Assembly (NCBI RefSeq): GCF_052425735.1
Contig: NC_135761.1
Location: forward strand, 46,066,001-46,130,000
Reading direction: 5' to 3'
Length of the DNA: 64,000 bases
Origin: Oculina patagonica
Taxonomy: Eukaryota
Shown here: piece by piece, positions 1 to 64,000 of the stretch
Layout of the letters: each line of letters begins with the position of its first letter
Position numbering within the stretch: the first letter of the stretch is position 1
Program-made: the position numbers and the translations under genes
Notes under the pieces: model-generated
What the model was told of the DNA's origin: nothing
Databases searched by the model: none
What the model saw: only the letters and a program-made list of their open reading frames with translations

Positions 1-310
1 GTCTATTTTTTTCTAACAATCACCGCAGTTTGCGTGTTATTTTTAGTTAAACTACGATGACCAAAGAAGAAGAGTATTTACGAAACAAAAAATGCTTGGG
101 CGAAGGGCTTACAGTTTAAATGTCAGCTACGGTGGTTAATTCCAAGTTAACTCGTCAGTCCTTTAATCAACAGTTTTCTCTTCGGAAAGCTCATTCCCCC
201 TCCCCCATCCCCGGCCCATCTCTCCTTCTAGTCTACGGGGATAGGACTGAAGAGAAAACCTCCCTGGGGACGATTGTTTCTGGATGTTTCTCCGTCCAGA
301 AACGTTTTAC

Positions 311-478
311 CTCTAGGCCTCTGCTTTTTACTGCACTTTGGGATTCTTTTTTAGCCTGCGTGCTTTCCTGTTTGACGGCTGCACCAGACTGATCGATCTC
401 TTTTCCAGAGCCCACGTCCCCTTGACCAGCGGCTGGAAACGCGAACCGCGGGAACTGGGCCACAACACAAACAGACAT
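311..478 (-). CDS. First coding exon of an unidentified gene that continues off the left edge (MSVCVVAQFPRFAFPAAGQGDVGSGKEIDQ...KSRGLE)
   Basis: ATG at 478 (-), 56 codons open, ending at a GAG|GTAAAA donor at 310; head-to-head with RFWD3. Product not recognised. An upstream in-frame ATG at 547 is also possible. Confidence 0.5.
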
Positions 479-593
479 GCGCAGAAGATTAGAAAATGGC
501 GCGTATTGTGAATTTCGCTGCAGAGCGTTTGATTTAGAACATTTCATCGGAATTATGCAACGATAACAGTTTGTTAGAAGACAGTGAAGTCTG
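479..593. promoter_or_regulatory. Putative compact bidirectional promoter
   Basis: Only 115 bp separate two divergent ATGs; CpG-containing; YY1-like AAAATGGCG at 493-501. Confidence 0.45.
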
Positions 594-3500
594 ATGGCTT
601 CTATTCTACACGAAGAGGTAGTAGAAGTTCAAGAAATTGCTCAAGAAATTGTGATAGATACAGACAGGGATGCAGGCAGCAATGTTGTGGATTTGACGAG
701 GGGTATCCGAGAAGACGAAAATGCTGAACAAGAAATGGAAATCGACACTGGCGGAGATGGCGCTGAAAGTGAAGACATACAACCACCAAATAATGAAAAT
801 AATGCCCCAGAAGATACAGAAATGCAGTCGTCGATTCAGAATGTTACCCCAGTGGTTGCAAGAAGTGTACAAGTTCTGGGTGTTTCAGCGGTGAATTCTC
901 CAGACGAGTTTCAAAACAAGGCCTCAAAACCGTCCTCTAAAAACACTTCTAAAGTTAAGAGTGCTAAATCACCGATCAAATCACCCGAGAAAGAGGACGA
1001 TGTAAGTGTCGCCCATGAGCGGTTATTTCTTTCTTTTTTTTTGCCATTTGCTGAGTTGCTGTCTAGCTTTGACACAGGAGCAAACATGGTAACAGTGGTG
1101 TGAATAGCCAGTGGTGTTATGTAACATTGTATTACAAAATAATACCAGTGTATCACTGTGTCAGTATACAGTATATCACCTTATTAGACATTTTATTTTG
1201 TAGTATTGCTGTATAATTTTTGAGTCTTGTATTATTTAAGCGAGCCTGAAAGGGGAGTCGAAATACAAATGATGAGTGAAAATGTATGTAGCGATACTTC
1301 ATACTAAAATTTCTAATAAGAGTTTATTATCCAACGTTTTTTTCCTAAAACGATACCTTTCCGCTGTTTTTCAGCCATTTACATGGTCAAGAAGAATACA
1401 GAACCTGTTAGACAAGACTTGTATAGTACAAATATCTGGGGTCAAGCTTTTTTCACCCCCAAAAGAGACCATTTTTCATGTCTGGTTGGTTTAGACCACC
1501 AATACCAAATTTACCATCTTTATTATTTACTATGGTATAATGTTGTTTTTTCTTCCCATGCAACACTTAACAAGAACTGGATGGCTCAAATATTGGCGTT
1601 TTGAATTAACATACTTGTTAGTTTTGCAGGGTTAATTTTTTACTAGTCCAAGGTTGAAATTGTACAGATAAGTTGCTGATGCTTGTTTCTCTGTTATCTT
1701 ACAGTCACAGTGTTGTCCAATTTGTTTTGAGCCATGGTCAAACTCAGGCTCTCACAGGCTTTCATCTCTCAGCTGCGGCCATCTATTTGGAAGAAGGTTA
1801 GTAACCTTTGTACATTGCCTTGACACTTCCACTTTGTCCTTTGTACTTGCCTTGGTACATGTACATTTCTGGTAATAACTGAAAGTAACAATACTTGCAC
1901 CCTGAACAGGTTCTGTATTCAGTGCACACATTGGCTTGGCTTCATTCTATATGTAGGTTACTCTGAAGATCTAACTTTGGTATGGATTCCAAGAGTGAAC
2001 TGCTTACTGGCATATAATCATAGTCTTAGGAGATTAATGGCTCGTTTTAGTCCATGTCAGCTGACTTTCGTCTTGAAATGGCATAGAATGTTGAGATCCT
2101 TGGTGTGTCTTTGGCATGCGACATACATATACATGAAATCAAATGTACCATCTCAAAGGGTTGCGACCACACAAAAATCTTTTAAGATCTTTGGCAGGTC
2201 TTAAAAGATTGTTAAAAATCATGTAAGGTTTTTCACCAGGGGAACACATGACATTTGTATGTTGTCAACAGCCCTTATACATGTAAGTAAGTGATCGGTG
2301 ACATGGGGTATAAAATAATTATAGGTCATTGAAACCCTTGATTGAGTTTATTATGTTTTATCTTCTTGAAGCTGTATTGAACGATGGTTAAAGGCCAAAG
2401 GGGGAAATGACAAGTGTCCTCAGTGCAATGCACCAGCAAGAAAGAAAGACATTAGAAACATCTACACCAAAGCACTCAAGGCTATTGATACAACCGAACG
2501 TGACAGAGCACTGGCAGATCTGGAGAAAGAGAAAGAGGCTCGGCAGAAAGCAGAAGAGCGAGAGGCTAGAGCTCTGTTACAATACCAGCTGGCTAAAGCT
2601 GAGTGTGAGAGGATTGTTGCACAGCTTAAACAGCAAGAAGAACTAGTTTTTAGTATACAGAGAGAAAGGTACAGTAATGCACCTGTCAATGATTTGCCCC
2701 AGGCCAGGATGGGGGGGGGGGGCAATCCCAGGGGAATTTGACATTTTCAGGTTTTCAAATGCCAATTTCCCCACCCTTGGGTCTCCGTTGAGAGTCAAAT
2801 TCCCACCTTTGGCCAGGTTCTCTCCACTTTCCAAGATGGGTACTGAGTAAAATTTTTCACCAAGAGGACTGTTGTGGATGTCAAAATCCCTACCCAGGAA
2901 GGGCTATGCTAAGTCAAATTCCTGTGGGTTGCCCCCCCCCCCCCATCCTGGGGCAAACCATTGATAGGTGCATAAACACTCATTTAACACAGAAAAATCC
3001 ATAGTTTTCTTTTATTGCTACAGTATTTCTGAAAGTTTGATAGTTCACCAACATCTCATATCATGTCTGCTTGATAAGGTGTTAATAGTGTAAGGAGAAA
3101 TGAGATGCTAATCTCTACTGTGCAACGTATGTAAGAATGGAGCTAAATCATGTGCTTGTGTGCAGTAGGTCAAGCTTATGCTGTAGATGCAACTCAGGAT
3201 CTGAGGGTCCATCAACTGGCATAAGAACCTATGGACAGAGCACTTCCAGTCAGAGTTCAACACCAAGGAAATCTTATGTCCTTCAAACATCTTTTCAAGT
3301 TTCACAGGTACAGTATCAACTTGATACTTGTATAATATTCAGTTCTAATACGGCTGCTATACTAATACTGGTATTAGCAGTTCTGACGTTAGTCAAAAGT
3401 CTTGGGATGCATGTGTTAGCCAAGTTTGGTTGTAATTGGTAAATTTTATTCCAGTTGATAAGCATCTCAGTTACATGTAAATTAATTTGGACAAATTATG

Positions 3501-3918
3501 ATGGTTAAAAGTCTTAGGGCACTTCCAACTTTTTACTTATTAAATAAATGACCTTTGTCTAGAAACCTCTCCCCTCACTACCCAATACAATATTGTTGTG
3601 TTTTCCATTCAACCCAGTACAGTGTACCTTTTCTGGTGTGCATTGATTTTATACACCAGGCCCTGGTTGTTCAAAGGGTTAGGGTGGATAACAATATCCA
3701 CCAGATAAATCACTATCTGGTGGATAGCGAAATAGTTTTTGTATGACAGTTATCCACTGGATAGCCATTTATCCAGTGGATAGTGTTATCCGCCATTTTA
3801 ACATCTCGGCTCAGTGGAGAGAAAGTAATATCATCTTAAAGAAATTAATTTGAGGATGATGGTAACCTTAAGTCCAAAATGATAATCACATGTATTGACT
3901 GTCATAATTATAACCCTG

Positions 3919-3952
<34 letters not shown>

Positions 3953-6900
3953 AAGACTAGTAGAAATGCAGTTTTGGCTAGTAGGTTTTGGACTTTCACT
4001 AGACAAAATGGCCAGTGAAAATTTCAGGCATAAGTGCAAAGATACTGCACAACAACAACAACTTACAACAAAAAAAGAAAAATACTCCGGATAAAGATGA
4101 ATACTTGGTGAAGTCGTGTCTAGATGGTTTGAGATTTTATTGGTGTGAGTTTAAGTTAAAATATGTTCTCTACCTCATGGTGAAAGAAAAATATATATAC
4201 TTGAAAAATATGGCTACAGAAAATCAGTTTTGGCTAGTGGAATCAAAGCTGTCACTAGCCACTTGGCTAGTTAGCAAAAGTTAGTCTCCAGCCCTGCCCT
4301 GAGCCCAGTTGCTCAAAGGATGGATAACGCTGACCAGTGGATACATCGCTATCCTGACCAGTGGATAGCGTACCAGTAGTTTGTTTTGCCAACACTTAAC
4401 CGCTGGATATTGATTTATCGGATGGATAGTGCTATCCACCCTTCGAACAACTGGGGCCAGGTCTAACATTTACAGTGTGTGTTTCTTTAAATATATCAAG
4501 AGTGGTGCCAGAGTGGTTGCATTTGATCAGCACCATGCTGTGTTAGTAGTGTCCAAGCCATCTCCTAACCAGCTCTTTCCTGGCTTTGGTGTTGTGAAGG
4601 TTAGTGCAAAATGTACATGTACGCATTTACATCTATATCTAATGCAATTATTGTGTTTTCCAATTATCCAGTCAGAGTTCTTTTTGATCTTGAAGATCAA
4701 AGGGAATTCTGCTCACAGGGTAGTTTTTACGTTTATTAGGGGTTTCAACATTTGTTGGTAAAAATCTTCATCCATGACAAAAATTAACATACACTGTAGT
4801 AAATGTAATTACATTGTATAAATTTTTATGGTATGATAGATTGCTGTTGTAACCTAGAGAGTCACTGAAATGCATCAATTTTGGAACAAAAAAAATCAAT
4901 ATGGAACACCACTACCGTGTGTTCACCTAAATGTACATGTTGTAGTCTGGTGCAAAAACTTTGTGAGTTGGAGGCTTCCGGTACATTAAAAAGTGGTAGT
5001 TTTCAGTAAATTTCTCACATATAACATGAGTGTTTGAGAGAGAGTGTTTGTCTCCCACCAATGTCGCCCGGGTTTGATACCTGGACCCGGCATCACATCA
5101 TTGTGGGTTGAGTTTGTTGTTGGTTCTCTTCCTCACTCTGAGGGTTTTTTCTCCGGGTTCTCCGGTTTTCCTCCCACCGCAAATATCAACACTGCTAAAT
5201 TCCAATTTGATCGAAACAGTGGATGAAGAGCCACCTTGTGGGAGTGCCACTGCAAATTCCCATTTTTATTTTTTATTTTATTTATAAGTAGTATTTTTGT
5301 TGAGTATTGATGACATGGAAAGACTCAAATTTACAAGTGTCACCACATGAAATACATTTACTATAGGTGGTATTAGCATTATAATTGGGAATATCATTTT
5401 GATGTCAACTTTTAGGTGAGCTCTCTGGATTCCAAGCATTGTGAGTATGTTCGGATCCACCAGAAGGCAGTCCGCGATGTGGCTTTCAACTGTAGGGGTG
5501 ATGGTTTGTTGTTGACAGCAAGCATGGACAAGACAGTCAGAGTCACTAGTATGCTCAGCAATACTGTTGTACAAACGTAAGTTGATAAATATCATGAATT
5601 ATAAATTTTTGTCCCATTTCTCATGGGTAATATATGTATTGTATGCAGTGATAGTTTTCTGGCATAAGGAACCTTTGATAAATGAACAGTAAACCATTTT
5701 GTGCAATTTTCCACATGTACATGTGCAATTTTCACATGCCGTAAAACGTTTTCTTTTAGTAAGTGTAATTATTTCACATTTAAACCAGTGAAATTGATTA
5801 TGGGGTAATACAGTGGGACCTCGCTATAATGAAGGGCCAAGGGACTGGCAAAATATGTTTGCTATAACAAGGTTCCGTTATGTGGAGGTTCTTTTCCATA
5901 TAATTTATTTTACTATTACCGGTACTTGGGGAATGATATTGTTCGTTATATTGAGGACTTCCCTATATAGAGGTTTGTTTAATTGAGGTTCCACTGTATG
6001 TAGTACATTGTGTTACATGCACTCTTTAAATCTTTTGTGTGTGTTTTTTTGTTTCTTATAGACATTGACTAGTAGATACATTTGTATTGTTTCACTGGTG
6101 AGATAAAATCACCATATTGCAGAAGTTATTTTTTGAAGCAGATCAGCAATGAGTAAACTTAAATAGCAGGATCTGGTCATTTTACGTTGTTATGCATACA
6201 TACACATACATACATACTTTATTGACTTTCCCCCTAGAGGCTTTTCAAAGACAATGAAATAAATACAATAATAATTTAAAACTACTTAAAACTCTAAGAT
6301 GATATTCATACTTAAAATTAATTAACTAGGATTAAGAATCTATAAAATCTTTGATAAGTTTACGTTTAAGATAAAACTTAAAAGCAGATACTTTCTCGAG
6401 ATCAAATTATGCGATCAAATGATCAATATTATATCACACTTGTAGGCTTTAGAAGAATATCAGCACTATAAGTTTTGTTTCCTGATTTTAGTTACAGTAC
6501 ACCAGTCCCTGCCTGGTCTTGTGCCTGGAACGATCATGACACTAATTACATCTACTGTGGCCTTCAAAATGGCACTTGTCTGATATTTGACGTCAGAAAC
6601 ACTGATACTTATCTCAAGAGTATCCAGAGTGCGACAGGAGGATCCTGTCCTGTTATCTCTGTCGCTCATGTGTCACCAGATCCACACAGTGCTTTGAGGT
6701 GAGTTGTGCATGCACAAAATAGGCAGATGCATTGGACAGTGAACTAAAAATAATCTGAGAAGAAAGTGTGTGATTTTATGGAATTGTAGTTTAAAATGAA
6801 TTTTAGGTCAAAATGATTAACAATGAAAATACATGTAGTTTGATTTGTATTTTTCTTTGTTTAAGGATTATGATAATACATGTAAACCTGGAATAAAGGC

Positions 6901-9900
6901 AAATTAAAATTGAATAGTTTGAAATCATTTAGACCTGAAAACATTATTTAACAGATACATGTACACTGTTGCACCTGTCTTTTTATAGAAATTTAGCTGA
7001 GAAAAGTAATGCAAACATAATTAATTACAGTAAGAGTTTTGAATTATGGTATATTAACACCAAATAGAAAGCTACTTGGAAACATACACTCATGTACACT
7101 GTACATTTGTTCTGTTTCAGACCTGGAGGTATTCTTGCGTGTAAACTGGAAGGAGCATCTTTCTGGGAAAAAACACCTGGAGCAGACTATCTACCACATC
7201 ATTTTACCTTGCCTGAAGGTACAGAGGGAGATGACTTATTTCTGTCTTTTCTTATGTAATTGTCTTGTCTTGAGATATTCTGTACCGTAAATGATCTAAT
7301 AAACGCCCGGGGCGTCTATTAAATTTTTGGGGTCCTAGGGGAGGCATTAAATAGATATGAGGCGTTTATTAGAGAGAGGCGTTTATTTCAATTTAACAGT
7401 AGCAACGTCAACACAACTTATAGGATGGGTAGTTTTCTACTGGAGTAAGATACATAACAGAGTTTGTGAGTAGGAGACTAATCTAATCTGCGCTAATGCA
7501 AAGCCTTGAGATGCCGTTCATAGTTTGATTTCGACGTTTTTTATCGTCATCGGGTTTAACCATGTTGGCGTTGTTGGCCTCTTCTATGTCCAAGTCAAGC
7601 AAAAAACTAACTTTATTGTGTGAAATTACTCTATGGAGCATTTCCTTGGTTTTTGAGATGATTCCTGGAGGGGGGCGTCTATTAGACACGGGGCGTTTAT
7701 TAGAGAGGGGCGTCTAATACGAACTTAACACCTCAGAGGGGGCGTTTATTAGATAAGAGGCGTTTTTTTGAGAGAGGGCATTTATTAGATCATTTACGGT
7801 AAATGACTTGCAACTGTCAACTGTAATGACTGTACTGTAATCCTTTTTCTGGCTGACACCGTAATAAAATATCTCACAGCTGTAACCTTATGTAAAAGTA
7901 GACTTTTCACAGCCCTCTATTTCCTTGCATATTTTTTGTTTGTTGAACATGAAAAACTGGACACCATGTGAACTGGACACCAGTGCAAAACAGAAAGCTC
8001 TTTGCTCGCAGCCGCACCAGCCCCCACTGCCTTGTGCTTTACAATTGCTTTACTCATTTTTTTGTCCACATTCATAAATTGCATAATTGAAAAATAGAAA
8101 GGCTGTGAAGAGTCTAATGTCCGTAATTAGTTTTCTTCTATGGGGTCCTGAAATTGTGAGCTGTTCTTTGCAGAACTTCATTATGCACATATTTAAATTA
8201 AAAATATTAATTTGCATCCTTGATAATTTTGACATAAACTTTTACATTATTGAGTCATTGTAATATTGTTTCATTTGTCTCTTGTTGTTTAGGGTCCTGC
8301 ACCAGTTTATCATTTGAGCCATCAACTCGGCACTGTATGTTCTCACTTCGCCCTTCTAAGAAATTTCCTCAAACAAGACATTTGGTAGGATTGCCTTAAA
8401 TTATGATTGAACATTACACATTTTCTAAATGCTACGGCATTGTGCTAAACATTTAGCCAAAAATATTTTTTAGTACATTAATATCTGCTGTATTTCTTCT
8501 TGCTTTTTGGCAGGTTTGTCAGTTGCAAGGGAATGGTATCGGAGTGTCAACAGCTCGCGCTCAAGCAGAAAGAGCAGTAGATGTGGAGGGTAGTGATCAA
8601 GGTATGTTTTGTGCATCATTTGCAGCAAAACTGGTTAGCTGATGGCTGCATTTTAATTCAATTTTAATTGTCTTTTGAGATCACAAAAATATGAGAACCT
8701 CCCTAGAAACCATTGAATGTGACAGGAGCTTCCTCTGTAGAGATTTCTATCATCATCATCATCATCATCATTTTGTCAATATTAAATTTAACGTGTCAGA
8801 GATACTATTGGAACCAGATGGATGTATTCCTTTACTCACATTGGCATCAGGCTGACTGACTGACCTTTATATGGTGTATACATGTACATGTAAATGTACA
8901 TGTAAATTCTCAATCCTGCGTGATTGTATCTAGGTTTCTTTTGCTCCTGGGTCTCTTTGGATGGGAATTAATGGGTGTATGAAGGCAGCCATGCTATGAA
9001 ATTCACAAAATAATTGCTTGACCCTCAGTGTGCATCTCCGCTCTGCTAGAAGACAATGTACTGATAATACATGTACATGTATAAATTCCCTTCTGTGCTT
9101 TTATTTTGACAGAAGCCAGTCTGTGCACCTGTCAAGCCATCAATCAGTGTGTTGGCGGCCCGACACAGAAACTTCTCAGCAAATCCAGGCTATTCACGTG
9201 TCCTGATGATCGTAATACCCTTATGGTGGCAGCTGGTGATGAGAGCTCCTCATCAGTAAGTTCTATCTGGCTACCACTTGTTAGAAAAATTAGACAAGAT
9301 TTGATTTTTTGCAGAACGTTACATCATCATCTGTCATTTTAGTGCTAGGCAACACATAAGCCCTCAGAAAGTGACACTGTTAGTAGCAAAATGTTTGAAG
9401 AGTTTCTGGATGTATAAAGTTAAGGTCATTGCCCTGTATTGCATTGCGCATCCTTGCTGCGCAGAATTTTACGCGTAATAAGCGCGCGCACATAAACAAA
9501 ATGGCGGCTTTTTTCTATGTGGCTTAGTCCGCGAGAGAAGTAAATTGTCGCTTTCTCGTAAACGAGTCTGGTGACCTATCGATTTTTTCTCATATTTTGG
9601 GTGTAGCGATCAAGTTCTTTCTGTAAAATGAAAACAGATCAATTCTTGTGTTTAAAAAATAAATTATCGCTAAAAACGTGTACTTTGCTAGTACTCGCAG
9701 AGGAATTTTAAAGGCATTATATGGAAGATACAAGGTCTTCCTGCTCCTAAACGAATCTGGTGACCCCCCTTTTTTATTTCAAAATTTAAGTTTCCTTAAA
9801 GTAATAAACCAATAGGCGAAGTTTGGTTAAAAAATTGTGTTCAGTTCTATTTCAGGGCAATGACCGTAAGAGTTTAAAGTTTTGAGTAAGCAATCTTCTG

Positions 9901-10517
9901 AATTCTGTGACGTGTTTGGTAATTAAGAAAATCCCAGGCAGGTATCAGGACTATCTGCAAGAAGATCAGCAATATTTTAACTACAGTCAACAATCCAACA
10001 AAAAGCCAGGGCTTATGCATAATAATGAGACCAAAATCCGTAATTTACACCTCTAGGCTAAGTGAGACAATTAACATGCCCCTCCAATTTATATGGGAAT
10101 CCCCACCCCCAGCGTAACTGTACCTACAATTTGCGCTACGATTAAATTTTTCATTACATCAGTATTGCTGTGTCCATGCCCTGCCCCCCCCCCCCCCAAC
10201 AATTGCTGTTCATCCCCCAAACCAACATACAGAGGCAAGGAAACATGGCAGCTATCTTATCAACTGTGTCTAGAATTGTACCTCTATCACTGGTATAACG
10301 TTAAGATGACCCTTGTTATCAGCAAGTTTTTTTTAAATTGTTTGTTGCTTGTTATTTCACATAGACTTTAATATGGAATGGCAGCAATGGAAAGCAGCTA
10401 CAGAAATTATCAAACCAAGGAAAGGAGATATTAGATGTTCTTCCCTTTGCTGCTAATGGCAGTGACTTTATGGCCTCAATTGATGAACAGAAATTAACCA
10501 TTTACAAATGGCTGTAA
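594..10517 (+). CDS. RFWD3: E3 ubiquitin ligase RFWD3 (acidic N-terminus, RING, coiled coil, WD40), 12 exons, about 659 aa
   Basis: Exons 594-1001, 1705-1796, 2372-2668, 3166(or 3169)-3307, 4501-4599, 5416-5576, 6492-6698, 7121-7218, 8293-8384, 8514-8601, 9113-9255, 10365-10517; all GT-AG and in frame (1980 nt). [38 protein letters not shown]...CPQC; WD40 motifs [43 protein letters not shown]. Confidence 0.95.
2677..2973. mobile_element. MITE with long terminal inverted repeats in RFWD3 intron 3
   Basis: ATGCACCTGTCAATGATTTGCCCCAGG ... CCTGGGGCAAACCATTGATAGGTGCAT, with internal G-run/C-run inverted symmetry; begins 8 nt after the exon 3 donor. Confidence 0.75.
3655..3812. mobile_element. Palindromic MITE rich in GGATA/TATCC motifs (copy 1)
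   Basis: GGCCCTGGTTGTTCAAA...GTGGATAAC...TATCCA repeats; related copies at about 4301-4460, 35491-35626 and 62305-62360. Confidence 0.65.
3920..4296. mobile_element. hAT-like MITE (CAGGGCT termini)
   Basis: TIR CAGGGCTCGAGACTAAC versus CAGGGCTGGAGACTAAC (16/17); flanks CCCTGG/CCCTGA resemble a 6-bp TSD. Confidence 0.75.
4301..4460. mobile_element. Palindromic GGATA/TATCC MITE (copy 2)
   Basis: GCCCAGTTGCTCAAAGGATGGATAACGC ... GCTATCCACCCTTCGAACAACTGGGGC inverted ends. Confidence 0.65.
5045..5285 (+). mobile_element. tRNA-derived SINE, 5'-truncated
   Basis: B-box-like GGGTTTGATACCTGG followed by GTGGGTTGAGTTTGTTGTTGGTTCTC body and a (TTTTTA)n tail. Confidence 0.6.
5811..5996. mobile_element. 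Tc1/mariner-type MITE
   Basis: TA|CAGTGGGACCTC ... GAGGTTCCACTG|TA. Confidence 0.75.
7285..7799. mobile_element. Tc1/mariner (pogo-like) MITE
   Basis: TA|CCGTAAATGATCTAATAAACGCCC ... GGGCATTTATTAGATCATTTACGG|TA; many subterminal GGGCGTTTATTAG repeats. Confidence 0.85.
9424..9865. mobile_element. TTAA-target MITE (piggyBac or Kolobok type)
   Basis: TTAA|GGTCATTGCCCTG ... CAGGGCAATGACC|GTAA. Confidence 0.7.
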
Positions 10518-12022
10518 AAATAGTGGTACATTTTGAAGACAAAGTCAGACAGTTTCTGTGATCACTTTGAACACACCCTGGGGTACAGACTGTATCTGCT
10601 GTGTCCTTTGTCCAGTGTTAATTACCGGTACTTCAAGGCAATGGACAGAACTGTACATGTACATGTATGGTACCTTAATGTGGTGGACAGAAGCCTGAAA
10701 CAGAAATCAATTTTTTAGTGCTGCATGAAACTACTGGAGAAGACAGAAGACCAAAGACGTGTTTGCAGGCTAAGAGGTCACAAGGGGAAGTCAGGATTCT
10801 TGTTCACAATGTTCTTGAGAGGCACCTATGCTTTTTTACTTCAATTTGACCATGTGCCTAAGCTTGAAAAGCTCAGAAAGAGTTCAAAATGTGAGTCACT
10901 ACACAGTCCTCACTGAAGGTCTGACAGCTATTTTTCCCTTCTTCCAAATAATTACACAAAACATTATATTCTTCCAAAATGCATCAGAGATTTGAAGCAG
11001 AAGCCAGGGCGGGTTGCAAGTGTTACAACAATTTTATTGAGCAACAGAACAATGCTAAAATAGATGTTACAATTTAAATTTAATATGTAAAGTTATATTT
11101 TACTCTTATTATATTTTTAAAATAAATTTGACTCAAGAAACTGTTCATATCTGCATCATTCTTGTAGAGTTATTAAATAATGAGTTGATTTCTCCAGCAG
11201 TATGCCAGTTCATAAGGCAAAAATTATAATCACTCTTTTATAGCATGAAAAAGAGATTCCTCTACCATCACACCCTTATTCAACCTCTTGCAGTAGAGAT
11301 GTGAGATTTGTTTTTACCAAATATTTCCATAATTAATGAACTATTTTGACAGAGATCCTAATCAAGCATGATTGGTTGTTTATTGGCTATAACTTTCCAT
11401 ATATCAAAGAACCAATCAGATACACTTCACAGATCTGATCATAATCAAAGATCTCTTCGAGATATCGACTTTTTTTGCATGCAGTTAGTACGAGTAGAAG
11501 GTTTATGCTGGGCATTGTTGTTCGAACATATCATGGAAGAATTCAAACGTCTTTCAGTTCAAGCATTTTTTTTATTTTCGCGGAGGAAATGCTGTATTTG
11601 TCAGTCGCTACGGCTGGGTGCTTTGCGACTCATATACTTTGGCTTGGTTAAAAAGCCGTAGGGAAGGCTCAGGGAAGGCTCATTTTCCCGTTGAGCGAGA
11701 AAAATAACGCCTGATCGCAGGTTAGGTTACGCACGACAGAGTTACCTTTTGAAAGTGATAAATGATCATCGCAGTGAATTTCCAATTTAAGCAATTGGAA
11801 TAAAGAAGCCTGAAAAAAATTCAGGGCTTCAACGGGATTAACCCCACATTGAGAAGTAAATTTTCGTTTGAATATTACCAAAAGCCGCTTCTCCTCGCGT
11901 TATTCTTTACCTTACGGCTACACATGCCATTTCTAACGACTACATTTCCAGTAAAACCGTTGCTGTTTATTTTTCTAATGGCGATGCATTAACTTCTGAA
12001 CAGAAGAAACGTTTAGCGTTTA

Positions 12023-12250
12023 GGGACGGCCATTATTTTTTTGGAGGGGGGGGGGGGGATGAAAAATATTGAAAAAAAATTGTTTGCAGGGACTGGAAAG
12101 ACAAAATAAATTGTTTGCAAAAACGATATGAATAATAAAAAATAGTAAGAATTTCGAAAAAAAATGTTTGCAGAGGTGCATAAACTAAAATAAAAAGTTT
12201 GCAGACGAACATTTTTCATCCCCCCTCCCAAGAAAATAATGGTCCGTCCC
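12023..12250. mobile_element. PIF/Harbinger-type MITE
   Basis: TTA|GGGACGGCCATTATTTT ... AAAATAATGGTCCGTCCC|TTA; extended internal symmetry. Confidence 0.8.
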
Positions 12251-13922
12251 TTACTGCTTCCACTGGAAGTAATTTCACATCAGGCTACAAAAACACTTGT
12301 AAATATCACTTAACACATTTAATAATCAATTGTCACGAAATGAGTTCCCTTTGGTTAACTATTAGCAACGTTTTAGTGTGTGAAAGACTTGTACGAGTAC
12401 AAATTTGCGTTGTTAATCGTTTTAGGTTAAATTAATATTAGCGCCTAAAGACTTGTACCATGACAAATTGCGTTCTTAATCGTTTTAAACTTTGCTGCCT
12501 TCGAGCGCTGAACCCCTTACATTCTTAATTGGTTATGTGACGTAAGATTTGGGCTACTCACGTTTTTGATTGTTATCATATAACGTTTGTAAATTTGACA
12601 AGTCACGTTTTTTCAACAAGAACGGAAGTGCTGAAGCACAACTATAGAGTGACACTTTACAAGTCACGCGCTTTGATCACCCACAGCGGAAAGTATTCCC
12701 TTGAGAAATTAAAACAGTCCCTTGAGAGTTAACAAGAATGCGATCCCTTCCGGTTCAGATTTTACCCAACGTAAACGCTATTCTCCTACTTTTTGCTTGT
12801 AAACAAGCAAAAAAAGTCGAAAAAATTATCGGTAATGCGACATTATCACTCAGTTTAGAATTTGTTGGCTGAAATCTCAAACACCTTCAGTGCATGTGGG
12901 AGATATGTCTCCTTCCCTGGCTATAAACACCCTTGGGGCACATGTTTGCACTTTACACAATGCAATCTTCAAATATCAAAAAAATGGTTTACAAATGACA
13001 GCTGAAAAAGCATATACCAGTATGCTGAAAGAAACACTGGATGGCTAATATTAAGATGAGCAAGATGCACCATGTTACATTTACATTTTAGCGTCTGTAT
13101 AGCCAAGTTTGAAGGTCCTTCCAGTAATACAATTAAAATGGACACTGATGAACCAACACCTAACATTGTTAGTCCTTATTGCAACATGTGGCCAAATGTT
13201 GGATTTTGTTTAACTGACGTCTGAATTGAATTAAACTTGTTCCAACAGGATGGTCAAATTGTTCCAACGTTCTTAATGACTGGTCCAGTATCCTGAGGGA
13301 AACAGTTAATTTTGTTTCCCAAGAATCTCAATTCAGCTCGGGAAACATTGTTATCAGAGGAAACAAAATTAACTGGTTTCCCTAGGGATCAGTCATTAAG
13401 TGTTTTGTTTTATAGCACAACGGGAGCTTGTTGGTCATCATTACCAGGCAACATTGCAATGTGACCCTCTGACGTCATAGATTTTGCAATGTTGGCTGCT
13501 CGCAGACTTGGCGTGAAACAGTTTTTATTGTTAGGTGTCATATGACCTTGAATAAGCCAATAAGAGTGCATACTGATGGGGAAAAATTACTAGCTATACA
13601 ATGGAAATCTCTGTTGCAACCTTTTGAGCAGGGCAAAGTGTTATTTACCATTTCAAGAGAACATGTGTTGACTGGAAAGAAGTTATTACAAGAATGGCTG
13701 TTCTTAAAATGTAGAAACTTTGTGGAGATATGTTGCTGTCTATAAAAATGTATGATCAAACAGACACTTAAATTACAAAAATAAATAATTGTACCAATCA
13801 TTACCTAATGAACTGAAAGAATTATGACATTTTATATGTAGATTAACATACATTGTAAAAAAAAAATTATTATTTCAAGTTACTTTTTTATCAATATATT
13901 TAAATGTTACTATGTTTGCTTA

Positions 13923-14145
13923 GCATAACACGAACTGCATTAAGATGGACACCGGATAGTGGAAGAAGGAAGAAAGGACGTCCACGGGAGACTTGGAGGA
14001 GGACGATCGAGGCAGAAATGAAAACAGCAGGGAAGATGTGGAAAGAACTTGAGAAGGCAGCCATGGAAAGGAGCAATGGAAATCTCTGGTCTCAGCCTCA
14101 TGTGCCTCCTAGGCGCGAAGAGGATTATGTTATGTTATGTTATGT
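13923..14145 (+). mobile_element. 5'-truncated RTE-like LINE 3' end with (TTATG)n tail
   Basis: Encodes ITRTALRWTPDSGRRKKGRPRETWRRTIEAEMK, typical of the C-terminus of RTE-type ORFs; 12-bp TSD TATGTTTGCTTA at 13911-13922 and 14146-14157. Confidence 0.8.
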
Positions 14146-14354
14146 TATGTTTGCTTAAAGTTCTATATACCGATAATCTAAAGAAAGTGTTCTTATTTAT
14201 TTTCATGGATTTTTAAATATTTGATTTAAAAAAATAGTATAACCACTTTAATGGAAAAAGAAAAATTGAAAGGTACCGGTAAATTAACAAAAGTAAACCA
14301 TGCCCCCAGTTGGGTCTTGATCCTTTGTTTATGTTGGAACTGCCTGTAGAATCT

Positions 14355-17300
14355 TCATTCCAGCTTCGATGGATCAATCATGTGCCTGCTGACATTTCTT
14401 GCACCAATCAATAAACAGCCACAGAACAAAGAAGCCAGTTCAAGAGCAACAAAAACAGCTCCCCAGTCATAGGACTTGCTGATTGTCGTCAGAGGAATTC
14501 CTGCAAGGGTCGCTCCAACTGGGTACAAAAAAAAATAAGAAGAAGCCATCAATATGCTCATATCAATATGTTATTCCCCACACGTTTTTCAACATGCTGT
14601 TTGAAATGAGCCAATCAAAATCGATGCATACTGGTGTTGGTTTCATTAAAAAAGAGCCCACAAGTTCAGAATGTCATGCTAGTGGGTTGTGATTGGCGAA
14701 TTTCAATCCATCTCATTTGTCTAGCACATCGAAAGATGGATGTCGATAGAAAGCCACTTTGCACGTAACACTGAAAGCCGGTGATAATTGAGTTTTTAGA
14801 GGTTGTAAAATCATATTTATCACAACCTTAAAATATTTGAGGGAAATATTACATTTGTGGTAAATTTTTACACTTTACACTAGTGGCTTCTACAATTACC
14901 GGGTATTATCTAACTTGCTTTTACAATTCCCCAACCTTTGCCTTCCCTTTTTCCAGTGAATCAACCCTGGTGATCTGCCTTGCCTTATATAAAGTAACTA
15001 GTGGTAACTATTTAACAGAATAAGATCTCACCATTTGCTGCAAGGGCAACAATCGCATGCGATGTTCCAGACAGTCCTGGGGGACCATTCTCCATGGCTA
15101 AGACTCCATACAAGTTAATGGCTGTGTAAAGTGAAAATCCTATGCCGAATATCAATGCTGAGATAAACCACTGCAATGGAACAAAAGGCATCTAAGTACT
15201 GAAAACCTCCAATGTTGTAACAACAGGGCTTTTTTTTTTTTAAAGTAAAACCAGTGAGCAGCACGTCTGCGAACTACTTGAGTTGTAAAACTTTTTTATT
15301 TTCTCCTACGCGTTTCGTGTGACTAGTGCACACTTCTTCAGGGAGTTTAACAATACAATCAAGTATACCTGTATATATACCTAGATACAATTCTGCATTT
15401 CGCAAAAAAACACCTACGGATATGCGTATACAAACCGCTAAGTAATCTTAAACTGTGGGCCCCAAATAGTTATGTCACACTCAAAGTATGTCACACCTTT
15501 AATATTTTTCCGCCTGTTTCCTAGACGCATTACTTAGCGGTTTGTATACGCATATCCGTAGGTGTTTTTTTGCGAAATGCAGAATTGTATCTAGGTATAT
15601 ATACAGGTATACTTGATTGTATTGTTAAACTCCCTGAAGAAGTGTGCACTAGTCACACGAAACGCGTAGGAGAAAATAAAAAAGTTTTACAACTCAAGTA
15701 GTTCGCAGACGTGCTGCTCACTGGTTTTACTTTAAAAAATTCCAACTTTGCTTTTTGGACAAGTTCCCTTGCCCATCAGGCAAGTGAAAATGAAAAAGAA
15801 ACTTGCTGGGCAGAAAAATCCATTTGTCCTGGATGACCAGCAGCACATTTTCCGAGCACTGAACAAAGGCTTGGGAAATTATCAGGATATTGGCAAAATG
15901 CACATAACATTGTTTCCTACTTTTACTCTTTGCAATTTGATTTAACTTTTACAAATCAATTTATATGTATAAATAAAAGGAAAACATTCCATACCAATGA
16001 TGTAGTTGATGTCACAGCTGTATGTAAGAGGTACAAGCATGCTAGCTGAATAAATGCAAAGTAAATCATGGGAGAAATTCTGGGGCTGGACACTGTTGAC
16101 ATTCCATACTATGAAAAAAATACAAGCTATGTTAAAGTAATTTTGTTGACAACATGTTGCTAATTAATACATATAAAAACATGCAAGCATAGCCCAAAAA
16201 ATGTAGGGCACAGGCCTTCCTGACCTTCCACACAATCTACTCTGGTAACTCCAAAAAAATGCATATTTCAATGCATATAGTGATTAGTTTATACAAATTC
16301 TGTTCAAACTAGAATGTAATAAGAAAATATAAACGACGATTACATATTCTTTACATAGATGGTAAGATAGAGTCTACTGATTGTCGCATTGGCTCAACTT
16401 TAACTAAGCCTAAAGAAGTATAATGGCATGCCCCCTTCCTCCCATCCCCCTCCCCCCAAAACAACCACCAAGCCTTCCCCTCAGGCTCATAAAAAAGTTA
16501 ATGGTCCTGAAATAATTTTGTGTCCTACCTTTCGCACCAGTTTGTCAGTTACATAACCAGATGCTACACTGCCAAAGAGTCCACCAATTTCTAAAAAGCT
16601 TATAGCAATACTACCTGAGGAAAACAAAAAACAATCAGTGAGTTACACTGCTACATGACAAAATAATGGGGCCTGTAGAATTTTGGATTCTAAAAACTGA
16701 GGTCAAAGGTTGAAAAAGTTCAAATAATAGGTAAAGTCTGCATTGAGCCAAGTGGCCATACCACTGAAGCTAAGCTTAGCCCAGTTTCCAAAGCATGAAG
16801 TGACTAGGAGTATTTCTACTCCCCCTGGATGGGTGCTAGTCCAATGCAGGGTTACCCCTCTCCCCAGCATTAGTTTGCCTGTAAGGCCATAGGGAGGTGC
16901 AGTGGCCTAATGGTTGGTGCACTGGACTCCAGATCAAGTGGTCTGGGTTTGAGCCCTAGCCAGGGTCATTGTGTTGTGTTCTTGGGCAAAACACCCAGGT
17001 GTATAAATGGGTACCAGGGATTTTAATGCTGGAGGTCAACACAGGTCATAGACTTGCTCCAAGTCGCTCGTTAGATTCGCAGGAGACCGCTGGATACAGA
17101 AACGGAGGGCGCGCGCGGGTATGAGAAACAAAATGGCGGAGGATCGTTGCGGAACGAGCGACTTGTCTCACCTGCAGCGCACCAATTCTGAAATATGGCG
17201 TCACCGGTGGATTTTTCCACCGGTGACGCCATCGAGATTATGTCAATCATATTGTATTGCGCGCGAACTTACTGAGCGCGCTGTGCCCGCCAACTTAGCG

Positions 17301-19794
17301 CGCGCTGCTCGCGAGACAGGCTTGCGTTTAACTTTTCACCTCTTGAGCAGACTTGTTTCCTTCTCACATCGGCTGTTAAACCGTTTTAGAACAAACAACA
17401 CAAATGTCTTTTTTGTACATGTCCCTTTTAAATCTTATAGAAATGAGAGAGCCATCAAGGGCCTTGAGTATGATTTCCCACAAAAAAGGGAAGAAAAGCG
17501 CAATTTTAACACACGCCACAGCGCGCGTCAGCTGCACACGGCGTACGAAACTGACGTCAATACGATAAAAGAAACCAATTCAGTGCACACAAGCATGATG
17601 CAATTTTTCGCGGCAATAAACGTCAGCCAGAATCGATTTCCTGCAAGTGACACAAGTCGCTCGTTCCGAGCTTTTCCTAACTGTTTGTTTTCCTTCGGGC
17701 GCGCGTTCACAGAAATGAATCCCGCGTGATCTCTCGCACGCGATTTAAAAGGTGATTAAACTCAAGTGGTCTTTCTCGCTTGATTTCAAAGCGATTTTAT
17801 TTAAGTAACTATAGATGCAAAGAAAAAAACGAGCGACTTGGGGCAAGTCTACACAGGTCACTGCGATGGACTAGCATCTCATCCAAGGGGGCAGTAGAAA
17901 TACTCCTAGTCACTTCATTCTATGGAAAACCGGGAAAAGCTTTGGCCTGATGGGCCACTAGGCTCCTATTACCCATTTACACTCACTATCATATTGTGAT
18001 TTTCCTATTGTCTGCATCAAGAAGAGCTGTGACCACTCGCCGACTCCTGTTTTCACAAACAGTGTCATAAGATACCCAGCACTTAAAATCCACAAAAACG
18101 GACTCAGTAACATTGCTTTAATCTGTTCTCTCTTATTTTTCACTGTCTTTTGTTCTGTTCTTGACATCATTGTAGTTCTTTGGTTAAATTCATCCAGCCC
18201 TATCTCTGATGGAGAGTCACAAATAACACAATAAACTAAGACAGACATTACAGCTGTGCTGATACCAGGAGTGATGAACGCTGCCGACCAGCCATAGTTT
18301 GTAGTTAGAAATGCTGTTAATATTGGTGATAAGCTTGTTGCTAGGTTACATCCAGCCGTGAGAAGGCTCCAAAGTGTACCAAACTGAAATAAAGGGGGCA
18401 TACACTCTTTCAGTTCCAATTAAAAAAACATTAATTGAAACCATGACTAGGTGTAAAAGAAATGAGTGTAAATAACAGCAGCTTCCCCTTAGAGTAGAAT
18501 GTCCTTTATTTCCTAATCCATATACCGTAAAAACTCTATTAAAACCCCTCTTATTTGGGAGGTGCTTATTTCAAACCATATATCAGTAAGGGTACCAATA
18601 AAAAGTAAAGTGGACTTTTTGATGTTTAATTGCTGTTTAGTAACATTTTCACAAAATAGTAAACATGTAATTGTAAAATTTTGTAAAATGTAATTTATTT
18701 ACCCACATCACACAGAAGAGCTCTCAGGAGCTTGTTGGGACGAGCTCTATAGGCTTAAAAGTGAATGTAGTGGATAAGCAACTTTACTACACATTTCAAT
18801 TACATACAAACTCTGAAGTTTAAAACCCAACTAACAAAATTATTGTGTCTTTTGGCTGTTGTCAAACAAAGTTATCTCAACAGCCAATGAACCTTGAAAA
18901 CAGAAACAAACAAAATGGATCGCAAACTACCAATCAAAACCAACAGACATGACCTTTAAAACCGCTGAATGGAAATTCTGCTTCCTGAGAGGTCCGTTTA
19001 GATGATTGACTGCAGCGAAAAACGTAACTGTTGACTTGAGCTGAGTTCGCGTGTCATTGAAAGGCACAGGAAAAGTGTAATATCATGTTTTCTTGTTCAA
19101 CACCTGTTATGATTTACCATTTATGGCAGGGTTGGGTGGGGGGGGGGGCTTATTTAAAAGATCCAACTTCCAGAGGGGGCTTATCATAAAGGGGGCTTAT
19201 TAACAAAGCCTCTTTGTTAATAAGCCCCCCTCTGGAAGTTAAATAATTTTCCCTGGGATTCCCAGTGACCTACCCCTGGGGAAACAGGTGATTATCTAAA
19301 AAAATTCCCTCCATAATAAATGTTAAACTTACACATATATATTGACTATTCTACCCCACAAAAAAGTAAAAGGTTACCTCGTAGGGGGAAAACCATTCTC
19401 GGAGCAACTTGGTACATGGCGGCCAACCACAACCTTGTGCTAATCCATTGACGCTCCAAAGAAATGTCAACAACCATACGTTACCAGTAAAACCGATTAT
19501 AATGTTTATAATACCAGTTAATAACATTCCCGCTGTAAACATCGTCCTAGGACTCAAGGAATCAGACAAAAGTCCGCCGGTAAATTTACCGACTCCGTAC
19601 ATCGCCGCAAAGCCACTCGTTATCACTCCAAGCTCGTTCTTTTTTAATTTTAGATCCCGTATTAAAGCCGGTATAGCAAATGTGTATGATTTTCTGGAGA
19701 AGTAATAAGAGGAATAACCTAGAAACAGCGAAATATAAACCGTCCATCGTATTCTTTGATAACGATGAAAATTTGAGTCCTTCGGAGCCGCCAT
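14355..19794 (-). CDS. SLC37A4: Glucose-6-phosphate exchanger SLC37A4-like (MFS/OPA family), 6 exons, about 438 aa
   Basis: Exons 19794-19378, 18383-17987, 16614-16529, 16108-15995, 15170-15032, 14518-14355; GT-AG and in frame (1317 nt). Motifs [69 protein letters not shown]. Confidence 0.92.
15303..15345 (-). ncRNA. Minimal type I hammerhead ribozyme motif (mirror copy, sense in SLC37A4 pre-mRNA)
   Basis: Exact reverse complement of 15630-15672. Confidence 0.8.
15630..15672 (+). ncRNA. Minimal type I hammerhead ribozyme motif
   Basis: CTCC-CTGAAGA-A-GTGTG(cactagt)CACAC-GAAA-CGCG-TA-GGAG: stem I CTCC/GGAG, core CUGANGA and GAAA, 5-bp stem II, palindromic loop III, UA cleavage site. Confidence 0.8.
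16730..16880 (-). mobile_element. tRNA-derived SINE 3' part, inverted relative to the neighbouring copy
   Basis: Reverse complement of GGACTAGCATC...AGTAGAAATACTCCTAGTCACTTCAT seen at about 17868-17920. Confidence 0.65.
16892..17965 (+). mobile_element. tRNA-derived SINE interrupted by an 803-bp DNA transposon
   Basis: Head GGGAGGTGCAGTGGCCTAATGG...GGGTTTGAGCCC at 16892-16957; the body resumes at about 17861. Other copies at about 47150-47395, 62590-62872 and 63575-63725 (all -). Confidence 0.75.
17049..17851. mobile_element. Non-autonomous DNA transposon with 24-bp TIR and 9-bp TSD (AcademH-like or MULE-like)
   Basis: CACAGGTCA|TAGACTTGCTCCAAGTCGCTCGTT ... AACGAGCGACTTGGGGCAAGTCTA|CACAGGTCA; TIR 23/24 identical; CpG-rich interior. 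Confidence 0.88.
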
Positions 19795-20172
19795 GTTTGT
19801 GTTTGTATCACGTGACCAGGCGTAAAAATTTACTTTCCCTCTCCTCTCTACTCATTTGCGCACAAACCGACTTCTGTTCGTTGCAAGCGCGATGTGATAT
19901 GAATAATTTTTAACATAAAAATAAATGTTTCAAATATTAAAAAAATAACGAGAACCTCATAAACAGTTTTTTATATTTCTGTTTAGTTTTCAGAATTGTC
20001 CTTTTTTATAAAAGAGAAACTGCAAAAAGAGGTTGTATCGTTTTCAATACTTCAAAGACAGTTGAATGAGAAGTCATATCTCGATATTAAATGTGACCGG
20101 AATCTAATAGGAAAACAAGAGATTGCTATTTCGGTGCCTTCAGTGTGGCTTCTGAGCTGTTTTCTAAGCTAA

Positions 20173-20223
20173 GAAATAACTTCAACATGCGCTAAATTTA
20201 TGAGCGCATGTTGAAGTTATTTC
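20173..20223. repeat. Perfect 21-bp hairpin with 9-nt loop
   Basis: GAAATAACTTCAACATGCGCT-aaatttatg-AGCGCATGTTGAAGTTATTTC. Confidence 0.85.
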
Positions 20224-21895
20224 CTTATCACGTTGATAAACCTTTGCCTTTTAGGTTTGCATCCCTTTTTGGCCTGTTTACACAATGTACGAAATAATCC
20301 ACTAAAAAGATACTAATAAATTGACGGCAATTGTTCAAATGCAACAGAAAATCAGTATAAATGGCCGGACCAGAAGAAAATAGACACAGCTGTCCGCACT
20401 CATTTTTTTTTCGGATTTGTGCGATACTTGTGAGGTTGTCATCAAGGGGTCAAAAAAAAAGTGACTGAAAAAAAAAAAAGATAATAAAAGTGTAAAAAAA
20501 GATAAAACGAGAATCAGACAAGATTTCTCAATGTCACTCATTGAGTAAGATTCTCCTGCGTATGGCCAAACGAAATTGAATCCCACTTTGGCCGCACACA
20601 TGAGTGAAAAGGACGGAATCGAATGCCTACAAGTGTCATTTATACTGATAACTTTCAATAAGAAGGAATGATCACTTTAGCAAAATTGGTCTGTCTTTTA
20701 ATTTTTTTTCTCAGTAAAGTTTCAAATGCTGTTTTAACGTGTTTACGAGTGTTTCATTGATTTGAACAGTTTGAAAAGAGCCTGGCCTTATGCGTCAGAA
20801 CTGTAAGAGTGAGACGAGCCTCGAGTTTTCGGTATATTTTACTGCTGTCGTTAATTATATATTTTCATATATTAGCAGTTAGTATACCAATAATGACACA
20901 GCTTGCTAGCATCGTTTCTTTTGGCAAATAGACTTAAAGTTATTGCTCGGAAACGTGATAGATTTATTTTCAAAGTTGAGCAATACTTTTTTGGATCGAG
21001 TGGGCGCAGTTCTAAGACTTCTAACGTGTGGGAGCACTTACGTAAAATTTCTAGTCAAGGTATAAAAGGCGCTGATTCGTGGGTTGAAGCTAAGCGAAGG
21101 AAGATGGTATTAGTCTTTTTATTCAGTCAAATATATATGCCCAATAATAAATTCTCGCCTTTATCCGAGGATGCCAATTCAATTATATATTTTCTTGACG
21201 CAATGATTGGCTTTTTCGTTTTCCTTTTCACTTTTTGTGACAAAAAACAGAACATTTATACAGCTGCAACCTCGGGTTTCTATATGAAATGATTCGAATT
21301 GATTTTTAGTTTAGGATAAACACAAAAGCCTTCCATTGATGAAAACAATTATTAACAAGGCTGTCATTTTTCACAAAAGATGTTTGCTTAAGTCAAAATC
21401 TCAACGTTTAGCGCAATAACACATACAGAAGCTGTAGTACCTTCCTTGTTTCAAATACATGGACGAGAATAAACTCATTCGAATTCCTTTTAAATTGAAT
21501 CTGAGTTATTAAACTCCCGCGCACCGGCAATACGTGAAGGCGGGGGAAACAGGCCAATCACTTAAACAAACAAGTTGCAAAAGCTTTTCTATTGTTATAT
21601 TCAAGAAAAATCACAGAAACATGTATAATTAGAATGCGGGTAAACACAGAAATATAATGATCCGTAATTGAAAACGCGGCCTTTGAAAATGGAAAAGATA
21701 TCGTTTTCTTTTACGATCTTTAAAGTGATCTCTTTACATGACTTCCTGGTACGTCGATAAAAGCGAAGCAAGCTGGTAGACTTGAGCGTAGAAACAAAGG
21801 ATTTATAACAATTCGTAGCACCAATCAATAATCGTTTAATTTGTATTTATCCTGGATAGAAGTTGTTCAGAAAGAAGCTACACAACATTTCCTAA

Positions 21896-24800
21896 ATGAA
21901 TTCAACAGACAACCAAACTGATTCTACGCCGGCCAAGTTATTATGCGAAAACTTCGCCGAACTTATCTCGATGGCAACTATACAGTTCTTGTCATTCTTG
22001 GCTAATCTCGTGGCAGCAATAGCGATTTGGAAGCTCCCTGGCTTGGAAGAAAACAGATGTCATCTTGTGGTTCGGACACTAGTCGTTAGCGATTTGCTAA
22101 TTCCTTTATCAACGCTGCCATTTTCTATCATCTCGTATGCAAACTGTGCCTGGACGGGAGGCAAAATTCTGTGCTCCATTACAGCATTCATCTCTACTAC
22201 GTTTTTGAGCTGGTCGTTTCTCATCGTGTTTGTTATGTGCCTGCTTCGTTTTCTAGCCGTAACAAGACCTTTGTACTACAGAAACCAAATTACATGTGCG
22301 ATGGTTCAGAAGGCACTAGTTCTTGGCCTAATTTGGCCGTGTTTACATTTAATCTTGCCTGCAACGGGCTTTGGAAGGTTTCGTTTATACGAGAAGGGAT
22401 TATACTGCGCTCTCGACCTCACGTCAGAAGAGCCCAGAGGAAAAAGTTTGCTTTATGCCACAGTAGTTGAAGGAGGTCTCGTCACCGTGGCATTGCTGTA
22501 TTTTTGCACGACTATTTTGTGTTCTATTAAGAAGAAGCGAAGAGTGAATAGTCTACTGTCCGAGCAACAGCAGAGAGGGGCAGGCATTCACAAGGTTAAC
22601 AAACAACAAGGAGGCTTCGCTCGGCTGACGTTTGTGATTGTTGTGTTGTTTTGCGCTTGCTACGTTCCTTTCTTGGTAAGTATTGCAGCGCATGCAGCTA
22701 ATTAGAACAGTCAATTATAAATGGTAAACAAGTGGCTGTGAGTAGTGACATTATAGGTTTTCCAAGTAAAAAAGTAAAAACTCGAAGGGAAGAAATAGTC
22801 GCATCACCCAAGTGTCCATATAACAAGGGCAAAATTAAGTTGAATCTGAACTCTTTAAGACCCTATCAATAAACTGTCCGTAAAAGCGAAACGTCTTTAT
22901 TATAAATTTTATAATACGAATTTTTACTCAGAACCTTCCATGAAAAAGAGAACTGTCCAAAATATTTTAAGACGAAGTATCTCCATTACAGAGGCAAATT
23001 TTGGTAAATTTTGGTATGAGTTCGAAGTCAGTTCATATAAGGGTGCCCGCTGCCTGCAAAGGAAATTTACCGAGACTGTTCAAAGCTCTCGTAGGAAAAA
23101 ACAAAGAGTGGACTGGGAGAGAGAGAGGACTGGAGGCAAAGAGGGGCAGGTCGTCGAGTGCTTAGTAGCCCTGCGTGACCAGCGTTCAAAAGGAAGGATG
23201 GAGGAGGGGAGTCTGAGCGCGAGTAGAACGCAAAGCGCGATTGGGGGCAGGAGGGGGGGGGGGGGGCAGAACTCTCCATCTCCCTCCCATTTAAACGCCG
23301 GCCACGCAGGCTAAGTGCATAGAAGCGCGTGAAAGCTTGGATGGGTGACAGGGGAAAGAAAATGGTTCCCTCCTCTTCCCCTCTTAAAAATTTTGTTTGC
23401 TCGCTTTTCCACTCGCATGTCGCGCTCTTGTAAAAGAAAACGATTGCTACAAATGGAAACAAGCTTGTTTCAAGATTCTATTTTCAAACTTTTCTGTCAG
23501 TTCGATAATTCAGTAAGTCTAATGTCTCTTCACCTTGCTTTGACAATTTCAATTACCCAAACAAGCAAACAAACTAACAAAGAACAAACAAATCAGAAAA
23601 ACAGCCATCTCGACTTTTTAAAAACCAAATTCTCCAAGTAGTTTCGTAAAATGTTAAGGAGAATCTTGATTCTGATATTGTTCTGTTTGCGTTTTGTTTC
23701 AGTCTTACCGTGTTTTCATATTAATACGAGGTCCTTCCTCGTACAGCGACACCACTTACTTCTACTCGGAGCTGCTGGCTCATGTAAACCCTCTGTTAAA
23801 TCCTCTGGTTTATGTTCTGTGCAACAAACAGTATCGAGCTTCAATCAAGGATCTCTTTAAGAACTTCTGCTGTAAGAACAGATGCTGTCGCTTTGGTGAG
23901 AAATTTTACTTAACAGGTAAGTAAAATTGTATAAAAGAGGAAGGAACTCTTGCGCGGTAATTATACTGAATGCAAAGGACAAATAAGGTGGAAAGTGATA
24001 TTAAAATTAAAAGTGACTTCCGCTGTAACAAAATTGACACAAAAACGAAGCAACTTTTTGGCGATACTCGGCCTCCGAAAATTGACCGAACAAGGGCGTA
24101 GCTAGGGGAGAGGGGTCCTGGGGTGCCCGTAACTCCCGGTTTGTGAGCTAATGTTTTTTTTAAAAGGGCTACGTCACGGGGATTTCGCAGATTTTTGGTC
24201 TAAACTGCTCTGAAACTAGTGGTTGGCAACTTTACCCATGAAAAATATTATCTTTGAACATCTAAAGGAAGATATAACCTTAATTTGCCGATAGAAATCA
24301 AGTTACGGCTATTAATATCGATTTTTTGAAGACGCGCGAAAGCAGCTTGAAAAGTTAAGCCTTAATATTTCAAAGTGCAATCCATTTCCATCCTAGCCAT
24401 CCGAAACCAAAGACGCTTGTTAACAGTTTTAGTGCTCTAATATAGCATTTTTTTTTAAAAAAAAAATGAAACATTATTTTTAGGTTTCCTTCGAAACAAT
24501 ATAAATTTTGGCTGTTTAAAAATCTGGGAAAATACGTAAAAAGCCCCTTTAAGTCAACAAAATACAAACCTTATGATTTAGGTGGCGAAAACTTGCGAAT
24601 CCGAAGAATCAACATGGTTCAAATCTTTCTTTACCAGTGCTAGAAACTCCATTAATGCAGCTATTTTGTAGGCTTGTCCCTCCCCAACGCTTACTGCTCA
24701 TCTGCAAAAATGTCACTTTTAGTAAAAGACAGCGTGGTTGTCGACATGGCTGACATGGCAAACTGTCAAGTACCCTGGGTGTGACACAATGTTGTTACTA

Positions 24801-25723
24801 CGAGCCTTCGACGAGTTGTGTCCATGCCATTGATATATACAGTGGAACCCCGATAAAACGATCCTCGATATAACGATGAATATTCTATGTCCTGGCAAAA
24901 GTTACAGTAAAATGTATGGAACAGAATGCCGATATAACGATCGTCGATATAACGATATTCCCGATATAACGATGAATATTCTCTGTCCTGGCAAAAGTTA
25001 CAGTAAAATGTATGGAACAGAACGCCGATATAACGATCGTCGATATAACGATATTCCCGATATAACGATGAGAATTGAGCGAACCGAGCGTAATATCTTC
25101 CCCGATATAACGATATTATCGGTACACAGTCACAATTTAAGCATAATGATATTGAATTTTATCCAATAACATAACAGTAATCGAGTAATCTCTAACGTTT
25201 CTGACAACAACTTTGTACGATGATATACGAAAATGATACTCTGTTCTAAGCCTCTTTGTCCAGTTAAAAAGTATATGTTAGGTTTACTCCAATATAACGA
25301 TATTTTCGATTATTTTACGGCCATATCGTTATATCGGGAGTTTCGATACAACGATTCCTCGATATAACGATATATTTTATTGCTCCCTTGGCATATCGTT
25401 ATATCGGCGACGGGGTTCCACTGGATCCTGACAATGCTTAAAAGCATGCATTGGCAGGATCCATAATTCTTTCACATGTTCTTTCTTCAATTCCTTCGAA
25501 GTGGCCTCGTTATTTATTTTTATAGCAGAACGGAGTCATGCATCGACACAATTTGTTGCAAACAGCCAGATCGCGCTATGTAATGTCCTTTGTCATTTGT
25601 ACCTTTTTATTTTTATTTATTGGGATATGTTCATTATTTTTTTCAGATGTGTATGGTCGAAGCATTGAGTTGCGGAAGATGTCTGCATTTTCGACGAGAA
25701 CACAGAGCATATTTTTGGAGTAA
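21896..25723 (+). CDS. Class A (rhodopsin-like) GPCR, prostanoid-receptor-like
   Basis: Exon 1 21896-22675 (TM1-6; LVVSD, CLLRFLAVTRPLYY, GFGRF..C, CYVPFL); exon 2 23703-23916 (TM7 NPLLNPLVY, Cys-rich helix 8). Probable tail exons 25526-25579 and 25647-25723 keep frame (374 aa); without them the stop is at 23924 (333 aa). Confidence 0.85.
23166..23313. mobile_element. Short TAGCC...GGCTA element with 9-bp TSD
   Basis: AGTGCTTAG|TAGCCCTGCGTGACCAGCGTT ... AACGCCGGCCACGCAGGCTA|AGTGCATAG (TSD 8/9). Confidence 0.75.
24840..25423. mobile_element. Tc1/mariner-type MITE with an internal 96-bp tandem duplication
   Basis: TA|CAGTGGAACCCCG ... CGGGGTTCCACTG; many CGATATAACGA motifs; GAATATTCT recurs at 24878 and 24974. 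Confidence 0.8.
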
Positions 25724-28479
25724 CTGGTTCCAAACACTGAAATGCAGAATCTCGCCTCTAGATCCACAGAGAAATGCAGCCTCGAACAGCCTTACAGTTT
25801 TTATTTGTACAGAGTAAAGAGAATTGAATAAACTGTCACAAAGAGCCCCGGCTTTCAGTAGCGATGGAGTCGGAGTCCGTAAGTCGTAAGAGCGCTTACA
25901 ACTTAGCGTAAATCAAAAACTAGAGGTGTAAGTGAAGTTTTCATTTTCTTCCAATTCCGCTTCTTTTGACTCCGTACAGTGAAAACCAGATTGTCAGAAT
26001 CGCAGGCAGAAACGGAAGAACAAACCAATCACAATGCTAGTTCTCTCCGAGTACTTCCTTTCTGCTTGCGACTTTGACAATCTAATTTTCAGCGGAATAG
26101 AAAACTCTGCTCACGACTCCCTCGATCGTAACTGGATCGTAACGCTCTGCGCTTCTGACTACCGCTATAGTGAAAAAAGTGTTTAGTTTATATAATAAAA
26201 AAATCGGCTTCACTTGGTGACATGCTGGTGTCCATGATTCGTCCTGCTTAAGGTCGCGCAGGACCCTTGTATGCATTAGTATGTATTTATTTAAAGAGTA
26301 TGCACGAACTGCCGGACGACTAAAGCCGACAACAAACGAAATATTCATGAGAATGTTTGTTTGTAAACTCTTTTGTACAAGTAATTTCTAGTAATTGTTT
26401 TCAGCTTTGTGCCACGTGCGCTGGAACATAGGGAATTATCATAATTAGATTCACAGCTTTGAATATATCACACGTTGTTGTAAACATTGACTCGGAAGAT
26501 CTTCGGAAGCCTCAAAACCTGCAATTTTGTGTCCAAGTTTTCTCCGCCGATATAGAATTTCAATAGTTGATTCGCGAGGAACATAAACTTGGTGTACTCT
26601 ATTGTGCTATGACTAGAGTGAATTTTTAAATTTCCTTCTCAAAATGAAGATAGCACGTTTCAAAGTTAAGATTTCACATTTTTGCTCTCTTAGGAGCCAT
26701 TAACTTGGAGCAGTGTTTGAAATCGAAAATTTCGTTCTAGCCATAGCACAAAAGAGGTTAAGATTTATCACTAAGCTATATAATCATTTAATTTGGTGCG
26801 CTGTACTAGCTGAAAACTTGGACACAAAATCGCATTATCTGCAGTTAAACTTTAAGGGCTTGTAACATCACAGACAAAGGTCATCTCTCAGTAAAAGGAC
26901 AATCATGGTGTAATTCCATCATCCCCGAATATCCTTGTTAAATTTTATAGGAATCGATGTTCAAAATGTAGTGAATTAAAACTTTACAAGATAGCACTCC
27001 GTCAAGAAATTTGGCTAATGAATATATTAATGAGCAAGGGTCCCGCGCGACCTTAAATAAAAATTCATACCGGCATCAGTTTTTTTTAACTGAATATGCA
27101 AACAAGTCTGCTGTATACATGGACACTTTTGTACCAAAATGTGTATCTTATAATATCAAGATCTGACGAGCGCATGTGAACATTCCTGTTGCTTGTAGCA
27201 GCTCTCGTAAGCTTCTTATTCTATTGGCCCTTAAGTGTAGCAGTTGCTATTGTTTTAGGGGCTAGGCGCATTGTTCCTGTTGTTTGTTCTATTGTTCTCT
27301 CGCAAGGTAGCGAGCCATTCATGTGGAAGAGCTGCTATCAAACCTTCTGGTTACCCAAATGTTGATAATAATGTACAGTATCTTTCGCAAATATAAAGAT
27401 TCGCAAAAACAAGTCGTATCGTCCATAGGCAATAATGCTGCTTGAAGTGCAGGTTGGCAGAAAGTGACTTATGTTGATACATAAGGAAAATATCAAAGAG
27501 ATAAATTGTATTACGCTGTTAGAAGTATAAATATTAAATTTTAAGAAACTGAGTATTGTATTGTAAGTAGTGTGTTGTAAACAATTTAATTGTTATGTAG
27601 GTAGTGTAAGCAGTGTATTGCAATTGTACTGTAAGTAGAGTAAGCTTTGTATAGTAAGTAATAAGTAAGGCTTTGTATAGTAAGTAATTAGTAAAGTATT
27701 GTGTAGTAAGTAATCAGTAGTGAACATGTCACCTTGTAAGAACGTTCTGTGTGTGTTTTGCAATAAAAAAAAATAAAAAAAATATCAATAAAAAATATTG
27801 ACATATTTTTACCTTGTTTGGTAATCTGATTGCGTGTAAATGTAATTTTTGTCTCACCAAAGGCGCGTATGCCTGGGTATAAGCAGCCACCGACCTCTGT
27901 TCAAGTTTTCCGTCTATTTTGTCGCATCCTACTTGGCTCATGATATCAATTCAACCTGTATCTTTTTTTTCTGTGGTATCGAGGCCCGAGTTGTTAACAA
28001 GTCTGGAACAGTTGTTCGTTGCTGTACAAACTCAAAACTAACCAACTCCCCTGTCAGTTCCCAAATGCCAGTGGCTACATGAATATTTGCCATTTCAGCA
28101 AGTCTTTATTTTGGGGTTTCTTCCAATCTTGCTAATAAGAAGCTGATGAAAAAAATTAATTTCACCTTGCTTTATGTCCGTTATTTTATTTATACAAATA
28201 AGTTGCACAATAATTCTCTTCCCTTCACAGATTTATGTAAGTAGAATTTTAACTAAGTACATACTAGAAAATTTAGATTAAAAACTGTACACGTATCCAT
28301 ACTCCTTCTCAGGTCACTTTTACATCGCCATTGTTATCTACTATTTTTTATTACTATTACTTTTTCTATCGTACCATAAGTGTATAACCTTTAAATCCGT
28401 CAAATTGTAACTGTTTGGTTTATTGCATTGTAATGTAATGGGAACCTGCATATGTGTGTTTATCAATAAAAAAAAGTCT

Positions 28480-28755
28480 TAGAGCGATTTTCGATTGAGT
28501 ATCGTAAAACCACAACCAAATTAATCACTCTGGCCAATCACAAAGGACACAGACAGTCCAATGAACCAATCAAAACTCGAAGCAAATACATGTAGCCGGC
28601 ACGAAGAGCTGGAAATCGCGTTTTAGTGAGTCACGATTGGTTTTAGTTTTACTTCCGATTGGTTGAGAAAGTGGCGCGAGTTTTTAAAACCAATCACTGA
28701 GCGTAGCAATGCAAAACCAAAGGAAACGCGAATTACTTTCGACAGTGCAAGTGAC
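28480..28755. mobile_element. CCAAT-rich MITE (second copy at about 37017-37243)
   Basis: GAGCGATTTTCGATTGAGT.TCGTAAAACC ... AATTACTTTCGAC shared between the two loci. Confidence 0.7.
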
Positions 28756-28971
28756 AATGACTCTTATAAAATATATTTCTAAAGAAACCCCTCGCGCACG
28801 CTATATACCGCGCGCGCATTCTTTCGCTCGCGCTTATTGCCACAAACCATTGTGATGCGCAAGCTGCCCATTCAGACGTCAGGTTTTTTTTAACTCGAGT
28901 GGCATTTTCCTTGTGACATTAGAGCACAGAGAGGAGAGATTTCTTGACTGGAGTGACAATACGCGATACAA

Positions 28972-31032
28972 ATGCGCCTCGTTTTTCTTTGGAGCGGGCT
29001 TTTATGCCTTTCGTTGCTTGCCGTTTTTCCTGGCGAAGGACCAGGTAAGCTACTCGCGTGTTGTTTAATACTTAAAACAAAAATAAGCGCAGCGCGCAGC
29101 GCTACATAAGCTTACAGCTCCAAGAAGATCTTCGTTTTAGAAATGACACTGATAAAAAATATTTTCTTGCACTCATTTGGAAAATTGTGTTTGTCTAATT
29201 TGTTTCTCTGCGATACTGCCATGTAAACCACTGTTCCGTGTGTAACTGGCTAGTTATGTTTTCTAGCCTCTCTTTTAACATGTTTTGGTTTTTTTTTATC
29301 TCAAGGAATTCAAGAACACCCCCAGGGATTTAAGGGAGTGATCATCGATCGACTTCAATACTCTTGGATGACTGTAGTAAGTGTTTTGTTTAATCAGTGA
29401 GGGCGGCAAACATACTTTTTTGTAAATTTCCACCGCAAGGGTTTGTTAGAGCTGTTGCTTAGCGACATCAGTCTTCCGAACCAAGCGCGCGTGACAACCC
29501 TTGAAGTGCTCGCGCTATTTCTCGCGCCTTTTTGCTTCTCACGCATTCCTCCCCACGTGCGCGACTCGACGCTTAAAAGCGTGATTCGTGGCGCGTAATA
29601 AGCGACTGCATGCGTATAAGGTTACTTCTGATTGGACACGCAGAAAAGAATCTTCTTTCCTAGCGAAGGTTTACTAAAAACTGTTCTTGCCTAAATTGCT
29701 GATAATTGGCTTGATTTCTATGGGCCATGGGATCAGGATTATAGTGGTGGAATTTTAAAACTAAATGGGGTTAATTCATACACGGTTAGAATGGATTGCC
29801 TACTCGTTCAACTCTTGTTTTCAAACGAACGAGTTTTTTTGGCATAAAAACTCGTCGAAACAAGTTAAACGTGCACAAAACTTAAACTGAATTACGATAA
29901 CGGATGATCTAAAGTTGGTATATTTTTGTCATTCCAATCAGAAAACCGCGTACTCCTGGTACTCGTGGTACATCGAAGAACACAGTGATGAGATTTACGA
30001 TATGATCGACTGGAGTTTGGATTTCATTTTTGAGGAGAAAATCAGAGAACAAGGTTTGTAGCGCACTTTCGCCTTTCCATTTCTAATTAACCGACGTCGC
30101 TCCCCTTTCACTTTTGCTCACGAAGGGTGGGGGAGGCGAGGGGGGAGAGTGGCTTGCGTGAGCGTCGAGGATTTGCATAGCCTGCGCAGCAAGCGATCCT
30201 GGAATTTAGAAGGGAAATTGAGGCGAGGCTAAAAGGATGAAAGGAGGGGGGGGGGGGGGAGAAGAAGGAACTCTCTTTTCTCCTTTCCTGACCCCCTCGT
30301 CTTCCTTTTTTGCCCGCGCCCAAATTTTCGCGTGGCCAAAATGTGGATAACTCTGCTGGAACGCTTATTACGCAAGCAACGATTTTTGACCAGTCCCGAG
30401 TAGGAGTAAAGAAATTATAAAAACATTTTAGAATCAGGCTAAGGCGAGAGAAGAAAAAAAGCGTTTCTCTCCTTTGTGCATTGTTTTCGTTTTAGTTTGA
30501 AGTATTTCCTCTTGATCCGGCTTGATCCACGGGGGTGAGGAAAGTAGCTCTAATTGTTCTACAAACAGGAGTGCTGCGCGCAATTGAAGTCGTTTTTTGT
30601 CCACTTCTGATTAAGGTATCAATCCCAACATTCTTGAGGAGCTGCGTCAGAAGCGATTGAACAAGTTTGGCGAGTTCTTGGTGATCCTCATAATGTCAGG
30701 AGTATGTCTAAAGATGATTCGAAACGCAATCAAGAGGAGCTTTTACGAGTAAGTTCTACAATAGTGAACTACGAAATATGCTAGGGTTATGGTGTATTTC
30801 TTTTTATTCCTTATTCAAGAGTTGCTCACAGGTTTGTCGCTTAAGTTTACTCAAAAACGTCTATACCATTTACCAATCTATTTCCAGGGAGCTGAAATTC
30901 CGGCAAAAAGAAAGGCAACGAAGAGATTTCCTTAGAGGTCGGGAGAGGAGTTTACAGGATATCTGGAACATCACCATAGCAACCAACGTCAATAAAGGTG
31001 TCGGGCTTCGCGGGATGCAACGACACCATTAA
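28972..31032 (+). CDS. Uncharacterised small type I membrane protein, 5 exons, 177 aa
   Basis: Exons 28972-29044, 29306-29376, 29942-30053, 30616-30748, 30888-31032; phases 1,0,1,2 all match (534 nt). Signal peptide MRLVFLWSGLLCLSLLAVFPGEG, hydrophobic FGEFLVILIMSGVCLKMI, basic tail; TATATA at 28802 and AATAAA at 31170. Confidence 0.78.
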
Positions 31033-31345
31033 CGTTCATTTCAGCCGAAAACTTTTTGTATTATTTTGTCTGGTAAAGGTGAATCAATTTTTAAATTTCT
31101 TGTAACTACAATATAAATTCGGTGTAAGCAACGGTTGTTAAATATCCGCGTTTCTTGTGGAAAAGTGATAATAAAGATTGTGATACTAAACTATCTTGTG
31201 TTTTTTTTTCTGTCACAAATGTTAGTACCCCAACCAAGACTACAAGTCGCAGATAATTAACTGATTTAGTGAGCACTTGTGAGTTGGATTCAAATTATCG
31301 TCCTGATAAACTTGTGATTTTTCTCACCCTAAATAAGTCAGATCG

Positions 31346-31421
31346 CAACCTCATTCCCAGGGTATCTCTCTAACTGCCCCCCAGAGCGGGGAGAGAGAGA
31401 GAGACCATGGGAACGAGGTTG
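31346..31421. mobile_element. 76-bp hairpin element with perfect 9-bp TSD
   Basis: GTCAGATCG|CAACCTCATTCCCAGGG ... CCATGGGAACGAGGTTG|GTCAGATCG. Confidence 0.85.
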
Positions 31422-32208
31422 GTCAGATCGTTAATTTCTATAGATGTTGACGATATAATTTATAAACGATAACCGAAAATCCTAGTGACACGCCCTCCCC
31501 CCATTAATTCGAATTCAGTTTTGATTGGCTGTTTGGAACAAAGAATTCCTAAACGGAAGTCGAAAACGTAACAACTCTCTCATACATTCTTTTGAAACGT
31601 CATGACTGCATACATGAAGACCGGAAGTCCTAGAATCTAGGACTGGAAATCCTGTGTCCCCAGAGTCCTTTGTTTCCTCGTGCCAAGGCCCAGCCGGCTA
31701 AGAGAAACAAAAGGGCTATGGGGACGAGAATGATCGTGGCTACGTTGAAAAGCATATTTAAAACTTTCGCCTCCTTCCAACAAAACGTTCTTGTCTGATT
31801 ACTCCAAGTATGACTGCTAATATAAAAAGAACACTTAACCACAATCGCTTCTTTGGTTCTTTATTACAGTGTTTATTTAATTGATTATTGGGGAAGGATC
31901 TACTTGCTTATTATCCTGAATAATTCACAAAATCTGTTCGCGGTATTGACTATGTACAAAAAAGGTGTTGTGCTACTGAAAATATACTTCATTATGTATT
32001 CTTAAAAACACGTTTACACATACAGTATCTTTCTTTCTAATTTATGATGATTATTCTGGCAGCTCTTACATCTGTCTCGGAGATGTTCACGTCAACCTTG
32101 TTATAAAGCGGTATCTTATGTTTGGGAGTCAGTGCAGGCCCACAATCAGATGCCATCGCACGGGTCCTAACCAGTTGGTCCCTTTTGTCATTCCAATTGC
32201 TAACCTGA

Positions 32209-35200
32209 TCAAGGGACATGAGTTAATCTCAGTGCACAACACGTGTATTTGAATCTCCTCTGACCACGGGCTTTGTTTTCTTCGAGACTAAATCCTTGTA
32301 AGAATTCTCTTCTATCGCAGTGAACTTCAGGCTGCTCACTTAGCCAGTCATTTCTATCCACCCAACTTGTGTAACGAGGCAGACAGACCAGCCCCGCAAA
32401 GTCCCCCGGGGGTCCTGCGTCGCCTTTTGCCCCAGGGGGGCCTACACTGCCCTTGCTTCCTCTTGAGCCTTTATTCCCTCGGGGCCCCGATGGCCCTTGT
32501 GTACCGCGTTTTCCAGTTTCTCCTTTAGCTCCCTTGAGGCCCTGTTTGCCGGGTAGACAAAAGACCGGAGGGGTTGTGTTGTTCGATGGTGTCACACAGT
32601 TCCCTGGTAATCCGGGAAGCCCTTGTAATCCGGATAATCCTCGAGGTCCCTAGAGGAAACGAAGCCGGCTTTAGTTAATTGCACTGTGGCCACATAGGAA
32701 AGTAGGACTTGCAGGGCACAGTATACAGTGATTGTATGGGGAAGTTATGTCAAATAATTTTCTAAGTATCTAAACTACAAAAAGTTTGCAATTATCCAAA
32801 GTTTTCAAAATAGCCAAAGCATTCAAACTAAAGATATCTGAAAAAACAGCTTAACCCATCGAATTTAAAGATGTAGTCACATTTTTCTGTAAACTTTTCC
32901 AATTAATTTGCGCGCAGAATTGACCCAGCAACTAAAGACCACAAAGGATGATTTCAAAGGAAAGTTTCCTCTTCCTTGACTGAGGTGTTAGTCGTGTCCG
33001 GCCCTCAAGCTGTATGTGGGAGACGTCCGACATTTCAGGCTATCCGCTTCCGTCAATTTTATTTTAGTCTAAATCCGCGAAAGTAATTGCTCGCGTCCGT
33101 TTTCGAGCTGTCTGCCTACGGGTTTTGCCACACACAAAGTTTAGAGATACCATAATGATCCTGTATTTAAATTTAATGCCAACAAAATTCAAGGAAGTAT
33201 TTTATACTTGTTCTCCTTTTGGACCCTTCACTCCTGGTACTCCAGGGCGGCCTTGTAATCCTGGCTTTCCTATTGGTCCAGTCTTAAAGAAAATAATAAA
33301 ATACAATGAATAAAAATATGGTATAGCTAGGCAACAAAAAACGGGCAAACGTTTCTGTGACTGACTAGTCAGTGGCCCAAAACGAACTTCAGCTGTTCCT
33401 AAAGAAGGTTTGAATGCAAAGTTAATAAACACATTTATTTAGTGCTTCAACGTACCGCTCCCTTGGCCCCTGGTATTCCATTCAGACCGTCTCGTCCGTC
33501 GTCTCCCTGTAGTGAAGAAAATATGGGGTTTTATTTCATAACTACGACTGAAATGGCCATTAACTAAAATCAGCTTTACGGCTTGGCTCAATTTTTGTCG
33601 CATACCATATTATCAATAATAATCTTAGTATCCATGTTTAAGTTTTTACAGTTCTTTTCAATCATAACGTCATGCAATAATCTCTAATTAACCAACATTG
33701 TTCGAGATCTTACTGGGAGATCCGTGCTTGGTTTAAAGGAGAAGTTCACTCCAGAATGGCCATTTATTTTCTTTACGCCAATAAAAAGTTTATACAAAGA
33801 TATGTTATTCCCCAAAATTTCAGCCTCCAACGTCGCTATAACCCTACGAAATCTTCCCAAAACTCGACACTGAACACCGCCATCTTGGAGCTGATAATGT
33901 ATGCGTGACGTCAAAGAGCTCAGCCTGAAGTTTGGAGGGAAGATTGAAATCCGAAACTCCTTGTTTCTTCCTAGTGGCTTTTTTTTGTCAAAATGCATGT
34001 TTGTGCAGCTCCATTTTGCTCAAACAGAGCTCCAAGAAATACAAAAAACAAGGACTTTTGACTATTAAAATTTTCCCGCCAAACTTCAGGCTGAGCTCTT
34101 TGACGTCACGCATACGTTATCAGCTCCAAGATGGCGGCGTTCAGTTGTCGAGTTTTGGGAAAGATTTCGTAGGGTTATAGCGAACGTTGGAGGCTGAAAT
34201 TTTGGTGAATATCATATCTTCGTGTAAACTTTTTATTGGCGTAAAGAAAATAAATTGCCATTCTGGAGCGAACTTCTCCTTTAAATATATTTTTTGACGA
34301 AAGTAGTCCTATTTGCAGCCTGCAAACACAGACGTCCGCGTTGCCGGCTGTCCGCCGACCGCGGAGAGAAGCGACAGCCGGAAATACGTCTACCGTTCGC
34401 AGGCTGCCCTATTCGCGAAGTGAAACCAAGCTATGTATTTTCATGGAGTTAGTTTTGAAGATGTATTTACAAATGAGATCGATACCAATTTGCCAGTAGA
34501 CACATAACATATATCCAAAGTTTCCCTTCTATTAAAGGAATATTATCATGGAGATTCTGCTGTATTTTTGGTCAAATTTGAAAAATTATGGTTAAGTAAC
34601 TTCGCTCATACTTGAATTGCTCCTTTAACACCAAGATGAAGATGATGATGATAATGATGATAATCATTTATATGGCTTTTTCTTTTTTCTTTTTTTTTGG
34701 GGGGTATTCAGTTAAAAGTCGAATACACAGCAAATTGTAACAGTTTAAAGCCATTTTTCCAAAACACAAGGGCGGATTTCGAGGGTTCCATTTTACCATT
34801 ACAAATTATACTGACCGGGGGTCCTCTAGGTCCTTTTTGACCTGGTTGTCCTTTCGACCCAGCCCTTCCTCGCTGGCCTCTTGAACCTCGCTTTCCGCGG
34901 CATTCAGCGGAACACTGTTAACAAAAACAAGTAATCTGATTATTGAGGGTCGGCTTTTTAAATCCTGTTGAGGCGTCATATAGGTAAATTTTTATGTACT
35001 TAGATAAATAGGAAAAAAACAGCAATTGAAATAGTATAACATCATGTATCTATTAATTATGTACTAAAAATTGTACAGTCGAGCCTCGTTTAACAGATAC
35101 CTCTTATAAGCAGATTTTGAAGCCATTGTCCCAGCCACATACAAACACTACAATTTTAACCACCAATAGGCGCACACCACCCTAGTCCCTAGGCTATCTC

Positions 35201-38200
35201 TCTCGTTTCGTTGACCGCACTTTTCGATGACGTTATCACTTGCGATGAAGCCCAGACTCCCTAGAGCCGAGACGCCTAGGGACTAGGGGGCGTGGGTGCC
35301 TAGCTCTCAACGAATATTTTGAGCGCAGACCAGGATTTGCACACCGACTTTCCTTCGTCTATAAACTTCTCAAAATGAAGTAAATTCTCTTTACTGTTTT
35401 TCTGCACTTGCTCATTTCTTTGTGCGTGCTTTGCTTAAAAAATCCATTGCTCGACCGTTGACTCGATCCAAGAGTTTACTTATCGTAAATGGCCCTGGTT
35501 GTTCAAAAGACGGTTAACTCCAATCCAAGATAAGAACTGATAAAAAGTAAATACAGAAATCTTTATTGAGACTTTAGAAAACGGAAACACTAGATTAGCT
35601 TTATCGCGCTTTAAACAGCGTGGCCCGATAGGTCACATGGTTCTCTCAAGCTTGCGAATATAATTTAAACCTAAAAGCTTGGACAATTTTAATTTCAGAC
35701 GTTCTATTCCTCGATATGATAACTTTTGGACCAATTCCTTGTGATTTTGGACCAATTTCTTGTGATTTCGGACAGATTGTTTGGCACTGAAACGATAGTA
35801 ATGAGATTAACCTCAATAAAAAGGACAAAATTCTTAACTTCAACTGATAGCGGTGTTTAATGTAGCACTTGAACGGTCTTTATGGCGTTAATCTGTAGAT
35901 CTTGATCAACAAAGGTATCCTTTGGCAAGCCGGATGGCTGTGTTGAATGTTTCAGTCTTTATCGTCTTAGTCTTACGCATACTGTAACAAGACGATTAGC
36001 CATTTATTGGCTTCATTTCAGACCATTTGAAACTCAAAATGGTAGAATTGACAGCCTCCCCTTTGTTAAATCAGGGTTATGTAACATTTCAATTTGTTCG
36101 GAAGCGTAGCGTCATTGACAAAGGGACCCAGAAATGTAATTTTTTAACCGGAGCTCAGACTGTTTGTATTTGCTTTAAGAGAATGACAAACTCTTGGAGA
36201 CTTGGTGCGCCGGCCCCCTTTAAACGAAAAACTCGTGTAACTATAGCAACTAGCAGCGATTACATGCCGCATACTAACCAGCCCTGTTAAAAGACCATAG
36301 ATCAAGATCTGTAAAGTTGACATTTCGTGCCAGACAATTGCTCCTATAATGAATGAATGATTTAACGAGAATTTTTTAATTGCCTACTAATTAATGAATG
36401 GGGCAATTAACTAACGCGTAAAACAAGCCACCTCTGAAGTGGTCGAGCGTTTTCTTGTCTGATACGCGAAGCAGGAAATAAAGCAGGTCGTAAAAACTTC
36501 GCTGTAAATGTTCGTGACTTTGTGCTAGTCGGCTGACAGTGCATGTAAATCTAATTTGGCACGGAACAGTACTCCGTAACTAAATATAGTTGTGTAACTA
36601 TTTATACTTTTCGAAAATAAATTGGATTACATTCCTGGCATATTTTAGTTCTAACTATCAGAGTTAACGATATCTCGGTCTAAATTTTGCGAGTGGAAAA
36701 TTCTTGTTAATCCAAATCTATGACCCTTTAATTCCTAAAAGTGATAAACAATTATCTACTTATCGGTCCTTAAATTACGATATCAATACAGGCCGACACG
36801 CGACGAGAATAATCAAATATGGGCTGTTATTGACTAGTGCGTGCGCAGAAACCTACTCAAATTTTACGAGAGTCGAAGTGAGTTTTCAAGTTTTTTGTCC
36901 GCCTAAGGTAAAAAAAACATCATTTGCTTAAAACATAGATGTATAAAAACAGTTTTGTCCGAGAACGTAGCTTTACGAACATGGAAGGACCACAAATTAT
37001 ATAACTGTAAACGACTAGCGCGATTTTCGATTGAGTGTCGTAAAACCAAAAGAAAACAAACAGTCCAATGAACCAATCAAAACCCGAGGCGCGGAAAAAC
37101 GTGCGCGAGCGAGTCACGATTGGCTTTCAGTTTTACTTCTGATTGGTCGAGAAAGTGGCGCGAATTTTTTTAAACCAATCACTAAGCATATAATGCAAAA
37201 CCAATTGCAAAAGAAACGCAAATTACTTTCGACGCTCAAGTGAATAGGTCTAAACAGCAACTAAGAATCGTAAATGTTTGCTTCGCAATAATTCTTGTCT
37301 CGAAGTAACGTCGCTATGATACCTGGAAGTTTGTTTCCCGCTTTCGCAAAACTTGCTCATGATGTGAAAATGCTCTTAAACAAGAGACTCCAACCCCTTT
37401 GACAAAACAACAGTGTTAAACAATAACTGAGTTGATAAATGCGCATTTCTGGAGCTAAACAAGTGATTTACTTAACCCTTTTGCGGCCGAAATAATTCAA
37501 TGCGGTACGTTTTATCAGCGCGCGCGCTTGATCAAAAAACTTCCAAAGACAGAATTCCGAAAAAACATGTGTTCCTAACTAGGCGCTCCACCGTGCGAAA
37601 TTAATACATGTAGACCGACAAAGGGTCCTTCGTAAACAAATAATATTTTTTCAAGGCACTGTTAGAACAGGAAGGGTACAAGAAACATTTGCGTACCATC
37701 GCATGTTGTTAAACCATCAACGAGCCTAATACTGCTGTGTTTGAAAAGCTTGCGAAGAATTCCTAGAACGAGCCGCGATCAGTTTAAAATGGCTTTCAAC
37801 CGGTAGTGAGCAACAATGAAGGATTTATTCGGCAACAGATGTATCACGCTTACTAAGTCGATGAGAGAGTTTCTAACGGGTTAATTGTTGAAAAACGAAG
37901 AAGAATTTGGATAATGCGATAGCCGATTTCTGCGCGCGTGCTGACATGTGCGGTTTCCTTGCCGCGAGACCCCCGGGATATTTAAAAATAGGAGTTAGGA
38001 AATGTGCCATTTTCGATTAAAAAGGCAACTCTTTTCAGTAGGAATTGCCAAAATAAGCGAAAAATTGATTTAAAAACAAACTTTAAGCTAAACTGTTGTC
38101 GAGCACACCTTTTTAGCGGTAAAACCATATTAATCCACTTTAATTAATTAGTGAAACGAGATGTTCACATCGCACGCTGAGCTTGGCGCCTTATGAAAAT

Positions 38201-40707
38201 TAAAACCAGAAGAGCGCAAGTCTAGAAAAGCCAAATGAAAGATATTAAATTAAGTATAAGCGAAGGCTAACTAAGGTTTCTGTCTCTTTGAAGTCGACAA
38301 CACAGGCCGCCTATGAAGTAACAAAAATACATTAAAAATATATATCATTTTGGGGCGATTCGTGACTGTAAACGAGATGTTGAAAGATTTGTTCTTACAA
38401 CGAGGATATTAAGAATAAGGCAAGATGTCTGAAAAGTTTTGTGTTATGATACGGGTTTTTATTTTCTATACACTGTCGAGAGCCTGCGAACAGAAATTTT
38501 GGGAGAACACGAGAGGCGAAAGTCTGAAGACATAGATGGAGATATACAAGCTGCGCGAATTTGCGTCCAAAATGCGACTTTTCTAATATCATTCAATCTG
38601 TGTATTTTGGCGTTGAACTTGGTACAAAAAAAGAGGAAATGATTTCTCAGTGTTGAGCAAAATAAACTGCAAAATGTTCAAGAGGTCAAAACAAGGTACA
38701 AGTTGTAACAAATGTCTAACTCAAAAACAAGAAAAATTCTTCGACAGACAAGCTGACCACGAAGTGCCTTTAGATGACATAAAATCCACTTTTGCTCTAA
38801 ATTTAAACGCCCTGAAACAAAAAGGGTTGGTTTAGATCCTATCTCTTGAGATCCTTGAGATAAAAAAACATTAAATCCAAGTAATATCCTATTGGGTTGA
38901 AACTAAAATGGTCTTAAACAACTCATGTGTGTTTTAAATCCCAAACTCGTGCGTGACAACATCTTACACAAAAGTAATCTATCAATGTCGTTATCTGCTA
39001 GTCTATCGATATACCAGCACTGGGTATCAGTCATTGCGAAAATAAAAAACAAAAAGAAAATAAAGACGTGCTTAGTATAGTCTACAGAGCGAGCTTCGTT
39101 GATCCAAAACAATATATAATTAACTGATAAAATCTCAACAGTCAGACCTTTGAACCAAGTTGGCAAAGTTTTCCTTCAGCTCGAAGAAAGCAGCAGTTCA
39201 CTTCGATTAAGATTGTGACGTAAGAATGGCAGGTCAGTTAATTTAGCTGTATTTCTTTAGGATTGCGCCGTATTGTAATCTTAATAAATAAACATAAGCT
39301 GGATTTAAAGGTCGGTAGAGCATTTCCATAAACTCCTACAGAAAAAAAGAAACCGTTATCTTATTTTTACTAACCTGACTGCTCGGGCGTTTTTTATTCT
39401 CCCCAGCAGAGCTCGAACCTTTCCTGTTTTTCGTTTTACCTTTTTCTCCGACCGAGCCACATTGCACAAAATAATTCTTATCTTCGTCCTGTAGGACTCT
39501 GCACTTCTCCTGTAACATAAAAAATAAACGTTAAAAGTGATTTCTGTGGGTAATGTAAAACGAAACAACTACCAGATTTTGTCTCTGCACGAGGACTCGC
39601 ACTTAATTCTTATTTATTCTACCCGTCAATTTTTTTTTCATAAACTTGACTCCAGTTTCATATCTTTTTAAAAAATAATTAGATCAATAGACTTATCATT
39701 TTCGTTATTTGCTCCGGCTGGACAGCTAAGATCAAAATTGATGGGTGGCAAGGCAGGCAATAGATATCACATCTGTACTCGTTACGATATCAGTGTAATG
39801 TCTTCCAGTTGAGGTATTTCTTTCAGTACACACCGAATCAATAACAAAAACTTAACCAGAGTAAAATCATTACTACAGAGTTACTTGTTTTTAGGAAATA
39901 AGGAGACGAATATAAAACTGGTTAATTCCGTCGGTAATAGCATTATTCAGCAGAGAAGTGGGGACTAATTTTTGTCAATATTTGTCTTTCTTCCCCCAGG
40001 CGATTAAAACTAAGTTTTGGTTAGAATTTATTTGGATTTGGAAGTGTTTATATATACCTGGCTAGACAGGGATGAGAGCACAATCAAACAAATTCTAAAA
40101 ACTAAATGGATTTGTATGCAGCTTTTTTTAGTTTGCCATGTAATATCATTGTTGATAAACTGTGCAGAACTTGGGTGGCTATCTGTTACCCATCTGGCGA
40201 GACCTTCCACAATTTCATTGAGCCGTCGTTCCACGATGTCTACTCGGTGTTAAAACCTTATGCGGATGTTTAACGATAATTCCTAGCGATTGTGTATCTT
40301 CCACAATAAATAAAACCCACTTTATTGTGTAAATAACTCCCAGTTTTCATTTTGATGGCAGATAAAGGCCATCGTACACGGGGTCTACACGGGACCTCGC
40401 TGCGTTCACTAGTAAACTGGTAAGAGCGAGTTTCAAGCCATATTCATGGCTCGTGCGGCCTTCATACAATACCCGAGCGACGCAAATTAGCTGGTTGTTG
40501 AATTGAAGTGCCGTACAATCGCATTAAGTATAGCCTTACCTTTTCTTTGCTCGATTTCGAACTTTTCACTCCCTTCGTCTCTCGGGCTGATTCCGTTTCG
40601 TCAACCAAGGATGCCACAATCACAACAGTAATCGCTAGGGCAATTAAAGTAATCGTTGAGAAACCATGTAATCTCAACAAGTGCTCGCGATTTGCACAGG
40701 GTGCCAT
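32209..40707 (-). CDS. Short-chain interrupted collagen-like protein with N-terminal hydrophobic segment and Cys-rich C-terminal domain, 6 exons, about 322 aa
   Basis: Exons 40707-40540, 39509-39375, 34914-34816, 33506-33456, 33282-33208, 32649-32209, all phase 0; Gly-X-Y register kept across junctions (about 28 plus 17 triplets). Joining of the first two exons is inferred from phase and splice signals. Confidence 0.85.
33737..34280. mobile_element. Foldback MITE with about 210-bp arms and TTAA target (Kolobok-like)
   Basis: TTAA|AGGAGAAGTTCACTCCAGAATGGC ... GCCATTCTGGAGCGAACTTCTCCT|TTAA. Confidence 0.85.
34316..34406. mobile_element. Short CAGCCTGC...GCAGGCTG hairpin element with degenerate 9-bp TSD
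   Basis: TCCTATTTG|CAGCCTGCAAAC ... GTTCGCAGGCTG|CCCTATTCG (TSD 7/9). Confidence 0.7.
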
Positions 40708-42887
40708 GTTGAATGAAGTACTCGTTAATAAATGGACAACTCGAGCTGAATGACAGCTCCTACAGACGTTTCCCTTTTCGTGATTAAAAGAAACAAGCTA
40801 AGAATCTATTTACCGTGATCGCCTTTATGTGGCCCCTCGGTCGATGTGGACCAATAAAATCCCAGCATCTCACTTTGTGGTCTTCCGTCAGTCAACACTT
40901 CCATTAGGTTTTTTCCAATTGTAACACGAATTCCACTTATCAATTGTGGTATTCGCCGTTTGAGATGAAAAGTTATCTATTCATGGCGAGTTTAGACACG
41001 AAATGAATTGGCTCTCTCTGCAGTGATTTCCCCGGAATTTACATCGATGGTGATTTTTCTGTTGGATTTCGCCGCGGTGTGGAGAGTTTTGGATTCTTTC
41101 ACACAAAGTTTACATCGGTTTCTTTTGGCGATAAACCCAGGATTAACGGGTTACAATGAACTTCCCGGGATTACAAGCCACAGGCTAAAAACCACGGAAA
41201 TGCAAAGAATTAGCAGTAGATTTTCACGTCGCTGCTAATTTAGTCTAAATCCATTCAGGAAAACTTTTAATGTCATTTGTTGGCATAACACCACAATATG
41301 GCAAAAGAAACAAGCTTACCGCGAATCCGGAAAGAAAAGGCCTCCCATAGATACCAAATAGTCAATAAAGCCCGTTACGAGTTTATTTTTGGTGGCCATT
41401 AAAGCCTCCTTGGGAAAATAAAACATTTAATCCTTATTCAAATGGACAACATAAATAAACCAATCTTTGTAAACAAGACTTTGATCTTTGGCAATTTCAA
41501 ACTGAACTTTTCGCGAATTTATCTATTATTATCTTCGTCAGAGTTTAGAAATTCCGAAAATTCCAAAACTTTGGAGACTTGTAGATATTCTATTTTCGCT
41601 TATAGGTCAAGTCATGTAATGTTTCTTTTCGTTTAGCTTCCCTCATTAGTCACGACTACGATCCAAACCAAATGACGGTTTCACAGCTGCCTATATGAGG
41701 AGCCGAATTGAATAAATTCTTCCTAGCAGCGAGTTCTGTTGTTCAAAAATCTGTTTTTGAGCTGCTCGACAAAAATGTTAAAAATAGATTAACTATTGTG
41801 AGTTGTGTCAGTCATTACGCCAGGATAATAATAAATTGCTGAAATATAGTAACTTTGAGATCAGTGCACAGAATTAAGTCACTAAAACTTTCAACACCAA
41901 TTATGCAACAAACAGACGCAATTTTAGTAAAATACGATTAAGGATGGGTTTATAGCAGGGCTATTCAAGCTGCATTAAAATAGTGCTTCTGGCGAGCTTT
42001 CTGTAAATTTCCCTCAGACGAAAGAATTGCACTGAATTTCTGGGCAGTTTAACAAAAAAAAAAAGAACAACATGTGACCGCATAAATAAACACACTCTCT
42101 CCATATTTAATACAATCTACTCCAATTTTGACATGGGTGTAAACTCAACTCGAGCCAAATTTTGTAAACCTCGCCGAGATTTATATGTAAATCTCCGTTT
42201 ATGGATGCATCAGTTAGTCATCTGCGATTATGGTATTTTAAAAAGCTATACATTCGATATACAAGGACAATTTCTTTAGTGATCACCAATAGATAAGCGA
42301 CTTAAAATAAAGGTATAACTTTCAAAGGTCATTCTGAAGGCCGGGCTGACAGAGGAATGTCTAAAGACTGTATAGTGGCAAACGATTTAAACAATATTAA
42401 CAAAAAATATTCATGCAAAGATTTCTACATCGTATCCATTGTGTCTACATTTGACCTTAATAAATATTTTAGCATTGGTAGACAGTTCCAAACCATTTTC
42501 AGCTCAGAAACCATTTTTGTACACGGACAGTCCTGTCTGAAAAACTTAGAAAAAAAGACCTAAAGCACAAGTAACATAACAGGCCAGCTGGTAGCTTTTC
42601 TAGATTTTTTTTCCGGCTTCAGACACAGAAATTATCGACACTGCTGGAAACTGATTTATAAAAAATAAGTAAAATTCTTTTATGTCTTTTAAATTGAGGG
42701 CTGGGTTGCAGGAACTAAGCGGGCTAGAGCGAGCACAGTTAATTCCTAGAGGTGGTCTTTCAGAACTTTCTCGGTTTTTTTCAGTGTCAAAATTTTTGTG
42801 GTTTTTCGGATTAATCCGCTGCATGAAGTGTCACCTATGGACACAACATAACATACCATTCTCTTTTCCCCCGCGGGTATATAAGTA

Positions 42888-42991
42888 AGACACCCCTGGG
42901 GTCCCAGTAACGTGCATGTAAAATATGACACCCCTGGGAGTCTAACTAAATAAGACGGACACCCCTGGGAGTCTAACTAAATAAGACGGAC
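42888..42991. repeat. Short tandem repeat, about 31-bp unit GACACCCCTGGGAGTCTAACTAAATAAGACG
   Basis: Two exact copies plus one diverged copy. Confidence 0.75.
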
Positions 42992-45468
42992 TTCCCACGT
43001 GTTGTAGTCAGCCATTCATAACCAAGTCGTCCAACTATGAGGGCCACCATGGGGTGGTGGCTTTTACGGTTAACGGTAAAAACGTTTTCTTTTTGACGGC
43101 TAACGGTTAATTTATTTCCATAACGGTTGACACAAGTTAAAAGTTCATTTTTATTGTTTTAAAAAGTTAAAAATTAATACCATTATTAAAAACATATTTT
43201 AGGTCTTTGGACCGTTCTGGGGCGATGAAGTGAACTAGTTAGGTTTATTTATAATTGCTGACCAATTTTTTACGGTTAACATATTTTACGGCTAACGGTT
43301 AAAATTATCCAATTTTAACGCCTAACGGCTAAATTTTCGGGCGTTTTACGGCTAACGGTTAACCCCATTGAGACCCTTATATAGGAACGTAACAAACGTC
43401 CTTGAACTATACAAGAAAACCCCAAATCGCCCAAAGCACTGAAGGCAGAATTAATTGAATTACATAGTTAATTTCCTTTCCTCGGTACAACTTTAGATTT
43501 TCTAGTACCCCTCTTCAAATTTCTAAATATATTTATCAGCATGTAAAGCCACACTTCCGCCGGAAAAACGTTTTCAATCTAATTTACAAGTTAAATAGTA
43601 GCGCTAAAGCTCTGCCAAACCGCGGCAAGATGTGTTCAGCTATCTCAGGGCGGGAGAAGCTGGGAGCCGTGGTTATGTCAAAGGTTTCGTAACTAAATTG
43701 TGTACCACCAAAAAAAAAATAATGAACCTTTTTGATAAAAAGTGAGCAGTGTACCATTTTTGAAAGTAATTATTAGATTATAAAAGTCTGGAACGGCTAA
43801 AACAACTGCAAAAGGTCTATGCTCTCGATAATTCAAGATATCGTTTTCGCAATAAGCAGCCCTTCTCTTGCCTTGAATCAGACCGATCCAAATTACATAA
43901 TAGAAAAAAGATGTTAAAACGAATGTAAAAATAAATTGCGGTCGTTCTTAATGGCAAACACATTGTTCACTGTATCTTTTTACTGTCGGTAAGTGAATGC
44001 ATGCTGCTCAATTTTCTCCAATTATTCTTTCATTTAGTGAAGCGCCGACCATACTAGACAACAAGGACACGTGTAGATAATTAACCGTAAACACCGGTGG
44101 GCAGGGCTGTAAGTCCTGTAATACCCTAGAAAACATTTTGTAATCAAATTAGTCAGAGCAAATTTGCGCACGAAACTGCTGTTTAATTTATACCTAGATA
44201 TATCTGATACATGCGTTTTCACAAATGAAACTAAACTGAGCAATTTTTGAAGAATACAACTTCAGTATTGTGACAGCTTTAAAGGTTTGCGTCAATTTCC
44301 TTTCCTTTTATTTAATATTTGTCGCTATATCTTTAAGAAACCACAATTATTAACATGTACAATCCAACAAATTGAACAAGGCTGTATAAGCATTTGGCTG
44401 TTCACTTTGTATTAGTCAAGACTGATTCTAAAAATCTCCTCGAGTTGTCGAGTTACATAATCACCGCAAGAGTTTTGTTTTGTTCTTTTGGCCATGTTTA
44501 TACAGATATTGCTGCAATTTAAGAAGTATCCATGCATTGATACGCTTGTGATGTAAACCGCCGGCTTAATCAAAGTATTGCGACTTGACTGAAAATGATT
44601 AATTATATTATACACAGTAGGTCCGCTATGAGCATATAATGGAGAGATAAACTAACTACCTAAATATTGCAAACAGACCAACCACGTACGCAGTTTTGGA
44701 AGCTGCTTTGAACAAACGTTTGGTTTGGTAAATTGTTTTGCGGCTCTGCTAAATGAGATTATCTTCTGTGAAAAGGCAAAATGGTCGGACTTATACAAAC
44801 TTTTTCAAAACTGCAGATTTCAAACTCTTTTTCGGAGGCAATTGTAATTCTCTCAAACTAAAAGCCAAAACGCTTCTGTTCCAGTATAGAGAAGTAATGA
44901 TAGCTGTGACATACTGTACTTAGAGTTACCGAAATCTGGAGAAACAATTTGGAAACGTAAATTTGTTTTGATTTATCTACAAATCACCGCACGAATCTCG
45001 TTGTAACGTTTTGTAATGTATCCCTTCGAGAATGTAACAAGGTGATAAAAATGATTGATTGAGGCAATCAGAATATTCATCGCACTCATTGCGCCGGGAA
45101 TTGCTAATAGCAACAAACAAACAAAACAATAAAACAGAAAAACAACTACTACAAAGAGGCAAAGAAACGACGGCAACAACAACAACAACAACAACAACAA
45201 ATAAAGCTGTAAGTCATAAAACGGAGAAGAGTCAAGAAGAGGAAAGCGCCTGCATACAGTAGAGAGCGCTTAAAATTCCAGAAACGTTGAATAAATTGTG
45301 CGGCGCACTTCTTCTGGAATTGTTCCCTGAAGATGTTGACCAGTTAGCTTGAGCACAGACTAAAAGACAAAGGACGGAAAATCAACACCCATCTATAAAA
45401 TACAAAATTCACAAATCGTCTCATTGTAAGATGTAAGTTATCGCAACAGTAGTGAACCTAGTTCTAAC

Positions 45469-45875
45469 CCCGGGGGGTACTCCCTATAATGGCCTATATG
45501 GGGAGGCTCCGCCCGAAAGGGGTACCTTTTTCAGGCGTCAGGTATATAAAAGGGTAGGGATTTCAAAAGTTTAGGTATACGAAGGGGTATAGAAATCTGT
45601 CATTTAGGTTTTTGAAAGGGCCTTTAATTAAAATATTTTGAACAGATGCAATTTATGGCTGGATTTTTATTTATTAAGCGCTACTTGAAAATGACAAGAA
45701 AACGTCATGTTTTAAGTCTATATCATGACTTTCAGGTATATGAAAGGGGTACCTTTTTTCATTAAAAAGTATATGAAAGGGGTACAATTTCTGGAAAAGT
45801 GGTATATAAAAGGGTAAGGGGTAAGAGCTCGGGGCGGAGCCTTCCTGTACAAAACTTTTTTAAGTACCCCCCGGG
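45469..45875. mobile_element. MITE with CCCGGGGGGTACT termini and 8-bp TSD
   Basis: GTTCTAAC|CCCGGGGGGTACT ... AGTACCCCCCGGG|GTTCTAAC. Confidence 0.85.
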
Positions 45876-46206
45876 GTTCTAACAGTATTTGAATATTAAA
45901 AGAAACATGCTTCAAAGAACAAGAATGTATGTTGATTAGAAGCAAGATCCTCTCTTGTTGGAAGGCATTGTCAAGTCTGAGATTTGTTATGTCGCTTTGG
46001 CCAGAGTTCTGTAATTCTCTCTAAGTTCATCACGAGCGCGCTGGTAAAATATAAACCGGGGGAGATTTGAACGAGCACGAAAGCAAAGGGGATGTGGGTG
46101 GGTAAAAATAAATGGTTTTATCTTTTTACGCCCGCTACGCGGTTAGACTAGGCAGAATTAAGTCATTATATGTCACTTTTAATCTTTCCAAATAAATTAT
46201 GTATTT

Positions 46207-46873
46207 ATACCTAATCGTACCTTTTTGGTACGCTTCGGTAGCATATCAGGCGAGCTCGAGTTTGGTTGAGCCATGGTTCGTATTTTGGCGAGACGCAGTC
46301 GAGCCAAAATACCCATGGCGAGACCAAACGAGCCTGATATGCAGCCGAAGCGTACCAAAAAGGTACGATTAGGTATTTACCGTACCCAAATCCAGCCAAA
46401 AATCTGGTTATATTTATCGCTCTGTTAAAGCCATGCTTGTCGGTACGTAGTACAAATTGTGTTGACCTGCTTGTATTGATACGTTTTTGGTCTTCAACAC
46501 TTTAAACAAGTTCCTCTTCTGCCTTTTTTCCCACCAAATTTAGCGAAAAATGTGAAAAATTCCGACTCCATTGTTGCAGTCTGTGAATGTCTCAGTACTC
46601 GTCAGCAAACATCGCGCAATTGGCGAGCGCGCTCAAGTTTATTTTTGGCGGGAAAGTTTTTCTCCTTTTACGACCACTAAACACCAGCTAAATTTAAAAT
46701 ACGAGGTTCCGTTTTATTGGTAAAACCTTTTTTCAATTCATCGTACGGTAACACTACTTTACTTCAAAGTGACCGTGATATGGTGGCATATCAGGTCAGT
46801 GACTTGATATCGTAGGATATCAGGACAGTAGATCGCGCTTCTGATTGGCTACTTGCGAATTTGGGTACGGTAA
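46207..46873. mobile_element. Compound repeat: 170-bp palindrome (46207-46376) abutting an inverted-repeat-bounded segment (46377-46873)
   Basis: ATACCTAATCGTACCTTTTTGGTACGCTTCGG ... CCGAAGCGTACCAAAAAGGTACGATTAGGTAT, then TTACCGTACCCAAAT ... ATTTGGGTACGGTAA. Confidence 0.65.
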
Positions 46874-47149
46874 AGCTACAAAGCAAACAGTTGATGCAAT
46901 TTAATACGGATGTAGTCACATGACCTCCAGCTCGTCACCAGCTTTCCTCCGTGACATCGGAGGACTTGGAGGTTTCGAGTTGGTAAGCACATTACTGAGA
47001 AAACCTAGTAGAAAACCAGAAGTATATATTCGCGAATGGACCGAAACTTTGACTTAAGACTGTGCTCTCAGCTAAAAATGCAACACTGAGAGCGCAACTA
47101 TTTACAAGAGTTATACAAAAAGGAAGAGTTCGACAAGAAACACAGAGAA

Positions 47150-47395
47150 GTAAGCTTATCCCGGTTTCCGTAGCATGAAGTGACAAGGAGTATTTCTACT
47201 CCTCCCTGGATGGGATGCCAGACCCTTGCTGGGATTCCCTCCCAGCATTAGTTCGCCGGTACCCATTTATACACCTTGGTGGAGAGAGGCACTGTGAGAG
47301 TAAAGTGTCTTGCCCAAGAACACAACACAATTACCCCGGCCAGGGCTCGAACCCCGACCGCTCGATCCGGAGTCCAGCGCACTTATCATTAGGCC
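47150..47395 (-). mobile_element. tRNA-derived SINE (CpG-intact copy)
   Basis: Same family as the 16892 copy; head GGCCTAATGATAAGTGCGCTGGACTCCGGATCGAGCGGTCGGGGTTCGAGCCC. Confidence 0.75.
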
Positions 47396-47437
47396 ATATA
47401 AAACAAGTCTCTTACGATTGTCGGGTGCCACTTCTAA

Positions 47438-47843
47438 GCATGGTTCTCATATAATCGCCCCGATCGTTTCTATCGCCTCTGTCACTTCAAAAACTTTCCA
47501 TGCGATCGGGGCGATTATATGAGAATAATACACAGACGATCGCTAACGTCTGCGGCGATTGGCCGGGGCTCGCTTGGATCGCCCCTGTTCTGTCCTCTTT
47601 GAAGGCTGCCATGCATTGTGTTGGATCTAGGGTTAAAATGATTGTTTGTTTTTTTTAGGTCTTTGCTCACACTAGGCGATCGGACGATCATATAAGAAAC
47701 CCCGATCGCTTCATAATAATAATAATCTTTTATTAGGAAGCCTTCATTCACTATACAGTGGCTTCCTCTCACTTCGATCGCCTCAGTATTTGCAAACGGT
47801 CGTTGCGATAGAAACGGTCGGGGTGATCATATGAGAACCAACC
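47438..47843. mobile_element. PIF/Harbinger-type MITE
   Basis: TAA|GCATGGTTCTCATATAATCGCCCCGATCGTT ... AACGGTCGGGGTGATCATATGAGAACCAACC|TTA. Confidence 0.7.
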
Positions 47844-50800
47844 TTAAGGTCTGTTTATCAAAGCAGTGATTCAATTCAGGCCATCCGTTATTTGAATAAT
47901 CTAGCTTTAGAATACGTGCAATCCATCTTTTTTTCTTAGTCCTATAAGCATAAAGCCAAAAATATCCCACAGCCATTTCAAGCACCCACATTGTACAAAA
48001 TCACAAAACTCCAAGAATCAGTCTCTACAGTGCTTGGTGATTTTATGCAAAGCAGTGCATTTAGTAGCATATTCCTGTAGTATTTCTTCATCAGTAGAAC
48101 AAACTGATCTACCCGAAACAAACGTCCCGGCTAGCTCCGCCTCATTTCACCAGAAACGGGCCTTATTCAACTGCAACTAAAAGAAAAAGATTCCATTTAA
48201 AATAATATTTCCAAGGATACGTTCAAAACAAATGTTCATAATTTCCTCGGAAAGTACAATGTGGAAACTCAGTATCATTTAAAGCTACTTTTTGGTAACA
48301 AGTTTTAAGTTTTGTATCTGATTTTGAGACGGTGTTGTTACATTGTCAGTATTTTTTTCCATTAACGACTGGTCTCGACGGATAAAAGATCCAGTGTATT
48401 CGACCTTCTGTTCGTGAACAAAGCTGAATTGAGCTACAAGTCCAGTTTAAACGAAATAAAACAAGTGTTTTATGAGCCACTTGGTGGTCGAACAAAAAGG
48501 AGCAGGCCAAAGACACATGTGATACGGCTTAAACTATAAAAGCATTTTTTCGGACATAAAACTTCGTCTTGGAGACGCAAGGGCCACTCGAGATATTGTA
48601 CTAAAAATATCGATAAAATATCAAAGAAAAGATTCGAAACTGCAAAGAAACAATGACTTTTTCATTGATAAACATGGTGACCGCTTGAAAAGATGGAATA
48701 AAGGCTTCAGTGATATGGTATTCATTGATGGTAACTTCTGGCCCTTAAAAGAATTATGACGAACAAATTACAATAGGATACCAGTTGTGGATAAACAATT
48801 TAAATGTTTCAATCAAAGCGGTTTAAAGGCTTCGGGAAGTGGAATTTACTAGCCAATTTCGTCAGGGAAGAACTGAAAATATCGAGGAATTAATCGAAAA
48901 AATCAGCAATTTATGATTTAGTTTACTTGTGTGCAGATAAAATATTTTCGATCGAAACGATTTTTGTGATAAATACCGCCTAGGAGAAAAAGGTTTTTTT
49001 TGCAATAATTGTTGTGGAATATTTTGAAACTTTGCTTTTCGTGACTCGATCGATTAACCTTCAAAAGTCGACAACATTTAAAATACATTAAAACTTATCT
49101 GTTTTATAATACTGAAATGTGATACTTTAATTTTTTTCTTTTCGATGCGAGATACATTCTGTACATTTTAGTTTTTGGCACTTTACTCAAAACTGACCCT
49201 CGGCTTTAAAGATGTTCACTGTTTGAGGAATGGAGTAATTTATAATGTCTTTTTTTCCGAATTAAAACAGCAGTCATAAGCCTTAAACTGCACGCAAGTA
49301 AATGCGGCTTTTTTAAATTGGTTTTTGCTTATTATTATCGATTTACAATTTTACATACTAACAATCTTCATTGAGTTTCTCACTGGACAAAAATTTGATA
49401 AAATCTTCAATGCCACATGCAAAGACTAATAGCACAAAATTATGCACTCATTAATCATGAACATACGTTTTGAATTGTCAGATTAAAGAAAATGTAATTT
49501 ACGCGTGTTTCCTGGCACTAAAACAAACTCAAGAAAATGAAAACGTGATTTAATAAATCATCCGATGATTAAAACAACTAAATTGATCTTTTAGTTTTAC
49601 AAAACGAATTTGTCGATCTTTGTGAATGAAAATGTAAACCGGTTGTCGCTCATATCGAAGACTCAGAAGTTTAAATAAAAGGCTTGTATAACATGTCGCA
49701 TTGAATTTCGAAGAACAAAAAAGCCTTGATCCTTTTGCGGTGAACATGTTACAGTTCTCTATATCTGTAAAAGAAACGACACATTATCCGTAAAACTTCT
49801 CTGGATAACAAAAAATTCTCTGGATAACAAAAAAACACTAAAATTACAAACGCTTTGGCCGCGTTCGGCGGCTTTCTTCAGCTGAAAACAAATGGCTTCC
49901 CGCATTAAAAATACAAATATGGCTTTTCTTTTCAAACGACACATTGGTTTAGTAAAAGTTAACAGACAAAAGAAACCCGAATCTTATTGTTGTTGAGCAT
50001 TGGCTTTGTCTAATTTTATGAAAAAGAAACACAGAGATACGTGTTCAATGAGGTTTTTATTTACAAAGCATGCCAATAAGTTTGGATGATCATATCGAGA
50101 GTCACATGCCAAGTTTCTTCAATTTTTTTCCGGATGTTTAATTTTTTCTTCATGCGCTACACGCGCGGTTGTTTTACTGGTGATTCGCGCGTGCGTGGGA
50201 CACTCGCGAGACAAACTCTTTTTAGATTCTAAAGAAGAATGCTTTCCAAATTTAGACACGTCTTCGCAAATGAAAAGAGAGAAAGGATAAAAGAGAAAGA
50301 GGTAGCAACAAGATCCAAAAGCGATATAAATTAAACCATAACAGAGCAGTTTGGGCCGGCTCTATAACGTTCATAGTTGTATTAAAAATGGGACCCGCTT
50401 ATAATCTCCTAAATAGTTTTACATCATTTATATCAATTTCGTCATTTTAGAGTAATTTTTACCTAGTTTTTATATTATAGCGTATTTTTAACTAAATTTT
50501 GTAATTTTAGATCGTTAGATTTTTAGCATTATTTTTAATTCTTGATTGTATTTTATATTAGAGGGCCCCTGGTTTTTCAGTTCTTTACTGTTATGTGTTC
50601 ACCCTCTATAAATAAAGGTGATTATTACTATTATTATTACAGCCTTTTTACAATAACAGAACTCCTCGGAAAAAGCAAAGGGTTATCCATGGTGCCTAGA
50701 ATTTCACTGGAATTTCTTTTTTAGAAAAGTTAGCAAACAGCCACAGCACTTTCACCGGCGAGGTGTAGGTCTCTACTCTTTTCGAACAACGAACGAATGA

Positions 50801-51781
50801 ATAAAAAACTTTATTAGAGTGTCAAAACCACATAGCTAGAGACGATTTCCGTACTAATTTGGGGACACATGATTAAAAAATACAAAAAGTGACAATAATG
50901 TTAAAAACTGTGTAAAATATCAACAGTAATAAAAATCTAATACTAATCATACTAAATTAATAATTTGAAAATAGTTGGACTAAAAGTGTAAAAATCGAAT
51001 TATAATAGCTAAAAAGTTGATGTAAAAAAATAAACAAAAAAAATATGATACCAAGGATAAATTTAAGATAGACAGAGGGAACAGCCCCGCAGCTATCATC
51101 AACTAGTAAACTGGTATCACATTTAGACTTTTTTTGGATCTAGCGTCTTTGGGTACTTTTCCCCACAGCCTTGGCACAAGATAACGTAATAAATGCTTTC
51201 CGTATGTGATAGTATTGTAGCTAGAAACGGAGAAGTCTGATTGTCTTAGAAAGTAAGACGAACTGTGATTGTTAAAAATGTCACTGATATAAGATGGACA
51301 TGGATTGTACTTTGATAACGTGTAAGAAACAAGGTCAACAGCTCAAAGTTCCTGCCGCGCAAGGAAGCGATCATCTGAGCTAAGGCAAAGTTTTTCAATG
51401 CGCAGCTTGTTGGTGGGTCTGTAGGCCGGGATTTGACTTGGACAATGTAGACACGCACATCAACTCCAGTACTTACAGGGCCTGTCACGATTAATACATG
51501 TAGTGAGTTTAAAGGGACTATGTCACGGCTGACTAAGTTAATTTAAATTAACTTTGGCCGAAAAAAAAAAACGCTAAGAAACTTACCTTTTGAAAAGAAA
51601 TTACTTCTCTGGATCTCAATGAAAAAACAATAGCTTCTTTGCAACTAAATGTTTCTCCTGGGCATTGTAATTGAAAGTTACGAGCAACCAAGATTAACTT
51701 TGAAGACCGTTCAGCCCAACAACATTTTAAAAACCCCTATCGCAATCCGTTTCAATCCTCCTCTTCTAACTATGCTTTTGG

Positions 51782-52274
51782 CAGGGGTACCCAACGGAAT
51801 ATTTCGTTAAAATATCTGTTCGGAAGACGATTTGAGATCTAGAATTTTCGGAACATTCATTGTAAATTTTTTTGCTTGCCTGCCTTTCCTAGGATTTTCG
51901 AATATCTAAAAAATGCTATAATTGTTCATTTTTAACGGATTTTTACTCTAAAAACTAGCCTGCGAATACAGCCGCCTCTCATTCGCGTTTCGCTCTTCGT
52001 TGCGGGACGCGAATGAGAGGCGGCTGTATTCGCAGGCTATCTAAAAACGTCACCTAGAATTTTCGGGAGCCCTTCTCTGGCTGGAATTTTTTCGAAAAGG
52101 TAAGTTTTGATCCCTATAACTTTCGGATCACTAGACTTTCAGCTGGGAAATCCGAACAGATAAAAAAATTTTAGGGGATAAAAATATGCCTATATCTACC
52201 GTTTAAATACTAAAATACGTTCAACGGTGCTATCTTTAAGTGGTTTTGAACTATATCCTCGATGGGTGCCCCTG
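51782..52274. mobile_element. hAT-like MITE with 6-bp TSD, containing a nested hairpin element
   Basis: TTTTGG|CAGGGGTACCCAACG ... CGATGGGTGCCCCTG|TTTTGG. Confidence 0.75.
51956..52039. mobile_element. 84-bp perfect hairpin element (33-bp arms) with perfect 9-bp TSD
   Basis: TCTAAAAAC|TAGCCTGCGAATACAGCCGCCTCTCATTCGCGT ... ACGCGAATGAGAGGCGGCTGTATTCGCAGGCTA|TCTAAAAAC. Confidence 0.9.
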
Positions 52275-54779
52275 TTTTGGCCATCCGTAACTTCTTTTGT
52301 ATTTGCTGTGTTATTCAAATATCCCTTCACTGTTTTAAGAAGTTGTTTTTTTATATTTCGCTGAATTTTATACTCATTTCCCATGCCATAATTTGGCTAA
52401 AATCCCCGACACAGTCTTTTTAACGTGCCTCCATCCATGAAAGACGCTGCATGGTTCTCCGCCTCCGCCACCGTCAAATCCGCATGACATTAACGAAGAA
52501 CACACACACACAAAACACGACACGCGCGCGAAGATAAACAACACGTGGAGAAACGTCAAAACATTCAAACCGCGAGTTCGACTGACCTCCCCTTCTGTTA
52601 CCGTGTATCAACCGGCCGGCAATTTTCACCGCATGGCTCTAGGAATTTATAATACTCTGGGTACTGTACAATTTTAGGAGCCTGGCACGGGGAAATATAA
52701 ATATATAGCAATTGTGAAACCTTCCAAGCAACACACGAAAAAAAGGGCACGAATACTCGGCACGAACTTGCACTACAGGCACATTTGTACGGTTAGTTTT
52801 TTTTTTTGTGAACTGAAGTAAAATAGCAGCACCTTGCACTGTGAATTCAATTTATTCCATTTTCAAACGCGCGTCATTTATTTCTCTCGCAATATCCGAT
52901 GGTGTTTAGAAGATTTAATCAAACTAAAGTTGTTTCTAATGGCAAAATGTGCTGATGTTTATGTCTAAACAAGGACCAGCTGGAAAAATCGGCTTATTTA
53001 CCATCCATAAATGGCAGTTTCACATTTAGATCTTCCGAAAAAAGAAAAACACTTTAGCAAATTTACATACGATGTCAAATTTGAATTAAAGAAAATTATT
53101 CCCAGTGATGCGAAGCGATGAAAGGCTTTGTTCGTTGCGTAAGTCGGCGAATAGGAAATAAATCATCTTGCATCAGAGCTATAAGCTGATTTAAACGCGT
53201 AGAAATGCGTAGGAGAATATTTCAATGGATCGTTTACCGGCGCTATTAAGAAATTCAAATATGCCGTAAATTGACAGCCAATTTCGGCTGCTTCTACTTT
53301 TAAACACAGGCCATAAGTGAAGACTGCCACAAAATCTCCAAATAACCACCAACCGACAGGCGAGTGCAAAATACACCTCACGAAACATTGTAACTTTGTT
53401 ACTCACAAAAACACTTGTTTGATACAGTTTTCACGCTGTTCTTCTCATAAACAAAGTCGTAATTTCGATTCTCATTGGCTGCAGTTATAATTTGCGTGTT
53501 ATTTCATATCAAGGCGTTATGCAGACAGGCTATTTATTACCGCATAAAGCAACACAACTCGATTTAATCGCCACATTAATTTCACGCACCCGAATTGCGT
53601 GTTTCAAAGTGAGCATAAAATTCTGCCTAGGATTTAATTCAAACCCTACAGATTCGGCAACACACGGGTTAGCAAATGGGAAGCCACAATTAAACTCTAC
53701 TTTGTTTTTTAGCGGGCTTTTAAATATAAAGTGTTTTCTCTTTATCGAGACATAAAAATGTCATTATTTCGGCAAAAAGGCAAACTGCAACATGAAAACG
53801 CCATTTAATTGAATTATACGGGGGAGGGGGGATAAAAATACTGCGAGCATTACGAAAATACCTACAAAATAGCGGCAAAATTAAGTTTTACGTTGCTACT
53901 CGAAAAGAAGAAATCGAAAAAAGTCGCAATTAGGTTTTAACTAGAACAAAATATTTAACTGAGAACTTTTAAACAAGAGATCCTTTCGACGTTTTGTCGA
54001 GCAATAGAACCACCCGAACAAGCGACAAAACACTGGTCCTTTCTTGTTGCTATCTGAGCAGGCATTTAAATGCAGCTGGACAAAACCACGTGTTTGAAAA
54101 CTGTAGCAAAATAAAAGTACTATCTTTAAAAAAATGCGCCTGGATTTTTCGAAAAACGGGGGAAACAGGAGTCGAAAAAACGCACAAGAAACACAGGTTT
54201 GCTTTATTACGCAGATTTTAAAGTGATTTCGTAGCGTTTTCGCCACGGACTAAGCGATTGGAAATAACAGCAAAACAGCTGTACTGACATATATGTAGAT
54301 CCACTAGCAAATTCGACCACGGAGTGAAAGGAGAGCTTATGAAAGTTTAATTTTAGCAAGCAATTTGCTCGGGTTATTCCTATGTTAATGTTTTTTCTTC
54401 TCGGAATTGAAAGGCTAAAAGCTATGGAAACGAAAGTTCGTTCATGTCAATGTGTCGAATTGAATACAAAACTGGAAGTGTTTTTCTGGCCTCTAGGTAA
54501 CGTTGCAGTACTGAATGGAATTCTCAACACAGCCACCACATTTCTCTTTCAATTTTTTTCAACGATCTTATCTCGTCAAAAATCCGCACAAAGCCATCGA
54601 CTTCTTAAAGTAACGCAATGTTATCGCGACGGAAAAAGATGCTAAATTTGCGCTTTACTTCTGCGAAGCGTTTCTCAAAATTTCGAAACACAGAGAAAAA
54701 CCGCCAAGAAACGAGAAAAAAAAATTTACACTAAACTTCATTAACTGCCGTACCAGTAGTTCGGTAGTGTGATGTCCTC

Positions 54780-54870
54780 GATGCTGATTGGTCGAGGCGC
54801 AGGGACATTTAATTGTTAACCGGGCGAACTCGCACTGTGATTGGTCAAAAACAGTTGTGTTTATAATCCA
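54780..54870 (+). promoter_or_regulatory. Putative promoter of the HLH gene
   Basis: Two inverted CCAAT boxes (TGATTGGTC at about 54786 and 54838) and TTATAA at about 54861; probable non-coding first exon ending at the GAG|GTAAAT donor at 55036. Confidence 0.45.
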
Positions 54871-55193
54871 TTGTCTCACCGGCCGTTACAGGTGAATTGT
54901 GCTATTGTAATGTTGGTAATTTATAGTTAGCGCCAGAAAGGAAGGCCTTTCACTCATTCGCTTGTAAGTGAAACAACGGCCGCACTAGAACTACGCTACG
55001 GGGCTTGAAAAAATATCACCGACGAATTTCAAGAGGTAAATATCTGTTTTATTTGCGACATTCGCTACGTGAACAATTCACGTTCCAAGCGTAAATGCGT
55101 GTAATAGCTGTCGAATTCTCGGTTAGCCGGTAAAGCTTATATTTACGTCTGCTTATTTTGTAGCACTACGCACAGTCCTGCAGATTTCGTACA

Positions 55194-56617
55194 ATGTTCA
55201 GCACCGAGAGCAACGAAGAGAAACAACTCCAGGACTCTAGAAGTCGCGAGATTAAAAAATGCGTTCGAAACTACAAGAAGCAGATGAAGTCGTTGGAATA
55301 TTCCCGGCTACGATCGCTGGTTCCATCCACAGCTTCAAAGCCGCGTGTTTCTAAGGTACGATACTTTAAAGCGAGTCACTGATTGCCGGCGACTAGGACT
55401 TAGAAAAATTCCAAAAGGTAACCCACTGAATTCTTGTGTCTTTCAGATCGAAGTCATCGAAGAAGCAATAAAATACATCGCATATCTTCAGGCCACACTC
55501 AGCTCGCGTTTCGAAGAAAACAACGAAAGTAAGCACGAAACTGAAAAATTGCCGGAACTCCAGCGCACTGAATTGAGCGCACATTTTTAACTTAAGTAAT
55601 TTTTTTTCTCTCTCGCAGACAACAGCGGCGAAGGAGCAGGGGAGCAGACAGATAGCGAGAGACGACCAAAAGTTCTCAGGCAAAAAAGACAGCGTTTAGC
55701 TTCATATATGATTAAAACCCAGAGACACACTCTTCCAGCGCGCCGAAAATTTTCAAGTAAGTCTGCAGAAATCTGTGTTTTTCTTTTCACTGTTTGAGAA
55801 GTTTAAACCTGGATGGTTTGCGCGTGGTTCAATCGAGTCTAGGACGCGGGTTTCCGCGTTAGAAAGTGAAAATTTCGAGGAGAAAAATCGGTTGAATCGT
55901 TTTCTTCATCCGGTAGTTGGGTTGAAAATTTGCAGCTGCACTTTAAAAAACAACATATGTCTCTTTTAGGCTCTCTGCACCTGGCTTCTGGTGCAAAATA
56001 AAGTTTCCTTGCGCTGGAGATAAACCACCCTCCAAACACTCCGAAATGGCTATGAGCCTAAAAGCTAGCTTAAATTCTCCGCTCTGAGAGGTTTACGAGC
56101 AATTTCTTTGAAATCCGAAGAACATTTAGCCATGGTGAACCCCGTCTCTAAGTAACCATTTCTGGCCAAGGACGTATTTCGACCCTCGAACATGGAAATA
56201 AATATTCCAATATTATATTATAACCTTTCAACTTATTAAAATAAAATCTACAATTTACATATCACTCCTCGAGGAAATTAAGGGTTTATTTTGAAAATCT
56301 GTTCTCTCGTTGTTGCAGTTTTAGAAAAAAAAGTTCTTTTTAATACACGTGAGAGGGTTCTTCAAGGGTTATCAAGTTTGCCAATGAGATGAAAAGGAGA
56401 ATAATGCAATTAGGCATTCAGATAGCACCCTGGGAAAATTTAGAGAGTACAAAATATTAATACTCTCATTTATTACACATTATCTCGTATGAAGAGTAAA
56501 CAAGTTCTCGCTATTAAAAATGCGACATCGGAAAGCTTTATCTTTCTAAAATTTCGCTTTCTTTTAATACTTGCAGGACGAAAGAACACAGAGAGCGAAG
56601 GAGAACAGCCAAGATAG
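55194..56617 (+). CDS. Helix-loop-helix protein, Emc/Id-like with atypical basic region, 4 coding exons, 140 aa
   Basis: Exons 55194-55355, 55447-55528, 55619-55756, 56577-56617 (423 nt, in frame); HLH EYSRLRSLVPSTASKPRVSK|IEVIEEAIKYIAYLQATL. Confidence 0.85.
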
Positions 56618-58104
56618 ATGAGAAGAATTCGCACATGATCGCACCGAAAAATTAACGTCCCAGGGAAAAAAATGAAGAACTAAGTTATAAGCCTGCAAGT
56701 TCAGCTGTGATCGACAAATTTTCAAGCTCAGTCGTTCGCTAGGACGATGCTGTCCCGGTTGATTTAAAGTTTAATATTAGAGTTTACGTAAAAAAGCCAG
56801 TCAAATTCAAATATATCTGCAAATGAAGTCACTGAACTGTAAAGGAGTGCGCGCGTGCTTGAGTGTGTGCGAGAGAGAAACGAATAAAAAAGAAAAGAAA
56901 TATTTTGTTAAAACTTAAGCTAGCTGCAAGACATTAACAAGGTTTGTAAATATCTAAAACTGCTACCAGCCTTTTAAAACTTCCTTTTTAGAATGCAAAT
57001 CCGGCTAAAGCTCTCTTTCACTTGCAATGTGGTTTTTCAGATCGGCTTTGAAAAGGAGCTTTTTACGAAAATGAAACATGCGAACACGTGTTCTTAAAAG
57101 AAAAAGAGGCAAGTTTTGAAATTAAATCAAAGCTATCTTGCTCAGAAACCGGTATCTTGAATCACGAAAGTGATTTAGTCAAACAAACGGAGCTTTCCGC
57201 TCAATAATTCATTCACAAAAATCTGCTATCTTGCTTTTTTTTAAAGGTTCGATACACTTTTCAAAGTCGATCACTTCCTTAAGGAACCTGAAAGCGGGCG
57301 TTTCGTTTTAATTCCTTTCTCTTTCCAGAAGGAAGTTTCACCGATGCATTAAATCGCAAATTAGCTGAAAATTTTAGTTCCAGTCGTAATTGCTCGAAAA
57401 AAAGGAAGAGGGCGGGATAATTAAACGCTTTTTAACAAAGCAGTTAGAAAATTAAACAATGAATACTGAGAAGGAAGTTTAGACCGATTTTTCTTGACTG
57501 CAACTGAAGCGGAACAGAAAATGCTGAAAGGGAAGAGAATTGTGCTTGCATTTAAAATAAAAGGCGAATAAACTTTCAAAATATGGACAAAAGTGTGTTG
57601 AGTGTTAAATTCCAAAAATTGAAGTTAATCCATCATGTTAAACTTTCACTTATATCCTGTTTCGCTTTGTTCTCTATTATAATTTCCACCCAGACTAAAA
57701 ATTCTTTTTCGCTTATTACGTTTTCCAGCTTTTCTATATGCTTTCTCTTCAAACAGTTTCTTTCATTTGCACTTATCTGTCTTATATTTCCCTTTTCTAG
57801 TTGACGTCTATATCCGCGTTCCCTACTGGTCTAGGTTCTTTTAAACCTTTTAGCTCCCAAAAGTGCCTGAATTTGAAAACATAAAACTGAAATTAATAAT
57901 CCCAGCTACCGAAAACCAATACCACCACATGAAAGAAGTGCTTAATGGCTATCAGTTGAATGGTCACACATTAAAGTTAGAACCACATTGTTCAGTATAA
58001 TAAACAGTATCACATGAAAGTACTGCTCAATAGCTTTCATTTGAATGGTCGCGCACTAGGGTTTCAACCGCAGACTTCAAAGTTAGAACTACATTAACTG
58101 ACCC

Positions 58105-58390
58105 GACACAAAAGCACGCAGAAAACGAAACGAATCGCACTCTTGCAAACGCAACACGGACGCGGAGCGCTCACGGAAAAGGCACGACGCTGCTAAAAAA
58201 CGCAGACAGCACGCGTTTTGCAACTTGAAGTCAGAACTATATTTATTGGCCCCACACAAATGCACGCAGAAAACGAAACGAATCACACACTTGCAAACGC
58301 AAAAAAAGAAACAATAACAAACAAACGCGGAGTGTTCACGGAAAACGCACGACGCTGCTGAAAAGCGCAGACAGCACGCGTTTTGCACAC
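58105..58390. repeat. Imperfect direct duplication (about 120-135 bp units)
   Basis: GCACGCAGAAAACGAAACGAATC...GCAGACAGCACGCGTTTTGCA occurs twice. Confidence 0.7.
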
Positions 58391-58450
58391 GCACTGTCAA
58401 CTACACGAGTTTAAAAACGGAAAGTACTGAAACGCTTTCGACCTGCAATG

Positions 58451-58477
58451 TAGCCTGTTCCAGGCGTTAACAGGCTA
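58451..58477. mobile_element. 27-bp minimal TAGCCTG...CAGGCTA element with perfect 9-bp TSD
   Basis: CCTGCAATG|TAGCCTGTTCCAGGCGTTAACAGGCTA|CCTGCAATG. Confidence 0.8.
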
Positions 58478-58809
58478 CCTGCAATGTATCGATCGAGTAC
58501 AAAACACACACAATTGAACATTCGGTCCTTGATCGAAATTTTATTCCATAGGAGATACTTCAGTTTCTAGAAGCACTTCTTATAGAAGCTTATACTATTT
58601 GTTTTAACAACTGAAGGGCAATAAAAAGTCAATAACGTCATAAAGCCCATCAAATGTAGTCTAGGAGTTCGACTCCGTTCTTTACAACCAATCAAAAGAC
58701 TGAATTCAGAATCGGACTCACGTGTCCACCAATCACGTGCGCGTCGCGTGCTTCTGATTCATAACCAGACTTCCTCGGCCATCACCAACAACCAGGTCCC
58801 AGTTTTCAC

Positions 58810-61800
58810 TCACTTGAATCGCTGAACAATGACGGCATTTAAAAGGTTTGCTTCAGATAGTGTCTTGGTCTCATCTGTTAGTTCCTTGTTTGGAAACGTT
58901 GTCAAAAGAACAAAGTTCACTCCCGCCATCTGTGGCCTTGAGCTGTATGTTCAACATGCTTAGTCAAGGTAAATAAGTGAAATATCTACTGCAAGACAAG
59001 GCTAGAACAAGTTATAAAACGTCAAACAGCTTTAAGTGACGTAAGCTAAAAGTACAGAGCATTTTCACATGACCTCACGGCGGTATTAATGGCGTTCTAC
59101 ACAATGACATTTCTCTTGTTCGGGAAATTAAATGAGTTCTTTTCTTATGTTAACATTTCTTGTTGATTTGTAACGCCAAAAAGGCCGCTTTTAAAACGCT
59201 CTATTGTAGTAACTAATTCTTCATTTTAAACGGTTTTGTAATAAAACAGTTTAAAAGGTCTGAAAGATCACGAGTTTTGCAGCTTGCACCCGAGATAGGC
59301 TCGCTTCTGTATTCAATCCTATTGTCATGAAAATATTAAAAGGTGTAAGTATAAGCGGCTTAGTGTAGCCAGCTCTAGTAAGCTCGTAATTCTACTGGTC
59401 CTGTAGTTTAGCAGTTGCTATTGTTTCTGGGGCTAGAGGGCGAAGGATAGCAAGCCATTCACGTGACACCCTTGTGAGAGCTGCTACCTGACCCATGTGA
59501 AAAGGGTTACCGTAAAATTCCGGTTTATAAGCCTCCCCCCGGTTATAGGCCCATCATCCTGGAATACAAAAAAAATACATCCGGTTATAAGCCCCCCAAG
59601 CGCCCCCCCCGGATATAAGCCCCCCTTTACCGGATGACTGTACTGAACAGGGCTAAATGTTGCTTTTTTGTGCGTTTTTAACTTCGATCAACAATCCCGA
59701 GGCTCGTTTCGAAATTCGTTTTTTTCCTTCCGCTTATAAGCCCTCAGCCCGAATATAAGCCCCTCCGCTTATAAGCCCACCCAAAAACCCTTACGAAGTT
59801 GTGGGGATAAGCCCAGGGCTTATAACCGGAATTCTACGGTATTCATTTGCACTCGTTTTAATCTCCCGCATTCTTAACTCTTTACTTCCTAAGAATGATT
59901 AAAATCAGATTTCTACTTAAGATATTAGAATACCATCAAGCAGACAGGCGAATTGAAAACAAAAATCATTAACTTGGGGATACTGTCCAAAGAAATGTGC
60001 GGCAGTCAGATAGGTGAAGTAGTTTTTCGAGCTAGGAGTTAAAAGATATTACTTATTTTTTTGGTCAAAGGATACGCACAGATAAATCGTCGAATATCTC
60101 CAACTGTATGCGAGTGGTTGAATTTGGAAACCATGCTGCAAAACGAATGACATATTAGTTACACACGGATTGGCGGATTGAAAAATGAGCGTTACCAAGA
60201 TTGCGTCTGTTGTTAGTCACGCAACAGGTCTTGACGCGGGGAGTATTGCGTGACTAGTGAAAGTTCACTCTACAAGCAAGCGTTACCCTGAATACAGCGA
60301 TATCTTCACGCTGCCAATGTCAAATTTTCTTTGTAGCACACTACGCAATTTAGTTCGTTTCTGACTGGGAAAAGGCGTAAACTAACCCTTTGAATTACTA
60401 GATTTAGAGAGTCAGCTCTAGCTGGTTTTCTTGCGGGTGAGGCTCCTCTATCCAGATCGAACTGGAATTTGGAAGTGTTGATTAAAAACGCCATTTTGAA
60501 TCCACGGAAACGTTTTCTTGACTGTAAGGTTGCAAAATTAAAACTAAATTGGAAGAACTTCTTCAATGCACGGAATTTACAGACAATTTCTTATGACTTA
60601 ATTTAATTACGAGCGTTTATTTTTGGCTAGTGCTTGATGAAAGACCAACTTTTATGCCCCTAGCCATGGTCTCCGAGTTTATGATCTCTCAGCGTAGTAT
60701 TTAAACTATCCCTATATATTAAATAATAAAGATGGTAAATTATAAGCTCGGTAATAAATAATGAAGATGAAGTATTCAACATGACACGAGCATGGGAAAA
60801 GAAAAATTGAGTCCCCGACGGGAATCGAACCCATGGCCTCCCAGATACCGGTTGGGCGCCTAACCAACTGAGCACGAAAGACTCGTACTGCCATTTACTA
60901 GGATAGTGACCGCGTCCTGCAACTGCTAGGATCAGCAATTCGAACAAAGGTATAAAAAAAGAGGTAAAGCCGGTAAAAAAAGAGAGAGTAAGAAGGGGGA
61001 GCGGTCGAGGGAGAACCCGGCCTCCCAGATACCGGTTGGGCGCTCTAACCAACTGAGCTACGAGAGACTCGTGGCCCTATATATTTACCCATGTGAGAAT
61101 CAAACTAAAAAAAAATGCCGACCAACCGTGTTCCATCAGCCAGTCGAATCTGTATGTTGGTCACAGGCTGTGATTGGTCCAGAGGAGTCGCTGGTTCTGA
61201 TCGCTTACTGGCGGCTGACGAAGCTTGTTGGTCTGTTGAGTGACTGAACTTCACTGGAGGAGCTGGACTAAAGAATACAACAAAAGAAATAGTTATTTGA
61301 GTCCAAAATCTGTTATCTCAGTTATTCAACAATTTAGTCTCAAAACGGGGAGGTATTGTTTTTGTGTGCACAACTTCCGGTAGAGGGGCTTCTCTCTTTT
61401 TCCATCGCGTGGCCGTCTCGTGCCTTTCGCGTTTCAGAATCGCGCGCTACGCAGGCGCCGGCTACGCACGATACGGGAATTAATAAAAACGAACGAACGA
61501 ACGAACGAAGCAAAGCAAAGGAACGAACGAGACGAAGTTAGACCTCTATTAAAAGTGAACGAATAAATCAATGAATGCACGAACCGATGAAAAAACGAAT
61601 AAAGACAAGAAAAAAGGAAGGAAGAGAGAAAGGACATTAGAAGCAAATGAACAGAAGAAGGAATGATCCATGAACAGACGGAAGGACGAACGAACGAGAA
61701 AACGAAAGAATCCTTTATATGGTGCCGTTTCTAATTTAGCTTAATGTTAAGAGTGAGCGTGCTTGTTAGCTTGTTAAAGACAAGTCAGACTTGTGATTTA

Positions 61801-63429
61801 AAACTTGCTTATACTGAGAGCTTTGATGTTAAAACAAACCAACCTTCCTAATTTGTGCCCTGCACCAGAAAATGCCTGGATTTTGGGTTTAGGTGGAGGG
61901 ACGTATTCTTCATGCCTGTGATCCTCCATATTAACATGAACCTCTCCTCTCCGCGACAGTCTTAATAGCTCTTGTGGAATTTCCCTACAGAGAGAAAAAG
62001 TAAATGAAAAGTGTATATACAGAATACCCGGTACATTTGCATCTAATTTTTGCATTAAGACTTTATCTTGAAGGGGTCGCGGTGGTGGCGCAGGCAGAGG
62101 GTGACAGGGCGCAAACAGTCAACTCTCACAGAAGAAGACATTAGATATTGAACTGATTGAGTGATTAAATATTTCAATTACTAATTTATACCTTGAATTC
62201 TTAATGATCCTCATTTTCTTTAATTTCCTTCTAATCCAATAACATCCTTCCATTTCTTACCAGCATTCCAAAAATAAATTGAAATGTCAAAAGTTGTGGG
62301 ACCCTCCAAGGGTGGATAATGCTGTCCATGGGAAAGTTTTTTTCCAGTGGATAGTCACTATGTCTGATAGTGTAGTTGATTTTGCAAGACTTGTCCACTG
62401 TACAGTGAGTCACTCCTTATTTATAACACCACCCCCTCCCCCCCAACCCAGAGCCGCGAGGCCCTGCGAGTCACGTATTACTAGTTAATCCACTATTTAA
62501 AAAAATTTAGTGGCTTGGTTGCTTGAGAAACAGCACTAAAATTTTAGTTCAGAGCTTGTATAAGATCAAAAAAGGGGCATCAAAAAGGAAATCTTCGAGC
62601 CATGTGGCCCATACTGCAGGAGCTTAACCCGGTTTCTGTAGCATTAAGTGGCTATGAATATTTCTACTCCCCCTGAATGGGATGCTAGTCCATCACAGGG
62701 TACCCCCTCCAGCATTATTTCGCTGGTACCCATTTATACACCTGGGTGGAGAGGGTACTATGAGAGAAAAGTGTCTTGCCCAAGAACACGACACAGTGCC
62801 CCCGGCCAGGGGTAAACCCAGACCGCTCTAATCAGAGTCTCGCATGCTAACCATTAGGTCACTGCGCCTCCTTAGCATAACCCAACAATATTTGTAATGT
62901 TTCCTACCCTCGTTTGACAGAATTCAGAAATTGTTCATTTGCCGGATCATCCATACTCCTCAAAGGACCATCATCAACAGAAAAGCCATTGGACCAGAAC
63001 TTTAAAGCAACTTCTGTCTGGCAAGAGAATTTAACACCACAAAGCAAATTTAAGTGTATTGACAATGAATCAAAACATTGAAATTAAAGTTATTATTTTA
63101 TTATAAATTTATGCCACAAGATCTCAATCAGCTTTCTTACTGAATACTCTATAGTGCTAAAGCTATAAATTACTCTATAATTTTTCCAGACTTCATGTAA
63201 GTGCTGTTTTAGTGGCAAAGGATTACTTCCAAATTAATTTTGCCATGTGGGTTTGTGGGCATTTTGCCAAGCAATCTCAGATAAAAATTGCCGGCAGGGT
63301 GGTCACAAAAATTCAACAGTTGATCATCAAGTTATCTTACTGTTTCTTGTTGACTGTCGCTATGTCTGCTTGATATTGTTTCTGGAAGCGGTTGTGAACT
63401 TTCAGCCTCAGTGTCCCCAAGGCGATATC
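58810..63429 (-). CDS. NSFL1C: NSFL1 cofactor p47 (SEP-SHP-UBX), last six exons; 5' part lies beyond the window
   Basis: Exons 63429-63341, 63017-62908, 61984-61844, 61267-61127, 60135-60076, 58942-58810, in frame. Motifs [89 protein letters not shown]. Confidence 0.93.
58943..60075 (-). other. U12-type (minor spliceosome) GT-AG intron
   Basis: 5' splice site GTATCCTTT (60075-60067); branch-like TACCTTGAC (58971-58963) about 20 nt from the AG; no polypyrimidine tract. Confidence 0.85.
59510..59839. mobile_element. Tc1/mariner (pogo-like) MITE inside the U12 intron
   Basis: TA|CCGTAAAATTCCGGTT ... AACCGGAATTCTACGG|TA; repeated TATAAGCCC motifs. Confidence 0.8.
60770..61075 (-). mobile_element. 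tRNA-derived SINE-like repeat with two tRNA-like heads
   Basis: GTAGCTCAGTTGGTTAGAGCGCCCAACCGGTATCTGGGAGGCC at about 61062-61019 and a second head with GGTTCGATTCCC at about 60885-60810. Confidence 0.6.
61485..61710 (+). repeat. Degenerate (GAAC/GAAT)n microsatellite
   Basis: AACGAACGAACGAACGAACG followed by diverged purine-rich units. Confidence 0.65.
62590..62872 (-). mobile_element. tRNA-derived SINE, near full length, in an NSFL1C intron
   Basis: Same family as the 16892 and 47150 copies (TATTTCTACTCCCCCTG, GGTACCCATTTATACACC, GTGTCTTGCCCAAGAACAC). Confidence 0.75.
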
Positions 63430-63839
63430 CTACAAGGAAAATGAAATAGAAGGATGGTTAAGTATACATGTGGCCTTATGCACCTACACACATGCACTGG
63501 CAAGAAGAGTGATGATGATGATGATAAAGATGACGATGATGAAACTATAAAGAGTCATGTTTAAACCAAGCTGGGGAACACTGCCCCCACATATCCCAGT
63601 TTCCCTAGCATGAAGACTAACAATATGCTGGTGTCCATTTATACCCAGGTGAAGAAAGATACAGTGAAAGGAAATTAAGTGTCTTGCTCAATAACACAAC
63701 ACAATGTCCCCAGCCAGTATTCAACCCAATGATAAATGGAAAAATAAATTTCCTTGTGCTGCGTGGCACTTGAAAAGTACAAAAGTATAATAAAGTTCTC
63801 ACTAAATGAGTTGAAAGTGCCTTTAAAATAGTTAAAAAA

Positions 63840-63874
63840 TCCAAAGGTTTCGGGCTTTGCTCTTCATCAGTGGA
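63840..63874 (-). ncRNA. Degenerate minimal hammerhead motif (Penelope-like remnant)
   Basis: Minus strand TCCA-CTGATGA-A-GAGC(aaa)GCCC-GAAA-CC-TT-TGGA: intact core and stem I, one mismatch in stem II, non-palindromic loop III. Confidence 0.55.
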
Positions 63875-64000
63875 AAGTCGATTTCAGTTAAAACGCTGGC
63901 TTGCGCCATGAAAACAAATTTAAGTTCAAAGGCGCGTGCGCGATAAGAGCACGTGACAACCTAAAGATATAAAGAAAAGTATTCAACCCAGACTGCTAGT

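Follow-up and report, generated by a model that had tools for sequence, protein, structure and literature searches.

Penelope-like elements (PLEs) carry minimal hammerhead ribozymes that have a bulged nucleotide that separates position 9 from 10.1, a G10.1-C11.1 pair and a palindromic loop III (Cervera & de la Pena 2014, PMC4209133). In Schistosoma, dual motifs lie on opposite strands, 100-700 bp apart; in vitro, monomers of these minimal hammerheads are essentially inactive, with no detectable cleavage, and dimers have low activity (PMC4209133). PLEs typically come with inverted copies truncated at the 5' end (Craig et al. 2021, PMC8557442), palindromes have been described both where two copies meet head to head and at the 5' end of the pLTR (Arkhipova et al. 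2013, PMC3846280), and a purified PLE protein both cuts and extends the two strands of its target (PMC11167929). Dual opposite-strand minimal hammerheads, inverted pLTRs and junction palindromes are already published for PLEs (PMC4209133, PMC3846280, PMC8557442), and the foldback described here is a known phenomenon that could be well resolved, not a new ribozyme device.

The window, that is, the whole stretch of 64 kb of Oculina patagonica DNA that we analysed, contains, on the minus strand, a homologue of SLC37A4 whose match to the human protein has E 2.9e-37. Repeat analysis of the window reproduced the perfect inverted repeat that the original prediction had noticed in this gene, with arms at 15236-15446 and 15529-15739, each of 211 nt, 100% complementary and 82 nt apart. 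Exon-like ORFs bracket the foldback (an exon at ~15990-16090, and an exon with its acceptor at 15170/15171), and together with the human match they back the predicted location in intron 4. The exon-5 acceptor lies about 65-66 nt from the foldback edge at 15236, and the insertion makes up ~504 of the ~815 nt of the host intron. We consider it likely, with a probability of about 0.85, that the foldback is a young head-to-head double insertion of two 5'-truncated PLE tails whose 3' A-runs point outward (Table 1).

Table 1. Features of the foldback and of its host intron, in window positions
Feature	Position	Strand	Evidence or remark
Host intron (SLC37A4 homologue, intron 4 from first coding exon)	15171..15985, upper bound approximate	-	Exon-like ORFs, human homology
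Exon-5 acceptor AG	15171-15172	-	Sequence
Left copy: 5'-truncated Penelope-like tail, unit positions 83-293	15230..15446	-	3' end leftward
Segment absent from empty-site contig of run X2	15232..15736	.	10 other letters (GAAAAAACTT) between 15231 and 15737
Mirror-image hammerhead motif, host gene's sense strand	15303..15345	-	Predicted cleavage 3' of base 15307
Right copy: unit positions 1-293 of Penelope-like tail	15447..15739	+	3' end rightward, 6 A
Right half of family's intrinsic ~40-nt palindrome	15447..15466	+	Compared with long copies
Minimal type I hammerhead motif	15630..15672	+	Descriptor; covariance model, 55.3 bits, E 2.8e-12; covariation
Helix I of + hammerhead	15630-33 / 15669-72	+	
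CUGAAGA of + hammerhead	15634-40	+	
Bulged A of + hammerhead	15641	+	
Helix II of + hammerhead	15642-46 / 15654-58	+	
GAAA of + hammerhead	15659-62	+	
Palindromic loop III (CGCG) of + hammerhead	15663-66	+	
Predicted cleavage site of + hammerhead	After A15668	+	Hammerhead numbering

The details of the two copies fit this reading. The apparent 82-nt spacer (15447-15528) is an additional 5' portion of the right copy, and contigs of other copies, continuous from 15450 to 15711, show that it is contiguous with the right arm. At the outer ends the A-runs differ in length: the left copy has ~12 A, seen as a T-run at 15230-15241 on the + strand (the perfect arm starting at 15236), and the right one has 6. 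This matches what is found between independent family copies, which share their 3' terminus and carry there A-runs of varying length or (TTAAAAAA)n reiterations. Both arms carry the rare variant T15327/A15648 (family majority C/G) and therefore come from one source. The full ~40-nt palindrome is present in long copies of the family; at this locus its left half is missing, and the right copy is truncated no more than 3 nt from the palindrome centre. Neither direct repeat families at the foldback nor further copies of it in the 64-kb window were found.

Canonical PLE insertions (PMC3846280, PMC8557442) likewise have inverted copies placed head to head, pLTRs that carry hammerheads and bear a palindrome at their 5' end, units in tandem, and TSDs that vary or are lacking, whereas the window holds two tail fragments only and no ORF. 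The minimal-hammerhead features and the dual opposite-strand arrangement are those of the PLE motifs of PMC4209133. The coral motif, known by its sequence, nevertheless differs from the Schistosoma families in having helix sequences of its own and a helix II of 5 bp instead of the typical 7-8 bp. Metazoan non-LTR retrozymes (PMC7229834; 10.64898/2026.07.22.740005) are likewise short, non-autonomous, hammerhead-bearing and related to PLE pLTRs, but they are direct tandem repeats giving circular RNAs. The foldback has 0 direct repeats and its motifs lie on opposite strands, so that the retrozyme form for which the original prediction had allowed does not apply. The locus also resembles L1 twin priming and the endonuclease-independent insertion of LINEs at breaks: both 3'-OH ends of the target would be used, the copies are 5'-truncated, and target is deleted without a TSD. 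L1 twin priming, however, inverts different parts of one RNA, whereas the foldback arms copy the same 3' segment and form a true palindrome.

Each arm contains the predicted motif, CTCC-CTGAAGA-A-GTGTG...CACAC-GAAA-CGCG-TA-GGAG, and the cut expected after the TA at 15667-15668 agrees with the site given by hammerhead numbering. When the window was shuffled 200 times, a strict hammerhead descriptor had 0 matches; a relaxed one had 0.065 per 64 kb. With the covariance model the two arm sites were the only ones in the window at E 2.8e-12, the next match having E 0.055. From these shuffle counts and E-values, the motif is more than a chance resemblance. We then compared it across nine lineages, defined by the neighbouring reverse-transcriptase (RT) gene. 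The type I order of the core, CUGANGA ... GAAA ... UH, is invariant in all nine, with N7 and H17 varying within the allowed letters. Loop III is palindromic in every lineage (CGCG, CCGG, CG or AGCU), the bulged A is found in 7/9, and G-C at 10.1-11.1 in 8/9. Helices I and II covary: 90% of positions are paired versus 54% in shuffles, and the covariation score is 0.80 versus 0.20 (0/500 shuffles as high; at most 0.18 with the partners slid), with changes on both sides in 8/9 helix pairs, these pairing statistics being inflated by rows picked with a pairing-requiring descriptor and by a model-fitted alignment. The alignment was made with the covariance model, MAFFT having misaligned the three most divergent motifs. 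Independent support comes from positional homology, as the hammerhead has the same position relative to the ORFs in the nine lineages. In the unselected 5' half of 53 distinct family copies, strong variation was limited to N7 (A26/C20/T7) and two loop II positions, the other hammerhead core positions being at least 96% conserved. Judged by its sequence, the motif is thus a genuine Penelope-type minimal type I hammerhead with palindromic loop III, as had been claimed, and its cleavage is a prediction. The Infernal/Rfam scan suggested along with that claim reported no hammerhead family: on 681 bases the Rfam hammerhead models gave no match at gathering or permissive thresholds, even at E<=10. 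The curated models may well miss motifs with a 1-bp helix III. Neither the descriptor nor the covariance model found a hammerhead in L097, whose RT is 35% identical. The only strong Rfam match of the foldback region was the MIR821 microRNA precursor (RF00885), which we rejected as a generic long hairpin match (140.7 bits against a gathering threshold of 249).

The foldback sequence is multi-copy, at 10-60x the depth of its flanks in four sequencing runs. Related copies were indeed abundant, with 121 family matches in 93 coral-metagenome loci, many of them aligning across unit positions 1-293 at 87-96% identity. Adjacent inverted pairs in these 93 loci were all in the -/+ (head-to-head) orientation (20/20, versus 0 in +/-), and two full-length elements, L094 and L098, show the same arrangement. 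In 14/20 inverted pairs, one copy or both end at unit position 1-4, and L094 and L098 have zero-spacer palindromes centred on the centre of the intrinsic palindrome, which is the preferred head-to-head junction of the family. By analogy with these loci, the head-to-head geometry is a standard by-product of the way in which the family appears to integrate. Long copies run upstream into an RT ORF, among them L040, which is 92.5% identical to the window unit; thus, the window copy belongs to an ORF-linked family, and the Penelope-like origin proposed for it is supported. The suggestion that copies of an arm would lie beside a Penelope RT/GIY-YIG ORF was borne out for the RT ORF in coral-metagenome loci, but GIY-YIG was not detected.

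The insertion can also be compared with an empty allele. A contig of run X2 is ordinary contiguous intron sequence that holds the 10 letters GAAAAAACTT between 15231 and 15737, which indicates a replacement of 10 bp of target without TSD. Contigs of run X1 reach filled-type junctions on both sides with zero mismatches (12 T on the left, AAAAA-TTCC on the right), with junction letters unlike those of the empty allele. The insertion thus looks recent, in line with the original prediction, and is probably polymorphic; the empty site is probably also found under two related species labels. That prediction had also placed the foldback inside a MITE with a 5-bp TSD. We could not find such an element: searches with 9-mer seeds gave no terminal inverted repeats of at least 9 nt flanking the foldback, 11-of-14 TIR matching combined with 2-10 bp TSDs gave nothing credible, and the foldback has no direct repeat at its borders. 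A 7-nt repeat, GCTTTTT, near both junctions was considered as a TSD and rejected, as the empty allele shows it to be produced by the insert's own T-run.

We propose that the foldback arose in one recent retrotransposition of a coral PLE, which would have left two 5'-truncated copies of its 3' region (pLTR/tail) head to head. Most likely, reverse transcription started from both 3'-OH ends of a broken target, with the A-rich 3' end of element RNA from a single source as its template. Of the two cDNAs, one would have run 293 nt, up to the intrinsic palindrome, and the other would have stopped after 211 nt, before they were joined in the middle with the loss of ~10 bp of target. Self-priming (snap-back) could replace the joining step. 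It counts against the proposal that no GIY-YIG endonuclease for cutting the target was detected in the ORFs of this lineage. The hammerhead in each arm would be the element's own conserved ribozyme, which full-length elements carry in the pLTRs flanking their ORFs, and not placed there for the host.

Other accounts were weighed against this double insertion. A single 5'-truncated PLE tail might have undergone an inverted duplication later, at the DNA level, through replication template switching or repair of a hairpin-capped break. The 100% identity of the arms fits this, palindromic duplications can arise from DNA-level events, and a related self-priming idea exists (PMC3846280). We nevertheless regard this as very unlikely: the outer A-runs differ (12 versus 6), neither arm copies the other's flank, and a strict -/+ orientation with variable breakpoints recurs at many loci, while PLE protein extends both strands in vitro (PMC11167929). 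An assembly artefact, either a foldback chimera or a collapsed repeat, had to be considered because inverted structures of PLEs are a known difficulty for assemblies (PMC8557442) and no read or contig of the sequencing runs covers the whole foldback, whose internal arrangement therefore rests on the assembly and on analogy with other loci. However, the zero-mismatch X1 contigs reach both filled-type junctions, the same architecture is found in independent assemblies, and the spacer is family sequence with nothing adapter-like, which makes an artefact exceedingly improbable.

The original prediction saw in the foldback a self-masking ribozyme cassette, an inversion selected for antisense neutralisation of the ribozyme or for regulation of SLC37A4 via dsRNA, ADAR or Dicer. 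Its geometry stood up: a transcript of either strand would carry one sense ribozyme, with the perfect antisense made ahead of the sense copy, and the RNA is predicted to fold as one hairpin (-385.8 kcal/mol, z = -46.8) that sequesters the motif in a 211-bp duplex, 65 nt from the acceptor. Moreover, 55-66% of the foldback's sampled words occurred in RNA-labelled runs, these words being not locus-specific and not assignable to this copy. A selected function is nonetheless hardly credible. The integration mode fully explains the geometry, which was seen in every adjacent inverted pair (20/20) as well as in L094 and L098; complementarity is not maintained, since the arms of older pairs have drifted to 83-93% identity; the insert is not fixed, as another sample has a contig with the empty site; and monomeric minimal hammerheads are essentially inactive in vitro (PMC4209133). 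A self-masking function is not needed to explain the foldback anatomy.

If the foldback is a double PLE insertion, transcription of the host intron would produce the antisense arm first, and the two arms are expected to pair as a perfect duplex of 211 bp. The single sense hammerhead in the host intron would be monomeric and sequestered, and is probably inert. As cleavage of monomeric minimal hammerheads could not be detected in vitro (PMC4209133), the host RNA does not have to be shielded from a single copy. Any consequence for the host, be it small RNAs from the dsRNA, editing or disturbance of the acceptor, would be a side effect. The locus offers a natural presence/absence variant in which a perfect hairpin of 211 bp lies 65 nt away from a splice acceptor in the gene of a housekeeping transporter, and its filled site, empty site and both 3' ends bear on the poorly understood integration cycle of PLEs. 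A broader proposal, which we find unlikely, is that head-to-head PLE tail insertions in introns supply small-RNA or editing pathways with long perfect dsRNA, with silencing of the family or altered host splicing, the hammerhead being neutralised by its own antisense, and that the lineage is an endonuclease-less two-ORF PLE integrating via twin priming at pre-existing DNA breaks.

The parent element was examined at RT-selected loci, where the order is hammerhead - ORF1 - RT - hammerhead, with an upstream inverted copy and tandem units. In L094 and L098 the hammerheads lie upstream of ORF1 and ~195 nt downstream of the RT stop, and tandem units are seen in L099-L101. Hammerhead-bearing pLTRs thus flank the ORFs, with partial tandems, as expected of a Penelope-like element. 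The GIY-YIG endonuclease defines EN+ PLEs and is absent in the Athena and Coprina clades. Here, no GIY-YIG was detected in the RT ORF, ORF1 or eight longer relatives, and in the tandem units the stretch from the RT stop to the following ORF1 is too short to hold one. The RT ORF has DUF8422, RVT_1 and HTH_animal domains, and its Atlas structural neighbours with the same domains additionally carry GIY-YIG. Pfam, run on the RT ORF and ORF1, gave a sub-threshold RVT_1, a faint DUF123 match and nothing else, and a PDB sequence search with the RT gave no solved relative. The ORF1 alignment shows a coiled-coil and a basic tail and no nuclease motif. In the coral lineage the coiled-coil ORF1 is separate and the RT ORF is without detectable GIY-YIG, whereas the inverted-pLTR structure has been described as typical of endonuclease-containing PLEs. 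Incidentally, this abundant coral RT lineage lacks a detectable GIY-YIG and yet displays the pLTR, inverted-repeat and hammerhead architecture; such a nuclease-less two-ORF lineage may deserve the attention of a transposon specialist.

The intronic foldback is a real and well-supported Penelope-type twin insertion with two conserved minimal hammerheads, an arrangement usual among elements of this class and already described in kind. The perfect foldback of the original prediction, with 211-nt arms and a hammerhead motif on each strand, was borne out by a repeat search and an RNA fold. Arm complementarity was 100% across an 82-nt spacer, and the 504-nt foldback as RNA was computed to fold into one hairpin of -385.8 kcal/mol (z = -46.8 vs shuffles). 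The host gene lies on the minus strand, and its first coding exon (19351-19794) corresponds to human SLC37A4 residues 7-134 (E 2.9e-37). Exon-like frames placed the foldback between an exon at ~15990-16090 and an exon whose acceptor AG (15171-15172) is 66 nt from the left arm. With the SLC37A4 match, they indicate that the predicted location in intron 4, ~65 nt from the exon 5 acceptor, was right. The other part of the predicted context, a surrounding MITE with a 5-bp TSD, held up in none of the tests. We found neither a TIR of at least 9 nt flanking the foldback nor a TIR-plus-TSD combination or direct repeat abutting it, and a contig of the empty site showed ordinary uninterrupted intron sequence, contrary to a MITE context. 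In the following intron of this gene, 14700-14807 had a summed contig depth of ~18,000-32,000 vs ~40 in the flanks in all four runs, with many different loose contig ends on either side, which suggests a super-abundant short, SINE- or MITE-like repeat. An 84-codon frame (13904-14158, +) with a ...GRPRETWRRT... motif resembles the C-terminal end of a different retroelement ORF and is probably an unrelated TE fragment in a downstream intron.

Coordinates of the foldback and of related features in the window and in metagenomic loci
Feature	Position	Strand	Remark
Inverted-repeat arm, left	15236-15446	-	211 nt
Inverted-repeat arm, right	15529-15739	+	211 nt
Hammerhead motif	15630-15672	+	right arm
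Mirror hammerhead motif	15303-15345	-	left arm
Zero-spacer palindrome	L094:880-1437		arms 279 nt
Zero-spacer palindrome	L098:700-1675 (at least)		arms at least 488 nt
Intrinsic palindrome equivalent	L094:4248-4295		48 nt, 3' terminal repeat just after RT stop
Two-ORF lineage	L094:1467-4243
Two-ORF lineage	L096:1470-4405
Two-ORF lineage	L098:1491-4255
Two-ORF lineage	L097:262-3277
Two-ORF lineage	L105
Two-ORF lineage	L110

Logan contigs of four runs were aligned to 14700-16300. Depth over 15240-15740 was 10-60 times that of the flanks, and contigs of other copies ran unbroken from ~15450 through the right arm, so that the "spacer" prolongs the right copy on its 5' side. The foldback is thus a 211-nt copy (-) that meets a 293-nt copy (+) head to head. 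With an exact 21-mer of the motif as bait, 93 coral-metagenome loci were retrieved, in which the 293-nt unit had 121 matches. All 20 adjacent inverted pairs were -/+, with 3' ends outward, and none was +/-, although some of these loci are the same site in different metagenomes and independent pairs are fewer; truncation points varied.

In the sequencing run X2, a contig with a depth of 25, vs ~45 for neighbouring sequence, joined 15231 to 15737 via ten other letters. This is an empty site, and the insertion therefore replaced ~10 bp and made no TSD. The contig table suggests empty sites in runs X3 and X10 too, where flank contigs extended 27-50 nt beyond the junctions without matching the arms. 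In X1, zero-mismatch flank contigs reached filled-type junctions on both sides. Arms that are 100% identical, copies elsewhere with 98-99% identity to the window's, and an arm identity of 83-93% in older inverted pairs further suggest that the insertion is recent, as had been proposed, and its subfamily recently active.

Some copies extend at least 600 nt upstream of unit position 1 (the 5' end of the 293-nt unit), reaching a frame of 613 codons that contains RT blocks and has its stop ~30 nt ahead of the unit; L040, a locus 92.5% identical to the window unit, likewise continues into the RT frame. Homologues were proteins of ~583 aa from Porites, Oculina, Acropora and Stylophora with DUF8422, HTH_animal and sometimes RVT_1, and Atlas structural neighbours of ~735 aa had the same domains plus a GIY-YIG nuclease, that is, the architecture of Penelope-like elements (PLEs). 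The RT family counted 16,434 representatives at E<=0.001. RT-selected loci were laid out as hammerhead, ORF1 (~324-344 aa), RT (~580-634 aa) and hammerhead, with tandem units in L099-L101 and an upstream inverted copy in L094 and L098, in agreement with published PLE organisation (PMC8557442, PMC3846280). ORF1 encoded a coiled-coil protein ending in a basic Arg/Ser/Lys tail. GIY-YIG was not detected in the RT ORF, ORF1 or eight longer relatives, and nuclease loss inside EN+ clades is documented in the literature. The two-ORF coral/marine PLE-type lineage from which the foldback stems (table), with DUF8422, RVT_1 and HTH_animal in its RT ORF and no GIY-YIG detectable in either ORF, nevertheless shows the terminal-repeat, tandem, inverted and hammerhead architecture described as typical of endonuclease-containing PLEs. 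At the locus of P0116, a distant RT relative of 876 aa (JGI sample 3300050821), the next ORF, of 382 aa, matched RNase_T exonuclease and, faintly, RNase_H_2 and could be a different accessory nuclease of that lineage.

Rfam reported no hammerhead, whether at the gathering threshold or, over a 681-nt region, at E<=10; the sole strong match, MIR821, was a generic long-hairpin match below threshold. The motif was therefore not matched by any hammerhead model, but it nonetheless has the features that Penelope minimal hammerheads show beyond the core boxes (Cervera and de la Pena, PMC4209133), including a short helix I, the G10.1-C11.1 pair and a helix III of 1 bp capped by a palindromic loop. Within the window, a structure-aware descriptor matched the two foldback motifs and nothing else, vs 0.065 (relaxed) and 0 (strict) matches per 64 kb in shuffles. 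Among 53 distinct copies, conservation was 93% in the motif's 5' half, which had played no part in the selection, compared with 67% and 79% in the sequence upstream and downstream of the motif, respectively. The three strongly variable sites of this half were two loop II positions and N7 of CUGANGA (A 26, C 20, T 7), which is the only core position that hammerheads leave free.

To remove selection bias, loci were chosen solely by their neighbouring RT protein. The minimal hammerhead was at the same place in each of nine lineages defined by RT and spanning 83% to 31% protein identity, lying ~100-140 nt before ORF1 and/or ~195-270 nt past the RT stop. The core was identical, the helices differed yet stayed complementary, and loop III (CGCG, CCGG, CG or AGCU) was always palindromic. 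In the covariance-model alignment, 90.1% of cells paired vs 54.2% in shuffles, both sides had changed in 8 of 9 helix pairs, and the covariation score was 0.80 vs 0.20 in shuffles (0/500 as high; slid partners <=0.18); as rows were picked by a descriptor demanding pairing and aligned to the model, independent support rests on positional homology relative to the ORFs. The covariance model matched only the two foldback sites in the window (E 2.8e-12; next E 0.055). L097, an RT-selected locus of two-ORF layout whose RT is 35% identical to the L005 ORF, gave no hammerhead by descriptor or covariance model in the 260 nt upstream and 740 nt downstream covered by its contig.

The original prediction also saw in the foldback a possible self-masking cassette. 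Part of this stood: the antisense arm is transcribed first on either strand, and the predicted duplex should sequester the single sense motif. Nothing indicates, however, that the foldback is a selected masking device. Its geometry follows from the mode of integration, the arms of old pairs lose complementarity, the insertion is not fixed, and monomeric minimal hammerheads are essentially inactive in vitro (PMC4209133). Runs labelled as RNA, a kind that was guessed, contained 55-66% of the 31-mers sampled from the foldback; since near-identical copies exist elsewhere, the result shows only that family sequence is present in transcriptomes.

As to its origin, both arms carry T15327/A15648 where the family majority has C/G, and hence come from one source. 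DNA-level duplication of a single copy was considered, but the arms end in unequal A-runs (12 A and 6 A) and neither holds a copy of the other's flank, which is more in keeping with two priming events. Long copies have an intrinsic perfect palindrome of ~40 nt directly past the RT stop, with unit position 1 at its centre. Zero-spacer, 100% perfect palindromes at the 5' end of the full-length L094 and L098 were centred exactly there, several loci had 35-87-nt extensions at the same centre, and at least one copy ended at unit position 1-4 in 14 of the 20 inverted pairs. In the window, the right copy ends within 3 nt of the palindrome centre, and the left copy breaks off 82 nt before reaching it. 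In Adineta vaga, palindromes both at head-to-head junctions and at 5' ends of terminal repeats had already been described and read as self-priming (PMC3846280). At AT-rich sites, the purified PLE protein of an anole cuts both target strands and extends them, and insertion in that system needs no hammerhead cleavage in vitro (PMC11167929). Consistent with the latter, no family copy ended at the predicted cleavage site (after unit position 222). At the other end, independent copies of the window subfamily share one 3' terminus, followed by A-runs of varying length or reiterated TTAAAAAA units and then unrelated flanks. Reiterations of the last 8-11 nt were frequent, as (TTAAAAAA)n in L019, L056, L066, L070 and L074 of the window subfamily and as (TTTTATTAAAT)n in an older one (L005, L035), which suggests that the RT slipped or initiated repeatedly at the end of the template.

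Follow-up and report, generated by a model that had tools for sequence, protein, structure and literature searches.

A transcribed five-exon gene of Oculina patagonica encodes a putative single-pass membrane protein of a family found in stony corals

Introduction

Among the described systems closest to the protein considered here is TMIE, a single-pass protein that serves the TMC mechanotransduction channel as an accessory subunit. Like the coral protein, TMIE is small, has one functional membrane helix, and carries an arginine immediately outside the membrane, a cysteine within it, and a basic tail, and the overall layout of the two is presumably similar. TMIE is not known to have a two-helix acidic ectodomain of ∼75 residues such as is predicted for the coral protein.

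The RAMP, KCNE, FXYD, and MRAP proteins offer a likeness of kind only, which lies in their small size and in a single membrane helix with one conserved face. RAMPs also have a small helical ectodomain, comparable with the one modelled for the coral protein, the gene for which adjoins a GPCR gene. RAMP ectodomains are braced by conserved disulfides. By contrast, the ectodomain described here is free of cysteine and is modelled as two helices rather than as a disulfide-braced three-helix structure. The Pfam profiles of RAMP, KCNE, FXYD, and MRAP gave no match at an E-value of 10.

The locus lies in a stretch of 64,000 nucleotides of the genome of Oculina patagonica (NC_135761.1, positions 46,066,001–46,130,000 of the forward strand), which is referred to here as the window and in which position 1 is the first letter. 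An earlier note on this DNA, made from the letters of the sequence, had proposed that five short exons encode a hidden, orphan type I membrane protein, perhaps a lineage-restricted receptor or accessory protein or a membrane-tethered precursor that is shed at a KR site. This proposal was followed up by computational analysis of the gene, its transcripts, its relatives, and its predicted product.

Results

Inspection of the window revealed five exons on the plus strand, the coding parts of which join in frame to a coding sequence of 534 nt that specifies 177 residues and a stop codon. The coding part of exon 1 (28972–29044, 73 nt, ending in phase 1) encodes a signal-like hydrophobic segment followed by a conserved PGEGPG motif. 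Exon 2 (29306–29376, 71 nt) encodes IQEHPQGFKGVIIDRLQYSWMTV, the start of the predicted ectodomain helix A, and carries the conserved pattern EH..G..GV..R, and exon 3 (29942–30053, 112 nt) encodes a predicted aromatic, acidic, and amphipathic helix B with conserved Y.W and DW motifs. The predicted juxtamembrane helix, the membrane segment, and the start of the tail are encoded by exon 4 (30616–30748, 133 nt), which is better conserved than any other exon of the family. The remaining, Arg-rich part of the tail is encoded by the coding part of exon 5 (30888–31032), which closes with a TAA stop codon at 31030–31032.

The four introns (29045–29305, 29377–29941, 30054–30615, and 30749–30887, all on the plus strand) begin with GT, end with AG, and have phases of 1, 0, 1, and 2, respectively, with pyrimidine-rich tracts preceding their acceptors. 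Reading through the donor of intron 4 leads at once to a TAA stop codon. The initiation codon is the first ATG past an in-frame TGA at 28954–28956, 18 nt upstream, and has A at position −3.

Evidence for transcription was sought in public sequencing runs, and 17–23% of the sampled words from the gene stretch, approximately the share that is exonic, were present in four runs of one study. Contigs of three same-species runs and of one run from a second organism were mapped to positions 28000–32000 of the window; the label of these runs as RNA is a guess, and they were judged to be RNA by their splicing pattern. All four exon joints predicted for the gene (29044/29306, 29376/29942, 30053/30616, and 30748/30888) were present in the RNA-like contigs of the three O. 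patagonica runs, in which the depth over the introns was zero or near zero. For intron 1, the depth was zero and the contig joint skipped 261 nt. The joint across intron 2 was found in three runs, and that across intron 3 was found in the three same-species runs and, additionally, in the run from the second organism, in which the contig differed at 5 of 115 nt. In two of the three runs, the joint across intron 4 was carried by an allele that reads CATGA at 30744–30748 (Tyr129 to His) and that also has an A>G substitution at 29344 (Ile38 to Val).

The mapped contigs also delimit the untranslated regions, both on the plus strand. The 5′ untranslated region was placed at 28938–28971, with an approximate start given that contig depth began in the bin 28938–29071 in three runs. 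The 3′ untranslated region (31033–31190) contains an AATAAA signal at 31170–31175, and the same-species contigs ended at 31186 and 31190, which is 11–15 nt beyond the signal. No contig joint linking the gene to its neighbors was seen in the mapped runs between 28000 and 32000. Spliced contigs and empty introns together form the pattern expected of RNA, and the gene was therefore taken to be transcribed and spliced as predicted. The five-exon, in-frame arrangement described in the earlier note is thus borne out by the consensus splice sites, by the RNA joints, and by identity with a RefSeq protein, and the frame is far beyond chance.

No Rfam match was found between 27500 and 32500 of the window. 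Two high-depth repeats flank the gene and are not copies of one element.

The spliced product is identical, letter for letter over all 177 residues, to RefSeq protein XP_078364364.1 (LOC144648773, uncharacterized, O. patagonica). GenBank holds a second version, KAL9978478.1 (hypothetical protein ACROYT_G015998), of 130 residues, which corresponds to residues 1–130 of the window protein. This model reads through the fourth donor to the TAA and so misses the last intron and the 47-residue tail. Given that the RNA contigs splice out intron 4, the GenBank model is truncated. Neither record states a function, and a literature search with the locus names returned no paper. The gene is not hidden, as had been supposed, because both databases already hold a version of it.

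The features that had been listed for the protein were all present. An N-terminal hydrophobic segment occupies residues 1–19 (Kyte-Doolittle mean over 19 residues of 2.1), and YSW occurs at residues 43, 52, and 55. The predicted ectodomain (residues 22–101) contains no cysteine, 15 Asp and Glu residues as against 8 Lys and Arg residues, 4 tryptophans, and 5 tyrosines, and has a pI of 4.6; its acidity is modest, the 15 acidic residues being spread over 80 positions without Asp-rich runs. A furin-type motif, RQKR (residues 96–99; 30645–30656, plus strand), stands immediately N-terminal to the membrane segment. The latter comprises residues 103–120 (FGEFLVILIMSGVCLKMI; 30666–30719, plus strand), gives Kyte-Doolittle means over 19 residues of 1.7–1.9, and lies inside a long modelled helix. 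The tail has 15 Lys and Arg residues in 57 and a pI of 11.6. A putative type I topology is suggested by hydrophobicity and charge alone, namely by the hydrophobic N terminus with its short polar end, by the small residues before position 26, and by the far more basic C-terminal side of the membrane segment.

Structure prediction with AlphaFold2, run with 18 and 30 alignment rows, gave all-helical models with a low mean pLDDT (57 and 61, respectively), the fold of which is not reliable past secondary structure. The helices in these low-confidence models span residues 32–51, 53/56–79/84, and 89–171. The hydrophobic moment was maximal over residues 57–78, within helix B. A predicted complex of two copies of residues 26–135 scored 0.00, with a chain pLDDT of 44–46, which speaks neither for nor against self-association.

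Relatives of the window gene were found in O. patagonica itself and in other stony corals. The ortholog in Orbicella faveolata (LOC110047521) has five exons of 73, 71, 112, 133, and 148 nt, and its product is identical to the window protein at 135 of 177 aligned residues (76%). The RefSeq model of this ortholog is truncated at the N terminus; at the locus, exon 2 is present twice and nearly half of the sequence reads N. The O. patagonica genome contains three genes of the family, the other two being tandem paralogs that lie ∼18 kb apart on another chromosome (contig C13). One of these was rebuilt to 163 residues from exons of 73, 71, 106, 133, and 109 nt with the same phases as the window gene. 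The other is LOC144637165, which has its own first exon ∼11 kb upstream. Exon phases were identical wherever they were checked, that is, in the window gene, in the Orbicella ortholog, and in the C13 paralogs.

Further members include LOC114956374 and LOC122947643 of Acropora millepora and unnamed proteins of Acropora muricata and Montipora foliosa, and members are also carried by ENA and Tara coral-metagenome contigs. Two of the metagenome contigs (L015 and L016) carry apparent orthologs of the window gene, with an exon 1 that is 72–80% identical. An uninterrupted Acropora open reading frame of 168 residues was present on a Logan contig from one public sequencing run, which indicates that this paralog is expressed too. 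Apart from the Orbicella ortholog, the members are 35–50% identical to the window protein. All of these proteins, the Orbicella ortholog included, share a layout of a signal segment ending in PG.GPG, then EH..G..GV..R, Y.W, DW, and LR.K.L.K.GE, and finally a predicted membrane segment with a small-residue patch and a cysteine. Unlike the window protein, the relatives beyond Orbicella lack the extra YSW and have short, unrelated tails, and the Acropora members have one ectodomain cysteine and carry RRKF where the window protein has RQKR.

To delimit the family, a profile of 43 positions was built from exon 4 of the three O. patagonica copies and scored against 1.84 billion representative proteins. 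Ten matches were obtained, two of them full-length, and members scored at E-values of 2e-23 to 1e-5. All of the named members are from stony corals. This profile was the one exhaustive search, the others requiring shared five-residue words, and as far as these searches reach the family was found only in stony corals. The lineage restriction that had been proposed is supported within that reach. The protein is not the orphan it had been taken for, given its Orbicella ortholog under purifying selection, its two O. patagonica paralogs, and its relatives in Acropora and Montipora.

Comparison of the Oculina and Orbicella coding sequences by the method of Nei and Gojobori gave a dN/dS of 0.24 overall, which indicates purifying selection on the window gene. 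The membrane segment had the lowest ratio (0.14) and the tail the highest (0.30); the ectodomain, at 0.20, is under purifying selection as well, which suggests that it is no mere spacer. Exon 1 is 52–80% identical across paralogs and orthologs, and conserved residues in this N-terminal part include a tryptophan in the signal segment and PG.G.G at its end. Identity between paralogs is 41–45% in exon 3, the length of which is variable (81 nt in L015), and 48–58% in exon 4. Across the three O. patagonica copies, exon 4 has 18 invariant columns; its conserved features are LR.K.L.K.G(E/N), followed by the membrane segment with its small-residue patch, a Cys or Ser, and L..(I/M/F)R. Exon 5 is 55% identical in Orbicella and weakly kept in L015. 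A search of the genome with exon 5 matched only the exon itself, and the tails of the paralogs are unrelated.

The motifs that had drawn attention in the window protein proved less general. Other members have HHW, SFW, or HTC at the position of the first YSW, and the middle one is an insertion of three residues that was found only in the window protein, the Orbicella protein, and one fragment (P0017). The three YSW motifs are thus present as described but are not a feature of the family, the middle one being an insertion of the Oculina-Orbicella type. RQKR is shared by Orbicella, both C13 paralogs, and three fragments (P0002–P0004); elsewhere its place is taken by RRKF (Acropora), RRKC (Montipora), RRQH (L016), RQQR (L015), or RQVR (L014). 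The predicted juxtamembrane and membrane helix is the best-conserved part of the family; neither RQKR nor the triple YSW nor the tail is family-wide.

The flanking genes were as had been described, the upstream open reading frame encoding a rhodopsin-type GPCR and the downstream frames a collagen. In Orbicella, two unnamed genes on the minus strand lie just downstream of the ortholog, and on a Tara contig a gene with a VHL domain lies downstream of the family member instead. When the O. patagonica genome was searched with the two neighboring proteins, the collagen and the GPCR, no relative of either was located near the C13 paralogs. A functional link between the window gene and its neighbors is therefore unsupported, and the GPCR and the collagen look incidental.

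Comparison with known families agreed with the earlier statement that no family is recognized. Pfam searches at an E-value of 10 with the full protein, its C-terminal half, its relatives, and all 30 alignment rows returned only sub-threshold noise (ERCC3_RAD25_C and Nucleoside_tran), and feature searches of the ESM Atlas gave no usable match. When the first AlphaFold2 model was compared with the AlphaFold DB clusters by Foldseek, nothing scored below an E-value of 0.6 and no TM-score exceeded 0.35.

Among all PDB sequences, the family profile had a single marginal match, to TMIE of Caenorhabditis elegans (7usw chain D; E-value of 0.067, 16 bits). The match extends from the juxtamembrane arginine through the membrane segment, including its cysteine, to the first basic residues of the tail. 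None of 30 family sequences matched the Pfam TMIE profile (PF16038, cut-off of 27 bits), even at an E-value of 10, and a genome-wide scan with this profile touched neither the window gene nor its paralogs. When the best PF16038 locus of the genome was aligned with the family, hhalign returned a probability of 0.35 on a scale of 0–100 over eight columns. Membership of the TMIE family was rejected on these three counts.

Discussion

The window gene encodes an expressed stony-coral protein of 177 residues that is probably, with a likelihood of roughly 0.55, a membrane-resident accessory or adaptor protein, a putative function that is read from the pattern of conservation alone. No part of the family is more constrained or more widely shared than the juxtamembrane and membrane helix, so that packing of this helix with a partner is the most likely way in which the protein works. 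The variable length of the ectodomain and the unrelated tails of the paralogs are a further basis for this reading. The protein would remain in the membrane as a small accessory or adaptor subunit that associates, helix to helix, with a second membrane protein. Helix A and the amphipathic, acidic helix B would form a small hairpin that faces outward, and this two-helix ectodomain may provide the surface that is presented to the outside or to the partner. The basic juxtamembrane helix is predicted to run straight into the membrane segment, and the Arg-rich cytoplasmic tail is modelled as a continuation of the same helix. The features conserved in the juxtamembrane and membrane helix, namely a polar Glu or Asn, the small-residue patch, and a Cys or Ser, also belong to the basis of this reading.

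Release of the ectodomain is an alternative reading. As a membrane-tethered precursor, the protein would be cut by a furin-type convertase after RQKR (residue 99), and the freed acidic, aromatic peptide of ∼75 residues would be the active product, such as a signal or a matrix component. RQKR fits the consensus R-X-K/R-R and is retained in Orbicella, both C13 paralogs, and three fragments, a minimal R-X-X-R persists in L015 and L014, and the purifying selection on the ectodomain would suit a released product. On the other hand, the P1 position is occupied by F in Acropora, C in Montipora, and H in L016 rather than by arginine, the site stands six residues ahead of the hydrophobic core and inside a modelled helix that runs on into the membrane segment, and the membrane helix, which a pure precursor would discard, is what the family conserves best. 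A precursor is thus unlikely, and the shedding at KR that was once proposed is weakened; release at RQKR within the Oculina-Orbicella lineage is possible. A broader proposal, that the family arose in stony corals as an accessory subunit that modulates a coral-specific receptor, channel, or transporter, for instance in calcification or symbiosis, with an ectodomain that senses or docks and that a convertase could release in some lineages, is quite unlikely as it stands. A direct part in skeleton building, with the acidic ectodomain displayed on calcifying cells or shed as a matrix protein, would explain both why members were found only in stony corals and the adjoining collagen gene. All named members do come from skeleton-forming corals, the ectodomain has its low pI of 4.6, and downstream neighbors include the collagen in Oculina and the two unnamed minus-strand genes in Orbicella. 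Against this, the acidity is modest and free of Asp-rich runs, no database name ties any member to skeletal matrix proteins, and the C13 paralogs have no collagen relative nearby; a skeletal role is judged quite unlikely.

Descent from TMIE would make the protein a very distant member of that family. Its positive signs are the profile match to the nematode chain and the presumably similar layout, and a score of 16 bits across a membrane segment can arise from composition alone; set beside the failure of PF16038 to detect any of the family sequences or their loci and the negligible hhalign probability, kinship is highly improbable, and TMIE is treated here as a likeness of layout. The proposal that there is no working protein-coding gene, the locus being a transcribed non-coding one or the frame a chance one, could draw on the lack of a recognized domain and on the low confidence of the structure models. 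It conflicts with the dN/dS of 0.24 against Orbicella, with the exon lengths and phases that are kept there, with the same phases in the paralogs, and with a frame that is open across several coral genera, and it is close to refuted.

The accessory or adaptor reading stands beside a set of earlier ones that have been weakened, namely the orphan status, the YSW repeats, the shedding at KR, and a partnership with the GPCR or collagen neighbor. The RefSeq model was already known and is correct. What is added here is modest and consists of the confirmation of the five-exon model by RNA, the truncation of the GenBank model, and an outline of the family.

LOC144648773 joins the many small membrane proteins that are lineage-restricted and uncharacterized, and it has so far no tie to a process. 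Genes that are restricted to stony corals are candidates for the specialities of these animals, such as the building of a skeleton and life with symbionts. A conserved, expressed family of putative membrane proteins without described relatives would merit a look in a coral cell atlas or a tagging experiment.

Transcript Models and Expressed Variants of LOC144648773

The GenBank model of the window gene, KAL9978478.1 (130 aa), stops at a TAA (window positions 30749–30751) that is made by read-through of the fourth donor. Because the RNA contigs at the fourth intron give the spliced form only, KAL9978478.1 is without the true 47-residue tail.

Two expressed allelic variants were present in the same-species runs X1 and X3, one being a change of TACGA to CATGA at 30744–30748, which converts Tyr129 to His, and the other an A>G change at 29344, which converts Ile38 to Val. 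Run X2 carries the window sequence at both positions. A single 300-nt contig from X1 (28724–29024; depth 19), which has 14 differences and one gap, spans the promoter region and the beginning of exon 1. This contig may come from a divergent allele whose start lies further upstream, or it may be stray genomic DNA.

On either side of the gene, the summed depth of RNA contigs reaches thousands to tens of thousands (28402–28803 and 31484–31751), and both stretches show numerous partial contigs and odd joints. The flanking stretches resemble repeats of high copy number with transcription throughout the genome. That they are copies of one element was ruled out, the sole sequence that they have in common being a short inverted match (28557–28592 versus 31502–31537).

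Paralogs and Relatives in Other Corals

Inspection of the tandem paralogs A and B on another O. patagonica contig revealed an extended tetranucleotide tract, (TACC)n and (TGCC)n, in the final intron of both, immediately upstream of the last exon (L010, about 3640–3850, and L011, about 4670–4940, minus strand). In paralog B (LOC144637165; L022 7711–7824, minus strand, and L011 6417–6494), exon 1 lies ∼11 kb upstream of exon 2, whereas the corresponding intron is only ∼260–580 nt in the window gene and paralog A.

In the Orbicella faveolata ortholog locus (L013; 21.7 kb, of which 9273 positions are N), exon 2 is present twice with its flanks (3886–3957 and 9968–10039). The doubled exon is probably an assembly duplication, and it accounts for the N-terminally truncated RefSeq model XP_020608931.1.

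On two scaffolds from Tara coral metagenomes, the family member has as its downstream neighbor a gene encoding a VHL domain (PF01847; L016 4620–4976 and L017 2954–3310), whereas the downstream neighbor of the window gene in Oculina is a collagen gene. Gene order near members of this stony-coral family therefore varies among corals.
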